This document shows positions 1 through 64,000 of a DNA stretch of 64,000 nt, piece by piece; the stretch's first letter is position 1; the number at the start of each line of letters is the position of its first letter. This DNA is from Minutocellus sp. GHC0000111. Its lineage: Eukaryota. Below the pieces are notes generated by a model that was not told where the DNA came from, ran no database searches, and saw nothing but the letters and a program-made list of their open reading frames with translations. The position numbers were made by a program, and so were the translations under genes. Where the stretch lies: assembly GCA_977018835.1 (NCBI GenBank), contig OZ361260.1:124001-188000 (forward strand), read 5' to 3'.

Positions 1-155
1 ATATGTAACAGGTGCATAAATATTATGCGTGGTATGTAAATAGTGCTACTGGCATTGTGATTTATGATGTATATGTGATCCCTATGTGCGTTTTGGGCGC
101 CGGTGCCTATTTATTTGCCTCTGTATGTACTGCAACGATCCAATTCAGGATGTAC

Positions 156-1615
156 TCACTTCATTATCCACAAGTGCGTATTGCTATTGTCGACCTTGTC
201 ACATTCCTGAAATTTTATCTGCTCTCCATCGCGAGGTTCGTGTCCGGATGTCAGACAAAAGCTCTTATCGGCAAGGGGCGTGATCTTGCTCGGCTTCTTC
301 ATACACATACCCGCGAATCTTTGATCTTCCCATCTCCCCTTCCCTTCTTCGTCGCAGGGGTAAAGTCGAACACCATTGTCACCGCGCCGAGTCCAACAAA
401 GATTCTTGTCGTCTTTTGGTCGAATAGTGGGGCCCAATACGAGCCACGTCGTTGGGGAGTTGTCGCACTCCTCCATCTCCAGACTCCACTCGCCCTCTGC
501 TTCTGCACAGAAGCGAAAGTCCCGGTCACAATCGTAATTCATACTAGTGTCATCGTGCCAGCACCATTTCCGTTCGTAGTACATCTCAATTTTGCATTCC
601 TCCTTTCTCATCTTTGTGGGCGCAAATGTTGGGGATTCCGACGGGCTGGCCGTAGGCAACACACTGGGGCTTTGGGATGGCCGGAGGCTAGGTCTCACCG
701 ACGGCATGGACGATGGCACGGTCGAGGGCTGTTCCGTAAATCGAAAGGGATCTCTCTCTTGTGTAATCACCCTCTTCATGAACTTGTTCTCCTGCTTCAT
801 TACATTCCGTGCAAGCTTATCCTTGGTCAATATTGTTGTCCATGTTCGAGCTTTCTTTTCCGATTCGACCGTCGGTCGTTCCGTTTCCCGTACTTGTCGA
901 GTTGGTTTCGGAGTGATTTTTGCTGGAGCAAGCGAGGGAGTAAAAGTAGGAACGCCAACCGATGACGGAGAGACAGTTGGAGCACGTGCTTCTCCAGCCA
1001 CGCCCAATACCGCCTCATCGGCGGCGCTGCCTTCGTCAGCTGCATTATTGGTATTGACGCCCAAAGTAAAGTCAACAACTTCGGAAGCAATTGGATCAAT
1101 CTCGCACCGCATGGCACCTTCGCCACGACATTTGTATCCGGGACAACAGTTCCTGGGCAATTTGCTTGAAGCAGCACCGCACTCCTGCGCTCTTTTAATG
1201 ACGGGGCCGCCACAGGAAGTCGCATCATAATCTAGAGTTGCGGTCTCAGCATCATTCACCACGTCTTTGTTGTTACCATCGTCGGCATCATCCGCTCCTT
1301 CGTTCTCATCGTTGGCATTCTCCTCCTCTTCATCCTCATCTTTCCAGTTGGGGGAGTAACAATAATCGACGTCTGGTCGGTCGTCATCGCCCAATTTGCA
1401 GCCGGGAACTCTGCCCCCATCATCTCGTTGCCGACATATCATATCGCCCTCGCAATTGCTGTCCTCGTCGCAATCTCCCTCACAGAGTCCGCATCGTCGG
1501 TCATCGTCGCAGTCGCCATCTATCTTGGTTTTCTGGAGTTGCCTTCCGGGATTCGTGGCAGTGGCGGCAGCACGAACAGTGGCGCTACTGCCAAGGCCGA
1601 CGCTGGGAGCTTCAT
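156..1615 (-). CDS. Secreted frustulin-like acidic Cys-rich domain protein with S/T/P linker and C-terminal ricin-B-like lectin domain; one frameshift near 1585
   Basis: The frame of ORF 156..1442 extends upstream as ..KIDGDCDDDRRCGLCEGDCDEDSNCEGDMICRQR..VPGC..DYCY, which contains the CEGDCD motif. ATG at 1615 gives signal-like MKLPASALAVA in another frame. PSxxPS repeats follow. The C-terminus TIRPKDDKNLCWTR..VRLYPCD..WEDQRF..FCLT..QECD..W resembles a ricin-B trefoil. Confidence 0.7.
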
Positions 1616-1941
1616 ATTCCTAATCCTATCTTCTCAATATGGAGGCCGCATCCCTGGGTGCTTGGAGTTATTATTATTGGAGTTGGGGTTCAAATAATTA
1701 TTGAAGTCTTGTTACGTCGTTTTTGGCATGTATGTTTCAGTTGCGCGGCAGGGAGGCCTTTCATGTTTCCAATTTCGTTTCGACGTCATTAGGCCCTTTT
1801 TCGCCGCGGCATGCATGCATCCAGCATCCAGGCAGATAGGCCTAGATGGCCAATTGCCATGGCGCTCCATCTCACGCACATCCAGAACAAGCACGAGTCG
1901 CGCCATAAATGCTCAAACACAAAAGCGAATATTCCAATACC

Positions 1942-4900
1942 ATGTCACGTCGCCGAGAGGTGACCCTCGCCATAACTGGCATGACCTGCTCGTCCTGCTC
2001 GTCGTCTGTCGAGGCGGCCCTCCGGTCCGTCTTCTCATCTGCTGCTTCACCGACGGCTAATGGAGGTGGTGGTGCCTCCACCGAAATTACCATTGATATC
2101 ATCACCGGCGAAGGCAGGGTCGCCTTTGATCCCTCCCTCTTCCCCGACGACGACGACGACAATGCCGAGGGCGCAGCGACGAAAATGATTGATGCCATCG
2201 AAGCCATCGGTTTCGAGGCCGAACTCATCTCTGAGCGGAATGTCAACGTTGATAACAATAATACCGCCCCATCATCCTCGTGGAGGACGATGCAGTTCGC
2301 CCTCGAGGGATTGACCTGCGCCACCTGTGAGCAGGCAGTTCGCAATGCCATCCTGACTAGCGCTGACCTCAAGGGTCACATCGATGAGGAAAGTGTTCTG
2401 GTCACCCTATTGCCCGACGCTGAACTGAACTTGGACGTCGACACGTCTTCGGGAGTGACCGAGGAGGACATCATCGATGTCGTTGAAAGCATTGGATTTG
2501 GCATTGAGTTGATATCTTCAGTTCCCAGCAAAAGTGGTGCTGGACATGTGATGAGTGGGTCAGAAATGGAGGCTGGAGAGAGAACGAGAGAGCGGACCCT
2601 CTACATTACCGTGCAGCAGAACGTGGAGGCCGCTCGCCGTTGCTTTCAAAATCAAGATGCCGTCCAAGCGGTGGACATTGTAGACGATCGGACGAGCTCT
2701 CGGGGTAGTAGTAAGAAGAGGAAAAGAGAGGTATCTACCACTGGCCACAAAGCAGAAGCATCATCATCATCATTGGCCTCTACCTGCCCTTATTCTCCCG
2801 GAGGAACACTGCGGGTCGTGTACATGGACCATGAGATAGGAATAAGAACCCTCATCGATACTCTTTCTACCGACTCGACGATTACCGTCCTTGGAGGAAT
2901 TGGTGGGGACCTACCAGAAGTTGTAGATGCGCTGGGATATCAATCAAAACAAAAATCATCGGACATGCGTCGAAAAGATGAAATCAGGCGTTGGCGCAAC
3001 GAATTCCTCTTTGCCTTGGCCTTTGCGTTACCCGTCTTCTTCATTAGCATGATTTTCGTTCGGGTACCGGGCGCTCTATCCAAAGCATTCCATTCCATTG
3101 CTTTTCTCGGGGTCACTTGGGAAGAATTCTTGACTTGGGTGCTGGCAACGCCAGTGCAATTTGTTTCGGGTTGGAGATTCTATCGAGACTCGTGGTACAG
3201 TCTCAAAACGCGCCGGCTCGGTATGGCATTCCTCATTATGATGGGTACAAGTGCTGCGTATGGATATAGCGTTGCTGTGGTTTTGTACAACGCGCATCGA
3301 TACAACACCAGTGAATCATCAAGTGATACAATGCGATACATGGTAGCATTTGAATCGTCGGCTTTACTAATTGCTTTTGTGTTGCTGGGCAAGTATTTGG
3401 AGGCCAAGGCAAAGAGCCGAACATCAAAAGCAGTATCAAGCTTAGCTAATTTATCCCCAGAGACTGCAACTCTTGTGGGAGAATATGGAACTTCGATTCC
3501 AGAACGTACTATTCCGGCATCGCTTCTTCAGCGCGGCGACGTCTTACTAATCCGACCGGGCGAAAAGGTTCCGACGGATGGTCGGGTCAAGTCCGGTTCG
3601 ACATCCATTGATGAGTCTATGCTCACAGGAGAGAGCATGCCAGTAAACAAAGTCGAGGAAGACAATGTCATCGGTGGAACAATCAATCTCAATGGATCGA
3701 TCGAAATCGAGGTGACAACAATTGGAGATGATACTACCCTTGCTCAAATCATCCGCTTGGTTGAGTCTGCCCAGTCTTCCAAGGCACCGATCCAAGACTT
3801 TGCGGACCGCCTTGCGTCCAGGTTTGTTCCCTTTGTTCTCATATTTGCTCTCACAACCTTTGTGGTTTGGGCCGCGCTGCTGAATTCGGGTGCAATAGAT
3901 CATGTAAAGGACACCTGGCCCTACAAACAGCAAGGATTCACTGATTGGACCCTTCCGCTTTTATTTAGCATCAGCGTGCTTGTCATTGCCTGTCCATGTG
4001 CTCTCGGTCTCGCCACACCCACGGCTGTCATGGTTGGCACTGGGGTTGCCGCTCGTCTTGGAGTCCTCATTAAGGGCGGTGAGCCACTGGAAACAGCGAA
4101 AAAGATTACGGCCGTCTGTTTCGATAAAACCGGTACTTTGACTGAGGGAAATCCCACTGTGGAGGACATCTTGCTCCTTTCAACCAGATGCGCAGAGTTG
4201 TTGGAAGGCGAAAATGTGAAAGATGAAGAAGAGAAATGGGACGAAAATTCAAATCAGACTATTGCCACTGATGAACGGATAGAAGATGTCGAAACCCGAC
4301 CCCCAAAGGGCGGCCAGCTTGGAAAGTCTCTCTGTACAGGGCAAGTCACTGGTTCTGAGAAGAAGAGAAGAGTAAGTATTTTGGATTTATTGCGATGGAG
4401 AGAACCTCTGAATCCAAAGGATGAAGCATCAGCAATTCGTATTAGTCAAAGGACGCTGGATAACATTCTATTCTTTGCCGCGTCTGCTGAGAGAGGCTCT
4501 GAGCATCCCCTTGCCAAGGCCATCATTGCTAAAGCAGCAGAGAGGGGCATCGGGGAGGGTTTGGATCGGTGCCTTGTGCCTGTTAAGAATTTTGAAGCTA
4601 CGACGGGAACCGGCGTCCAGTGTGAAATTGAGGGACATACGATCTACATTGGCAACCGACGATGCCTTTCGGTGAATGATATCGAGGTCACAGAAGGAAC
4701 GTACGATGCAATGGCTCACCTTGAGAGCAAGGGGCAGACTGCAGTTGTAGTGTCTGTTGATGACCGAACAGAAGCAGTTATTGGTATGATTGATGAAGCA
4801 AAAGATGATGCAGCCCTTACCCTAAACGTACTGCAGCGGGCGCTTCGTATCAAAACTTACATGATTACTGGAGATAATAAACGTACCGCCTCAGTGATTG

Positions 4901-5838
4901 CCCGAGATATTGGAATCCCACCCGATCAAATTATTGCCGACGTATTGCCAAGTGGAAAGGTGGATTGTGTAAAGCGCCTTCAAGAGGAGGGAGAATGCGT
5001 TGCAATGATTGGCGATGGTAAGTTGTTGACCCGTCTGATCTGTTATTTTGATTGCTCAACTACATCTACTAGTATCTGGCGTCGTACCTAGGTACGAGTA
5101 ACTCATTTTCATATTTCCTTTACCCAATGACTTATTCACATAATCGCAGGCGTCAATGACTCCCCGGCTTTGGCCCAGGCGGATGTCGGCATAGCCAATG
5201 GTGCTGGTACGGACGTGGCTGTTGAGACTGCCCAAATTGTGCTGGTGAACAGCAAGCTAACGGACGTGATTCTTGCCATCGACCTCGCCCGCACCATCTA
5301 TAGGCGTATCAAATGGAATTTTGTTTGGGCTATGGGTTATAATACACTTGCAATCCCCGTGGCCGCTGGTATCCTCTACCCAGTTGTCCATGCTGCCTTG
5401 CCACCTTACATGGCCGCACTCGCAATGGCACTGTCTTCGATCTCGGTGCTTCTTTCGTCACTCTTGCTAGGTCGATACAAGCCTCCCCAATTTGAGAAAA
5501 AGTATGGCCGAGCGCAGCGAAATGGCATTCTTGCTCTTGAGCAGATTGGTGTAAGAAGCCAAAACATCGATGTCGTTGTCAAGTGCGAAAGTATGCTGCA
5601 GAATCTACCATGCTCTTGCCCCCCGGATCTATGTTCTTGTACCGGATGCAAAGAACATGGCAATGATGAAGAAGTTTCGTCCGAACAATTTGCTTCGAGC
5701 GAAATATTTTATCCGGGATGTCAAAGCAGTTGGGGAAAGGAATGCCAGTGCACACCTTGCCGTTGTCCGGTGAAAGGATGTGGTTCAACAACAGATGATA
5801 GCGAAACGACAACAAGCGGCTGCGCGGGTTGCCATTAA
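1942..5838 (+). CDS. Cu(I)-transporting P1B-type ATPase (ATP7/HMA5-like), 2 exons (intron 5018..5149), Cys-rich C-terminal tail
   Basis: HMA motifs GMTCSSC and GLTCATC; TGES, CPC, DKTGT, SEHPL; YN and MALSS Cu(I) ligand motifs. Removing the GTAAGT..CAG intron restores [11 protein letters not shown]. Confidence 0.95.
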
Positions 5839-5867
5839 ATAAGTTTAAAGAATTTTATCCAATTATA

Positions 5868-7559
5868 TTAATCCACATCTTCATACTCTCCCAGATCACT
5901 TTCGTTGTTGCTTTCATTCTTCTTTCTCTCCTCGATGATCTTCAATGCAGCCTCGACGATGTCGCCTTTGCATTCAAGAAGGGCATCGACGGCATTAGCC
6001 CGCGAGCAATAGTCTACCTGGCTCATCACGCAACGAATGTCCTGTTCGTAAGATGGATTGTTTCGGGCGAGAAGTACCTCCTTGGCCATGCTCGCAAAAT
6101 CAAACATGTCATCTTCTTCTTCATCTTCGTCGTCTTCTTCATAATAATCCTCGTCGTCCTCGTCCTCTCGATCCAAGTCGATGGTGCCGTGGATTCCGCA
6201 ATACGCTCTGTCATCAAATTTCCCGTGAACAAGCCGAGCGTAATCCATCAAAGCGAAATGGACGGGAAACATCTTCTCCCGGGTAAGAGGAGTGTAGTCA
6301 GAGGTGATCATGGTGAGGTGTCGATCGCATTGGAGTCTCTGTATTGATTGTGGGAGAGAGAGGAATCAGGCACAATAGGGTGAGTTGGAGCAAGACAAAA
6401 TGCAATAGGTTAAGATTCGATTCTTCTGAGCTACACACACCTCGAAGAACCAATGGATGAGCTCAGCCCGCACAGATGGTCGAAGTGCAAGTATCGACTG
6501 CTCCAGCTTGGCCAACTCTTTCTTGTAGATGCCACGGAAGGTGGGAGTGTTCTGACACGGAGGGAAACCCAGGTAACAGTCCTCGACGATGTGTGCGTCG
6601 CCTCTCAGAACTGCCATGGCTTCCTTCACATCGGCAAAACCCTTGACCTTGTGAAAGCGCTTTCCAATCCGAAGGATGAGCGCTGTCAGTGCACAGGGCC
6701 CACCACAAGATATCCGGCCAAATGAAAAGGATGGCGGAGCGTCGTCATCGAATAGTAGGTAGTCGAATTGGTTGCACACATCGCGGATGGAATCCAATTC
6801 GGCCTGGTTCGTTGTGAGACCACCGGTAATGGCAGCAATGCCCCAGCGAACGGCGCCATCAAAACAAGCTTTATCCTTGCACTTCTTCTTGTGCTTGCGC
6901 CAGTGCGCCTTTTGGCAGGAGCGAGAACAGTAGTACTCCTGATGGCATCGGGAGCAACCCCGCAGGATTCGTCCGCTGTCGTCGACGTTACCGCCCTTCA
7001 ACATGTGGAACTCAAGAGAATGTGTGGTCATGTGCAAACCTTGCTTCCCACAAGAGGAACAGGCGTCGGGGCAACTCTTCTGTCGTTGTGCCGACGTCCA
7101 TTTTTCGGCGATGTCGCCGCCGTTGCGGCTGTATACCAGTTTCTTGCTGAGCCCATACTCGAGCGGCGCCTTGAGGACCTTCTCGAGCTCACCGATGGTG
7201 TCAATGTTCCCCGCGGCGTAAACCCACTGCGGATCGCCGTTGAACAGATCGCCATGCTGACTGCAGCAGGTATGACAATGCTCGTCCAAATTGCGATCAA
7301 AGACGCAAACGGCCACGGCATGCTTCTCCACGTAAATCATGACTCGAACCTCGATGATGCCGGCATCATGACCGTCATCGTCCGGGTCCAGCGCTCGCGT
7401 CCGCTTGTGGCGCGGCATCTTCTTCTCCACAGCGATCATGGACCCGTCGAAATCCACCCGCCATGGCTTCGGATCGACCCAATCCATGGCGCTGTACCCA
7501 TGGCGGTTGGTCGCCGCCTTGATCTGGAAGGAGCCGAAGGTCGGTAGTACCGGCGCCAT
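5868..7559 (-). CDS. MYND zinc-finger protein with C-terminal NAC-alpha/HYPK-type UBA domain; intron 6339..6440
   Basis: CSSC...CSRCHQEYYCSRSCQKAHWRKHKKKC. A phase-0 GT..AG intron joins HWFFE to RLQCDRHLTM of ORF 5868..6311. The tail EQDIRCVMSQVDYCSRANAVDALLECKGDIVEAAL is UBA-like. Start uncertain (7559 or 7736). Confidence 0.75.
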
Positions 7560-8241
7560 CGTTCCACTTGAAGCAGAAAAATGAGCGGCCGAGCGAGCGA
7601 GAGCCGGCCGAGCCCTGGGCCAAGCAAGCCGGACGTGTGCCAACGCGGCAATTTGCAACTGGCGAACTGTACTTTTGACCATGCGTTGAGTTTTGCCAGC
7701 ATACCCGCGACCCCGCCAAATGCCAAATACCTTCATAAAATGAGGAATTGAAGCGGACGTAGCGCTGGTAGTTGCGTAGATTCTCGCATCTTACGTTCTC
7801 TGCATCGCGTTTCGCTTGGCTACCATTCTCTTGCGATACCGGCGCTACGGAGAGGTCGAGTCGAGTCCAGGTTTTTCCTGACCGGCAAGGGCGCCATCGA
7901 TTGAGTTTTCTCTTCAATTTGCACCTCTGCTCCTCTGTCTTTGTGCCGAGAGAGAAGTACGGTCCGGGGTGTGTGGCCGTTGGGTCCAAGAGAAGCATTC
8001 TCTACCAAGAGGGTGAAGGTTTCGTCGGTTGGCGAGATACTCCTCCACTCGCTGGTCGACTTGGAATTGCAGCACATCTTGTGTGCTTCTGTGTGTTGGT
8101 GTGAGTTGAACGCCGGCGCACAAAGAGAGAAAGAAAGCAAAGAACAATTTATTGATTGGAGCACAGAGTCAAGGCAACGGAGAGGCAGACCGCAAGAGCA
8201 ACACAACAACAGGTTGATAAAGTCGCCCCATCAATACTAGC

Positions 8242-11200
8242 ATGTCGCACTACCTGCATCCCAACTATGCCTCCCGGTCCCACTCGGAGGATCAGAGCTA
8301 CCAGTCCACTCGAAGCGGTGGTAGCCGATCCAGCAGCCGTCCTCGGTATCGGCATCAGCAGCAGCAGCAGCAGCAGCAGGGAGAGGAGGGCAGCCACAAC
8401 AGCCACAACCGGGCCTACTATTCCTCGGGGTCTTCGGAGGGAAATGAGACCGGATTGGTGAGTGGCACCGAGAGCGAGGGAGAGTACAGTGGAAGCCCTT
8501 CCAGAATGCTGCCGCATACTCGTACGACCACCACAAAGAACAATGCTGGGCTTCGTGTATACCCAGCTGATGCCGCTGCTGCAGGTCGTACCACAAGGCC
8601 AGATCCAACTCCAGCGTTGACGGCAAGTACAAGCAGCGGCAAGCCCAAGAAGTCGGCCCGCAATTTGATGCGCCTTCAGGCCGGCAAGGCCAATTTGGAT
8701 GGGACAGGCTCCAGCTACACGACGTCTACTGCAACAGCCAGGTCTCGAGCGAGCAGGACCGAGGTGGACAAGCTCCGGTTCCACATCAATACGTCTAGGA
8801 GAAATACTGCCGCCAACGTCAATTCCAATGCTGTCGCAATCACGCCGTCTCCTTCCCATCGACGCGTTCGGTCCAATCCTCAGGAGCGGTACGATGACTA
8901 CAACGATCCTGAAGTGGAACCGCTGCCCTCGCCAGAACCGTCTCCGCCGTCGTCTCCTCCTGGACTGAGAGGGAGCAGATCGGCGGACTATGAATCAGGC
9001 GGTGAAGGCCGCGGCGATGGGAGTAAATCGCCCCATATGCATACGGCCGCTGCAGCAGTCGCTCCATCTCGGCAGGCTCGCCTCCAGAGACATGTTCAGC
9101 GTCAGAAGGAATTGGGGCAAGAAGGAGAATCGAAGAAGTCGGTCTACTTTGGTCAGGATCAGTCCCTGCAGCAGCAGCAACAGCCGCCCGCCTCCCGCGC
9201 CATTCATTCCTCTCGATCGCAAGAGTCCGATGTATCGGCTCCCTCGCGTCGAGATTTTACCATGCTGGCATCTTCCAATCCGGCCACTGCTCTCAATGTA
9301 TCTCGTGATGGGCCGCACGCTACCATTGTGAAGCTCCGGCGGCAGCTAGATGACACTCTCGCGCAAAATGAACGCAGCAAGACGGCCCTTGCTCGAAGCG
9401 ATGCCGTGATCCTCGAGCTTCGCAAAGATTTGCGCGACGCTTCTAGTCGGCTGGCCAAGTCGGAGGGCGAGAGGGAGATGCTTAATCCTCGAGCAGCAGA
9501 GCTGGAAGAGGATTTGTCAACAAGCCAACGAGAATTGCATGAATTGCGTGTCACGGCCCAGGCGCGTACAAAGGAGTTGGAAATGATAACTGATGAGGTC
9601 GGGAGGGCAAATCAGCGAGATGCAGTCCTTGGCGAGCTGCAACTGAAGCTAGATCGAGCAGAAGCGCAGATATTGACTGCTGATATGCGCAATAAGCAGC
9701 TCGAAGAAGATTACCGACGCGATCGCGAGGAGTGGGAAATGGCCTTGGCAAGGAAAGAGGATGAGCTCGACCAATGCCGCGCAGAGCTTGGTGGCGAGGT
9801 GAGCAACCGAAAGGATGCCGAGCAATTCTGGAAGCAGAGCGCCAATACAAGAGAGGAGAGGATGCGCGAGCTCGAAGGTGAGATCGGTAGATTGTCAAAC
9901 ATGCTTCGCGAAACCAACGACCGCGAGGCGGCCATCCAGTCGGAACGAGAGGCTGATCGCGAGGCACTAGCTGAGGTTGACGAGCTACGGAGTGATTTGG
10001 ACGAGGCAGCCAAAGTTTTGGACGACACAAGGAACGCTCTGAATGAGGCCCTCGACGAGTTGGCAAAAGTGCGAACAGATAAAGACAGTGCTGAATGCGA
10101 CCGAGATTTTGTCCGCGAAGAGTTAGATATCCTTACAACAAAGCTAGAACAGGAGACCGGTGAAAAGAATCAGCTGGCGAAAGAACGAAATGCGCTGAGA
10201 GCTGAAAATGCAAGCCTCCGAAGTGAGCGAGGCCTAGCTAGTTATAATGAGAATCTGGCAACGAGTGAAGCCAAAGTGGGTGAACTTACAAGGCAACTTT
10301 CCTCAGCAAAGGAGGAAGCCAAGCAACTTCGGGCGAGACTCGGTACTGCTGAGGCTCAAGCCGCGGGCGCGCCCGATAAGGCATCTCTAGTCCGATCACA
10401 AATGGAGAAGGCTGAAGTTGGGAAGGCGAAACGAGAGCTCGAGGCCCAAAATGCCCGGTTGGAGAGAAAGTTGGAAAGAATACAGTCAGAGCGTGATGAT
10501 TTGAAGCAGTGTCTCGACGATGCTATGAATGAATTGGAGATTGCAGATGCGGGTGAGTATTTTTGAGAACCTGTCGCTTCTTCTTGTTCTACTTCTTCGA
10601 GACACCAGCTATATCTTTACTCACCTCTCTTGCCATTTGGTATCCTTTCCTGATTCGCTGATACTTCTCATGACATACGCAGAGGCAAAGGATGTGTTTG
10701 AGTACAAGAAGCGCAACGCAGAACTGGACGACAGGGTCAAGGATCTCGATAACCTCATTGTTCAGCGTGATACTGAAGTGAACGCACTGAAGCAGCAGAT
10801 CGCACTACTCGAAGAGGAGCTCCTTCAGAGCAGCGCAGTCGCGAGCAGCAGTAGGGGTGGTACTGGGGACATTTCTGCACAACCGTCCGTCAATTCTCGC
10901 GCCAGGATCGAAACTAAACGCAAAGCATCGGAATCCAAACTCCGAGCTCTCATGGGCCAGGTGACTAACTCCATCGATAAACGCAACCGAGATCCGGACG
11001 GCATGGGTGCCGTTCGATCCATTCCGCTGGACAGTGATGGAGATTCATCTAACACCGACGACGATAGATCAAATGCTGGTCTTCTCTACAGAGGACGAGT
11101 CGAAGAATTGAAAGTGAAACTCAAGACGACAGAAGAAACTCTCGAGATGACCCAGAGAGAACTCGAAGAAATGCGCCAGCAGGTCTCCTCGACGACGTAT

Positions 11201-13093
11201 GGGGCAGATGATATCGCTCGGAGTAAGAGTATGGATGCAGCCGACGCCGCCACATCGACGGGTGGGCGTGATCTTGCCAGAGAGCTGAATATGGAAAAGG
11301 CGCGCGCAACGTCTTTGCAGCAGCAGTTGTCCTCGGCAAATGATGCTGTGCGTGTCCGGGACGAATCAAATACAGATCTTCGCAAATCTCTCCAAGAGGC
11401 TGTATCTCTTCTCAAACCATTGAAGGAACATGTCGCTCGAGCTGAAGGCGAGAAGGAGGAAATAAGGAGAGAATTAGCGAGGTCGCAACAGAGCATAGGT
11501 GATCTCGAGAAGCAAATAGCTTCGAGAGGTGCCAATCCTACTAATAATGACAGCCCCAGCACTATTCTGCGGCTTCGTCAGAAAGAGCAAAATGTTGAAA
11601 GATTAGAGAAGGAGGTCGCGGGTATGGAGGAGGCATTATTTGATGCTCATTCCCAGCTCTCCGACGCTCAAGAACGCCTCGCGAGAACAGCAACCCGGGG
11701 CATCAGTGACGAATCTTCCACATCTTCATTGCGACCACTGGCACAGGCTTCCAACCAATCAACCAACGAAAATAGTGACGCCAACATCCGCATTCAGCTT
11801 CAACGTACACAGAATGACCTTGACGACAAGCGTAAGTCGGAGGAGCTTCTCAAACAACGCCTCGAAAGGGCACAAGGGCAGCTTCAAGCGAAAACCCGTG
11901 ACCAAGAAGAGCTAATTCGGCTACGTCAAACAGTCAAGGACACCGACCAGAGAGTAAAAGCCAAGGACGATGAGATCACAAGAATCCGCGAACAACTTCG
12001 CCAGACACAAGTCTGTCTCGACGATTTGACTGATACTAATGATCCCCGCGACGATATCAAACGTCTTCCTCCAGATGAGGCCAAGAAGCGACTGGCGGCA
12101 ACTCAATTCCGGGTATCTCAGCTTCAAGAGGAGCTTGCGTACCTCAACGAGAAAGTCGAAGCATCGACCGGCGCCGAGAAGAAGCTGAAGGAAAGCAACG
12201 CAAATCTCGAAGCTGATATCATTGTCATGTCTACCGATCTCGAGACTAAAAAGGAAGCTGAACGGACTCTGAATAAATCTTTGAAGGAAGCCGTGGATAT
12301 TCTGAAACCGCTCCAGGGGCACGTTATGACGGTTGAAAAGGAGAAGGCTGCCCTTCTACATCGCCTGAAGACCGCTGAGAGGCGTATCGAGGAGTTGGAA
12401 TCCTCATCCAATCGGGCTATTCCGCAATCTCTATCACCAGGACGGAACGACGAGCGCACAATTCGACGACTTGAGCAGGAGAAGGAATTGCTCGAGCAGC
12501 GAGTTCATCAGCTCGAACGCGATGCTGCTGACGCCGACCAACGAACGTTGGGGTCCTTCATGACACAGGATGTGCAGCGGCTGCAAGAACAGCTCGCCGA
12601 TGTTCAGAAATGTCACGAGAACACAAAAAAGATGCTAGACCAATCGGCCAAGACTAATGCAAGTCTTCTTCAAGATCTGAAAGAGATGGAGGATGAAGAC
12701 GAGGAGGCACAAGAGCAGATTGCCTCGCTAGAACAGAAGCTCATCGAGAAGGATAGAGAGTTGGCTGCCGCGAAACACATCGCTACGACTGCCATGGTGA
12801 AGGTAGATTCTATGAGTGTACATTCTAGCGTCGTCGGTGAATCACAAGATACAATTGCCGGGCTCCAGGAGGAACTTAAACGAGCCAAGCAAAAGAATGA
12901 TCGCCTTGTGGCCTCTATTCGCCAACGAGACCAACAGATCATGGGAAGCTCAGCGGATAGTGCGAGCGGCCGAGGAAGTGCGACACCGGTGGCCTCAGAA
13001 GCAAATACAGACGTAGGAATTTATCACATGAATGAGTTGGGATTTCAGCCAAGCGGCCAGGAGTCTGGGATTACTAGACGTTGGAGGAGCTGA
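8242..13093 (+). CDS. Large coiled-coil protein with disordered N-terminus; intron 10553..10682
   Basis: ORFs 8242..10566 and 10529..13093 are joined in frame by G|GTGAGT..CAG|AG. Long heptad-rich E/K/L/R sequence; CAG-encoded polyQ near 8356. Confidence 0.8.
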
Positions 13094-13282
13094 TAGAGCA
13101 TTAGAACATGAACGCGATTTAGGTGCGGACGACTTCTAAAGATCTATTGCGTGCAAATACTCAGATTTCCTCCTTAAAATGTTTTACATGTTGATCTGGC
13201 CAAGTGGTACTACAGGTAGACTAGCTACTAGTCTAGTACCTAGGTATATTCAATACCCTAGCTATTACATCTTCGGATCTAG

Positions 13283-16280
13283 CTATTGGATCTTCGGGCT
13301 TCGATTGTAATGTCCTGCGGAAGACGACAGCTCCCTTTTCAACCTCATTAATTCTGACTGCATACCCCGTTTTTCAGCCTCGAGGATTGCGAGCTTGTGG
13401 CGATTGTCTTTCACCTCCTTGACAAGAACCTTCTTTTCTATCTTCCATTGTTTCCCATAGTCTACGACTTCGTCTCTCATCAATTTGATCTGATCTTCGA
13501 GAAATCGCACTTTGCCTTCTTTGCGCATTTCAGTTAGCTCTTTCTTCAGCTGTTCTCGTTCAGCGGAAAGCTTTGCACAATACATCTCTAATTCTCCCAC
13601 CTTATTATCCAGAAATCCAATCACTTCTTGATCGCTGGCAACCTGCTTCGCCGTTCTTTCTGTATCATCAATCTTTGTCGATTTTGACCTCTCGACATCC
13701 CTCAGCTTACTTACGAGAAAGTCTTTCACGCCCTCAATACCTCTCAGCTCAGCCATCCTGTCGCTCTTTTCCCTTGACGAGCTCGTCCTCCAATTGATTG
13801 ATCTTTGTTCTCATTTCGATTATCACAGATAATTCTTGGGGTGATAGTTTCGACGCGATTTTGGAGGCAAGACCCGCTGTCAAGAGAGGAGTGGAACTTT
13901 GGTATTTTGCATCTGAGCCCGCATTTGCTGCTGCATTTGGAGAAGGACGAGTGGCATCGTCCAAAATTTCATTCTGGTCCCTAATAGGCAGGGAGCTACT
14001 AGTAGCGGTGCCGTTGGTGCTGGCATTGCGTTCTCTTTGGAGGTTTCGTTGCCACAATAGATTCGAAACTGCATTGCCGACAGCGCTACCAATAATGTGA
14101 GCACTTTCTTGAGCTTGTCCTGCTAACCCAATCCTCGGCGCCGCTTCACGTGGCTCTATTGGCCGCCCTGGTCCTGCTCCCTCATCTGGACCGGATGGAG
14201 GGGGCGGTACCTTGGCAACAGTTGGAGCAGAAAGATGTCCCTCATGCGTCTCATCCAAATCTTGATTATTCTCGATTCCCGTTCCCTCCTCCTGATTCGA
14301 TGCTTCGCCACCAAGCCCAAAGAGAGTATCGACCCGCGAATACATGAGCACGTTTAGCTCCGCTACGGAAAGTATTTCCTCGGCCTCCAAGAAGGAAAAT
14401 AGAACCATGAGTCCGCGCTCAGGTAGCACTAGCAGTGGCGACAATACTCCTTCCGTTAATGGTTCTTCCTTTACCTCCAGAACCCTAGATTTGCCCTCGA
14501 CATTTTGATGATCCCGCTGCTGATCTTTAACAATCAATGCTCCAAAGTCAGTCGATTTCACACGCTTAGGAGGCTCGCCGACACTGGCACCACCCTCCTT
14601 TGTGTTCGGCATTTGTACCTCCACTATTTCTACTGGCTCTTCTTCTGGCTTAGATCCATTTTTCAATGATAACCAGTCTTCATCGACTTCGGCGTTTTGC
14701 TCTTTCGTCCCTTTTTCCTTCATTTCTTCAATCTCGATGAGAGTTCGATCTTTCAGAGCCGCTGCCAATGCATTATCTCGTTCTGCCTCAACCTTCTTTA
14801 TTTGATCCAATGCACTCGCAAGCTGCCTATTTAGACGCTCGTTTTCTGTCATCTCTTCACCCATCTCAATCTTGTAGGATTCCGCATCAGCAAGTCTGGC
14901 ACCCATCGACATGAGCTCTACAAGCAGATGGTCGCCAAGTGCCTTCCGTCTTTCTTGCTCGGACTGCTCGACAAGTCGCCGCTCAGATAGGATTCTCTGT
15001 GCAGATTGAAGCTGATGCTCCAGACAAGTTACTTCCGAACGATGGCGCAGATCGCTCGCTAGCCAGTGTGCTTGCTCAACACCCGTAATCATGCAGGAGA
15101 GCACACCGGCAACTTCTGCCCGGCGTTGTATTTCATCTGCAGTCTGGCACAAAGCGCGTGCCGGTGAGTCGGCAGATTCGCGGGTAGGAATTGGGTATTT
15201 GTATTTGGGGGGCGTTATGGCTTCTGTCTGTTCAGCTTCGACGACATCGTTTTGGGAAGATGGCATCTTGTGACAGTCACATTTGCAGTGAGAGCGCGTC
15301 AGTGGCAGGTGCTCAGTCCTCGTCGTTTGATCGTTTTCAGTAGGGGTATCTATTATTTCAGAAGACTGATCTGCTTTTGGAGTGGTAGCAATCGTTTTGG
15401 CTTTGATTTCATTGCCGGTCGAGTCTGCACCGGTACTAGTGCTAGATTCTACCGACGACTCATCATTGGCACAAGATACAGCCTCTGGGACGTTTGTTCT
15501 CCCTTCTTGCCCCCCCTCAGCTTTTTCGCTCGATCCGTCATCTCCATTTGTATCATCCTTAGCGATGTTGGTACTGTCATTATTGTCGTCATAATTGTTG
15601 ATGCTGGTGCTTATCGTTCTCAAATCCTCGGTCAAATCTCGTTGGATCTGGTCAACCATGTCGTGTACTTCACTCAAGTCGACATCCGACCCATTGGTCT
15701 GTTCCCCATAATCGGATAACGCTGCCATGGAGCTAGTCCTTCTCGGTATCGGAACTATTGGCGACAGAGCTTCCGCGAATAGAGCGGCAGCCGTCTCATC
15801 ATTGTCATCGTCACCATCGCCCTTATTTGCGACAGTACCTTGCTGCCGAGCGCCTTCTGCATCGCCAACCGCCGGAGTAAGATCCAGAAGAAGTTGGGAG
15901 GGCGATTGGTGCACTGGACGAACCCCTCTCGCCCGATTTCTCGCTCGGCTACTCATCGCTGTCGTACTTATGCGAACTTGACGATCTGCCGGAGTACTCG
16001 AGTTACTGCCCGTCGTTCTTGGCAAAGGAGTGCTCACGTCTCCAGCATCTAGCATTGATGCCATCGGACTATTGCTGTCGCTTTTGCTTGTTCTAGTATT
16101 TCGCCTCCTCCGTCGTGAAGAAGAAGAAGCATCGGATTTCTGCCGTTGGCCATCAGCACCACGACCTCGCGGTCTTTCCCTTGTCACATGTATAATCTCG
16201 TCTGAGGACGTGGAAGGTCGCGGAGAGCCAAAGCCAACCCGGACCAGGACGTCTCTTACGTCTTCCCATGGTGCTGCCAT
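13283..16280 (-). CDS. Hypothetical coiled-coil protein with an F-box-like segment; frameshift near 13760
   Basis: The 843-aa ORF ends where the 157-aa coiled-coil ORF begins (overlap 13749-13756) with no intron signal. LPERGLMVLFSFLEAEEILSVAELN is F-box-like. Confidence 0.65.
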
Positions 16281-16701
16281 ACTGCATTCGTCGGTTCTAT
16301 TGCGAAGCCAATACTCTCACCACTCTCATCTTGACGGGGAAAGGAGAGGAAGGAATGCGAGAACAACCAAACCATCATTGTCGCGTCGAGCGGATCGGCG
16401 CGGCGCGGCACTCCTATCCTCTTTCTTTTCGGTCTGACCGCCACCGTTGGCCGTTTTTCCAGCAACGCCGAAAAAGTCGTTGGCGCTTGGCTTGAGGTTG
16501 AGCATCAACATTATGGGAGGACGGCAGAGTACCAACAAAGAGAAGTATTCGTTTCGCTTCTGGCGTCATTGGTTTGTTTCATTCTGGGCCCAGGAAGCTG
16601 AGTTCAGCTACACTTTATGCTTGGCTGTTCGAACAAAACGAGCATAACGATATCTTTTGGCCATTGGATCTTTCAACCGCCACAATCCACAAAGAAGAGT
16701 C

Positions 16702-19395
16702 ATGTCTCCCACCCCCCATGTTCCCACCAGACCATGGTTCATTCTGCTCCTTTCTAGCATACCCTCGTTATCGGTAGGGGGGCTCGTCCTTCCGATCACA
16801 GTGACCAGGCCTGCGACAAGTCTTGCTGCATCCCGAGTGCCGACCAACGAAATTCTGGGATCGGCTGCTCCCATTCGACCCACCAAGAAGGCCGCCGGCG
16901 TACGTGTCAGTCACCCCAAAAACGACAACTGCGAGGAATTGCCACCCTTTCTCGGCAGTACTATTTCAGCATCATCTCCCGCAATTGTTGATACCGACCC
17001 GGCCGATCGATCACGGAGCATCCGTCGCTTTTCGGCTAAATTGAAGAAGCCGACCCAAGTAGATGACGACACCACCAACGACATATCGTCGACGTTGCTT
17101 CCGTGGAAAAGAAAATCGGCCAAAAAGATCTTGGCCAAAGTTGTGCCAAAGTCAAGGGCCAGTATTGTCAAGGCAGTCGCCATTGCTGCCACAATCACCA
17201 GTCTCTTATCTTTTGGTAGGAAACTCAACACCTTGAACAGTAACGGCTTTGAGCATATTGTCATTAATGATGAGGCTTCGCAGGCTGTATTTATGAGCGA
17301 CGCCGATAGCGACCCCTTTTCAGCGCTTCCCGTAAATGCCAAGGTCCGAGGTGGTACCACACTAGGTACCATTGACGACACGGAGGCTGCAGCATTTGCA
17401 GAGTCTGTTGTACCAGCAAATGAAGTCATCGTTCATGGTACCAACAAGGATGATGTCGTATTCACATCCGGTAGAGGAGGTGGACAGGTATCGGTCACAA
17501 CTGCAACGCACACGGCCACATTCCAGAGCTACGATGAGCTATCACCAACCACAAAGCATACTATTGAGGTTCTATGTAAGGCCGCCGTCATTATTGCCGG
17601 TGTCAGTATTGGAAAGGAGCTATCAAAACCTCGAACTCCAAGGAGAAAGATGACGAGGAAGATGGCCACCAGCTCAAAACCCAAAGCCTCTGAAAAGATG
17701 AAGGCTAACATTCTTGCTCTAGCCTCGACACTAGAGCGTAGTATCAAATCCAATAGGGCCAAGGCTCGTAGGGAGGAGAAGCTGCACCGTTCCCTCCTTG
17801 AGGCACAGTTGCGTTACACGGCGGCCGATAAGACTCGTAAGCGTCTTGATGATATGACGACCCAATTTGCACGTTTGCGCGACGAGCACAATAAGCTCCT
17901 ACAAACCTCCACTGAGAGCAAATCGACGTTGGAGGATGACTTGAGCTCGGCAACGATGAGACTCGCTCTGGCAGAAACGAGCGCAACTGGTCTGAGTCGA
18001 GAACTGAAGCGACTGACAGGGTTGGAAATGATGCTCCGGAAGGAAGTCGAGCAGCTCAAATCAGAACTTGATGCTGCCACCAAAGAAAACAAAGACATTC
18101 AAATCAGCTTGGGTGCCGACCTCAAGGATGCTCAGTGGGAAAACGAATCTCTCAAAAAGGAGATCGAAAAGTTGAAGGAAGAAGTGGACGATCTTCGCAG
18201 CAAGTTGAAGGAGAAGCAATCTGCTGCGACAGTAGAAGAGGTTTCAACTACTTCCGTCGCCGATGAAGCAAAAGTTGTTGAAGTTGAGCCAGCGACTTCT
18301 AGCACAGATTATGTGTATGGTAATCCGTACCTGCCTTTGGATATTGAAGAGAATGATGAATTCAAGAGCGCTTTGCAAGCGATCAAGGCCAAGGGCCCCA
18401 AGTCGGAGAACATGCAACTGCTCGAAACAGCCGGGACAGCCGACGCCGCCACACTGACTCTGACTGGATACAAGGGAGGCGGCCCGACAACAAAACAAGT
18501 CAACCAAGACCGCGCGCTCATTGTTTATCCTTTCCTTGTCGGCGATGAAGAATCATCAACTGAGAGCAATAACCGTCTCATGTGTGTCTTTGACGGCCAC
18601 AATTCTGATGGCGAAATCGTATCTGAATTCGCCACGAGGGCATTGCCTGACATTTTGTCCCGGAAGCTCAAGGACTTGAACAAGCAAGCAAAGGTAGAAA
18701 AGTGGAGCGACGAACAAAATGTGGAAGAAACCAAACAAGTCCTCGCTGATGCCTTCCTGGAGGTCCACAGTTCCGGTAAAACTGAACTTGCCACCAATTC
18801 GGGAGGGTGCACGGCGTCCGTTGTCCTACAGCTGGGAGCCAAAGTCTATGTCGCCAATGCTGGGGACACACAATCGATAGTAGCAACGTACACCGCGGAT
18901 ACCGGAGATATTACAGTTACCTACGTCACACGTGAAGACACGCCGGACCTCGACGATGAAATGGAAAGAATCGAACGTGCCGGGGGGATAGTTCAGTACG
19001 TTGATGGTAGTTCAAGGGTCATTTACTTTGACGAAAACGACGTCGCTCGAGGTGGTTTGGCCATCAGTCGAGCTTTGGGCGATTGGGATCTGAGCGATTA
19101 CGGTGTCATTCCCGACCCTATTGTAGATGTGATTGATCTCAAGGACATTACCGACGGCACGGGCGATGGCAATGTACAGGTATTTGCGGTCGCTGCCAGT
19201 GATGGCTTACTGGAATTCATCGATAGATCGGACTTCCTTTGCCGAACAGTCGAGGGACTCTATGTCCCCGATAAGCCAGATGTTTTTACTGCAATGCAGG
19301 AGATGATCATAGACGCCAAGAAAGGATGGTTTCTGGAGTGTGGAGATGAATACAGAGACGACATCACTATAGCAGCTACGAAATTAATGCTTTGA
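16702..19395 (+). CDS. PP2C/PPM-type phosphatase with N-terminal hydrophobic segments and a coiled coil
   Basis: Motifs NQDR, CVFDGH, VANAGD, GGLAISRALGD, ASDGL, DDIT. N-terminal PWFILLLSSIPSLSVGG is signal-peptide-like. Confidence 0.9.
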   Translation: MSPTPHVPTRPWFILLLSSIPSLSVGGLVLPITVTRPATSLAASRVPTNEILGSAAPIRPTKKAAGVRVSHPKNDNCEELPPFLGSTISASSPAIVDTDPADRSRSIRRFSAKLKKPTQVDDDTTNDISSTLLPWKRKSAKKILAKVVPKSRASIVKAVAIAATITSLLSFGRKLNTLNSNGFEHIVINDEASQAVFMSDADSDPFSALPVNAKVRGGTTLGTIDDTEAAAFAESVVPANEVIVHGTNKDDVVFTSGRGGGQVSVTTATHTATFQSYDELSPTTKHTIEVLCKAAVIIAGVSIGKELSKPRTPRRKMTRKMATSSKPKASEKMKANILALASTLERSIKSNRAKARREEKLHRSLLEAQLRYTAADKTRKRLDDMTTQFARLRDEHNKLLQTSTESKSTLEDDLSSATMRLALAETSATGLSRELKRLTGLEMMLRKEVEQLKSELDAATKENKDIQISLGADLKDAQWENESLKKEIEKLKEEVDDLRSKLKEKQSAATVEEVSTTSVADEAKVVEVEPATSSTDYVYGNPYLPLDIEENDEFKSALQAIKAKGPKSENMQLLETAGTADAATLTLTGYKGGGPTTKQVNQDRALIVYPFLVGDEESSTESNNRLMCVFDGHNSDGEIVSEFATRALPDILSRKLKDLNKQAKVEKWSDEQNVEETKQVLADAFLEVHSSGKTELATNSGGCTASVVLQLGAKVYVANAGDTQSIVATYTADTGDITVTYVTREDTPDLDDEMERIERAGGIVQYVDGSSRVIYFDENDVARGGLAISRALGDWDLSDYGVIPDPIVDVIDLKDITDGTGDGNVQVFAVAASDGLLEFIDRSDFLCRTVEGLYVPDKPDVFTAMQEMIIDAKKGWFLECGDEYRDDITIAATKLML

Positions 19396-19459
19396 GGTGC
19401 GTGCAGGGGTTTGTCTCTACATACATTGAATTTACACAAGCAGAGAACGAGAGCAAAAT

Positions 19460-22179
19460 CTATTCAATCTGCATTTGGGATCCTTTTCTTTCAATTGAAT
19501 GAAAAGTAATGAATAAATTGATAAAAACAAACATTGTCATCAACACTGCATCAAAGAAAAAGTTTCCATCTCTCCACGCCTGCAATGTTGACGCAATGGC
19601 GACCGTTGCAATAAAGTATGCGGATGCTCGTGAGAAAATAAGATTCAACAAGCACTCGACCAAACTATTTGCTCTTTCTCTGCGATCATCTCTCCTTGCT
19701 GCCAATTGAATAGCGTGAAACATGTCATCTTCGTCTGCAAGGTCTATCCTATCATCCTCATACTGAAGACGTAGGGCAATGCGATTTGCAATCATGTGGG
19801 ATATTGCCAGAGTCGTCAGCATCGGGTTGGCACCAGAGGCGGTGGGGAAGGTACTAGCATCGGCCACGTAGAGATCATCACACTCCCAGAGCTCCCCGTC
19901 TTCATCAGCAGCAGATGTGGACGGAGAGGAGCCAAGCCTGCAAGTTCCCATTTGGTGCGCAGAAAATATACTCATCGTGTACTTCGGCATTGATCTAGAC
20001 GTGATGGAATGATTGTACTTCTGGATCGCGGTTTCCCTATCTTCTGACTTCAAGGCCTCCAAATTTAATCCTTCATCATCATTGTGACAAGAACGTAAAT
20101 AGCTTGCCCCAGCTGCTGCGAGAATTGTCATGGCACCACAAAGACTCTGCAGCATGGAGCGTTTGTCTCTATCTTCCAAAACATACGAAATCTTGGGTCT
20201 GCCATCTTTGTCGGGGCGTACTGATCCTTCCGTGTGATCTCGCTGCAAAACGATCACTGTGACAGCATTTTTGGCAACCGCGAGGGTTTCCTTGAACAAA
20301 GACGGAGTGGTCCATGAAAGCCCTGCTCCCATGAGACGGTGTGGCTCGATGGGCACTCCAATCGGGCACCATAACCGTCCTTGTCTGGACCCGGTGTAAA
20401 CTGATTGCATACGGCAGTCATGGGGGCCCCTAACCACCCCAGCACGGACCCATCTAAATGAGCAGGCCTGGTTGGAATGTTTGAATTATCCTTGCGAGTA
20501 AAGGAACGAGATATCATGGACATGACACCGCCATCGTTCGTACCGCCGCTGCCATTCTTTTTTTCATCATCCCGAGGGGACATAAGGCCAATAGCGCAGG
20601 TAACTGGGTGAAGATGTAAATGTCTTCCAATATGACGATTCTTCAAACCACTCTTCAATAGTAAGCAAGGTGTATTCAGCGACCCAGCGGAGCAGATTAC
20701 ACATTTGTTCGCGTTGATCCGAATTGTCCGGCCTCCGACCCGAGCCACAACACCAGTCGCTTTGAGTCTACCACATTTCTTATCCTTTGATTTCAAGATT
20801 TTGGTCACAAAGCAGTCGGGGAGAATTTTAGCGCCAGCTTCGCAGGCATCGGCCAAATAGGTAACCAACCCTGACTGCTTGTTACCGTATCTATCTCCAA
20901 AGCATGTGAAACCAGCTGTCTGAGGTGCAGTGTCTCGATAATTCTGTCCCGTAACTTCATAATCGAATCCAGCTTTTTCACAGCCAGATATCAAGACCTC
21001 GTTCATCCCATTGTGTTGGATCATTGATGGGACAACTTTCCTCTTCGTATCGCCATTGACTCCAGTCCACGAAGGTGACTCTATGACACCAATTCTCTTC
21101 TTGACGGCAGCCATGCTGGCGTCGAATTCTGTCTGTACTCCTCCACCCACAGGCCGAAAGTTCTCGAGGCCATGAGCATCGGCCCACTCCCGTCGAACCT
21201 CATCTGGAGTCTCAATGCAACAACCCCAATTGATTGCGCTCCCGCCACCGAGGCCACTGCCAGCGAGTATCATTACATTGCCATCATCGGTAGTAAGAAG
21301 CGACGACTGCTCGTAAAGCTGATCGAACATATCCGACTCGAGATTGGTCATATCGTACGGCGACACGAAAGGACCTTTCTCCAGGATGATAACCTTGTAG
21401 CCAGCATTGGCAAGAGTCGCTGCTGAAACTCCACCGCCACATCCCGATCCAATAATGACAACATCGTATGTGATGAGCTCATCCGACATGTCATCAACAT
21501 CGAGAATGGCGCCATCCACCTCAAAATCGAACGGCATGCCTCTTCTGATGAGTTCCTCATCACGCTTGGGCGGAATTGTAGCATGAACTGGTCCGCTATA
21601 CGACATGTGTTCCCAATATGGATTCAGCTTCCATGGCTGCGGCGTTGGCGGAGCTCCGTTCTCATCTTCACTGGTCTTGCCATTGTTGGAGTCTACCACA
21701 TAAGAAAATGCCAATCCACAAAGCAACCGCTTCAACCCACAAAATGCCTCCCGATGTTTACCTAGCGGCGAATCTCGCAACCTCTGCAATGCCCAGACCC
21801 TATCGTCCAATGACCAGCTGGCAAAAGCCGTTGCACATGGAGAGCAAAATAGGGCTGCGCACCCAACGGGATTGGACATGGCGCGAAGGAGAAGGAGCAG
21901 GTCGGCCCGAACACCCTGCGGTATCTTTTCGAGAATTGCGGTGCAAACAGCCTCAATGTACGACGGAAAAGTTGCTAAATTGTGCGACCAAAAGCGCTGG
22001 TAGGCCTCGACGGCCTCGGCATTCGTGAGATCCGACGGACGTGCTGGACTGCCGGGAAGGGATGGTTCGGAAGGCGGATCAGTGCTTGGAACAAATGCGT
22101 CGGCAATCGCAACCAGAGTGGACAGCGACTGCGCCGGAAAGCGCTTCGTGTTGGGATACCGATCTGCTTCCGCCGTCAT
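19460..22179 (-). CDS. Long-chain fatty alcohol oxidase (GMC oxidoreductase, FAO type); frameshift near 20337
   Basis: DVVIIGSGCGGG FAD-binding motif, LAGSGLGGGSAINW, GRHLHLHP, SAHQMGTCRLG, DASTFPTASGANPM. The two ORFs join as ..SSHT(G)LMGAG with one added base. C-terminal hydrophobic helices. Confidence 0.9.
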
Positions 22180-22366
22180 GGTTGCTTGGCATAAATGAAT
22201 AATAGTAACGGTTTGATTGACACGCACATCACATGCGGTACATGTATCTTCGAATAGTGTTTCATGAAGCACAATTTAGTGCCTCTGACCAGACGATCGC
22301 CATGCCATGCCGCGCGTGCCTCATCGCCGCATCGCCACACAGTGTGATGTGTGATGTAACGAGACG

Positions 22367-23848
22367 ATGAGGAGATGCCACCGATATGCATCTACCACCA
22401 GGGGTGAGGCCGGGTGCATCCTCTTCCTCTCGCCGTCGTTATGGCCGGAACCATCAAGTTCAGCCGCAGGTGTTCGAACGTCGAGCCTTCTCCAACACTT
22501 TGCCTCGAAGCCATCCCTCTTCACCTCAGTCAGTTATGGCAGTGGAGCCACGAAGCCATCATCCCTGACCGAGTATGCTCACTTACACAGCCTCTCCACC
22601 GATTATGGTATCAAACTTCACGACATACCACCAAATCGAAGCGGTGATATTAAGCAGATTCTCTCAAACGATTTTCAAGACTTGGATGCTGTGGTGTTCG
22701 ACCGCTACTTTGCCGAGGAGGCATATTCCTTTCACTTCCAAAAATTGAAGCCAAAGGCACTGCGAATTTTGGATATGCAAGATTTTCACGCTCTTAGACA
22801 GGCTCGTCAGGAATTATTGGAACATTCTACCAGTACGAATAATGATGGATGGTGGATGGACGACGACTTGATGGATAGGCTGATGGCGTGTATACCAGTG
22901 CATGGGCATGGCAGTACCAGTTGCAGACATACAAAAAAGGGGAAGAAGAAAAGCAAAAATACAAGTGATGCTTTGCTTCGTGAGCTGGCTAGTATTCATC
23001 GATCAGATTTGACGTTGGTATGCTCCAGAGATGAATATGACATCCTCACTAAAGTCTTCCAGATTGACCCCTCCAAACTATGCCTCGCTCCCTTTTTCAG
23101 CGAAGAGAACGACACATCATATGATTCACCCGCCCACCAGTTTGACCAAAGGAGCGATTTTTGTGTGCTTGGAGGTTTGCGCCATCCACCGAATGTTGAC
23201 TCTATCAAGTGGCTCAAGTCTGAGATATGGCCAAAGATTCTAACTCAACTGCCTGATGCAAAGGTGCACATTTGGGGAGCGTACACACCACAGCACATTA
23301 TGCAGCTCAACGATCCTAAAAGAGGCTTCTTAGTGCATGGCAAGCTTGGATCTCTTAATCAAGAGTTGTCGTCTCGCAGAGTACTGCTTGCTCCGCTGAG
23401 ATTCGGCGCTGGCATTAAGGGGAAAATAGTAGATGCATGGGAATATGGCTGTCCTGTTGTGACCACGCCAATCGGTGCCGAAGGCACAACAATGAGCCGA
23501 GAGTGCTTGGGAAGATGCACAGTGCGCAGTGGACAGAGAATGATCGATGACACTGGCTGGGGTGGTCTGGTCGCAACCGACGCTGATGCAATCGCTGCAT
23601 GTGCGATAAAATTGTACAAAGACCAAGGCCTGTGGTATGAGGCAAGAAGTAACTCTCGGCGATTGCTTCGAATGATATTCGACAAAGAAAAGAATCTTTC
23701 GGTAGTAACCCATGCCATTGAAGAGGCCCTACTAAACATCGATGAGCGAAGATACAGAGATAACGTCGGCGCAATGCTTTGGCACCAAAGTATGAGATCA
23801 ACCGAATATTTCAGTCGCTGGATAGAGTTCAAAGAGGAGAACAAATAG
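22367..23848 (+). CDS. GT4-like glycosyltransferase (GT-B fold)
   Basis: WPEPSSSAAGVRT, FDRYFAEE, HPPNVDSIKWL, LAPLRFGAGIKGKIVDAW..PVVTTPIGAEG, C-terminal YFSRWIE; intronless. Confidence 0.85.
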   Translation: MRRCHRYASTTRGEAGCILFLSPSLWPEPSSSAAGVRTSSLLQHFASKPSLFTSVSYGSGATKPSSLTEYAHLHSLSTDYGIKLHDIPPNRSGDIKQILSNDFQDLDAVVFDRYFAEEAYSFHFQKLKPKALRILDMQDFHALRQARQELLEHSTSTNNDGWWMDDDLMDRLMACIPVHGHGSTSCRHTKKGKKKSKNTSDALLRELASIHRSDLTLVCSRDEYDILTKVFQIDPSKLCLAPFFSEENDTSYDSPAHQFDQRSDFCVLGGLRHPPNVDSIKWLKSEIWPKILTQLPDAKVHIWGAYTPQHIMQLNDPKRGFLVHGKLGSLNQELSSRRVLLAPLRFGAGIKGKIVDAWEYGCPVVTTPIGAEGTTMSRECLGRCTVRSGQRMIDDTGWGGLVATDADAIAACAIKLYKDQGLWYEARSNSRRLLRMIFDKEKNLSVVTHAIEEALLNIDERRYRDNVGAMLWHQSMRSTEYFSRWIEFKEENK

Positions 23849-23997
23849 CGTCTACTTATTATACCGTAGTAACTTTACTCTCCGAAAGCACCAGCGCAAA
23901 GCGGCATTCTGCCCAATGACTTGACTTGCACTGGTATCTACCACCACCGACGCCCTCGCTAATCTAAATCTGGACCATCCCACTTCTCCTATATCAA

Positions 23998-24516
23998 CTA
24001 CAGACCAAACATGGCCGCAACCTGCTTGCTAGGGTCGATCGTCTTCTCCTTCTCCTGATCGTGCCCATACTCTCTTCTGGCCTGGAACATGGCCTCCTTG
24101 GTCGGCACACCCTGCTTTCGGAGTTCCTTAAACCGTCTTCGAATGTGCGCATCGACGCTGTTGTCGACCTTGGGCTTCGGCTTAGGCGGTGGCTGCGCTT
24201 GCCTTCGCCCGGCCAGCGCCGCCTCGAGCAGATTGTCCGACGGAACGTCCTTTTGCTTCTTCACCCGACCCGATCGGGCGGCCGCCCTGAGATTCTGCTC
24301 CCGTCGCTTGCATTCGGCCTTGTGCGTCTTGCGATGCGCCAGCTGACATTCCCTGTTGCAGTAGCGAACAGATTTGCACGCCGTGCATATAGCCGAGGCA
24401 GCCTCGCCGCAATTTGCACATATCATTGCCGGCTCCCCCCTCCCCTTCTTCGGGGACCTCCGTGGGGCGGGCGCGGGCGGTCCGCCTCCATCACCAGCGG
24501 CCGCTGCCGAAGCCAT
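23998..24516 (-). CDS. Small MYND zinc-finger protein
   Basis: CANCGEAASAICTACKSVRYCNRECQLAHRKTHKAEC. Confidence 0.85.
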   Translation of the reverse strand: MASAAAAGDGGGPPAPAPRRSPKKGRGEPAMICANCGEAASAICTACKSVRYCNRECQLAHRKTHKAECKRREQNLRAAARSGRVKKQKDVPSDNLLEAALAGRRQAQPPPKPKPKVDNSVDAHIRRRFKELRKQGVPTKEAMFQARREYGHDQEKEKTIDPSKQVAAMFGL

Positions 24517-24755
24517 GTCGGAATAAAATCTATGCTATGAAGGGAATTGGCTGATCAGTTATGCAACGAAACGAACATATATTTATATATGTAATATGAA
24601 AGCGGCAACAGCGCAGTGTACCCAGACCGCACAGCCAACTCGTCGACCATGGCGTATGTGTTCGCCGGCAGGCTACAACAGGTTATGGGCCAATGATGGG
24701 CAACTTCGCCGTGTAGTCGGCATGCTTATTTTCTCGTATCACCACTGCCCCCACC

Positions 24756-26042
24756 ATGACGGACGTCCAGTGCTGCTTTATCGAATCGATCGACAAGCAA
24801 GATGGCCACCAATCCTATCGGAGGGCAATTGCGCCAAAGACGATGGTGCCTGGTCAGGTCATTTCTTGCGAGGAGCCGTTTGCTACTGTGCTGATGCGGA
24901 CGCATGCACACAAGTATTGCGCTCATTGCTTCGTCAAGTTTGCTGACCAAGAAGGCAGACCAGGGAAACGTTGCACCGGTGGATGCGAATTCACCTACTA
25001 CTGCGGCCGGCAGTGCCAACGCGAGCATCATCGGACAATACATAAGCATACCTGCAAGAGATATGCGTCCATCGTTGGACAAGCGACGCAGCAATATGCC
25101 CGGGGATCCTCCGACAGAAATGATGACTTTCCATTTGAGGACTTTATGTTGGCACGGGCTGTCTACATTGTTCTGTGCCAACGCAGTGGGACTTCCGTAA
25201 AAGAGCACAAACTAGATGATATAGTAATCGACGAGATCGTAGTCTTGTGCGAGGGCCCAGCAGATAGCGCGCCGACTAAGGAGGAACGGCTATTGGCCTC
25301 TGCAGTTGTTAACTCGTTTGGATTCGAGGGAGAAGAACGAGCAGAGGCGACTTCATTCTTTACTGGTCTGCTTCTCAAATTCAGACACAACAATTTTGGC
25401 ATACAAAATGAGCTTCAGCAAGTCATTGCTTCCGGTATGTTCCCGAGGGGAGCGATCCTGAACCACAGCTGTGATCCAAATTGCATCATGACTTATGAGG
25501 GATCGAAGCAAATCATCACAACAATATGGCCAGTGGGCGAGGGAGAAGAGCTGTTCCATTCCTATACAGATATGTGCCAACCCACCGCAGTTCGGCAAGA
25601 GAGCTTTTTAAAAACATATGGTTTTCAGTGTGATTGTGGACGTTGCCATGGCATTGGTCAATGGAAGAACATTGAAGCAAAATTGGTCGGAGGTAACGAT
25701 TCACTCAGTATTGAGGATACCAAGGCTATTTCGTTGTCACTGCTCATGGCTCAAAAGATATCATCCGAAAGTTCTGACGAAGAAGATAATTTACAAAGAG
25801 AATACAAAATGCTTCGCAGAGCTCTTGCAATCCAAAGAGAGAAATTGGACAGATTCAACGTGGAGCGATATAATACAGAATGTCTGGCTATGAATGTCGC
25901 TCTTCTGATGGGAAGCGAAGAAGCTCTTGCACATGCTCGAGCTATCGTTGATTTCCTAGCTTTTGTTTGCAACGAGAGGCACCCCCTCCTTCTTCTGCAG
26001 CGCCAGACATTGTCCGAACTGGAGGCAGTCTTCGGCCAATGA
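24756..26042 (+). CDS. SET and MYND domain lysine methyltransferase (SMYD family)
   Basis: Split SET domain with MYND insert (CAHC..CTGGC..YCGRQCQ..H..HKHTC), LNHSCDPNC, GEELFHSY, post-SET FQCDCGRC. Confidence 0.92.
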   Translation: MTDVQCCFIESIDKQDGHQSYRRAIAPKTMVPGQVISCEEPFATVLMRTHAHKYCAHCFVKFADQEGRPGKRCTGGCEFTYYCGRQCQREHHRTIHKHTCKRYASIVGQATQQYARGSSDRNDDFPFEDFMLARAVYIVLCQRSGTSVKEHKLDDIVIDEIVVLCEGPADSAPTKEERLLASAVVNSFGFEGEERAEATSFFTGLLLKFRHNNFGIQNELQQVIASGMFPRGAILNHSCDPNCIMTYEGSKQIITTIWPVGEGEELFHSYTDMCQPTAVRQESFLKTYGFQCDCGRCHGIGQWKNIEAKLVGGNDSLSIEDTKAISLSLLMAQKISSESSDEEDNLQREYKMLRRALAIQREKLDRFNVERYNTECLAMNVALLMGSEEALAHARAIVDFLAFVCNERHPLLLLQRQTLSELEAVFGQ

Positions 26043-26098
26043 TATTGCATGTATGTCTAATGAAAAACTAGCACTTTACTTCCACTTTACTAGAGTAT

Positions 26099-27112
26099 CT
26101 ATCGCTTCCTTCTCTGCATTCTTTGACGCTTTTGTCTTGCGATCTTAGCGGAATAGTCGTCACTACTACTATCAATGTCGTCCACCTCGCCATCTGCCTT
26201 CTCAAATCTATAGAATAGGATGTTTTCCAAAGCTCGAATTTGAACATCTCTCCACAATATTTTGTTGGCATTCACCATATCTTTCCTCCCCCTCCTCTTC
26301 TTCAATCCAAGAAGGACATCCTCGGGCTCGTAGTCTTTTCCATCAATTGGTTCCAACAACTGCTTCAACAAAAATTCCGGTCGAGAAAAGGAAAAGAAGC
26401 CGTAGATGCCGCCGGGCACCAGCACTCGATTTACGCTCTTCATTACCTGCATCAAAATGTCGGGCCGGCTCGCGCAAAAGAGAGCGTCCATCATTCCCTT
26501 GTCTACGACGGCATCAATGGTACCGTCCTCAAAGGCTGTAAGCGACGTGGCATCATCTTGAACAAGCTCCATGGAACCATTGGCAACGAACGGTGCGCAT
26601 CTCTTTGACATGGTCGACACAACTCGCTGCGATACATCTGCCTGAATAATCGTTGTGCGCGGTTGACCATTACCGCCTTCTTCTTGCGAATACCAACCAC
26701 CAGGGATTGTTAACATGTCCTCACCAAATTTGGAATTGCCACAACCCAGGAGGAGTACCTTGCTCTTCCGTTCGGCGTTGCCCTCGGGTGGCACGCCAAT
26801 GGTTTCACCAAAAGTTGTTTCCACCATAATCTGGCCATTTACGCCCTCAGCATCTGACTGTGGCAATTTCAATGTCCCAGTCTGATCAAAACCAAACTTT
26901 TGCACTTCATCGGCGTACAACGATGCATCGTATTTGTAGTTCATCACATCCTTCAGAGATGTGGAGCCCCATTCGTAGACGTCATCTGGGCCTAATTTTT
27001 GGTATACACCCTCCCAGTACGCAGGCATGCCATATGGCGGACATGGAAGTTTGAAGCGGTGTGCAACGGCCGCCTTTACCCGGTCGATCATGTACCGTCC
27101 TCGAAGGCTCAT
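26099..27112 (-). CDS. SAM-dependent methyltransferase (EEF1AKMT4/METTL13 N-domain-like)
   Basis: YW..Y..YEW, VLLLGCGNSKFGEDM, DAVVDKGMMDALFC, RVLVPGG. Confidence 0.85.
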   Translation of the reverse strand: MSLRGRYMIDRVKAAVAHRFKLPCPPYGMPAYWEGVYQKLGPDDVYEWGSTSLKDVMNYKYDASLYADEVQKFGFDQTGTLKLPQSDAEGVNGQIMVETTFGETIGVPPEGNAERKSKVLLLGCGNSKFGEDMLTIPGGWYSQEEGGNGQPRTTIIQADVSQRVVSTMSKRCAPFVANGSMELVQDDATSLTAFEDGTIDAVVDKGMMDALFCASRPDILMQVMKSVNRVLVPGGIYGFFSFSRPEFLLKQLLEPIDGKDYEPEDVLLGLKKRRGRKDMVNANKILWRDVQIRALENILFYRFEKADGEVDDIDSSSDDYSAKIARQKRQRMQRRKR

Positions 27113-27303
27113 CGTTGGAAAAATGAGCGAAATGGAGCACAAGGCAGAGCGGAGTGGCGGACAGACAGATCAGATTGATTTCAACGCAACGTCACGATGA
27201 CGTAGCAGAAAACTTATGCCATCGCCATAACGATATGCAACGATGCAATCGCAAACGATGGCACAACCTGATGACCAACGGCGTATCGCTTCCTGCGCTG
27301 CGA

Positions 27304-27958
27304 ATGGGAATCGACTTGATGCCTCCGAAGGACAACGAAGAGCCGCACAAGCCGAGGCTTCTTCATGAGTGAGTCATCGCTTTTTCATTCTTTCGTGTGC
27401 ACTTTGGCGACTTGTGAAGAAGTTGGTCTCAACATGTCACTTTCTCATCTCTTTGCATTGACTTCCAACAGGTCCCTGAACCAAATTCCGCAGGGCCCAC
27501 GCTTCGGTATTTCCGGTGCTCTCTGCAATGTAATTTTCATCGCTGGCTTCAATGCCTGCGTGGAGGCGTTTGAGTCAGATGACATGCCGGCGAGCCGCAT
27601 CTACAGTCTCTTCTACTGTGCCTACATTCCGGTGGGCCATGCCATTAATTCTCTTCTTGTCTTTGGTTGGCCGGAAAAATATCTGCCGTCTCTAATGAGC
27701 AATGCCCCCATTGGCCTTACGGCGATGATGTTGGGTACCATTTTGACGGGATATTTTGATAGAATTGGTTTTGAACACATTGCTGATCAATTTTTGATCA
27801 ACGTTGGTGTGGTTTCCGAGCCAGAACCCGATGAGGAGAGGAGCGAGTTCTATTCCTCGATTGTGGTAATGATCATTACTTGTGTATGGAGCTACCTATT
27901 GTCGGTGTGGGTGAATGCTGCCCCGGCCGAAAAGAAGCTGGAAGGGAAGGAACTTTAA
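27304..27958 (+). CDS. Multi-pass membrane protein (GtrA-like); intron 27369..27471
   Basis: GA|GTGAGT..CAG|G splice gives LHESLNQIPQGPRFGISGALCNVIF; about four hydrophobic helices. Confidence 0.65.
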
Positions 27959-28102
27959 GCTTGATTTTTGTGAGTGAGAGATGATGAATACATGTCTGAA
28001 GGGTACACAAGAGAGTATAGTATCTAGATGTTCCTTAGCGGATGATGTCAGTGCCGAAGAGAAGAGTCACGATGCAGATCTGATGAACGTACTTATAATC
28101 GC

Positions 28103-30874
28103 TTATATCGACCTATATACCACGAGTATTTCTTCTCCTTTCTGTATGTCTCTCAAGGCCTTGATTCGAAGAATCTTTCTCGCTGGGCACTCTTCCTCTT
28201 GATACATGGAGCAATACCACTTAACGTTTGCCTCCTGACCTTGCAGCGGCTGATTGATCATCTCCATGTGAGAATTAGCAAGTCGAAAGTACCCTGTTGA
28301 TCTTTCATCGGAGCCCAATGCTATGTATCTCCATTGATCCAGAGATGGTGGTGGAGAACCTTCTTCATACGTGACATTTCGATCCTCAAATAATTCGCCT
28401 GCCTTTATTACCCGGCGAGCAATAACTCCGCAACCAGTAGGATCACTCTGGTTTTCGTCGTCCACGACCTGAAACGCCAAAAGCAAACTGCGGCGCATGG
28501 CAATGTCTCCTGATTCCCGTTTGGGCCGCCTTCTCTTTTCCTCCGTTTCAGCGTCGCTTCCTCCAGTTGTCGATCTGCTTGCAGCAGTCGCAGTTGATGA
28601 TCGCCCGCTCGATGGCCGACGTGTCTTGGGAGAAGATCGACTTGAGGGTTTTGATTTCACAGTGCGTCTCAGCTCTAGCAATTCACTCTGATATACAAGT
28701 TCAGCCTCCTTCATGGCAGTCACCTCATATTTCAGCCCTTTATTCTCTTCCTCTAGCTGTTTTAGTCTCGCCTGTAATTCGCAAAAAGTTACGGGTTCGT
28801 CGTCGCGACCTTGAGATTGTCGGTTCTCTCTCAAACTCCAGCAACTTCGACAATACCATTCATGCCTTGGAACCTTGTCCAAATGGTCATGCGTGCACGG
28901 AAGGTGACAGGCAGCATTGCATCCATCGCAGAGGAGCATTTTAATGCAAGAATTGGGATCTTCCAGCTGTTTGCACTCACAGCAGATGTCCAGACGATTA
29001 TCAGCTAATGAAGGTGCAGCTGCCGTAGGGCTTGACACCTCCGAATTCTCTCCCTTCACAAACAATACGAGATCCTTCTCCCACTCAGTAAAAACATCAG
29101 TGCTAATTACAATAGGCTGCCGAGAACGTTTGTAGTTCTGAGACACTTGGGTGTTTTCCTCGCGTTGGGAGGAACGAGAGATAGATGCAAGCTTCCTTTA
29201 GTCCGTGGAATTTTCGCGGCGGCATTGCCATCGTCGTCGTCATCGTCGTTGTCACCATCATTGTCATCATCAATCTCGATGTGGCATGATTTACTACCCA
29301 AGGCGCTATGTGTTTGCGGGGCAGACTTTTTCAATAAGTCGTTGCGCTTCGCTGCAGCGATTGCCCCAGTTGTATATCTATTCGTTGTTGTCCTTTTGCG
29401 CTCCCCTCGGCCAAATTCTTCCCGACACCATTCACACGGAAGCCACTGTTTGTAGCATGACATGACCCAGTAGATTCTAATGTACCACTTGGCATACTCT
29501 TGGTACTCGCATTCTCCTCTTTCGTGCTTCTCCAAGGCGAAAAGCTCTCCTGCCGGGGCTGGGTAAGAAACAACCGTTGCATTCGTCATTGATTTTTCTG
29601 GGTCGTCGTGATAACCACCTCGCGCTTGGATACATTTCAGTGGTCGCAGCCACGCAAATTCTTCGGGCTCATCAAGATGTTGTTCTTGTCCAAGCGGGGG
29701 TAAATCCTCTTCCTTTTTAGTTGCCACCATGGCTGCAGGCTTTGGCTTTTCTGTCAGTGAATGATCACCATCTGTTTGAGTCTTTTCCGATCCATCAGGC
29801 ACATCACCTGAAAATTCTCGGTCCGAAGCCCTCGCGGCAACTCTAGGACTGCCATTATTATCATTACTGTGGGACGACGTACTATTATCACCACCAAAAT
29901 CAATGGGACCAAGGATCGGTGATATGGCACGAGACGAAACGGCACTGCTGATGGCAGAAGGAACGTCTAGTAGCGGGTCGCCATCGGCATTTGATTGGCC
30001 GAGATCCGTCTCTTCAAAAGCATTCCGACCAACTTTTTCGTCAGGAGCCTCACCTGATGACAAGGACAGGATATCATCCATAGGAGATCCGTCGATACTA
30101 TTGTCTGTTGTCGATTTCTCATCGCAACCATATGCATTCTCATTTGTACTTTCGCTGATGTTCTTGATTTTGCCTATGTCGGAGGGATTGGTTCTGGCAA
30201 TTCCGTCGGAACTTGCCGATGCTGCGTCACTGCCATCCTGGCTGCGGCTGCCACCAGTGGACTCACAGGATGCTTTTTCACTGTTATCAGTCTTTGCCTT
30301 CTCAAGTTTTGATTCCGTATCAGCGACTTTCGCCTTTAAACCTAGGCCAGATGCATCACTTGCAGAATCGCTCGATGAAAAAGTACTGCTGCATGAAGTA
30401 CTGGCTACTTCCTCCTTTTGAGCGCTTTCCTTGTTATTAGAGTCTGAATCTTCGCTGGAATCACTCACAGCGGGCCCTGTTGTCGTATTGCTTGACCGGG
30501 TGCCCATTGTCGGAGTAGCCACCAATGATGCGGCAGCCATAGGCATGGGCGGCGCTGGCAGGCGGTATCGGTAGGGCACCTGAGAAATATGAGGGATGAA
30601 GTTGAGGCGGCGGCGGTGGAGGTAGATACCCATATGGCGACATTGGTGTCGCTCCCATTGCATATGCTGTGCTCGCTGGTGGTTGAGGAGCAACGATGGG
30701 AAACCCATATGGAGCCATCACGGCAGCAGTGGAAGCAGCAGATCTCTCAGCAGGGACGGCTACGGCTGTGATGGCGCTCCCGCCACCGATGACGGCAACA
30801 CCGGCAACAGCGGCAGTGGCACTGGAAATTTGTGGCTCTCCTGGATGATTTGCACACCCCGATTTCTGTTCCAT
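28103..30874 (-). CDS. PHD-finger and SET-domain protein with long disordered N-terminus; frameshifts near 30560 and 29155
   Basis: PHD CCEC..MLLCDGCNAACHLPC..VPRHEWYCRSC; SET-like GCGVIARRVIKAGE..IN..ANV..IKALRDIQKGEEILVVY. Three overlapping same-strand ORFs (30461..30874, 29107..30708, 28103..29146). The joining is inferred. Confidence 0.7.
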
Positions 30875-31524
30875 GTTTTGTCGGAAGTCAATTCAATTTG
30901 CGCAAGCCTGCTTCACGTATGTGATTTGGCATACTCCTAGTGCCGCTGTAGGTTATTATTGTACACTCGTCGTAGGGATCCTAAATCAAGGTTTTGGCGG
31001 GAAGCGGGAGAGCGGGAGGCTTCTGAGGCAAGCTACGTAGTAGGCGAGTTGGCCAGGCAATTGTGAAGAGCGAGATGTGCAACAACAAATCTAACAACAC
31101 CAATCCAGTGTTCAATGTTTAGGCTTGTACCTTCGGCAATTATCAGCGAGGGCCACCATTGATATCAATAGAGCAAGCACTGTTGGCACGTCTGCCGCTC
31201 ATTCCATCATCATGCATGACCGCGCCGCGCAAGCATAGCAAGCAGGCAAGGCGCAAGGTCTGCCGGCCGACGGTCGACCATCAAAATGACGACACAGAAT
31301 CCTCACGAACAATTCAAAATCGCATACGCACGACGCGCAGAACCACCCGCCACTCATTTTCCGCTCGCTCAAGACGCGGTACCGGAAGCACCGAAAGCGA
31401 GGCCAGCAACCAGGGCAAGGAGGCGGAAGAGCACACCCCTTGCGCGCTTCATCTGGATTGAACGTTTGAAGTACCGATAGTTCACGGCCCCGTACTTTGC
31501 GCTGGTCCAAAAACACATTCAAAA

Positions 31525-32932
31525 ATGGCACAAACACCTGGGACTGCCACCTCCGGCAATGAGACGCCCTCGTGCCCATCATCACGGAGATTACGACCCA
31601 GGACGACTACGACTCCTCGGCAGACGGTTGCAGTGCCGCCATGCTGGACAGTTTATCACGGCCTTGGCAAGCTGGAACTATCACTCGGAAATACCGACGT
31701 AGCACGAGATACTCTTCAACGAGGATTAGAAGAAGTTGAAAAGCATGAGGCAATGATGGAGAACAACCAGCTCAAGCGGGCTGTGTTTCTGGCGCATACT
31801 CTCGGTATGTTGGAGCTGAATAGCAACCGGGTCGAAGAGGCCAAGGTGGTCTTTGAAAAGGGCTTGTCTCGTCATCCTAACTCCTCTCAGCTACTTCTCG
31901 GTGCTGCCATGTGCGAGGTCAAGCTCGGGCAGGAGGATGATGCGAGAAAGCACTTCGAACGTGCCGTCGATATCGATTGCAAGCACGCCCAGGCATGGCA
32001 AGCGTGGGCAGTAATGGAAATGCGCGCTGGCAACTACAACGTTGCAAAGACGCTGCTGGAATGTGGTATCAAGGAGGTGCCGACCCATGGAGCGTTATGG
32101 CAGGCCTATGCGACGATGGAAAGTCGACGATCGAATTTCGATGTGGCTCGGGCCCTCTTTGCTGCAGGAATAAAGAAGTGTCCAAATCAGATCTCTCTGT
32201 ACCAAGGCTGGGCCTGCCTCGAACTTAGAGGGAAGAACTTCAACAGGGCCAAGATTCTCATTACCGAGGCCCTACAAGAAGCAAGGGCTTGGTTGGCTAG
32301 TATCTGCCAGGATCGAAGAGAAGCAGGGCAACGATGGTCTTGCCGCCATGGTTTTACGTCGTGGCCTAGAATGTGCACCAAACGATGCATCTCTCTACTG
32401 CGCTCTTGGGAAGATTGAGCTCCGCCGCGGACAAAGCGAGGAGGCAAGAAAGGTCTTCGAGGATGGCCTCAATGTCAATCCTCTCCACGCGCCACTCTAC
32501 CACTCGCTCGCGGAGCTCGAGGCCATGGTATTCAACCTTGATGCTCTGGCAAAGCTCAACAAACGAGCGGCGGAGCTGTTCAATACTGACACCTTCGCTT
32601 CATCGTCGCCGGCATCGTCGCCGGCATCGGCCCAGGCATGGAGCACTAAGATCAGACGGGCAGGAGTCAACAAGAAGCTGCCCGAAGAAGTTGCCGCACT
32701 GGCTGCCAAGGTGGGTCTCGAAGAAGAAGATGTTGCCGATTTAGAAGCATCGCTCGCAGAGGTAAATCCAGCCTCAATGATTGCTGACATTGCCTCTCAC
32801 AAGCCAGGCCACCAGTCGGACAAAACGCAGTCCACAACAGCACAAGCACCGGTAGTATCGTCGTCGCCGTCGTCGTCAATGAAAAGCAGCAAACCAAAAA
32901 CAGTCGTGTTGGAAATAACAGACGAGCAGTAG
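31525..32932 (+). CDS. HAT/TPR-repeat RNA-binding protein (Mbb1/HCF107-like); frameshift near 32275; 5' end uncertain
   Basis: Repeats QAWQAWAVMEMRAGN, ALWQAYATMESR, LYQGWACLELR, LYCALGKIELR. The alternate frame KQGLGWLVSARIEEKQGN continues the repeats into ORF 32348..32932. Confidence 0.8.
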
Positions 32933-33084
32933 ATCTTTGATAACAATCGAACCTCGATCTGCAGAAGCGAGCTAGATCTAGAGATCTATCTGACATTCCA
33001 AAGCTTTCACTCAGCCGAGAGTAGTACCGGTAAAAATAATTGTGAACATAAGCCATTTTGCTACTAGATCTACTTCATGTGCTT

Positions 33085-33535
33085 TCAGAACATACATGTA
33101 GTAGATCCACCGGTATGTTCATCCATCAGCTGGAGGCCGATGCCCTCCGACAATGTCCGGGTTCCTTGGTGGTCGCCGGCGGCGGGGGCGCGGGCATAAA
33201 TCGCCGTTCGTACACGTAGTTGGACACAAGAGCACATAACAAAAATAGTGATGCGCTTGTCAATATCGAAAGCAGTAGCAACAACGGCATCGCCGCACGA
33301 GGAGATGCTACACTTGCTGCCATCCATTGCCTCGCCACTCGTCCTCAAGGCGACAGCTTTTTGCTTGCACAGTTGTTTGTGCTGAGGGTAGGTAGTGCGC
33401 ACACGCTGCTGACAATCTCGATTTTGTGACACCTCGCGCATCTTGACACCGAGAACACCGAACAAGCTTCGATTTATCCGGATCGTCTGGCAGGACCGGA
33501 TCCGAACAACCATTGCAGATTCTCTTGGCGTCCAT
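33085..33535 (-). pseudogene. Degraded MYND zinc-finger gene
   Basis: MDAKRICNGC..LVRCSRCQDAR in one frame continues as NRDCQ..YPQHKQLCK in another; the downstream sequence is degenerate. Confidence 0.55.
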
Positions 33536-33785
33536 CCTTTCTCTACGATAGATAATTATTCGTATCTTTCTCCTGATTGATGCATTGATGCATGATCCGA
33601 TGCGATCCTGACATGTGATGTTCGGGAGCGCAGAAGTTTGACTAAGGTACGCGGGCAAACTGCTCCTCGTCGCGCGCGCGGGCGCAGAGGCTCTGCTCTA
33701 GTCTGGGCCCCGCGCGGCCGGCGTCGGCGTCGGCGGGGGGCGGTCCTTATGGGTAATCACCAGCAAGGCAATAATAACACGAAGG

Positions 33786-34404
33786 ATGTCCAACTATCAG
33801 GTACGCATATTATGCAGTTAGGTGGGATAGTGATGTGTGTCTATTTGTCGAAGTTGGATTATTTGTAATTTGAGATGTGCTTGCTTTGTTCTGTTAGGTT
33901 ATGTTGGGTAAGACATGCGTGGACACGGGGCAAAGCATGAACTCCATTCGTTTGGCTGTGGTGAGGCAATGCATTGGTTCCTCAACTATACCGTGTCTTC
34001 AGTGGATTATATCGTCATTTGCCACGTGCCAAGGTGTGTTCTACATGTATCGGATCTCACATCATTCTACGTGTCTCCTCCATCTACCCAACCACGTCCG
34101 TCCACGCACGCAACCCACACACGCTTATTATTTTATGCAGTCGGCCGATGCCAAGAAGGAGGAGTTCCGCAAATACCTCGAAAAGAGCGGAGTCATCGAC
34201 GCGCTGACCAAGGCACTGGTCGGTCTGTACGAGGAGCCGGAGAGACCACAATCGGCTGTGGAGTACGTGCGAAAGTACCTGGGGAGCTCGTCAACAACCA
34301 ACGTCGATGTCGATGCCCTGCGGAATGAAAACGAAGAGATGAGGAATCGGATAAGGGAACTGAGTAGAACGATCGATGATTTGAAGAAGACTAATTCCAG
34401 GTGA
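33786..34404 (+). CDS. MYCBP: c-Myc-binding protein homolog (MYCBP/AMY-1/FAP174); intron 33801..34140
   Basis: A 15-nt exon MSNYQ|GTACGC..TGCAG| joins SADAKKEEFRKYLEKSGVIDALTKALVGLYEEPERP, matching the MYCBP signature. Confidence 0.9.
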
Positions 34405-34710
34405 TGATAGGGGACTTTTTGGTTGTTGCTATGCAATACGTTGTCATGGAATTGGGCTGCTGGTACCGACTCAGATTCAAGTTGAGTTGCTTGCTGGGCG
34501 CACGCTTGTCGGTACTATGTACACGCATGTAGATAGCTACATAGCTAGAAGGGGCACCGCACAACATATCTATAGTTTCGATTCGATTCAGCTAATAAAC
34601 TTATTGCCCGTATTGTTAGTTGCCCCTGGACCCGATTGATAAATGAAGAAATGAATGATATCAAATGGGTCGATGAAAATACTCGTTCGCTGCTAAGCTG
34701 CGAGGCCAAC

Positions 34711-36553
34711 CTAAATCTCAACGATGCTACCATCAAACATGTCGATGCGGATGGGACTAACGTCCAGGATTGCCCGGAGATGGAGCTCCGTGCCAGGTGG
34801 CACGAGGGAGGAAAGAATCGTATCCTTCTCGAGGAGGAGACCTTTGTGTGTGAATTTCCAATGTCTCCGGAAGATGCTCAGTCAAATGCATACACTGCAA
34901 GTAGTAATCTCTCAAGGAAGTGGCGGTAGTAGTCGGGGCGACGAGAATCTCCTTTGTTTCGTCCCCGGACAAGCTGGTCACGACCACCTTCGTCTTGCTA
35001 CTAGCCGCGATGGTTCCGGAGGAGGTGTTATCCAACGAATCAGCCTTGCTCGAAATCTTCTTCGTCCTGCTCGAGCTCGCCTTCCTCGAAGGGGTCTTCA
35101 TCTCGCTCGAGCTGGAGGGAGTCTCCTGGTTGACAACCGAGGAGGCCTTGGGCGTTGTCTTGGTCTTGCGAGTCGGCTTGGAGGTCTTGGACTTCCTCCT
35201 TTTCTTCACTGGCTCGAAAGAGTTCTCCTCATCGCTACCCTCCTTACTCTTGATGGACTCCTCGTCGTTATAGGTACCGTCGTCGTCGCCATCTTCTTCC
35301 TCCCCCTCTGCGATCTCGCCGATGCCGTCATCGCTGATCTCCTTTTTGATCTGATCCTTGAAAGATACGGCATTCTCGCGAACGGTGGACAGAGGAGTAT
35401 TGTTGGTCCTGTTGGACGACCTGAGGACTGAAGGTGGGCGGCGGGAGGCAGACGAAGGAGTTGTACCGGCACCGCCGTGCTTGCTAGTGATGCTGCTGGG
35501 AGTACCACGCTTGCTGGCGCCACTAGCGGGAGTCGTACCGGCATTGGCACCATAGCCAAACCCAATGCCGACTCTCCCAACCCGGGAGGCGATGGTGTGG
35601 GCTGCTGCCGCAGAAAAGGTAGTGGAGGCGTCCGTGTAATAGGTCCAGATGCCGCGATCGATGCCACCGTTGCCAAACATGGCCATAAGGGCCGTCTCAG
35701 TGGACTGGATGCGACGGGCCTTGGTGCCATCGTCAGAGGCATCGTATTGATTGAAATGCAGGTAGGTACCGCGGCCACAGATGGATTGAATATCCTCCAT
35801 GTGGCGGATGGAGTCCAGATAGTGCGACTGCCACACTTGATGGACGAGGGAAGGGGCGACCATATTCTGATCGTTGGCGTCACCCATCCGGATCTTGAAG
35901 CGACAGAAACGGGTGTATTCGGCTAGGACTCGACGGGCCAACGGCTCGTCCCACTTGTGCGCGGTCACGCACCGCTGGACGAGGAGTGTGGCCGCCGGGG
36001 ACTGCAGCCACGCCTCGGCGTCGCCGTGGTGACCATGGTGACCATGGTAGCCATTGCCAAAGCCGTTGGCGTTGTTGGCGAGAACATTCCCACCGGCATG
36101 GACGGGGGCATCGAAATTCGAAAAGGAGTAGTTGGAGGCGCCGTTATTGGGGAGGACTGCAGCGGTGGCGTTGGCGGAAGCAGCAGCAGCAGTGGGAGTC
36201 GTGGAGGTTGGATATCCATTGTGGCGATTGGGGGTGCCGGCGCTGGGAGTAGGGGGCTGATAATAGCTGGCAGCGGTGGCGGCGGCGGCAGTGGGAGTCG
36301 TCGGGTCAGCTACAGCACTGGTGGAATAACCGCTGTGGCTACTGGGGGTGCCGACGTTTGGGGGGTGGGAATAGTGGTGTTGGTTGTACTGACTCTGTCT
36401 GGCGTGGTCGTACAGCTGGGGTTGAGGGGGAGGGGGAGGATGCTGACGGTGGACAAACTGCTGGGGATGATGAGTCTGATGAGGGGACATGGCAGCGGCG
36501 AAATCCCCAAAGGCCGCCTGTCCATTTTCCATAGAGGGGAGACGGCGCATCAT
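34711..36553 (-). CDS. DUF1399/GRDP-like domain protein with C-terminal ubiquitin-like domain; frameshift near 34858
   Basis: ARRVLAEYTRFCRFK..APSLVHQVWQSHYLD resembles DUF1399. Removing one base gives KTKVVVTSLSG..ETLKFTHKGLLLEKDTILSSLVPPGTELHLR, a Ubl pattern. Confidence 0.65.
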
Positions 36554-37820
36554 GGTGATTGTAGATCGTCTAATTTGATTGAGTCGATTGTTATATTTGA
36601 GTTTTGAGTCAGTCGTTGTGCTTTTGTGAAGAGGTCCAGGACGAGATCGTTGGTGCAGGACTGAGTTCCGTTGCTGTTTTTCTCATTTTCTCGTTTTCAC
36701 CCTCTGAACCTCTTATTATGAACGCAATGACGTGCCGACGGATCAAATCACTTCACTTGTTGCATGCAGTTCTACAGTTACAACCAGCACCACACTGATA
36801 ATCGCCAATACTTCAGGTCACTGAATTACGATCGATCAGGTAGGCAGGCAGACCTACCGAGTCAAAAAATTCGGCAAGGGCACATGGCTACGCGAGGCCA
36901 TTGATTGCAAAGTCACATCCACGCACACCTTCATCTTCATTTTTACGCCTCCGGTGACAGCCAGTTCTCTGCTGCGCATGGCACCTACCAACTCTGCCGA
37001 TGCCATGCATGGATATATGTGCCGCAGTATGTACTTGCCTCTCGCTCGGACATGTCGTCTTCTGGGCGATCTACCAACCGCCCACACTTTGATCTGATGC
37101 CATGGTCAATCTTTTCTGTCCCAAAGCCGACTAGCTAGGCCTGTCGTACTTGAAATCGAGGGGGGGGGAGAGGCCCACCGCCCACAGACCGCTGCTGCTA
37201 TGCTGGGTGCCGCCATGGCGCGGTTTGACAAATGAGCGCGCGAGCAGAATGAGACTTGTTGCGAACATAACAGTGCACCCGCCAGAGTATGGGTGCGCTT
37301 TCCGTTAGTAGGGAAAGCGATCTCTCGAGCTCAAAAATGACGGGTTCATTATTTTGCTGCATTCCGGAGCAAGGTACGTGATGAAGATTGTTGACGCAGC
37401 CATTGATGCAAAACAGTTTTTGGAGTCTGGTTGGTTGACATGTCTCTAGTCAGTCTCGGCTTGGCAGAGCTGATCGTCGGATAAGCAGCAGCATACCTTG
37501 AAACCTTGTGCTGGAATTTGCAAAACGATCCGACGACCTTTGCCACAACTCCGAGAATGCTGCATGCAAGGTACTCGTAGAGTCGAGTGTACCTCGTGAT
37601 ATGCGAAGAGACTGCTAAAGAAACGCCAACGCGGTTGCTATGTATTCTACTTTGTTCGGTATTGGTTCTGCTATTGGTTTTGCCATCTAACCCACAAGTG
37701 AATATTCCATAATTGTCGTAATCTTTTGTCCAATCAGTCCAACCGTTGCACTTGAGGCCCGAACCGAACTCGACGGGAAGCTCAGCACATACAGTCTAAG
37801 CCACAACTCCAGATAGATAA

Positions 37821-40295
37821 ATGTCATCTCCAGAAGAAACAGCACCTGCATCTGTTGCGGAGGATGCCGTTGCCCCGGCCACCGATGCCGCAGCAGCAGC
37901 AGTAGCAGCAGATCCAGTCCCCGCTGCCGAACCAAATCAAGATGAGAAGGAGTCGGAAGCTCCCGAGGCCGATGAGAAAGCGGAAGCAGTCCCAGTTCCT
38001 CCTGCCGCTGGTGCTGCCGCTGCTGAACCTGCGGTGGCAGCTCCAGAGGCTTCGCCAACGCCAGCACCGGCAACAGTCCCAAGCAAGCCACCGAATCGGA
38101 CGGCGGAAATTTGGTCCACCAGGCTGCATCGGGAGATATTGGCCTTAACGAAAGAGGGAGGGGACGATGCCGCCCACCAGCACGATGTGGAGACGGTCGG
38201 TGTTCTCCCCCCGTTCATCACCCTGGAGGACCATACCATTGACATTGCCAAGGGACTGTGCGACGTCACCTTTCGGATTGCCGTCGAACCCCCAAGCGTC
38301 GTGCCCGGTGCGGATGATGAGAAGGTCGGTGGGACTGGGGGAGCCGAAGTGGAGGGCGATGACGGGAACGCAAAGGATGGTTCGGATGAAGAAGGAAAGG
38401 GCAGAGATGAGGCGGATGATAAACCCAAGGAGGCGTCGGCAGAGGGCGAAGCAAATGCTGCAGATGACAAGGAGGACGCTGGCAGAGAGACCGAGGCAAC
38501 GGCACCAGATTCAGCCGATGCGTCCAACCAGGACCCTCCTCACGTGATCATCATGCTTGATGCTTCCACCGGTACATCTCCCGATGGAGGTCCAGCTGCC
38601 ACTCCCTCATCGTATCCGTTTCAGCCACCGACAGCCATGCTCATATCTGGTGCGAATCTTTTTCCGCAACCCGGATCCGAAATTAATGACGGGGATTATC
38701 TCGACATCGATTTGGATTGGACCCCCAGCCTCCATTTGAATGATGCGATTCTCAACGTTGCCCTCAAGGTTAGGGAGAGCATTCGGAGGGGCGAACCATT
38801 TAATTCCAAGGTCGAAGACCAAGATGGAGCCAACACGACGAGTGCCAACTTGGAGGCCGAGGTTCTCAAGGCAAAGGAAAAGGTGACGTCCTTCTTCAGC
38901 AGCGGCCTCACGACGCTCAAACAAAATGCTTCCAGTATGGCCGCAGTTGCCAGCGAGGTAGTTGCACCGCACAACGTGGCTGCCGCTGCAGGAGGTGGTG
39001 TCACGGCAGCCGCGGCAGTTGCTGGTGTAGGCAACAAGGAAGGCACCGCCAAGGCCAAGGAAAAGAAAAAGGCAAAGCGGGCAGTCGGTTCCGATGTTGT
39101 TGCCATTGGTGACGAGATTGATCTATCGCAAAGCCCTTGGAATGTTTGCGCAGGGATGTATTCCTGTAAGGCCATCCGCAGACCAGTTTTTGTTGAACTG
39201 GCCATGTCGCAGGCGGAAGCTGAAGCAAAGGAACAAGAAAAGGTAGGTGTGCAATTCGATAGAGTTTTTCCTGTTGTTTGTTGTGTGACGCGTCTCGATT
39301 ATGTAACAGACTCATCATTGCTTCTCTGTTGTTCAATATACACAAAGAGCGCAAGTGCCGGCAAAGCCTTCTTCAATTCGTTTCGCAATTCGGCCAAATC
39401 TGTTCTGGAGGAATCGTTCCTTATGATTAGCGAGCAGTACATCATTGAGATCAAGACGAATAAGTTTTCGATCGGGACCGGGAAGGTGACGTTCGTAACG
39501 TTGATTGCCAGCCTTGCCAAGTTGAAGTTCCGTCGAGAGGAGTCCATCTCTCTATTTTTGAAGGAGGCTCCAGACGATCCGCTTATTTATATGATGCCTG
39601 AGAGCGCCGATTGTGTCAAACAAATACAAACGGTCTTGAAGGCTCATGGTGTCAAGGGGAAACATACCAACGCGGCAATGCAGCGGTCCATTCAGACTGC
39701 GTTGTCGATTGTGGCGGACATTCAAAAGAAGGAAAGGGCTCTCGAGCATGACCCCACAGTGGAAAATGTCAATGAGATTATGGATTTATGCCGCCAGGCC
39801 GCTGAACGATTCGAGCAGGCTGGTGATTCTCGGCACAAGGAGGTGATGGCTCACATGAAGAAGTTCCTGTCCAACCCAATTACTGTCAGCATTTTGAATG
39901 GAAGCTACGAATCTAAGAAAAAGTCCGAGGAGGAAGCTACACCCGCTGCTGCATCAACACCATCCAAGCCAGTCCCGGAAGGCGAGGTATTGACGTCGCC
40001 AGAGTGGATGCTGAACGAGAATGACGATGATGAGGAGGACAGTGATGGCAAAAAGGGATTGAAGAAGAAAGATAGCGCCCTCGAAAATACTGACGATATG
40101 CTCCAGGAAGCCAAGAAGGATATGGAAGCTCTTGGTGCAAGTGGAGCAAGTGCTCTTGAAGACATTCTCAACACGTCTGATTCTGTAGACATCTCCGGTG
40201 CTGGCGGCGATGAAGTTGGAGATGACTCCCTGGCCGAGCTTGATGCGATGTTTGCTTCGGCTGATGCCGAGCTCAACGACTTGATGAAAGAATAA
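37821..40295 (+). CDS. Hypothetical protein with UBC/RWD-like N-domain and PH-like central domain; probable in-frame intron 39243..39347
   Basis: RLHREI..YPFQPP..IDLDWTPSLHLNDAILNV echoes the E2 fold. The 105-nt GTAGGT..AAG segment is AT-rich and compositionally out of place. Confidence 0.7.
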   Translation: MSSPEETAPASVAEDAVAPATDAAAAAVAADPVPAAEPNQDEKESEAPEADEKAEAVPVPPAAGAAAAEPAVAAPEASPTPAPATVPSKPPNRTAEIWSTRLHREILALTKEGGDDAAHQHDVETVGVLPPFITLEDHTIDIAKGLCDVTFRIAVEPPSVVPGADDEKVGGTGGAEVEGDDGNAKDGSDEEGKGRDEADDKPKEASAEGEANAADDKEDAGRETEATAPDSADASNQDPPHVIIMLDASTGTSPDGGPAATPSSYPFQPPTAMLISGANLFPQPGSEINDGDYLDIDLDWTPSLHLNDAILNVALKVRESIRRGEPFNSKVEDQDGANTTSANLEAEVLKAKEKVTSFFSSGLTTLKQNASSMAAVASEVVAPHNVAAAAGGGVTAAAAVAGVGNKEGTAKAKEKKKAKRAVGSDVVAIGDEIDLSQSPWNVCAGMYSCKAIRRPVFVELAMSQAEAEAKEQEKVGVQFDRVFPVVCCVTRLDYVTDSSLLLCCSIYTKSASAGKAFFNSFRNSAKSVLEESFLMISEQYIIEIKTNKFSIGTGKVTFVTLIASLAKLKFRREESISLFLKEAPDDPLIYMMPESADCVKQIQTVLKAHGVKGKHTNAAMQRSIQTALSIVADIQKKERALEHDPTVENVNEIMDLCRQAAERFEQAGDSRHKEVMAHMKKFLSNPITVSILNGSYESKKKSEEEATPAAASTPSKPVPEGEVLTSPEWMLNENDDDEEDSDGKKGLKKKDSALENTDDMLQEAKKDMEALGASGASALEDILNTSDSVDISGAGGDEVGDDSLAELDAMFASADAELNDLMKE

Positions 40296-40405
40296 GCGTT
40301 TGCATCGTGATCTGAAAGGTAGTAATAGTAGATTTGACCGTTGACTTTTTGCAATAATAGTCCTATGTAATTCATTTACAAAGAATGGTTAAACTCTAGC
40401 TAAAT

Positions 40406-42728
40406 CTACATCCAAATCTTTTTGGTTACACCCATAACTTTGATCTCGGGAATATTGAGTATTCTATTCTCATGAGCTCGTCTACTAATTCTGACTGCAC
40501 TTGCGCGTTTGCCCATCATTCGGGCTCGTACCAATTCAATGCCCGTCGTATCCAGGATTTCCTTTTTATTTGTGTAGACGACAGTGAGTCTGTTGAAAGG
40601 ATGAGAATAGATAAAGGATGAATAAGAGCATTGGCATTGAATTCATACTGGATATATTGGTTTACTCTCAACGCCGACAAAACAAATTCTACTCACTTTC
40701 CAGCTTTCCTGTCTTCTTCGGTAACATAGTCTAATAATTCTACAATGGAAAATGAAAGCATGGACGACAGTCCGTCGTCCATCCGGTTGATAATGTCAAC
40801 GAAATTGATGTGGCCTGCCATTGGCAATTCGACCATGAACCAAGCTCCCGGTTCCTTGCAGGTCATTACAATGCCCTGATCTTTTACGTAGGGGCTTTCA
40901 TTTCCATCGATGGCTCTTGAAGCGACTGCTCCGTTACATGTTGAGGATTGGGTGGCAATTCCACCCTTAGCGAGGTCGATGAGTGGATTGACGGGTGGCA
41001 GGGACTTCTTGGGGTAGGCTGTTCCCTGAACAACAACCTCGGCGAGCGATATGGCACCCTGGGCGCCTTGTCTCTTACGGATACGAATGCCGGCGGCCCG
41101 AACATGATTAAAGGTAAGATGAAACCTGTCGGTGTTGGTTGAGTCATGGATATCGGAATTGTAGTCGACAACAACGAGCTGTCCAGCACTGTAGTCCAAG
41201 AGCTGAACAATAGTGTCCGACAAGAAGACAGACGTGCCGTCGTCAAGCCGATTATAGATGTCCACATAGTCGACGATACCCGGAACGGGGAACAGGGCCT
41301 GCCAATATTCATCCAAACCGTTGCACGTGTGAGTGATGGTCTTATCTCGCCAGAAGCCACTGAACTTCGAATCGATTGCCCGGTATGCGTTACCTTTGTG
41401 GCACGTTGTCGACTGACTCGCCTGAGCATAACGGCGTACAAGATTGTTTCTGAGGGGCAAAAACTGTAAATCGGTTCCCTCGGCGCACGTCATGGTAGGA
41501 TCCCAGCAGCCAGGTTGGCCCATAACGGCAACCTCGGCGATGGCGAGCGATTGGGCGACGCCCTTGGGATTGAGCTTGGTAATGCGGACGGCCTTGGCTT
41601 TGATACCATCGAAGTCGATCTTGAGTCTCTCTATGCCATCGGTCTTGGAGATGTCGCGTGATGCTACAACCTCCAGCTCACCGGTGCCATCGCGCGAGTC
41701 ATCATCAAGGAGCTCGATCCTGGAATAAGAAAGCTGATGAGTGGTTCCCTCGTCCATTCGGTTGTATATTACTACATAGCCCACCAACCCCATCGTCCCA
41801 AAGTCGGCTTGCCACCATTCCTCGAAGCCTTGACTGAAAGGAAGATTTCGTGAAGCGAGAATGTGGAGGGTGAGAAGTGAAATATAAAATCGTTTCGATA
41901 ATCGATGAGATCGACCCTCCACTTTACGTACCAGGTGTGGGAAATACTCTGTTTGCTGAACAGTGGCTTGATGTCGCCATTTAGAGCCCGAGATGCAGCA
42001 CCATCATGACAAGTCGAAGATTGATGCGCGGTTCCATACCGTACAAGGTTTGTATTGGCTGGTCCCTGAGTGAATGGTGATGGGTGGTGATTGCTGGTAT
42101 AACATTTGTACTTGGTTCCAGAAGTATAGTACTGGACATAATCAGTTCCGTCGGGAGGATGCGCAGCTGGCTCGCTGAACAGCACGCAGCCATGTGTCGG
42201 CGCGATAGGCTCTTCGTTCTGGCGCCTAAAACAGGAGTGATATCCTAGATTGTCATGTATCATGAACGATCTACAATCTACCGTCGCATCGCACTCGGCT
42301 GCGCAGGATTCTGCCGCCGATGCATCGTCAGGTAAGCAATGCGTGCCGAAGGTGCTAAATGACTGGCTCAGCAAGCTTTGCGACACCTCCCAAAAGCCAC
42401 TATCCCACCCACCACATTCCTGCGTGTTACCATAGGAATCAGTTATTATTGAATAGGCGTCGATGCCAGTGAGGGCGAGAGTTCGGCTCCGGAAAAAGGA
42501 GGTCGATGCCTTGATCGAAACACTCGACGACAGGAGGGAAATGCCAATTGTAGCGCCAATACAGACGATGCCAATCGCGGTGGCTGATACCGCGGTGGCA
42601 GAGGCCGATAAGCCACGTTCGCGCTTCATTGAGATCGCGCGTAAGTTGTTTGGTGCGTTTGGTAATGCTGCGTTGGATTGGGCGGGCAGAGTTTGCTTCC
42701 GCTCGCCAGTCAAGTCACTGAGCGCCAT
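40406..42728 (-). CDS. Membrane-anchored or secreted protein with PAN/apple-like domain and three F-type lectin (fucolectin/discoidin) domains; introns 41834..41931 and 40590..40696
   Basis: Three repeats of QSxTC..A.RA.(D/N)..(H/M)TC....W......V..V.I.NR.D. Both introns are GT-AG and restore the frame (HTC-QGFEEWW; GK-LTVVY..KIWM*). N-terminal hydrophobic segment. Confidence 0.85.
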
Positions 42729-42962
42729 GTGGCTGGGGCATCCAAATGACCGACTGGATGACTGACAAAACCCTAACAAGCCCCAAAAGAAGCAGCACAA
42801 GATACTCCAACCATCGCGGCCCTCGCTCAACATCACCGGCGTGAGTCGTTCAGCTGTTCAGGGAGGCTGAGTCGTTCAATGGTGCTTCAGGGTCGATCGG
42901 CCACTGACAGTTACCAGTTCTCATCAATTCGTACGTGATCCTCTCTTGAATTCACAAATATC

Positions 42963-44030
42963 ATGGGAACAAATATTACAAAAGAACTGAAACGAGAGCT
43001 CGTTCTCTCTCCTCGTCCTTCCACATGTTCTGCCACAAAATCGATCAAGAACACGGAAGATGAGCACCATCCTTCTGCTTCTTCTGCAGCAACCAGTGAA
43101 TTGGATGTAGATCAAACCTGCCAACAAAGCGACGCACCACCATTGATGACGAAAGGAACAGCCACACCCATGGACCTGGTTCATGTTCTACTTTCTGAGG
43201 ATATAGTCGAAGTCGTTCTACTTTTTCTTCATCCGTGGGATATATCTGCCTTCCTCAGTACCAACAAAGAGAACTCGAAGATGGCATGCGAAATCTGGAA
43301 AGCGATGCTTCGAGGCCTGATGGATGAGTATGTGGAAATCGTAGACAACGCTTCAGCTCGGCACTGGAAGATAGAAGCCTACAAGGCTTTCCGTCGAAAG
43401 AACTTGCAGCGACCAGTCATCAAGACGAATAAAGACGATGTCAATGACCACTTCGATGAGTACAGCCCGTTCAAATCGATCCTTTGCACTATGGGGAAAC
43501 GTAGAGTACAACTTCAAGGCTCAAAGCCCATAGCTCTCGGCAGAGGCAGTTACCGCCTATTATGGCGAGTCTATCCCATCACTAGAAATTGTCGACTTAC
43601 CTTCACAGTATACGACGCTAAGAAAGACGTAATGATCCATACATTCTTTTTTACATCAAAGGAGAATCATACAGAGCCACCCATAAGATTGCTGGATCGT
43701 CTTAGATTTGGCAGTCCTAGTACACAGAATAACAACGATGAGGACAAGCCAATGGCAACGGAAGTCATTGACTTTTTTGGCTGGCGCATTATGTCATCTG
43801 GAAACCCAATCGAAGTACCAGCAGAGGGAATGGACATCGCGGCTAAGCTTGATATATTTGGAATTTGTCTGGTCGATTATTTTGAGATTCAAGTAATTCC
43901 ACAAGCAGATTTAATTGAGGAGGAGGAAGAAGAAGAAGAGGTAGAGGAGGAGGAGGCCAAGGGAATCGGTGGTGTTGCCGTTGATCTCTTCAAATCACTC
44001 AATCCAGTGAGGTTTAGTCGGGCGGCATGA
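42963..44030 (+). CDS. Putative F-box protein
   Basis: 355-aa ORF; LSEDIVEVVLLFLHPWDISAFLSTNK..EIWK is F-box-like; acidic C-terminal tract. Confidence 0.6.
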   Translation: MGTNITKELKRELVLSPRPSTCSATKSIKNTEDEHHPSASSAATSELDVDQTCQQSDAPPLMTKGTATPMDLVHVLLSEDIVEVVLLFLHPWDISAFLSTNKENSKMACEIWKAMLRGLMDEYVEIVDNASARHWKIEAYKAFRRKNLQRPVIKTNKDDVNDHFDEYSPFKSILCTMGKRRVQLQGSKPIALGRGSYRLLWRVYPITRNCRLTFTVYDAKKDVMIHTFFFTSKENHTEPPIRLLDRLRFGSPSTQNNNDEDKPMATEVIDFFGWRIMSSGNPIEVPAEGMDIAAKLDIFGICLVDYFEIQVIPQADLIEEEEEEEEVEEEEAKGIGGVAVDLFKSLNPVRFSRAA

Positions 44031-44164
44031 CTCGCTGTACTAGCTACGTAGTAAGATATCGCATCGAGGGATAAACAGTAACAACAAATGTAGATGATTT
44101 CTGTTCTAACATTAATTAGTTTTACCAGGGGCTTCTTGTACAAGAAACGCAGAGCACCTATGCA

Positions 44165-45019
44165 GTGCCGGAAGAACCCAATCAATTGCTACTGCTAGTA
44201 CTCTGCCCTCCGATAGCATCATCTGCTCCAGCTCTTGTTGCAGATATTGAAAACGCCAAGATCAATGCACACGCCACAGCATTTGAAGTCGGCGGGTTCA
44301 TCAGGTCCAGGAATGGCAAATACAAGTCCCACCCCTGCCATTACAATGGAAAATAGCAGCCACAATAGTGCCCAGATCCAGCTCGGCCCACCAATCGTTT
44401 CTGCAACCGTATGTGCATCGGTGATGAATATGGAGGAAATAATGGCGGCGGCAAAAATTGTGGTGTGATGGATCGCTTCATAGAACGAGTTCTCACCGCC
44501 TACGATATTCCTCAGGATCGAACGATGGATGAAAGTTTGGACTTGGTTATTGATAGGCAGCCTTATTTTGCACATCCGCGAGTGGATATGGAAAAAGCAA
44601 CCAAGGATGCACGGACCCTGCCGGACATGCAAGCGATGTTCCCCTCTTCGAGGATAATCAAATTGCACGAGATGAGCTTTAAAGAGCAAGTAGAACTCAT
44701 ATCACGAGCAAAATCGCTGCGAGGGGTCCACGGTGCTGGCTTGACACACCTACTTTGGCTACCAAAGGGAGCCAATGTCGTTGAATGGCAGCCAGAGGAT
44801 TACTTTGAGAACCAATTGTTTGGTAATTTGGCCACGTGGGTGCCAGGAATTTCTCATCAAACGGGCCCAATGCCACAAAAGCCCAAGGGGATGCTGCAGA
44901 GCTTTGTGGAATTCTTGTTCAGCACAGACCAGAAGAAATCTCTTTCGAGCGATCCATACGATTCGAGAGAAATCTATCAAAAATATGGGAGGGATATGAT
45001 GGATACAAATGCGGGATGA
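44165..45019 (+). pseudogene. Glycosyltransferase family 61 (DUF563) fragment, likely truncated or pseudogenised
   Basis: MSFKEQVELISRAKSLRGVHGAGLTHLLWLPKGANVVEW in ORF 44411..45019. The same frame upstream has two TAG stops (about 44354 and 44366). Confidence 0.6.
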
Positions 45020-45144
45020 CGACGAACGCAACGCAAAGAGATATGATGCCATAATGGAAAACACGTAGGAGAATTACGCATGAAATAGAAAATACAAATA
45101 AATACATCTAATGATAGACTCAAAACTGACGGAATATTTACGGA

Positions 45145-46602
45145 TTATACAGGGACTCCTGTTTTGTGGCTTTCCCAGGCATCGTTCATTACATCCCAAA
45201 TCATTTTACACACAAAGCTTTGGACTTCATCGAGGTCAGACGGCAGCTTATCCGGGTGAAGGAAAAAACGACATTTACGAACAGCTTTCTTCAGAGCTTC
45301 CTCATTTTGGCAGATATCATGGTAGTTTATTGGCTTCCACTTTGCAAAATATTCATGCGACTTGACACCAAAGGAAGGCGGTAGGACCACTTGCAGATTT
45401 GCTATCATTGTAGCGATAGGTTTGAGCTGCTGATAATTGGGCGGCTCGAGAGCCCAGGCAATGAGTATGCTCCTTTTCACTTCCTCTGTCGATTTGGTGG
45501 CTCCTGGCGTTGCAGATGCTTGCGTCTTTGTAGGGGGAGATGTAGATGTGCTCGAAGAAGGAATCTTTTGGGGCTTTGGTCGATGCTGAGTTGGTTGAGG
45601 CGATGTTGGTGCTGCCTTTGCACGATACTGCGCATTCGTCGGAGGCGAAGTAGATTGGGGCTGAGAACGGGCCCACGTCTGTGGCTGCGGTTGGGGCTGT
45701 GGATTATACGGCTTCTGTGGCGTGTAACGCGATTGGTGCATTTGCTGATGAGGCATATGCTGATATTGTTGCTGCCTTGGATTGGCAATCCCCCCAATTC
45801 CAGGTGTGCTCTGGGCAAAAACATTATGGTGGTGCTGCTGTTGATATTGCTGTGGTTGAAAAGGAGCTTGCGCCTGCTGTTGTTCCCTCCTCCTCTTGGC
45901 GTCTTCTCTCCTTCGCTTGAGCTCCTCTGCCTCCTTCCGTCGCTCTTCGAATGCAGCTCGAGATGCCAAACGACGCTTCTTATCGGCCTCCTCCTTTTCT
46001 TTCCGCTGTCGTTCCAAAAGAGCCGCCCTGGCTTCTGCCTGCCGAACCTCGCGCTCCAATGCCTGCTTCTCCCGTTCTGCGGCCCTCTCTGCACGTCGAC
46101 GTTCGAATTCGGATGCGATGGCACGCTCTCGTTTCGTCCGTTCGAAGTCTGCAGCCGCCCTTTGTGCCTCTTTGACGGCAGCCTCGGCGGAAACAGCGAT
46201 ATCTTGGGCTAATGCCGATGCTGATGATGGTGTTTTTGCAGATGATGAGGAAGAAGAAGCGTTGTCAGCTTCTTCCCCATCTCGCCCAACAGCAGTTTCT
46301 TCGTTGGCGATCTCGTCGGCATCGTCCATAGAGGACAGATAGCTGTGAAGAGTCACCTCCTCCTCGTCAGTACACGCGGTTTCGTCTCTTCCCTCGAAAT
46401 CCCCAATAATAAGATCTTTGGTGGGATTGCTGCTGCTGCTGCTGGCATTGTTGGCGGCATCCGTAGACGACGCATCTTGTGACTTTTTTGCCTTTTGGCC
46501 CTTGCGAGATGAGAATGCCGCCGCTGGCGACCAGACCAGCGTCGCCTCATCGTCTTCGACCGGCGGTGCGGCAAAGAAGAGGCAACAGGCCTCGAATCCC
46601 AT
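45145..46602 (-). CDS. Auxilin-like J-domain protein
   Basis: C-terminal WKPI..ALKKAVRKCRFFLHPDKLP..IWDVMNDAW (HPD motif), preceded by coiled-coil and Q/P-rich linker; N-terminal MGFEACC. Confidence 0.85.
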   Translation of the reverse strand: MGFEACCLFFAAPPVEDDEATLVWSPAAAFSSRKGQKAKKSQDASSTDAANNASSSSSNPTKDLIIGDFEGRDETACTDEEEVTLHSYLSSMDDADEIANEETAVGRDGEEADNASSSSSSAKTPSSASALAQDIAVSAEAAVKEAQRAAADFERTKRERAIASEFERRRAERAAEREKQALEREVRQAEARAALLERQRKEKEEADKKRRLASRAAFEERRKEAEELKRRREDAKRRREQQQAQAPFQPQQYQQQHHHNVFAQSTPGIGGIANPRQQQYQHMPHQQMHQSRYTPQKPYNPQPQPQPQTWARSQPQSTSPPTNAQYRAKAAPTSPQPTQHRPKPQKIPSSSTSTSPPTKTQASATPGATKSTEEVKRSILIAWALEPPNYQQLKPIATMIANLQVVLPPSFGVKSHEYFAKWKPINYHDICQNEEALKKAVRKCRFFLHPDKLPSDLDEVQSFVCKMIWDVMNDAWESHKTGVPV

Positions 46603-47115
46603 CGTACATGTATCTGGTTTGGACAGAGGGTATCTTGCTTGCGACTTCGGTCGAAACGGTCGAAAGGCGGCCAAGCAATCGCTAAAGCCCGACGACGGAC
46701 AGGGTGCTGCGGAGAGCGGAGAACGAACTTCCACTTGACTTCCACTTTCGCGCCCGCTCTTCCGGCAGCAGCACATTGCCCTCGAGAAACATTTGAGGTG
46801 AAGAAGCGTATCATATCGCCAGATACAATATCTGACGCGTAGCTGCCATCCAAAGCAATCTTGGTTGTTCGGTATCTGTCGTATCCATTGCGTTTGGCTC
46901 CTGTTTTGTTGTTTGGCTGGGATTTTTGTTTTTGGTGTTCCAAGCTACGTAACGGCACGAAAGCTCGACGAAATTACAAGCAAGATACGAGAGGAGAGAG
47001 AACCCATCACCCATCACCTTCTGCCGGACACAGACATCGGAGAAGAAGACAAGAAACAATCATCAACTACAAAGCACGTCGGCAGCCCAGCCATATTGAA
47101 TAGTATCCACCAGTC

Positions 47116-50100
47116 ATGACGACTCAGGCCATCTTGCGGACGGCCCTCCGGCGAACAGCAGCATCGGCATCGTGTGGAACAGTCACCGGCGGATCCGCAT
47201 CTTCGTCGGCATTTGGCTTGCTGTCCCGAACCGCCCGTTCGGCTCTCCTGGCTTCTGGTGCTGGAGCTGACATAGCATCAGCCTGTTCGCGAGGATTGCC
47301 CCGCCGATTTAAATCGACGGCGGCCGCTGCCATTGACGATTACGATGATGACTCGACCGCCGCCGTCGCTCAGCCATTGCACTCCAACGAAACATTTTTG
47401 AACGGGACGGGATCGCTTTACGCCGAGCAGATGTACGATGCCTGGTTGGCCGACCCCAACAGCGTCCACGAGACGTGGCGCAATTACTTTGAGAACCTCG
47501 AGCAGGACGTCCCGTACGACGAGGCGGACTACAGCAGCCCTAGCGTCGTCCCCAGCACGGGCGCCGTGGCGTCGGCATCGGCGGCCTCCCTGGCCGGTAC
47601 CGGCGGCAAGTCCGATTCCCTCGGCGTTTCGCATCTCATCCGTGCCTATCAGGTTTCGGGACACATGGCCGCCAACCTCGATCCGTTGGGGTTGCACACC
47701 AAGGAATCCTTCCCCTTCCGCCCGTCCAACTCGCGCGACCCCTCCCATCTGCCCGAGGGCTATCCCGAGGAACTCACCCCGGCGTATCATGGCTTCGACG
47801 GGCCCGGTGATCTGGATCGCAAGCTCAACTTCCGCGGCACGTCCAGCGGCGGCAACAAGGGCTTCCTCGAGGAGCTGGCCGGCATGCCCGGCAAGGTCAC
47901 CCTCCGCTCCATCGTCGACATGCTCCGGAAGACGTACTGCGGCACCCTCGCCGTGGAGTACATGCACATCGGTGATCAGAACAAGTGCAACTGGATCCGA
48001 GAGCGCGTCGAGCAGCCCCGGTGGCTCTCGTACGACAAGGAGAAGAAGCTGCACATCTTCGAGCGTCTGTGCTTTGCCGACACCTTCGAGAACTTCCTCT
48101 CCAACAAGTTCAACACCACCAAGCGGTTCGGTCTGGACGGTGGCGAGGCCATCATTCCCGCCCTCAAGGATGGCATCGACCGTGCGTCCGAGCTGGGCGC
48201 GCACAGTTTCATCATTGGCATGCCCCACCGTGGCCGTCTCAACGTCCTGGCCAACGTGATGCGCAAGCCCATGCCCCTCATCTTCTCCGAGTTCCAGGGC
48301 ACGCACTACGACATCGATGCCCACACCAAGGCCGAGGGTGGAAAGTGGGGCATCAGCGGTGACGTCAAGTACCACTTGGGTTCCAGCATGGACCGTACCT
48401 ACCCCGACGGACGGCAGATCCATCTCAGTTTGGTCGCCAACCCCTCCCACTTGGAGTGCGTCGACCCCGTCGTTGCCGGCAAGACCCGTTTCAAGCAGTA
48501 CTACTGCGGTGATCGCGACGTCGACAAGCAGAACTGCGTCCCCATCCTCCTGCACGGCGATGCCGCCTTCGCCGGTCAGGGCGTGGTGTATGAGACCATG
48601 CAGCTCGCCGGAGTGCCCGACTTCAACGTCGGCGGTACCATTCACGTCATTGTGAACAATCAGATTGGCTTCACCACGAACCCCATCCACTCCCGATCGA
48701 CCCCGTACTGCTCTGACCTTGGTAAGGCCTTCGGTGCTCCCATCTTCCACTGTAACGGTGATGACCCGCTCTCTGTATCGACCGCCCTTGAAACGGCTGT
48801 TGAGTACCGTCACGAGTGGGGAACCGATGTCATCATCGATATGATCTGCTACCGCCGTAACGGCCACAACGAGCTCGATCAGCCCCTCTTCACCCAACCC
48901 AAGCTGTACAAGAAGATACAGAAGCACCCCACCACCCTGGACATTTACGAGAAGCGTCTCATCGAGGATGGCACCGCCACCCCCGAAGAGCTGCAAGAGA
49001 TCCGTGACTTTACTCTCAAGAACTATGAGTTCGAGTTTGAGCAGAGTAAGTCGTACGAGGCCAAGCCGGAGGATTGGCTCAGTTCCCGATGGACCGGCTT
49101 CAAGAGTCCCTCGCAGATGAGCCGCATCCGTCCAACTGGAGTTGATACTGAGACACTGAGGATGATCGGAATGAAGGCTGGAACTGTTCCGGAGGGATTC
49201 AAGCTGCATCGCCAGATGCAGAAGATCTTCAAGGCTCGGAAGGAGATGGCCGAAGAAGGCACTGGTATCGACTGGGGTACAGCCGAAGCTATGGCCTTTG
49301 GTTCTCTCCTAATTGAAGGTAACCACGTACGCATTACTGGTCAGGATGTGCAGCGTGGTACGTTCAGTCATCGCCATGCGGTTGTGAAGGATCAGGATAC
49401 TGAGGAGGAGTACACCCCGCTCAACTCGTTGGCCCAGAACCTGGACATGTCTGCCCCGAAGGAGGAGTTGGTTCGTCCCGATACGCAGGCTGGATTCATT
49501 GCTCGTAACTCAATCCTTTCTGAGTTTGCTGTCCTTGGTTTTGAGCATGGATACAGTTTGGAGAACCCCAACTGCCTTGTCCTTTGGGAGGCTCAATTCG
49601 GTGACTTTGTCAATGGTGCTCAGATCATGATTGATCAGTTTATCGTGGCGGGAGAGGACAAGTGGCTTCGTCAAAGTGGTCTTGTTATGCTCTTGCCTCA
49701 CGGATTCGATGGTCAGGGAGCCGAGCACTCTTCGTGCCGCGTGGAGCGCTTCTTGCAGCAGGTGGACGAAGATCCTCATCACATTCCTAACCTTGCACGG
49801 GATGAGCGTATGCAGGTCCAGCAGTGCAATATGCAAATTGTCAACTGCACCACCCCCGCCAACTACTTCCACTGCCTCCGAAGGCAAATACACCGTGATT
49901 TCCGCAAGCCTTTGGTCGTTGTTTCGCCCAAGAATCTCCTCCGTCACAAGCGATGCGTTTCGTCTCTCGATGATATGGGCCCTGGCAAAATGTTCCAGCG
50001 CGTTATCAATGAGACCGATAGGGACATCTGGGACAACCCGGAGCAGGTCAAGACCCTCGTCTTCTGCTCTGGACAGATTTACTACGAGCTGCTCGCCGAG

Positions 50101-50444
50101 CGCGAGAAGCAGGGTCGGGTCGCACGGATGTGGCCCTTGTGAGGATTGAGCAGATTGCTCCCTTCCCATTCGATCGAATTGCCAGCAATGTCAAGTGGTA
50201 TCCCAATGCTGAGGTCATCTTTGCTCAGCAAGAACCGAAGAACATGGGCGCTTACAGTTACTGCCTGCCTCGCATCATGACGGCGACTCGTGAGATTAAT
50301 GGCGACGAGAAAAGGCCGAGATATGTCGGCCGAGCCGTCAGCGCCGCCCCGGCGACTGGTATGGGCAAGATCCACCAGATGGAGTTCCAGAACATCCTCG
50401 ACGGCGTGTTCGGTAAGCCAAAATCTCTCGGAGTTGACAGTTAG
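47116..50444 (+). CDS. OGDH: 2-oxoglutarate dehydrogenase E1 component, mitochondrial; 5-bp duplication (GGGTC at 50112-50121) splits the ORF
   Basis: KRFGLDGGE, GMPHRGRLN, GDVKYHLG, HGDAAFAGQG, LWEAQFGDF, QQEPKNMG; mitochondrial-type presequence. Deleting one GGGTC yields KQGRTDVALVRIEQ. Confidence 0.97.
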
Positions 50445-50701
50445 AGAAAGACCCGACCGATTCAAGTAGATTAGGTAATAGGCTCTAGATGTACACATTT
50501 ATACAATTGATGTCGTTTGATTATATGTATATATGCCGTCTCGGGCCAAAGGAACCAACTTAGTAGCAGTATTTCAAGTGCTTTGCCGGTTCAATCATTC
50601 ACCACATCATTCACATTACTGGTTGTAGGGTACACATGATCTCACTCCTTCGACCCTTGCGTGCACTATCGATCAGATCCCTTTGCACGGAGTTCAACAA
50701 A

Positions 50702-50755
50702 AAAGATGCGTCAGAAACCGAGCTAAAAGAGACTCGGTATCGTCATTCCACCCCT
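50702..50755 (-). promoter_or_regulatory. Candidate SECIS element (atypical apical loop) in the 3' UTR of the UxxU gene
   Basis: AUGAC-GAUACCGAGU-loop CUCUUUUA-GCUCGGUUUC-UGAC: AUGA/GA quartet, 10-position helix II with 9 pairs, and a flanking AGGGGUG/CAUCUUU helix. Canonical apical AA is absent. Confidence 0.5.
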
Positions 50756-50820
50756 ATCATTGACTGCGCCGCTGGGAGTCATATTCTTCCTTCTATTGAT
50801 ACCTAGTCTGCTGGGCCTAG

Positions 50821-51510
50821 CTAGAGTATAATGCAGTGGCAGCAATTTCTGCAAGCCTGCCCACAGGTAGCTGTCTTGGGCAGTGTTTCTCCGTCGACCA
50901 CATCAAAGGTCTTGCCCTCCCGTTTCATCCTCACACATTGCTCGACCACATTCCAACATGCATCAGGGTTGGGCCTGCCTAGTGATCCTTGGAGATTGGC
51001 GGCTGTCGGGATGCATGCCCAACCCAGTGCAGGCCGATCGCCGACAAATATCAGCACGGCTGGTTGAACGGCTCCGTGTGGATAATTCTTCACGGTCAGT
51101 TCCGGGTCGAGCTCCATCATGCGCGAACAGTCGGTGATGTGAAGGTTAGGGAGGTGGGTGTCTTTGATGTACTGCACGAGTTTGTTCTCATGGTCGCCAA
51201 TGACCGCTGCGTAATTGGACAGATTCCAATTTCGCATGGCGGCACTGGAGGCGTCTTGCCGTTCGCTGGACAGTGCATAAAGTCTGATCGTGCAATTCTT
51301 GCTAGAAACATTGGCGGACGAAACGATGTGATCAAAGGCTGCCAAATAGTCTGGTCAGATGATTCACCAGATTCCTCTGTAAAATATAAAGCCAGTGATT
51401 TCATTCTCTTGCAATTGCTTATCAAACCATGTCTTGATGTTCCCATCGTCACCACCGCCTCGAAGAATTGACAATGCAATTTTCTCAGATTGGTTTACCA
51501 GAAGTTCCAT
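50821..51510 (-). CDS. Peroxiredoxin-like (AhpC/TSA, thioredoxin-fold) candidate selenoprotein with UxxU motif and C-terminal CaaX
   Basis: Continuous frame from ATG 51510: MELL..GFIFYRGIW-TGA-ATC-ATC-TGA-PDYLAAF..LYALSSE..IGD..YPHGAVQPAVLIF..NLQGSLGRP..CIIL-TAG. The TGAs at 51366-51364 and 51357-51355 sit at both Cys positions of FYRGxWCxxC. Confidence 0.8.
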
Positions 51511-52693
51511 TACCTGGTCACCAGCACCACCTGCAGCTGCAGCTGAAGCAGTAGCGGCGGCGGCATCGTGCACTTTCTTGGACTTGGGGGTAAACTGTCA
51601 GTTGGCGCACTTTGGAGCAGTCTCGGTCGTGGTCGCTGGCGGCGGCAAGGGGTTCTCATTGTCATTGTTTTCGCTACCGACACGTCACTCCGGGAAGAGA
51701 ACGTGCCATGAGACAATGACGGAGACCCACTGCCACCACCTACAGGCGTCATCATCCACCACCGCTGGCGTTAAGGACGCAGTACTTCTGTCCTAGACTG
51801 GTACTGTTGTTACTATTGGTATTGCAACAATCCTGACGAGACGTAGAATGGCACGAATGCGTCCTCGCAGTTTCTCCGAGGTCGGTTTTTTTGGCTGCCG
51901 AGCTTTCGTCTGGATGAGAAGAAGATGCGGAGATGGCTCCGACGGCACTTTTGATGAGTTTGTGAGATAGGCTGCAGATGCCGACGACGGCGTCGATTAT
52001 CAATCAGCACATGGCAGGGAGTTGCTGGTGGTATTGCTTGGCTCGAGGCTCTTTGTTGTTCGGTGAAATTGTGAGCACGCCACACAGAGCGCGCGGGAGT
52101 TGGTTCATGGTTGGTCCCGCGGTTCTGGCTCGTGAGAAAATCGACACATACGAGTCGTACATGATGTGTCGAACAACGGTCGTATCCGGCCCACTGTTAT
52201 GTTTGCTCCCCTGTCGCAAACCAAGGAACTGAAAAGAGAGCAGATATCTATACTCTAATAAAAATCCCTTCTGGAAGAGAGCGCATTGGTGATTGTTTTT
52301 TGGGGTCTTTCGGTTTTTCTCCGGCGGTGACCACTCATCAAGCACGAACTACGATTAGCACATCGTGCAAGAAAGGAGATCGTATTGGGAGGAATTGAAT
52401 TGGTTACCTGTCAGGATACGGGACTTGGTTGCATTGCATTCAAGAACATTCCTGAGGTGATTGGCTGTTCTATCTGAGCGTTGGGGGGCGATTGCATTGT
52501 TGTCTTTTGACCCAAGAAACCGAACGATTCAGATCCGACTAAGCTTCGCATTCGGCGAGAAAAGCAAGCAAGCAAGAAAAGCCGGCTGGATTGGTTTGAT
52601 TGATTCAATCCGACCATTTATTTGACAAAACACAACTCAGTAATCCAATTCAAGCACAAACAAAACGAAACGAATACAAGAAGAATCAAGACC

Positions 52694-55342
52694 ATGGGAA
52701 ACAGCAGCTCCTCTTCGTCGAGGTCGTCGTATCCTGGCAACCGAGGGAGCGCTTCGGCCTCACGAAACAATCGCCACACGGCCTCGGCGACGGCTCCCAC
52801 TGCATCTCGAACGCATACGGTGGTCCGCGGGTCGAATGTTCGTGCTGGGAGCAGCAGCACGTCCAGTGGAGGTAATCGGGTGGTAACAACGACTTACACC
52901 ACCGTCCCGCCGTCCGGAGGTGGCGGCGGTAGCTCCCAGCAGCAACCACCCCTCACCGCGCAGACCATCTCTCGACCGGGCGCGTATTCCATATCTCGGA
53001 ACGATGCGGGACCGACGCAAGTCTTTCGTGTAACAGTTCCGGCGGGAGTGGGTCCAAATCAGGAGTTCCAGGTGCACGCTGGATCCCGCGTCGTGCGGGT
53101 TCGGTGTCCTCCCGACGTTCGGCCGGGCCAGTCGCTCCAAATTACCGTCCCACCCGAACCAGTCGTTCGGCAAAATCAGCTAGGCATGGCGCCGCTTACC
53201 AGTGTGACGGGGGAGGGTGGTGGTGCTGTTCGAATGTCGTCTCAGGCCACCCTGACGAACCAACCGGTCATTGAGGCGGAAGAAGCACGACGCCGGCAGG
53301 AGGAGGAGAATCGGATTCGGCAGCAGCAGCAAGGAAGACGCTCGCCTCAGCCAGAAGACGATGATATCAATGCTCGCAATGGCAGCGGTGGAACCTCGAC
53401 GATATCCCCCCCTGATCCACCAAGTGCACCCTCGGCTCCCCCGGCTCCGCAGCAGCAGCAGGCCTACATGGTGGTGGTTCCACCGGGAGTTGTCCCCGGA
53501 TCGCACTTCCGCGTGTTGGTTGAGGGTCGGGAGCTGATGGTGCAATGTCCTCCTACGGCATATCCAGGGATGCAGGTCCGAATCGTCCCCCCAGCACCCG
53601 AGCCGCAGCCCTCATCTGGAGTTTCCGGAGTTACGGATTTGGATCGCCCTCCCGAAGACCTTCCTGTACCTTCGCCCCGTCCCCAACTCACTATGCAAAT
53701 GTTTGAAGTCATTGTCCCGCCGGGAGTTTCATCAAATCAGCCTTTCGCTCTACTAGCAGGCGGTCAGAGAGTTTTGGTAACGTGTCCTCCCAATGCCGGC
53801 CCGGGACAGAAGATCCGATTCCAACTCCCAGTGACACAGCCATCGTCCAAGATGATCGAGAGTCTCAAAATGAACTACGATTCCATCAAGGATGGATGGA
53901 CGAGGACTATCCGTGTCACCGACATGAAGTTCCAGTGGGTGAGGATGGATGAACAGGGCGATGTAGATCTTAGCCCGCGTTTCAACATCGATCGGTCGGC
54001 CTATGTTCGTAGGCTCATATTTCTCGAGGGCAATGATGAGAGGATGCGAACTGGCATGCTCAGCTTGGTTCCAGCATCAGAGGCTGCGGTGGATTCCAAG
54101 GTGACCAGTAAGGATGACGGAAAAGGACGCGAGATTGTTGGATATGCCGATATCATGACCGCCCAGGGCCATGACTTTGCTGAAAAGGCGCAGTGGTTCC
54201 ATGATACCTGTTCGCGGCTGACTGTGGACTGGAATGAGGGCCACATGCGCATTACCGTTCGGCGACAATTCCTACTGGCCGATTCAATCGCGGCTGTTAT
54301 GAGTCTCAGTCGACATGATCTGCGGAAGATATGGCGCTTCGAGTTCATGGGTGAGCCAGGTGTTGATGCTGGTGGTTTGGCCCGAGAGTGGTTTCAGCTG
54401 GTAACAGAACAAATCTTCGACCCCGACAGGGGACTGTGGTTGTCCGAAGCTGGGAACCAGATGAACATGCGCATCAACCCCTTGTCTAAAGTGTCTTGCC
54501 CTGAGGATCATTTGCTCTACTTTCGCTTTCTCGGTCGCGTCATGGGAAAGGCTCTCTTCGACCAACGCCTTGTAGCATGCCACATGACTCGCCACCTGTA
54601 CAAACATATTTTGGGGTGGCCAATTACCTTTGGCGATCTCGAGCTGGTCGATGAAGAGTACTACAAGCAGCTGAAGTCCATCACCAAAATGAAACCAGAC
54701 GAAATTGAATACCTTTACCAAGACTTCACCTGTACGGAAGATGTTTTGGGAGTCAAGGAATCATTCGATCTGATACCAGATGGTGCAAATGTCGAGGTCA
54801 CAAAGGACAATGTGCCTGAATATCTAGAAGCGTGCCTGAAATACAAGATGCTCGATAGAACCAAGCCTCAAATGACGGAACTACTTCTCGGATTCTTTGA
54901 CGTTATCCCCGAGCCTCTTCTCACCGTATTTGACTTCCAAGAGTTGGAATTGCTGATGTGTGGTCTTCCTACAATCGATGTTGATGATTGGGTGTCCAAT
55001 ACTATATATAAGGGGAAATTCGAGTCCAAGCGGGGCTCCCACCAAGTTTGTCGTTGGTTTTGGGAGATAGTCAGAGATGACTTTGATCATGAGATGCGCG
55101 CACGATTGTTGCAGTTTGTTACGGCCACGAGCGGTGTACCCTCCCGAGGATTTTCTGTGCTTCAGGGCAACGACGGCAATATCAAAAAGTTCTGCATCAA
55201 TGGTGTTGATGTCGACACGTGCCTATACCCAAGAGCCCACACATGCTTCAACCGAATCGACCTCCCTGTTTATGACAGCAAGAAAGTTCTCTCCGAGAGA
55301 CTGAAAGTTGCAATATATACTGAAGGTTTCGACATGGAATAG
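52694..55342 (+). CDS. HECT-type E3 ubiquitin ligase with N-myristoylation-like start and three VP-G-rich repeats
   Basis: FMGEPGVDAGGLAREWF, LLQFVT, YPRAHTCFNRIDLP (catalytic Cys), terminal EGFDME; start MGNSSSS. Confidence 0.95.
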   Translation: MGNSSSSSSRSSYPGNRGSASASRNNRHTASATAPTASRTHTVVRGSNVRAGSSSTSSGGNRVVTTTYTTVPPSGGGGGSSQQQPPLTAQTISRPGAYSISRNDAGPTQVFRVTVPAGVGPNQEFQVHAGSRVVRVRCPPDVRPGQSLQITVPPEPVVRQNQLGMAPLTSVTGEGGGAVRMSSQATLTNQPVIEAEEARRRQEEENRIRQQQQGRRSPQPEDDDINARNGSGGTSTISPPDPPSAPSAPPAPQQQQAYMVVVPPGVVPGSHFRVLVEGRELMVQCPPTAYPGMQVRIVPPAPEPQPSSGVSGVTDLDRPPEDLPVPSPRPQLTMQMFEVIVPPGVSSNQPFALLAGGQRVLVTCPPNAGPGQKIRFQLPVTQPSSKMIESLKMNYDSIKDGWTRTIRVTDMKFQWVRMDEQGDVDLSPRFNIDRSAYVRRLIFLEGNDERMRTGMLSLVPASEAAVDSKVTSKDDGKGREIVGYADIMTAQGHDFAEKAQWFHDTCSRLTVDWNEGHMRITVRRQFLLADSIAAVMSLSRHDLRKIWRFEFMGEPGVDAGGLAREWFQLVTEQIFDPDRGLWLSEAGNQMNMRINPLSKVSCPEDHLLYFRFLGRVMGKALFDQRLVACHMTRHLYKHILGWPITFGDLELVDEEYYKQLKSITKMKPDEIEYLYQDFTCTEDVLGVKESFDLIPDGANVEVTKDNVPEYLEACLKYKMLDRTKPQMTELLLGFFDVIPEPLLTVFDFQELELLMCGLPTIDVDDWVSNTIYKGKFESKRGSHQVCRWFWEIVRDDFDHEMRARLLQFVTATSGVPSRGFSVLQGNDGNIKKFCINGVDVDTCLYPRAHTCFNRIDLPVYDSKKVLSERLKVAIYTEGFDME

Positions 55343-55472
55343 ACCAAAAATACAGAGCAATGAATAATCGAACATGTACAATATTTGTGATATGTTTGTG
55401 GTACCGCGAAAAGCGCTAGCGTATGCGTGCCTGGCGCGTCAAGCAAGTAGCTGAACCTTGCATTTACGATTC

Positions 55473-55960
55473 TTAGATATAAATGTTCTCAGCACCAAAC
55501 TCCCTCTCGGCTGCTCTTCTTGCGCAGTGGAACATCAATGCCTCTGTATCGTGCTTTTCGACAACTTCCTCTTCCTGTCCATCTTCTCTTTCGACCTTGA
55601 TGGTCGGTGCTTCGTCAAATTTGTCCGCGCGGTCGTTCATTTCCATTTCGATTTCTTCCGTGGGAACGTTGATGCGACTTAAATCGCCGCCGACACTGCT
55701 CATTGCACGAACTTGATACTGACATGCGCGCGTCAGAAACCACATGGTTGAGAATGCTTCTTCAAGGCGTGAACCTACTACCAATGGACCGTGGTCTTCC
55801 AACATCATGACCTTATTTGTTGGTCCCAAGCTCTCCAAAAAGCGCGGTTGCTCATCAAGTGAATTGACGCTTCCTTCGTATGGATGATAAGCGATCCCTT
55901 TGGCCAGTGCAAACGTTGCTTCCTGTGACGGTGGTAAGAGCCCTGTTGATATCCCCTCTA
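55473..55960 (-). pseudogene. Class II aldolase/adducin-family C-terminal half; 5' part not found
   Basis: GLLPPSQEA..IAYHPYEG..LGPTNKVMMLEDHGPLVVG..LEEAF..LTRACQYQ. No N-terminal half or ATG seen directly upstream. Confidence 0.65.
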
Positions 55961-57935
55961 GCGGAGGGCAGACCAATCAATCCCTAGCACTCGAGCATCG
56001 ACCTAAATATGACCGTTGGGATCGATGACGTGCTAAGTTGGAGCCATGAGCCACAGTCGCTCATATTTAATCTGTTACGTAGCTGATTGATATCCACCAA
56101 TCAGCTGTACCTTAGCACGAGTACCTGGTCGAGTATAGGCCACATCAATACAGCTACGTGCAGACTTCCGTCCCGCACCTCGATCGGCATTCATGGCTGG
56201 CGCAAATAAAAATTGATGGTCGGTCGGCCGTCTGGTCACGACTGAAGATTTCCAGCTAGCTCCTGTGATTAATCACCCCAGGAAATTTCTATTGCGTACC
56301 AATGTGGCATAACATGGTTCAAGATGCAATCGCTGGGCGTTCGGTTGAAGTTGTGATGCGCAGATGCACAGATGCACAGATGCGCAGATGCGATCGATGC
56401 ATGGCGGATTGTCTGTTGTCGTCATCCGTCCGTTGTCCGACCAGCACAGCTCACTCAACTCCACCAATCGCATTGGCATTTGAGTTTGCGTCACTGCTGA
56501 TGTAATCTCAAATAAAAGCGCTCCGCAACATCACAATGCTACCCAATGACGAAAACTCCCAAACCCCCTGCTGAACGAGCCCATCGTGCTCCACCTCCCA
56601 AACGCTTGATGATGTCAGTCAAGCAAGAAGTTTCGGACGAACGAAACATGAAGCGCACGGACGGAGCAGGCATCGAGTGTGGCATGGTCGCAAGATGTTT
56701 CATTGCTCTACTGCCCCCACCGATGACAGGATTGGCGTTAATGGCACGTATTTTGGCGTTAACAGGCATTAGATTAATGATGACTTGATAGCATTTCATC
56801 ATGCAGTCGAACAAACAAAAAACAAGAAGAAGAATGCAGTCAGTGACTGACTTGCCCAAAAAAATTCATTGCTTAAGCACTGTATATTTTCTAACCCTAA
56901 CCCAAACCCCGACAACGATGCTAGATCTAGATCTACATGCTTTTATGTAGACCAGGCGCATGTTTACATGCATCAACAGGCTCAAGACTGCCGACCGGTA
57001 ACTTTGGGCCGGCACCGGTGCGTTGGCGTCACGCACAACCTGTCTGTCATCCGGTCCTGAGCCCCATCATTTTCTCCCGGATTATAAAAGGCTTTCCCCC
57101 CTACACTTATATTTTCTTGTGCTTGTTTCGCACTTGTTTTTGGCGTTCAAACCTCACTTTGACTCGTCGCCATCGCCCACTCTTTCACTGCATGCCTGAC
57201 AGCCAGAGCCATGATTGTTGAACATGATCTTGCCATCGTCGTCGTCGCCAGTGATGTGCACGGCCGCCTCTCATCGCGGCAGCGGCCGCCGCTGATCGTT
57301 CTTCTGGCTCTTCTCGCTCCCGTCGAGCGCATGCTGCCGCCTCGGACACTCCATCGTGGCGCTGGTTCGCTTTTGAGCTCAACGACTCAACCAACTCTCC
57401 CTCCTTCACTAGGCCAGCATTCGACCTCCACTTTCACCACCGTTCCATGCCGGGGAGACGATGGCCGCCGTCGTCGCCATAACCGCCACCATGTCACCAC
57501 CACCGCCATGACTCGGTCGGTCCGGTCCTTCGAGTGGTTGTCCTCTCCTCCCTTCCACAGTTGGACAGTTTGGCCATGCGGTTCCACGCTGGCGTTCAAC
57601 GCGCACGTACGTTCCGTTGATTGTGGATGTTCATGGTAAGTTTTGCTTACGCAATAATTACGAAACATCGATGAAACGGAAAAACTGCTGATCGATTGGA
57701 AGAATGATGGAAAGACGGCACGATGTGGAGCATCTTTTCGCATTGCTTGCATCTGCATCTGGCGCATTCATTTCACTCATCTTGCTCCCTCCACTGTGTT
57801 CCGACACACTCTTTTGTCCACATAATATCAACAGACCAGTCATCCACCAGACCATTGATTCGTCCGAGGGCATCTTGTATCTTTGCTTCCTTTTCAACAT
57901 GTAAGTTTTGCGGCTTGTTCTTTTTTTTTTTTCAG

Positions 57936-58745
57936 CACATCTTGTGGTGTTTCGGCGGCATTTTTTGGAACGCCGAGTCCTTCTACCGGTCACTGGCGCG
58001 CAACCCACAAGTGAAATTCGTCGGCGATGACAGGCAGCAGTGCCTCGACCGGTTCTTTGGTGGCCTGTCCACTGCAAGCAAGGAGGCGGTGGAGGAGAAG
58101 GAAGAAATCGCCACGGCGTGTGTCGACAAGGACCTGGGGTCAACAATTGTCCGTGGGAACTTTACCAACAACATGCACGCCGCTCTGTCCCTCATCGAAC
58201 AAAACAAGACAATGTGGGAAAACAGAAAAGTGTGCGGTTGGTGCCACAACGTGTTGAACGGACACCGACACTGGCGCAAAGCTCCTCTCCACCCCTGGCA
58301 GGTAGCGCTGCTCAAGGAGCACCGATTCCATGAGCGCATGGAAGAGCACCAAAGTGCGGAGAACAGGAGCATTCGCGCTCAAGCTGGTCATCGCCAGCGC
58401 ACATCCAGCAACGATGGCGAGTTCATCGGCAACGTAAGAAAGTTAGCCAACCACCTCCGAAGTCCAGGCGCTGGGCGAAAGAAGTGGAAACATCCCTCTA
58501 AAAATGCCAAAGACCCTGTTGAAAGAGACTTAGCATTTTTTGTTAGGGCCGTCCGGCAGGGGAAGAAAACAAGTGGAGGGGAAGATGGCAAAAGGCACGG
58601 ACACAAGATTGCTCCAATCCGCATGAAGTACCTCGAGGCCATCAACTTTGAGTTTGTTGGACAACCAGGCAAACCCACTTTTTGCGAGCCATTTGAGGAA
58701 GGCTGGGAGGACAAGCTTCTTGCCAAGTTGAACGCCTCCAACTGA
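57936..58745 (+). CDS. Helicase-associated (HA)-like domain protein, terminal exon; upstream exons unclear
   Basis: Poly-T/CAG acceptor ending at 57935. P..DPVERDLAFFVRAVRQ..IRMKYLEAINFEF resembles the HA-domain consensus. Confidence 0.5.
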   Translation, partial: HILWCFGGIFWNAESFYRSLARNPQVKFVGDDRQQCLDRFFGGLSTASKEAVEEKEEIATACVDKDLGSTIVRGNFTNNMHAALSLIEQNKTMWENRKVCGWCHNVLNGHRHWRKAPLHPWQVALLKEHRFHERMEEHQSAENRSIRAQAGHRQRTSSNDGEFIGNVRKLANHLRSPGAGRKKWKHPSKNAKDPVERDLAFFVRAVRQGKKTSGGEDGKRHGHKIAPIRMKYLEAINFEFVGQPGKPTFCEPFEEGWEDKLLAKLNASN

Positions 58746-58981
58746 GATGGGGAACGCACGTTGTGGGACTGCAGCGCAAGACGTCAATAGTAGTGAAAGT
58801 GCAGTCATCGTTTTTCATGTAGGAGTTACTGTTACTGTCTATTTGGCCCGCCGAAGAGTGAGCAGGGTGATGCTGTCGACGATTCCACCACCGACCGACG
58901 CGACGCGACCCGATGATGGGAAACCCGGAGGCGCTGAGTTGACCTGCAGTCGGTCAAGGTGGTGAGCGATTCCGAAGTGGC

Positions 58982-59073
58982 CTCGATCAAAATGCAAATC
59001 CAGCATTGTCCGTTTGCAAGTCTACGTCGCACTCGATCAAAATGCAAATCCAGCATTGTCCGTGTGCAAGTCT
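58982..59073. repeat. 42-bp direct repeat, period 50, one mismatch
   Basis: CTCGATCAAAATGCAAATCCAGCATTGTCCGT(T/G)TGCAAGTCT at 58982 and 59032. Confidence 0.9.
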
Positions 59074-59129
59074 GCTTTACCAGCATTATCTTAGACCTAA
59101 TCTGTTGGGTCACCGGTAAACAACGCACA

Positions 59130-60617
59130 TCATGCCAATGTCTGCGCCCTCACCGAATCGGCAGAGATGTTTTCCCATCCCTGGCCCTTGATCTTCAGGA
59201 TCAACCTTGACAGTCTTTCCAATGCAATTCTCAAAACTTCCAAATCTGGGTAGTAGGCTACACAGATACGAAACCACCCAACCCGAGGATCGCGCATTGA
59301 TTGGCCGGGCGTCATCACTACACGAGCAGCATCCTGGACCAATGCAGCAAATCTCTCTTCTCCCTCCGGCGTCTGTGATGGCAACAAGTTGGAAAAGTCG
59401 GCGTAGACGAACATACCAGCCTCCGGTGTGACATGCGGCACAACCATCTCGTTCAGCTTCTCTGCGCATACTTTGCACGCCAGAGATAGTTGTTCTTTCG
59501 ATTTGGCCAGGAATGAATCCACAAAGGCATCGTCCGTCAAGATTTCCGCTGCAATCATTTGCATGGGATGGCTGACACCGCTAAAGATGTTCAAGTTTTG
59601 TAATGTCCTCAGCAGAGCTTCATTTTGAGTGTAAAGGATACCGATGCGAAAACCTGACGAAACAAAATCCTTTGATAGAGCCCAAAGGAAATGCACATCG
59701 ACACCAAGCTTATTGTCCGTCGTTTGCAGAACGGATTCAAAATGTCGATTCCTCACACTTAGTGCGTAGATTTCATCAACAATTGTGTGCAATTTGTGGT
59801 CCCTAGCCCATGATATTGTCCTTTTGATAACCTCCGGCTCATAGATGGTACCAAGTGGATTGTTTGGGTTGGTCAGCAGCAATATCCGGGGTCGCAAGCC
59901 CATGGCCTTTGCCTTCGTCATGGCTGCATTCAATTCTGCTATCGTCGGCCCATCAGCAGGATTCGACTGAATCACAGGGACTGGCACACACTTGGCAATC
60001 GTAGCAATATCAGATTCGAATGCTGCGTAATAGGGAGCTGGTATGAGAACGGCATCGCCCTCCTCAGCGAGTGCAAAGCAAAGGTAATTGAGCAAAGAGG
60101 CAGCACCGGAGCCGAATGCCACGTGCTGCGGGTCAATCATGCCATGCGCTTCCTCCTTTGACAAATGGTCGGCTCTCTCGGGAGAGCAAAGAAACTTTCG
60201 TGCCAGGAAATACGCCACCGCCTCCCGAGCTTGTGGCAAGCCAAGGAACCCATTGTATCCGTACACAATGGAATCAGAAAAGGCTGAGACTGCTGTACCA
60301 GGAAGCATGAGTCGTTGTGCAAGTACTTCAGTAACGAGCTTATTTTCAGCCATACACAGTGCAATATGCCCCTGGGGATTGCTCTCGGGGTCGCATGCGT
60401 CAAACAAACACTTGAGGAAGGCATCCAAATAGGGAATCGCTGGCCCCAGTGCTGCCATGCCTCGACTGCCAATCCTGCCCGACAATTCAGCAGGGATGGG
60501 CCTCCCAACAGAGTTGCCACCCCGTCGATCTAACCGGCGCCTTCGACGAAGGTAGAGGAAGGCACTGGTAGCAAAGGCTGCCAGAGCAACTCTGGTGCTG
60601 CGATTGTCTCCTGACAT
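59130..60617 (-). CDS. ACC-synthase-like class I PLP-dependent enzyme
   Basis: MAENKL, PAPYYAAF, LTNPNNPLG, DEIYA, LSKDF..GFRIG (PLP Lys), GWFRIC; N-terminal hydrophobic anchor followed by RRRRR. Confidence 0.9.
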   Translation of the reverse strand: MSGDNRSTRVALAAFATSAFLYLRRRRRLDRRGGNSVGRPIPAELSGRIGSRGMAALGPAIPYLDAFLKCLFDACDPESNPQGHIALCMAENKLVTEVLAQRLMLPGTAVSAFSDSIVYGYNGFLGLPQAREAVAYFLARKFLCSPERADHLSKEEAHGMIDPQHVAFGSGAASLLNYLCFALAEEGDAVLIPAPYYAAFESDIATIAKCVPVPVIQSNPADGPTIAELNAAMTKAKAMGLRPRILLLTNPNNPLGTIYEPEVIKRTISWARDHKLHTIVDEIYALSVRNRHFESVLQTTDNKLGVDVHFLWALSKDFVSSGFRIGILYTQNEALLRTLQNLNIFSGVSHPMQMIAAEILTDDAFVDSFLAKSKEQLSLACKVCAEKLNEMVVPHVTPEAGMFVYADFSNLLPSQTPEGEERFAALVQDAARVVMTPGQSMRDPRVGWFRICVAYYPDLEVLRIALERLSRLILKIKGQGWENISADSVRAQTLA

Positions 60618-60896
60618 ACTCGTAGTAGGTAGCCGCTTGTTGGGTTATCTGGGTTGGAGTGCTTGGAATGAGGAATGAGCGAGTGCATGCTGCTGCAGCA
60701 GCGCTGCAGCCGCTGCGCTGCTGCGCGCGCAGCAGCAGCAGAGCGCAAAGAGGGAAGGGGTCGCATGGTTTCTTTTTATTCTCATAATGGTGCAACAGAA
60801 ACAATTGATTAGTGTTCGCATCGTGCCTAGCTAGAGAGGCAGAGCTGCTGCCTGCCTGCCTCTAGCTAGGCCTACGTAGCTAGGAGAACGCGCTTT

Positions 60897-61017
60897 TTCA
60901 CGTTAACGTGAATTCACGTTCGTCCGTCCGTTGTCCGCCGTATTTTTTGTTCCGACGTGAATTCACGTCGGACGTGAATTCACGTCGGGCACTACTAACT
61001 CTACTAAGTAGTAGTGC
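60897..61017. repeat. Cluster of perfect palindromes (three ACGTGAATTCACGT cores) in a divergent intergenic region
   Basis: AACGTGAATTCACGTT 60905-60920, TCCGACGTGAATTCACGTCGGA 60951-60972, GACGTGAATTCACGTC 60971-60986, then a GCACTACTA..TAGTAGTGC inverted repeat. Confidence 0.9.
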
Positions 61018-61238
61018 TACTGCTCCCTGGTCACATTGCATTTGGCTTGTGCCTCGAATCATCCTCGCTCGAACATACATTGTATTCGTTGCCGTATACA
61101 TTTTATATTCCATTCAAACCAACGGCATTGCTCATTTTGCCGTTTTGCACACCGGTAGGCCAGGTGCCCTATCGGCAAGTCCTATTGCTGTCCCCCGACG
61201 CAACACTGTCCCATCCTCCTCTTTCTTTGCGGTGTCAC

Positions 61239-61960
61239 ATGTCGTCCTCGATTTCGGGCCAGCTTGAAACGGCGGCGTCGTCAGGCGCTGTCAATTCTGA
61301 TTCAGCTCCAGATGAGGTATCGGTGAAGGGGCGTAGGTGCGTATCTTGATTTCAATGTTTCTCTTTTGTTGTTGCGTTCTTTTCCAATCATTCCAAGTAA
61401 TTCTTTTGTGTGCAATGTTGGTGTGTTGCGCCGGATGTTTCATGTCAATTGTTGAGTGAGTGGACTTCTGCTCATGTTGTTATTTCATTTTCATTCCACG
61501 GCCGTGCCTGTCTGTCTGCCACAGTCGGTCCGCTTCGTCATCCTCAAGTGACGGTGTTGAGGAGAGCCGCCTCCGCGACAGCCGCCGTTCCCGTAGTGAC
61601 CACCGTAACCGTCGCCGCCACGACCGCCATCGGAGACGATCTCGTCGGCGTAGTCGTTCTCGCTCTCGTTCCCGCCGTCGTCGCGTAAGCCGCTCTCCTC
61701 CTGATCGACCGTACGACCGCCATCGGGGTCGTACGCGTCGGCACAGTCGTTCTCGCTCTCGTTCCCGCCGTAAAAGCCGCTCTCCTCCTCATAGACCTCA
61801 ATCACAGAGCCGCTCCTTGACACGGCGTAGGAGCCGTTCTTCCTCACCGAGCCTGTCTTCACACCATTCCAGATCTCGTTCGCGGAGTCGTTCTCGCAAG
61901 GGCCTCTCCCAACCGTCGCTGGTGTCCCTCCTACGAACAATGGACAACGATATTTCATGA
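61239..61960 (+). CDS. Arg/Ser-rich (RS-domain) protein; intron 61337..61524
   Basis: ATG 61239 MSSSISGQ..VKGR joins via AG|GTGCGT..CACAG|T in frame to SRSASSSSS..RSRSRSRS. Confidence 0.55.
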
Positions 61961-62560
61961 GAGAGGCAGAATCTCACAATTCGAAGATACCGGTTGCGCC
62001 GGATGTTTCATGTCAATTGTTGAGTGAGTGGACTTCTGCTCATGTTGTTATTTCATTTTCATTCCACGGCCGTGCCTGTCTGTCTGCCACAGTCGGTCCG
62101 CTTCGTCATCCTCAAGTGACGGTGTTGAGGAGAGCCGCCTCCGCGACAGCCGCCGTTCCCGTAGTGACCACCGTAACCGTCGCCGCCACGACCGCCATCG
62201 GAGACGATCTCGTCGGCGTAGTCGTTCTCGCTCTCGTTCCCGCCGTCGTCGCGTAAGCCGCTCTCCTCCTGATCGACCGTACGACCGCCATCGGGGTCGT
62301 ACGCGTCGGCACAGTCGTTCTCGCTCTCGTTCCCGCCGTAAAAGCCGCTCTCCTCCTCATAGACCTCAATCACAGAGCCGCTCCTTGACACGGCGTAGGA
62401 GCCGTTCTTCCTCACCGAGCCTGTCTTCACACCATTCCAGATCTCGTTCGCGGAGTCGTTCTCGCAAGGGCCTCTCCCAACCGTCGCTGGTGTCCCTCCT
62501 ACGAACAATGGACAACGATATTTCATGAGAGAGGCAGAATCTCACAATTCGAAGATACCG
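61425..62560. repeat. Apparently perfect 568-bp tandem duplication (61425..61992 / 61993..62560)
   Basis: Both copies start GTTGCGCCGGATG and end TCGAAGATACCG; identical ORFs are offset by 568 (61460/62028, 61491/62059). Confidence 0.95.
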
Positions 62561-62571
62561 ATGAAACTGAC

Positions 62572-63540
62572 TTACCGCTTTTCGTTTGTGCCATTTCCAG
62601 CGATTGTGCCTTCGTCAACAACGCAATTGGAAATGTTGTCCATGTGGACGCCCATTACAACGGGCACAAGCTCTCCCTTGTGTCTGGAAAGTGCAATGAA
62701 TGACTGACCTTTTGGAATGACAAGCTCTTCCCCGAAGTTAAGAGCCTCCAAGATGTCATTGTCCGCCATGACTTCGTCAAGATTTTGCCAATACGCGCTT
62801 CTTTCGGTGCACTTTCCGTCGACTACTTGTGTGTACCGACATCGCTCGTCGCGACCACATGCGCTTTCCTCACTCACGATTACCATAAATTCATGGTCGA
62901 TCCCTAAACTCTCCTTGATATCGGGGAGAAAGGGTGTCTCATCAAGTCCAAGATGCACTTTAGCTGCCTCTTCATTTCCCAAAAAAGGAAGACGAAATTG
63001 ACGTGGCCGATGTTCCTTCTTCGGTATGCCATCGTGGATGTCGCGGGGTTCGTCAGATGCGTTGTCGTCTGCCCTACTTCCTTCGTTGAGAAGTGCGGCA
63101 GAAATTGCGTTACGCGCAACCAGTGGTATGTTGCTTGGAATGCTGCCATTCAGCACCTTGTACTTCACGTCACTCAGGTCTAATGTCTTCTGCTCACCGT
63201 AGTCGTAGAGGAAAGTGTAACAATCGGGAAACCCACTGTGGGTCGCAACAATTGTTGCGGGAAAGTACATGCTGTCCCTCTTCCGGTACATGCCAATTCT
63301 CGCTCCAACAGCAAATTTCTGCTGGAGCGACATGCTTTCCGGCGGGCGAACGCAAATCTGGTCTTGTCTACGGAACGGGTGGTGACAGAGCCCGTGGCAG
63401 AGAGGTGGAGCGGTGGCTGCATCCGCGTCATCCGGTGGCTGCTGCGCATGCGATTTGGCGGGGCATTCATGTGCCAAATGAAGCGGCACAAGAGATGAGA
63501 TGACGGAAAGGGTCAATGCGCGAGGGCTCAGAATCAACAT
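62572..63540 (-). CDS. Hypothetical protein with Tudor-like domain; may splice further at GTAAGT 62575
   Basis: VGARIGMY..MYFPATIVA..YTFLYDYGEQKTLDL resembles Tudor-like domains. Start uncertain. Confidence 0.55.
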   Translation of the reverse strand: MLILSPRALTLSVISSLVPLHLAHECPAKSHAQQPPDDADAATAPPLCHGLCHHPFRRQDQICVRPPESMSLQQKFAVGARIGMYRKRDSMYFPATIVATHSGFPDCYTFLYDYGEQKTLDLSDVKYKVLNGSIPSNIPLVARNAISAALLNEGSRADDNASDEPRDIHDGIPKKEHRPRQFRLPFLGNEEAAKVHLGLDETPFLPDIKESLGIDHEFMVIVSEESACGRDERCRYTQVVDGKCTERSAYWQNLDEVMADNDILEALNFGEELVIPKGQSFIALSRHKGELVPVVMGVHMDNISNCVVDEGTIAGNGTNEKR

Positions 63541-63549
63541 TCAAAAAGG

Positions 63550-63885
63550 ATGTCAATAATGATGGACATTGATCATGCAGATGAAGATATTTCCTCGGAG
63601 CGTGAGCACGATGACGGAAACGAATATGACAGCGACGCAACGGTCACATATCCGTTTCCAACTTGCCCCTTCATGCCCGGCGACATCGTTCTGGTAGCTG
63701 CACGCACCGGACCAAGAATGAACAAGGCCGGAGGCGTCGGCAAGGTTGCAAAAGTCGACGAGGAGGCCGCCACTGCGACGGTGGTATACCTCATTGGCCG
63801 CAAAAGGACTGAGAAAAATATTCCCTTCGCAGACATGGTGCAATACAACCTCGGTCCTCGTGTAAGTAGGCGTAAGAAAAATTAA
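63550..63885 (+). CDS. Small hypothetical SH3/KOW-like protein
   Basis: PGDIVLVAARTGPRMNKAGGVGKVAKV..TVVYLIG..EKNI beta-barrel-like motif. Confidence 0.5.
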   Translation: MSIMMDIDHADEDISSEREHDDGNEYDSDATVTYPFPTCPFMPGDIVLVAARTGPRMNKAGGVGKVAKVDEEAATATVVYLIGRKRTEKNIPFADMVQYNLGPRVSRRKKN

Positions 63886-64000
63886 CATAATGAAACAATT
63901 GCATCGGACAGAAGAGACGCGAAGATGCGAAGCTGCATTGGAAAGGAACATCAAAGGCACACTTAGCATTGCAAATTAAAACATGAAGATATTATGTGCT

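Follow-up and report, generated by a model that had tools for sequence, protein, structure and literature searches.

The window, by which we mean the whole 64,000-nucleotide stretch of DNA that was analysed, is intron-poor eukaryote DNA with HECT, SET and MYND genes. Its minus strand carries a putative selenoprotein gene, in which a conserved upstream ORF (uORF), a second start, a CxxU segment, an AhpC-like enzyme with a UxxU motif and a compact 3' UTR hairpin follow one another. TGA terminates 14 of the 25 long ORFs in the window and is found at 0 of 14,405 internal codons, a second count that holds partly by construction; since the codon works as a regular stop in the rest of the window, we rejected its general reassignment. 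Eighteen runs (marine, sponge metagenome) matched the stretch, and 8 of them were aligned. Cluster names said nothing useful on taxonomy; one cluster member comes from a transcriptome set of marine microbial eukaryotes, and a diatom-like host is a guess. RNA contigs from two studies cover the gene with no joint (X1, 50091-52058; X3, 50515-52052; X5, 50586-52058). Single RNA contigs thus give a minimal transcript of 50586..52058 with no intron seen, which we place on the minus strand from its ORFs. Since the contigs are single pieces, the gene and the hairpin lie on one unspliced RNA-derived contig. The initial annotation had called for evidence that the hairpin is in the mRNA; X1, X3 and X5 do run past it, but they show neither strand nor poly(A) site.

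Downstream lies a convergent gene for 2-oxoglutarate dehydrogenase. At position 50112 (plus strand; ORF 47116-50142) the window has 5 extra bases relative to the X1, X3 and X15 contigs. These bases shift the dehydrogenase frame, whose natural C-terminus is found in another frame running to ~50444, and the excess is probably an assembly error in the window. We set aside the hairpin as part of the dehydrogenase 3' UTR: that gene stops near 50444, and the X3 and X5 contigs break between the selenoprotein and dehydrogenase genes, which is a weak hint only. On the other side, a HECT ubiquitin ligase gene (52694-55342, plus strand) diverges from the selenoprotein gene, and its RNA contigs begin ~165 nt from the end of the selenoprotein contigs.

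The main ORF (50821..51510, minus strand) encodes a protein of 229 amino acids that relatives, a predicted model, Foldseek and motifs identify as AhpC-like with a thioredoxin fold. It contains FYRGIW-U-II-U-P and ends in CIIL, which is CaaX-like. The UxxU redox motif, TGA-ATC-ATC-TGA, occupies codons 49 and 52 (51355..51366, minus strand). Pfam returned no match to the window protein itself, and a PDB sequence-profile search gave nothing under E 0.7. At E up to 0.001 there were 99 relatives, which have FYRGxW-CxxC, CxxD or similar at the TGA site; AhpC-TSA (PF00578) was matched at E up to 0.01 by 23 of the 27 relatives scanned. The predicted model has a pLDDT of 92.7, its best Foldseek matches are AhpC and peroxiredoxins (E 4.6e-6), and UxxU sits in it at the turn from a strand into a helix, the arrangement of a thioredoxin fold. 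A metagenome scan confirmed 4 related loci (L001 to L004) among 151 pattern matches, with protein identities to the window of 75, 40, 40 and 35%. Both TGAs (TGA-x-x-TGA) are retained in all four. Pattern matches in viral contigs (0/10 and 0/47) and in prokaryotic genomes (0/14) yielded no related locus. Mismatches between the coding sequences of the window and L001 fall 27, 18 and 89 times on codon positions 1, 2 and 3.

The nearest described proteins are the AhpC-like selenoproteins of sponges, which have UxxC in the accessible portions of PMC3473315 and of the S6 alignment of PMC3753652. Compared by eye with those portions, the window protein shares FYRGxW-U, GxVQPAV (VQP) and W..P...N..G...RP.P..W (RP.P..W), and Amphimedon copy c ends in CTII, CaaX-like as here (PMC3753652). 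In contrast to the sponge UxxC, the window enzyme has UxxU, together with CxxU in an N-terminal extension. The xxU-P motifs of the window's clade were not seen in the AhpC rows of supplement S6 of PMC3753652, as far as that supplement was available. The sponge SECIS elements are of the form GUGA_AA, and the accessible text of PMC3473315 describes no uORF. Judged from sequence, the enzyme is a sponge-type AhpC-like selenoprotein with UxxU in place of the CxxC or UxxC of its relatives.

Close database proteins (12 of 316 candidates, one of them 99% identical to the window) all start after UxxU, as they would if gene prediction had run into a stop codon at that site. All 12 also end in C-x-x-x, which we take to be a prenylation signal. 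The enzyme is predicted to be a prenylated, membrane-anchored diselenide oxidoreductase. Among the relatives, three proteins of 42-46 aa break off at FYRG(I/L)W, and one protein carries W at each of the two Sec sites. In a quick family tree of 70 rows, from which sequences shorter than 125 aa and most of the long fusion proteins were omitted, 37 rows end in C-x-x-x, and many rows outside the window's clade are also without the N-terminal motif. This pattern suggests that the family may hold many more unannotated Sec-containing, possibly prenylated members.

Two further relatives are noted here. P0014, seemingly called without splicing, has an insert directly behind FYRGRW and then IMCGPY; it is perhaps a UxxC member with an intron. 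P0016, a CxxD protein, has an N-terminal extension with CLMAC, possibly the Cys counterpart of the CxxU segment.

The hairpin (50702..50755, minus strand) is compact and resembles a type I SECIS. Helix I pairs 50755-50749 with 50708-50702 (7 bp), and the GA of the internal loop is at 50748-50747. The kink-turn core sets AUGAC (50746-50742) opposite UGAC (50713-50710). Helix II pairs 50741-50732 with 50723-50714 over 10 positions, including one U.U, and is closed by the 8-nt U-rich apical loop CUCUUUUA (50731-50724), which has no AA. All segments quoted in the initial annotation (core, GA and both helices) are present on the minus strand from 50755 to 50702, and its proposed AUGA/GA kink-turn with a ~10-bp upper helix and a lower helix is exactly the two-helix fold that RNAfold gives. 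Its placement on the right strand, about 70 nt downstream of the UxxU gene, is likewise correct: the hairpin starts 65 nt past the TAG of ORF 51510-50821, and lies 608 nt downstream of the second TGA.

How unusual is this structure in its own DNA? RNAfold predicts it with the core open at -19.8 kcal/mol (z -2.17), and 5 of 200 shuffles were as stable, so that folding stability taken alone is modest. A descriptor of the core plus two helices, composed after the hairpin had been seen, has a single strict match across the two strands of the window, namely this hairpin, against a mean of 0.13 in a control of 30 shuffled windows. The sequence ATGTGCTGA occurs in 3 copies where 1.0 is expected, a count reached in 10 of 100 shuffles; the other two copies (37782-37790 and 57932-57940, minus strand) were rejected as further elements because this count is within chance. 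ARAGORN found no tRNA in the window, and Rfam found no other credible family in the region, the loci or the whole window.

Standard searches miss the hairpin, as had been anticipated. Rfam (RF00031) gave no SECIS match at E up to 10 at the hairpin, in the whole window or in the 4 related loci, so the hairpin falls outside the Rfam family in its modelled form, and the window element fails all four published SECISearch1 patterns. By a hand count of lengths, it passes the loop- and stem-length filters of SECISearch3. In the accessible parts of the sources, the type I consensus has a helix II of 11-16 bp with a G-C first pair (PMC2647825, PMC2761289), an apical AA (or CC) is typical and not universal (PMC2647825, 10.1101/314781), CC variants are known (PMC2761289), and the SECISearch3 filter accepts a helix II of 7-15 (PMC3753652).

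Measured against that partial description, the present element shares with type I SECIS its 3' UTR position, helix I, the internal loop, an unpaired A before UGAN and tandem G.A pairs. It differs in a helix II of ~10 bp with a mismatch or bulge, under the 11-16 bp consensus and inside the 7-15 filter, and in core strands that lie 23-31 nt apart in all five copies. It also differs in a 3' core that reads UGAC in the five aligned copies versus the consensus KGAW. AA or CC at 10-13 nt above the core is absent in the window, L001 and L004 (3 of 5), whereas L002 and L003 have AA at offset 13, late in the loop. The claim of an apical loop without AA therefore stands for three of the five loops and not for the other two. 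Nor is the feature new, since it has been reported in fungi: as far as the accessible text goes, Gonapodya prolifera has two AhpC SECIS elements without apical adenines (10.1101/314781). That case agrees with ours in an AA-less element behind an AhpC-family gene but comes from a different lineage, a fungus, and is likened to it by the loss of AA alone, not by compactness. Compactness is the more consistent oddity of the five copies than the missing apical AA.

The related loci carry the hairpin in the same architecture. GA-AUGRC-G, a short helix and C-UGAC are found in 4/4 loci, 595-598 nt past the second TGA, and hence in every locus that keeps its TGAs, a conservation on which the initial annotation had staked its reading. 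An unpaired purine precedes the UGA/GA core, which is AUGAC/UGAC in the window and 3 of the 4 loci. The first pair of helix II is G-C in 5/5 copies, matching the published consensus; helix I has 6-8 bp in the loci by RNAfold, and no alignment of it is possible across subclades. In the hairpin alignment 18 of 76 columns are invariant, almost all within the core. Identity to L001 is 45/53 in the hairpin, 40/65 in the preceding UTR, 530/690 in the coding sequence and 216/281 in the 5' leader, and the core is the most conserved stretch of the 3' UTR. Among the matches listed, related contigs of X8 and X11 have UGAU as the 3' core, which fits KGAW, and a G-U in place of an A-U in helix II; one X8 contig among them aligns on either side of 50704-50819 and not across it. 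The X3 and X5 allele at 50751 opens one G-U pair of helix I.

The proposed check for covariation in orthologous 3' UTRs gave no significant signal. With five sequences from about three lineages, the covariation score of helix II was matched by 40 of 500 shuffles and is not significant. Double changes were as many in 265 of 500 shuffles, 68% of cells are paired, and there is a single compensatory pair (C-G to U-A). Two copies have defects: L002 reads AUGGC at the normally invariant core (1264-1268; G for A), and in L004 a TAG interrupts the enzyme ORF (667-669). These are either sequence errors or decaying copies. Taken together, TGAs at the CxxC of the relatives, kept in 4/4 loci and accompanied in each by the hairpin, make a variant SECIS the best reading. 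We hold with high confidence that the hairpin is a SECIS; the comparative evidence makes it very likely a compact element of an atypical type already known, and a candidate for Sec insertion.

A third in-frame TGA lies farther upstream in the main frame. It belongs to a CxxU segment (CANU; 51598..51609, minus strand) 30 codons upstream of the main ATG, with the equivalents CTNU in L001, CLEU in L002 and L003, and FLEU in L004. Across the 9 codons that follow CxxU, all 4 changes between the window and L001 are synonymous. L001 to L004 each have an in-frame ATG 12-25 codons upstream of CxxU. Comparison of the leaders places a second start at 51750..51755 (minus strand; ATGs at 51755 and 51752), where it overlaps with the uORF's final UGAs. 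In the four loci this second AUG shares its frame with CxxU and the main ORF; in the window it does not, and there it begins a frame of 80-81 codons whose stop, a TAA (51512-51510), overlaps the main ATG (TAATG). Read as a splice site, these bases (51512-51508, minus strand) also make a good donor, CAG/GTAATG, without RNA support. A related X8 contig, among the matches listed, has gaps of -2, +1 and +2 (net +1) that would put the second AUG in frame. Four runs have no indel there, so the frame break of the window is not an assembly slip. Because its second AUG is out of frame, the window organism would need a second restart, at UAAUG, or a rare splice lost from the contigs, or it has a decaying leader. 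This lowers confidence in the switch described below for the window organism, not in the family pattern.

What lies ahead of the second start is a uORF of 90 codons (51740..52012, minus strand) that begins at the first AUG of the RNA contigs, reads Met-Cys-UGA-LIID, has UGA at codons 3, 87 and 88, and ends in TAG. The first AUG opens ATG TGC TGA both in the window (52012) and in each of the 3 loci long enough to include it (L001, L002 and L004); L003 is cut before the uORF start, and its uORF end is the same as that of L002. Read through UGA, the uORF has 90, 90, 64 and 73 codons in the window and the three loci. It starts MCU-(L/V)-(I/L)-I-(D/E), with conservative changes after the UGA (L/V/L, I/I/L, I/I/I, D/E/E). 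The only other UGAs of the uORF sit in its last 2-8 codons (4/4). In 4/4 cases the second AUG is in the -1 frame, and the uORF's TAG comes 7-10 nt after it. A purine stands at -3 of both AUGs, for the first AUG in 4/4.

Between the window and L001, uORF mismatches fall 13, 11 and 27 times on codon positions 1, 2 and 3 (27/51 third, p 0.003), and seven gaps sum to zero frame change, so that the length stays at 90 codons. The leader is as conserved as the coding sequence, which the CxxU segment and the uORF explain. In the quick tree of 70 rows, the uORF carriers form two separate subclades, window/L001 and L002/L004; this separation, on a base of about three lineages, implies that the arrangement is old. 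The marks of a regulatory uORF are thus found here, namely the first AUG, a conserved position, a conserved frame and the codon pattern, and we consider it likely that the uORF is read through its first UGA. We rejected a programmed frameshift joining the uORF and the enzyme: no slippery site was seen, and the second AUG is conserved in 5/5. A long stem (51757-51707, minus strand; ~293-340 in L001) spans the last uORF UGA together with the second AUG in two copies, the window and L001, whereas neither L002 nor L004 shows it clearly; such a stem could help read-through or restart.

Conservation and presence in unspliced RNA contigs hold for five in-frame UGA positions. The hairpin probably serves all five, in two ORFs: those of UxxU, that of CxxU and two in the uORF. 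The initial annotation's variant SECIS is upheld by 4/4 loci, whereas its tally of two UGAs is probably too low. Our overall best explanation, to which we give an even chance, is that a compact SECIS recodes UGA along the whole mRNA and that the Met-Cys-UGA uORF is a selenium sensor setting enzyme output. In established Sec insertion, a SECIS recruits SBP2, eEFSec and Sec-tRNA. Here SBP2 would bind the kink-turn core, and Sec insertion would be raised at every UGA on the mRNA. Ribosomes would initiate at the first AUG. With scarce Sec-tRNA they would stop after two codons, scan on for 176-251 nt and restart at the second AUG. With ample Sec-tRNA, Sec would be inserted, 60-90 codons would be translated, and termination at or 7-10 nt past the second AUG would mean that the latter is mostly missed.

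A UGA near the uORF end would make shut-off dependent on two insertions. Since the enzyme itself needs two or three Sec, its output would be highest at an intermediate selenium supply. In a toy model whose restart rates were assumed, meant as an illustration of shape only, this peak falls at an insertion chance of ~0.7-0.8. We hold the switch logic in this form to be a tentative proposal that falls slightly short of an even chance. The full statement, a translational switch in which one AA-less SECIS serves five UGAs in two overlapping frames and the Sec-tRNA pool sets the output of a triple-Sec prenylated enzyme, is more tentative by a further shade.

Could the uORF instead encode a product of its own? 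The mRNA would then specify two proteins, the uORF yielding a small selenoprotein (Met-Cys-Sec start, amphipathic first helix) and the enzyme arising by restart at the overlapping second AUG; both would rise with selenium, and the SECIS reading would be the same. Conservation at the amino-acid level directly after the uORF UGA is what such a protein would give, and the conserved N-terminal residues fit a functional peptide as well as a sensor. The second AUG is always at most 14 nt from a UGA and at most 10 nt from the stop, and an AUGA overlap is present in the window and L001, resembling viral stop-start coupling. Past ~25 residues, however, the peptide turns low-complexity and can no longer be aligned from one subclade to the other (24-30% identity), and Pfam has no match to it. 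A protein search with the four uORF peptides gave a single match in 102 candidates, a near copy of L001, so that no Cys homolog was seen. We consider this account unlikely.

We think it equally unlikely that the SECIS serves only the enzyme, with its two or three UGAs, the leader holding a two-codon Met-Cys-stop uORF and owing its other conservation to RNA structure or a promoter. A fraction of 0.11-0.50 of shuffles contains open frames of 61-87 codons, so that uORF length alone is weak evidence; the strong stem over the second AUG in the window and L001 would also fit, as would the window's own leader, which is frame-broken downstream. Yet the third-position bias and the frame-keeping gaps follow the uORF frame, codon changes are conservative across subclades, and the frame relation and spacing to the second AUG are the same in 4/4.

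It is very improbable that the leader contains one or more introns, with CUGAC...YAG at the uORF end as branch point and acceptor and a 53-nt GT-AG segment restoring the frame. CTGAC does lie 15-20 nt before TAG in L002 to L004, and the window has a GT-AG stretch of the right length class at ~51690-51638. Against this, there is no joint in the X1, X3 and X5 contigs or in the X8, X11 and X14 pieces over the leader among the matches listed, and the four leaders have no GT donor at a common offset that would restore the frame. Since rare forms are lost from contigs, splicing of the leader in a minor form could escape them.

Least probable of all is that the hairpin arose as a fold by chance, or is a kink-turn bound by some other L7Ae-family protein, with TGAs that are pseudogene stops or Cys/Trp codons: the missing Rfam SECIS match in window and loci, the z of only -2.17, the lack of AA or CC at 10-13 nt and the defects in L002 (core) and L004 (TAG) would suit it, but both TGAs are at catalytic cysteine sites in 5/5, coding changes concentrate on third positions, TGA is a stop elsewhere in the window, and the core is the best-conserved part of the 3' UTR.

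In GCN4, ATF4 and metabolite-sensing uORFs, a short, restart-permissive uORF versus a long, overlapping one decides access to the main start. Here, by comparison, a single uORF would turn from short to long by Sec insertion at UGA, and the input would be Sec-tRNA rather than the eIF2 ternary complex or a stalling metabolite. SelL reportedly forms a diselenide. In the parts of the sources at hand, UxxU is known in SELENOL and some SELENOW (PMC3473315, PMC7539508). These likewise place two Sec in a thioredoxin-type motif, and they indicate that closely spaced UGAs can be served; they are other protein families, matched by the UxxU motif alone, whereas the nearest relatives here are AhpC-like. 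UxxU in the AhpC-like family was not seen in the accessible portions of the literature searched, in which an algal selenoproteome survey may use another name. No title or abstract describing a SECIS-dependent uORF was found in the literature searched, a body that most subscription papers fall outside. AA-less SECIS elements, AhpC-like selenoproteins and UxxU are, by the same partial sources, already known. The leader suggests a form of selenium-responsive control that may be undescribed.

Taken alone, the hairpin adds a compact member to the known class of AA-less SECIS elements. Rfam and the SECISearch1 patterns miss such elements, so the selenoproteomes of marine microbial eukaryotes are probably undercounted. 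For selenoprotein mRNAs, a known point of action of selenium is UGA decoding within the main ORF; if true, a uORF driven by a SECIS would be a dedicated selenium sensor upstream of the gene. The system bears on whether a 3' SECIS acts on uORFs, on how one minimal AA-less SECIS serves several UGAs, and on how plankton ration a scarce trace element.

Follow-up and report, generated by a model that had tools for sequence, protein, structure and literature searches.

A probable UxxU selenoprotein of the AhpC-like family with a CaaX-type ending and a conserved TGA-containing upstream ORF

Two TGA codons lie in frame on the minus strand of the 64,000-nt stretch analysed here (the window), in the sequence TGG-TGA-ATC-ATC-TGA-CCA-GAC-TAT, and fall on the CxxC positions of a protein with an AhpC/TSA fold. 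This locus raises the question of whether these codons are read as selenocysteine (Sec, U), what kind of protein would result, and how its production might be controlled. The preliminary description had joined two separately listed ORFs, one of them with its own entry in the ORF-finder list (50821..51345), into a single frame across this sequence, and both the sequence and its translation with TGA=U agree with this: the frame runs uninterrupted from 51573 to the TAG at 50823-50821 (minus strand). The length of 229 aa proposed at the same time is obtained from ATG 51510, but it is insecure, because the start is uncertain and coding-type conservation reaches 84 nt upstream of this ATG. The features of the frame are as follows.

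50821..51510, minus strand: ORF of the AhpC/TSA fold in its minimal form (229 aa from ATG 51510, with U49 and U52)
51366-51364, minus strand: first TGA (U49), at the first Cys of the family CxxC, as read from the codon, its retention in the orthologue L001 and the alignment
51357-51355, minus strand: second TGA (U52), aligned with the peroxidatic Cys of peroxiredoxins (Prx), as read from L001, the WIMW of the database protein P0115 and a profile alignment

Homologues and conservation of the two TGA codons

A phmmer search against 1.84 billion representative proteins gave 99 matches, 59 of which reached the motif region (absent from the other 40), with 41 CxxC, 10 CxxD, 4 WxxC, 1 ending at W and 3 other motif types. 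The claim that both TGAs replace redox cysteines is borne out by this search, since Cys occupies both positions in 41 of the 59 motif-bearing homologues and the second position in the four WxxC proteins. The in-frame TGAs are thus aligned with the Cys of homologues, as in eukaryotic selenoproteins, and the redox box carries two prospective Sec residues, as in selenoprotein L (SelL), here in the form of TGA codons. In alignment A1 (65 rows, including the query with C at the TGA sites), C was found at column 49 in 39 rows and at column 52 in 37.

The one true orthologue from a metagenome scan, L001, which is also the only one obtained as full DNA, reads TGG-TGA-ATC-ATG-TGA-CCC. The spacing TGA-N6-TGA is therefore conserved in a relative at dS ~1.0, with conserved coding sequence on both sides of the codons: the two proteins are 77% identical in amino acids, with a dS of 1.03, a dN of 0.117 and a ratio of 0.11 over 221 codons, and the domain is intact, as first proposed, and under purifying selection. 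A weak match of 24 residues (L002) was set aside, and viral contigs scanned for the motif contained none. Indirect evidence comes from P0115, known as protein sequence alone, which reads W-W-I-M-W-P-D-Y, consistent with both TGAs having been taken as Trp; the W at the TGA sites of database proteins most likely reflects, as we infer, gene calling with a table in which TGA=W. All 11 homologues found with a word index lacked the motif region and started downstream of it (one of them near-identical to the ORF of the window), and four short relatives, which are N-terminal fragments, stopped at the W just before the first TGA. Such truncation is the expected outcome of gene calling with table 11 on a gene containing TGA.

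The RNA-library contigs of all four near-identical runs span the motif, and neither TGA has a listed change; for four more distant runs, the 40 of 294 rows listed include an Ile-to-Met change at 51358 and none in a TGA. One of the near-identical runs, X12 (a single contig with a depth of 6.9), differs by a synonymous substitution at 51361 and by a 1-nt deletion at 51381, which shifts the frame 15 nt ahead of the first TGA. Transcription of the gene, as well as the presence of an unspliced linker in its leader, is only hinted at by these contigs, which may include DNA.

A pseudogene or an assembly error, with the stops arising by decay or miscalling, would fit the indel-type errors seen elsewhere in the window, such as a 5-nt duplication in the 2-oxoglutarate dehydrogenase (OGDH) gene, and the frameshift near the motif in one RNA-library contig. 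Against it, L001 has the same two TGAs at dS ~1.0 and a dN/dS of 0.11, P0115 has W at both sites, the four near-identical runs are unchanged at the TGAs, and the chance of two random stops falling on exactly these two of 229 codons is, by arithmetic, ~1 in 26,000. Decay and indel errors are, as the preliminary description held, a poor explanation, and we regard this alternative as extremely improbable. A variant genetic code, with TGA meaning Trp or Cys in every gene of the host, would account for the W at the TGA sites of P0115 and four other database proteins. The 22 ORFs of the window, which are free of internal TGA by construction, comprise 11,768 codons with 133 TGG and 224 TGY (357 Trp/Cys), and 10 of the 22 end in TGA, which makes such a code just as hard to credit. 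No tRNA was found by ARAGORN within the 64-kb window.

Several other features of the window were recorded. On the plus strand, GGTCG is duplicated at 50110-50119 in the 2-oxoglutarate dehydrogenase gene, shifting its frame (ORFs 47116-50142 and 50130-50444), most likely through an assembly error. A GMC oxidoreductase at 19460-22179 (minus strand) is present as two overlapping ORFs in different frames, probably due to an indel error or an intron, and a class II aldolase/adducin ORF at 55473-55976 (minus strand) matches only profile positions 107-183 of 183, its upstream part being missing or interrupted. The window also contains many long uninterrupted ORFs (among them a P-type ATPase of 1060 aa, a HECT ligase of 882 aa and OGDH of 1008 aa), which points to a eukaryotic genome with few introns.

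The query alone gave nothing significant in sequence searches against Pfam, NCBIfam or the PDB, so its placement in a family relies on its homologues and on the fold. PF00578 (AhpC-TSA) was found in many of the homologues, and the best NCBIfam model among them was the SelL-related redox protein NF040769, with weak matches in 13 of the 65 rows; the query itself matched neither NF040769 nor PF13911 at the thresholds used. Among the relatives with a name, the nearest (36% identity) is a CxxC protein of Corethron, which belongs to the P0022 cluster. In a tree of 49 selected rows with a midpoint root, which does not give the direction of change, the window protein, P0115 and seven truncated proteins ending in CII[L/V] formed a supported clade (98/94), and this clade was nested among CxxC, CxxD and probable UxxC forms. 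The CxxD subfamily (P0048, P0059, P0062, P0077, P0102, P0014 and others) accounts for 10 of the 99 matches, several with CaaX ends, and most of its members fall into one well-supported clade. Four proteins known as protein sequence alone (P0020, P0035, P0084 and P0085) read W-W-x-x-C at the motif and are probably further UxxC selenoproteins with TGA called as Trp. In two others, also known as protein sequence alone (P0013 and P0025), an intron located at the first motif codon has apparently been read through, and a split TGA may be hidden there.

AhpC-like selenoproteins are known in sponges (Aq./Oc.AphC.like; in the accessible portion of Jiang 2012, PMC3473315), and the family, with members in sponges, protists and bacteria, is described as UxxC in eukaryotes in the part of Mariotti 2013 (PMC3753652) that was available. 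The same holds for the algal AhpC_b, given as UxxC in the available text of PMC7539508, where the SelW of Ostreococcus is UxxU. Diatoms are rich in selenoproteins (PMC2375036). By-eye comparison with the Oscarella alignment, as far as that alignment was accessible, showed that the window protein shares with the sponge AphC.like proteins the motifs FYRGxW-U, D-P, YPHGxVQP, W and NLxGAxxRP; it also shares with eukaryotic AhpC-like selenoproteins the thioredoxin/AhpC fold and a 3' SECIS, here a SECIS-shaped hairpin. Unlike the UxxC forms described in these excerpts, it has a TGA at the second position as well. The UxxU motif had initially been thought undescribed in this family. However, prokaryotic PF00578 proteins ('Prx-like thiol:disulfide oxidoreductase') are listed as UxxC/UxxU in the accessible parts of PMC9312934 and PMC13188914, and UxxU Prx-like 2 sequences occur in the GOS data (PMC2398784). 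SelL is a Prx-like protein with two Sec (PMC2398784; PMC3473315), and a diselenide is named in the title of the SelL paper cited in PMC3473315. Given the prokaryotic PF00578 listing and the two Sec residues of SelW and SelL, the motif is a variant and not a first instance, and by itself it is less novel than was held. The prokaryotic PF00578 oxidoreductases share with the window protein the Pfam family (through its homologues) and the UxxU motif, whereas the gene described here belongs to a eukaryote and has a hairpin in its 3' UTR and a CaaX tail. SelL has two Sec in common with it, with what we take to be the same UxxU spacing, whereas the motif context is here FYRGIW and the query matches neither of the two models named above. 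Searches of the open-access literature brought up no eukaryotic UxxU AhpC-like protein. The codons and alignments taken together indicate that the gene is very probably a real UxxU selenoprotein, a variant within the known AhpC-like family, and probably a compact eukaryotic two-Sec example with a single-exon domain.

A SECIS-shaped hairpin downstream of the stop codon

The selenoprotein reading gains from an element located 75 nt behind the stop codon and conserved in L001.

50703..50754, minus strand: SECIS-shaped hairpin with helix I, an AUGAC/UGAC core, helix II and an apical loop lacking AA

An 11-bp helix, containing a single bulge and a single U-U pair, is enclosed by the core strands (AUGAC at 50746-50742 and UGAC at 50713-50710), and a lower helix is present beneath them, so that the 3' UTR holds a SECIS core with helices I and II. 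The copies from the window and L001 both fold as helix I, core and helix II, and the hairpin is 89% identical between them, compared with 59% and 53% for the flanks. All 12 base pairs common to these two sequences hold, 2 of them through one-sided changes and 0 through compensatory ones. For the 3' strand of the core, the window and L001 have UGAC and the runs of four relatives have UGAU (50710), the core consensus being UGAN / KGAW in a kink-turn (available part of PMC3753652). Scanning both strands of the window (128 kb) for a SECIS core with helices returned this hairpin as the sole match (null mean 0.9), under thresholds chosen after the element had been seen and below which the L001 copy falls. 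Neither AA nor CC was found in the apical region, which reads UCUCUUUUAG in the window and GUCUUUGUUACUAGAC in L001; apical adenines are typical of SECIS elements (same source, likewise in part). No SECIS model of Rfam was matched at E up to 10, and the folding z-scores of the hairpin were weak (-0.8 to -1.6).

In the scheme that we propose, the 3' hairpin would recruit the eukaryotic Sec machinery and both UGAs would be read as Sec. From codon and hairpin conservation, we consider it highly likely that the first UGA is read in this way, and the reading of both UGAs as Sec can be put forward with good confidence. A hairpin without AA would widen the definition of SECIS elements and explain why such genes are missed, since all 11 of the closest database representatives are cut at the TGAs.

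Predicted fold, redox activity and C-terminal ending

AlphaFold2 run on the 65-row alignment gave a model with a pLDDT of 90.8, in which the motif lies between a strand (38-43) and a helix (52-69). Foldseek and VIA-align comparisons of this predicted model placed peroxiredoxins at the top (Z 13.2, rmsd 2.6, 141 aligned), with an identity of only ~5-16% to these structural matches. The AhpC/TSA fold with its FYRGxW-[UC]-x-x-[C] box is present, the second position being TGA and not Cys. In a profile alignment to 2cx3, U52 corresponds to the peroxidatic Cys, U49 to the Ser/Thr site and R45 to the Pro site, and the PxxxT/SxxC motif of peroxiredoxins is absent, RGIWUIIU being aligned with PAAFSPVC. 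Pro150 is found in 63 of the 65 rows and directly precedes the segment aligned to 2ywn 121-138. We take this site to be that of the catalytic Arg of Prx before the strand AVFVID, and that of the cis-Pro of thioredoxins. The Prx motif reported for selenoproteins is PxxxTxxU (accessible parts of PMC9312934 and PMC13188914).

The missing Prx signature and the near-invariant Pro150 favour a disulfide oxidoreductase, which the model and the alignment make more likely than a peroxidase. The label 'peroxiredoxin-like' used at the outset is accordingly retained for the AhpC/TSA fold and the top structural matches, but not for the chemistry, as the signature is absent and the protein is probably no peroxidase. 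If the UxxU selenoprotein acted as a peroxidase of the BCP/PrxQ type, U52 would be peroxidatic and U49 resolving, and selenium would make up for the missing triad. All the top structural matches are indeed peroxiredoxins, and U52 is aligned with the peroxidatic Cys of 2cx3. The occurrence of RGIWUIIU in place of PxxxT/SxxC, the near-invariant Pro at what we assume to be the Prx Arg site, the SelL-related model as best NCBIfam match among the homologues and the low identity to the peroxiredoxins argue against a peroxidase, which we therefore consider improbable. For the disulfide oxidoreductase, U49 would attack a substrate disulfide or oxidised thiol and U52 would resolve the intermediate, in a diselenide cycle as reported for SelL; by analogy, such cycling of U49/U52 on disulfides has a slightly better than even chance of being correct.

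The other end of the protein carries a further motif, which, together with the TGA-containing upstream ORF described in the next section, had been overlooked in the preliminary description.

50824..50835, minus strand: CIIL, a CaaX-type box, following CC-H (protein end CCHCIIL)

This ending has the form C-aliphatic-aliphatic-X and is conserved: Cys at position -4 was found in 20 of the 29 closest proteins (P0002-P0030, including that of the window) and in 14 of 79 more distant ones. Prenylation is predicted from the CIIL ending and this conserved Cys. According to the sequence, it is reasonably likely that CIIL is prenylated and the nearby Cys residues are palmitoylated, modifications that would place the protein at the cytosolic face of a membrane. 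MIEN1/C17orf37, a protein with a thioredoxin-like fold and a redox Cys pair, has a CaaX box (CVIL) that is geranylgeranylated and is located at the inner membrane leaflet (PMC3527542). It shows that a CxxC protein of the thioredoxin fold can be prenylated, but it is SelW-like and lacks Sec, and it is only a functional analogue. The Oscarella AphC.like_a row, in the portion of the sponge alignment available, ends without a CaaX box, whereas the protein described here ends in CIIL, and searches of the open-access literature brought up no CaaX-containing or prenylated selenoprotein.

The codons and their conservation, the sequence and shape of the hairpin, the predicted Prx/thioredoxin fold and the CaaX-type ending can be read directly, and they are consistent with what we consider the likely identity of this gene product: a UxxU AhpC-like selenoprotein decoded by means of the SECIS-shaped hairpin, which would act as a lipid-anchored disulfide oxidoreductase and not as a peroxidase.

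The 5' leader, its upstream ORF and the start of the protein

The leader comprises the following features, upstream to downstream.

52060..52075, minus strand: conserved block CTCACAATTTCACCGA at the 5' edge of the similarity to relatives (weak)
51740..52012, minus strand: conserved upstream ORF, ATG-TGC-TGA and 83 further codons
51750..51755, minus strand: ATG-ATG sharing bases with the TGA(s) that end the upstream ORF (AUGA overlap); candidate for the true start
51595..51743, minus strand: variable linker GTAGGT...CTGACAG, candidate phase-0 intron (149 nt; 69 nt in L001)
51511..51594, minus strand: in-frame N-terminal extension, FTPKSKK followed by an Ala-rich part (84 nt)

The 52060..52075 block is a candidate, though weak, transcription-start region: L001 begins at this block, loose ends were found at 52074/52075 in 3 runs, and the contigs of four RNA-library runs end at ~52052-52058, for which a graph break is equally possible. 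The upstream ORF begins with ATG-TGC-TGA at 52012 in both the window and L001, this being the first ATG after the similarity edge. Its codon-3 TGA lies at 52006-52004, and it ends at the TGA at 51754-51752, followed by TGA-CGC-CTG-TAG; readthrough of the codon-3 TGA would give 86-90 aa. The ORF looks coding at the sequence level: mismatches by codon position are 12/11/26 (p 0.003 at the nucleotide level), gaps sum to multiples of three, the frame is kept in all 6 of the pieces from other runs, and the dN/dS is 0.27. No further ATG occurs inside it in either copy, as in 77 of 2,550 windows of the same length. No database homologue of 49-158 aa was found for it, its TTG-started 83-aa form is absent from the protein collection, and it has no significant Pfam match. 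Its readthrough product would have a hydrophobic stretch at the extreme N-terminus (KD 1.8 and 1.7) and would end in G-G-U-(U)-R-L-stop, which fits proteins of the SelK/SelS type, where Sec is located near the C-terminus after Gly. An identity as SelK is not supported (no match to Pfam SelK for either copy at E up to 10). Antisense coding over the ORF was rejected, with several stops in all three antisense frames of both copies, as was a frameshift fusion to the domain, the frame relation differing between the window and L001.

Downstream of this ORF, the extension differs from that of L001 by 1/3/9 mismatches by codon position, and 2 of the 3 gap settings give gap lengths divisible by 3; codon periodicity is absent from the linker. 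The overlapped ATG is kept in L001 (ATG at 298), where it is in frame with the domain via C-T-N-TGA-Q-F-T-P-K, the linker carrying an in-frame C-x-N-TGA (TGA at 51600-51598). The unspliced linker is in frame with the domain in L001, X13, X14, X17 and X19 (about three lineages). In the strain of the window and, identically, in the four near-identical runs, the linker is shifted by one base and is out of frame when unspliced. The window has seven ATGs upstream of ATG 51510. In this strain, an out-of-frame ORF from ATG 51755 ends in a TAA overlapping ATG 51510 (TAATG), an overlap that is missing in L001. A search of shorter proteins for database entries carrying the N-terminal extension gave only fragments from the downstream ATG. 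The protein may thus start at ATG 51510 (229 aa) or, with splicing, at the upstream ATG (about 260 aa), and in relatives the start may be the upstream ATG with a third Sec.

These observations can be accommodated by an ordinary leader, in which 51743-51595 is a phase-0 intron joining ATG 51755/51752 to FTPKSKK (about 260 aa) and the linker TGA belongs to a splice signal. The upstream ORF would then have no connection with selenium and be either a small gene of its own or a peptide uORF. This explanation concerns the leader only and is compatible with UxxU. GTAGGT and CTGACAG are present in both the window and L001, and although the two linkers measure 149 and 69 nt, splicing at these sites creates an in-frame junction with the upstream ATG in each; the lack of codon periodicity in the linker points the same way, and, since the unspliced linker of the window is out of frame, this strain would obtain the conserved extension solely through splicing. 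Taken alone, an in-frame junction is nevertheless weak evidence, because 36 GT-AG pairs in the window restore the frame. CTRACAG occurs 9 times in the window versus 15 expected, and this lack of enrichment gives no guide to the intron consensus of the host. Against the intron, no joint spanning the linker was found in the contigs of five RNA-library runs (in which rare forms are dropped and DNA is possible), the linker, left unspliced, preserves the frame of the domain in the pieces from five relatives, no database fragment starting at the upstream ATG was found, and an intron leaves the conserved ATG-TGC-TGA of the upstream ORF unexplained. We give the ordinary leader somewhat less than an even chance.

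The alternative is that the first ORF of the 5' leader adjusts output through its UGA, which we regard as possible, though rather unlikely. Ribosomes would meet the first AUG and then UGC-UGA; termination there would favour re-initiation at a downstream AUG, and Sec readthrough would instead send them through the 86-codon ORF. In eukaryotic metabolite-sensing uORFs, such as the tiny and small uORFs of plant AdoMetDC and the boron-sensing AUG-stop, a tiny first ORF likewise has a stop or readthrough that sets downstream initiation. Unlike in those systems, the switch would here depend on a UGA and on a SECIS located far away in the 3' UTR, with a conserved readthrough product of 86-90 aa. More tentatively still, a single 3' SECIS might serve two products and act as a selenium gauge, as a Sec-sensing uORF switch over a CaaX-anchored UxxU enzyme. 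Ribosomes inserting Sec at AUG-UGC-UGA would make a new, uncatalogued selenopeptide of 86-90 aa, and stopped ribosomes would start anew at the overlapped AUG and would have to read through as many as three further UGAs to make the lipid-anchored diselenide oxidoreductase. A TGA-containing upstream ORF is not described for eukaryotic AhpC-like selenoproteins in the accessible parts of the papers cited above, and searches of the open-access literature brought up no eukaryotic Sec-codon uORF.

What adds to the interest of this gene, beyond the motif itself, is the predicted CaaX anchor, the SECIS-shaped hairpin lacking AA and the upstream ORF with its conserved UGA. Few redox boxes hold two Sec, and little is known about the partners and purpose of those that do; a family with CxxC, probable UxxC and CxxD relatives would provide a natural series for testing the benefit of a diselenide. 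If the leader is a Sec-sensing uORF, a marine eukaryote could use it to match its selenoprotein output to scarce selenium.
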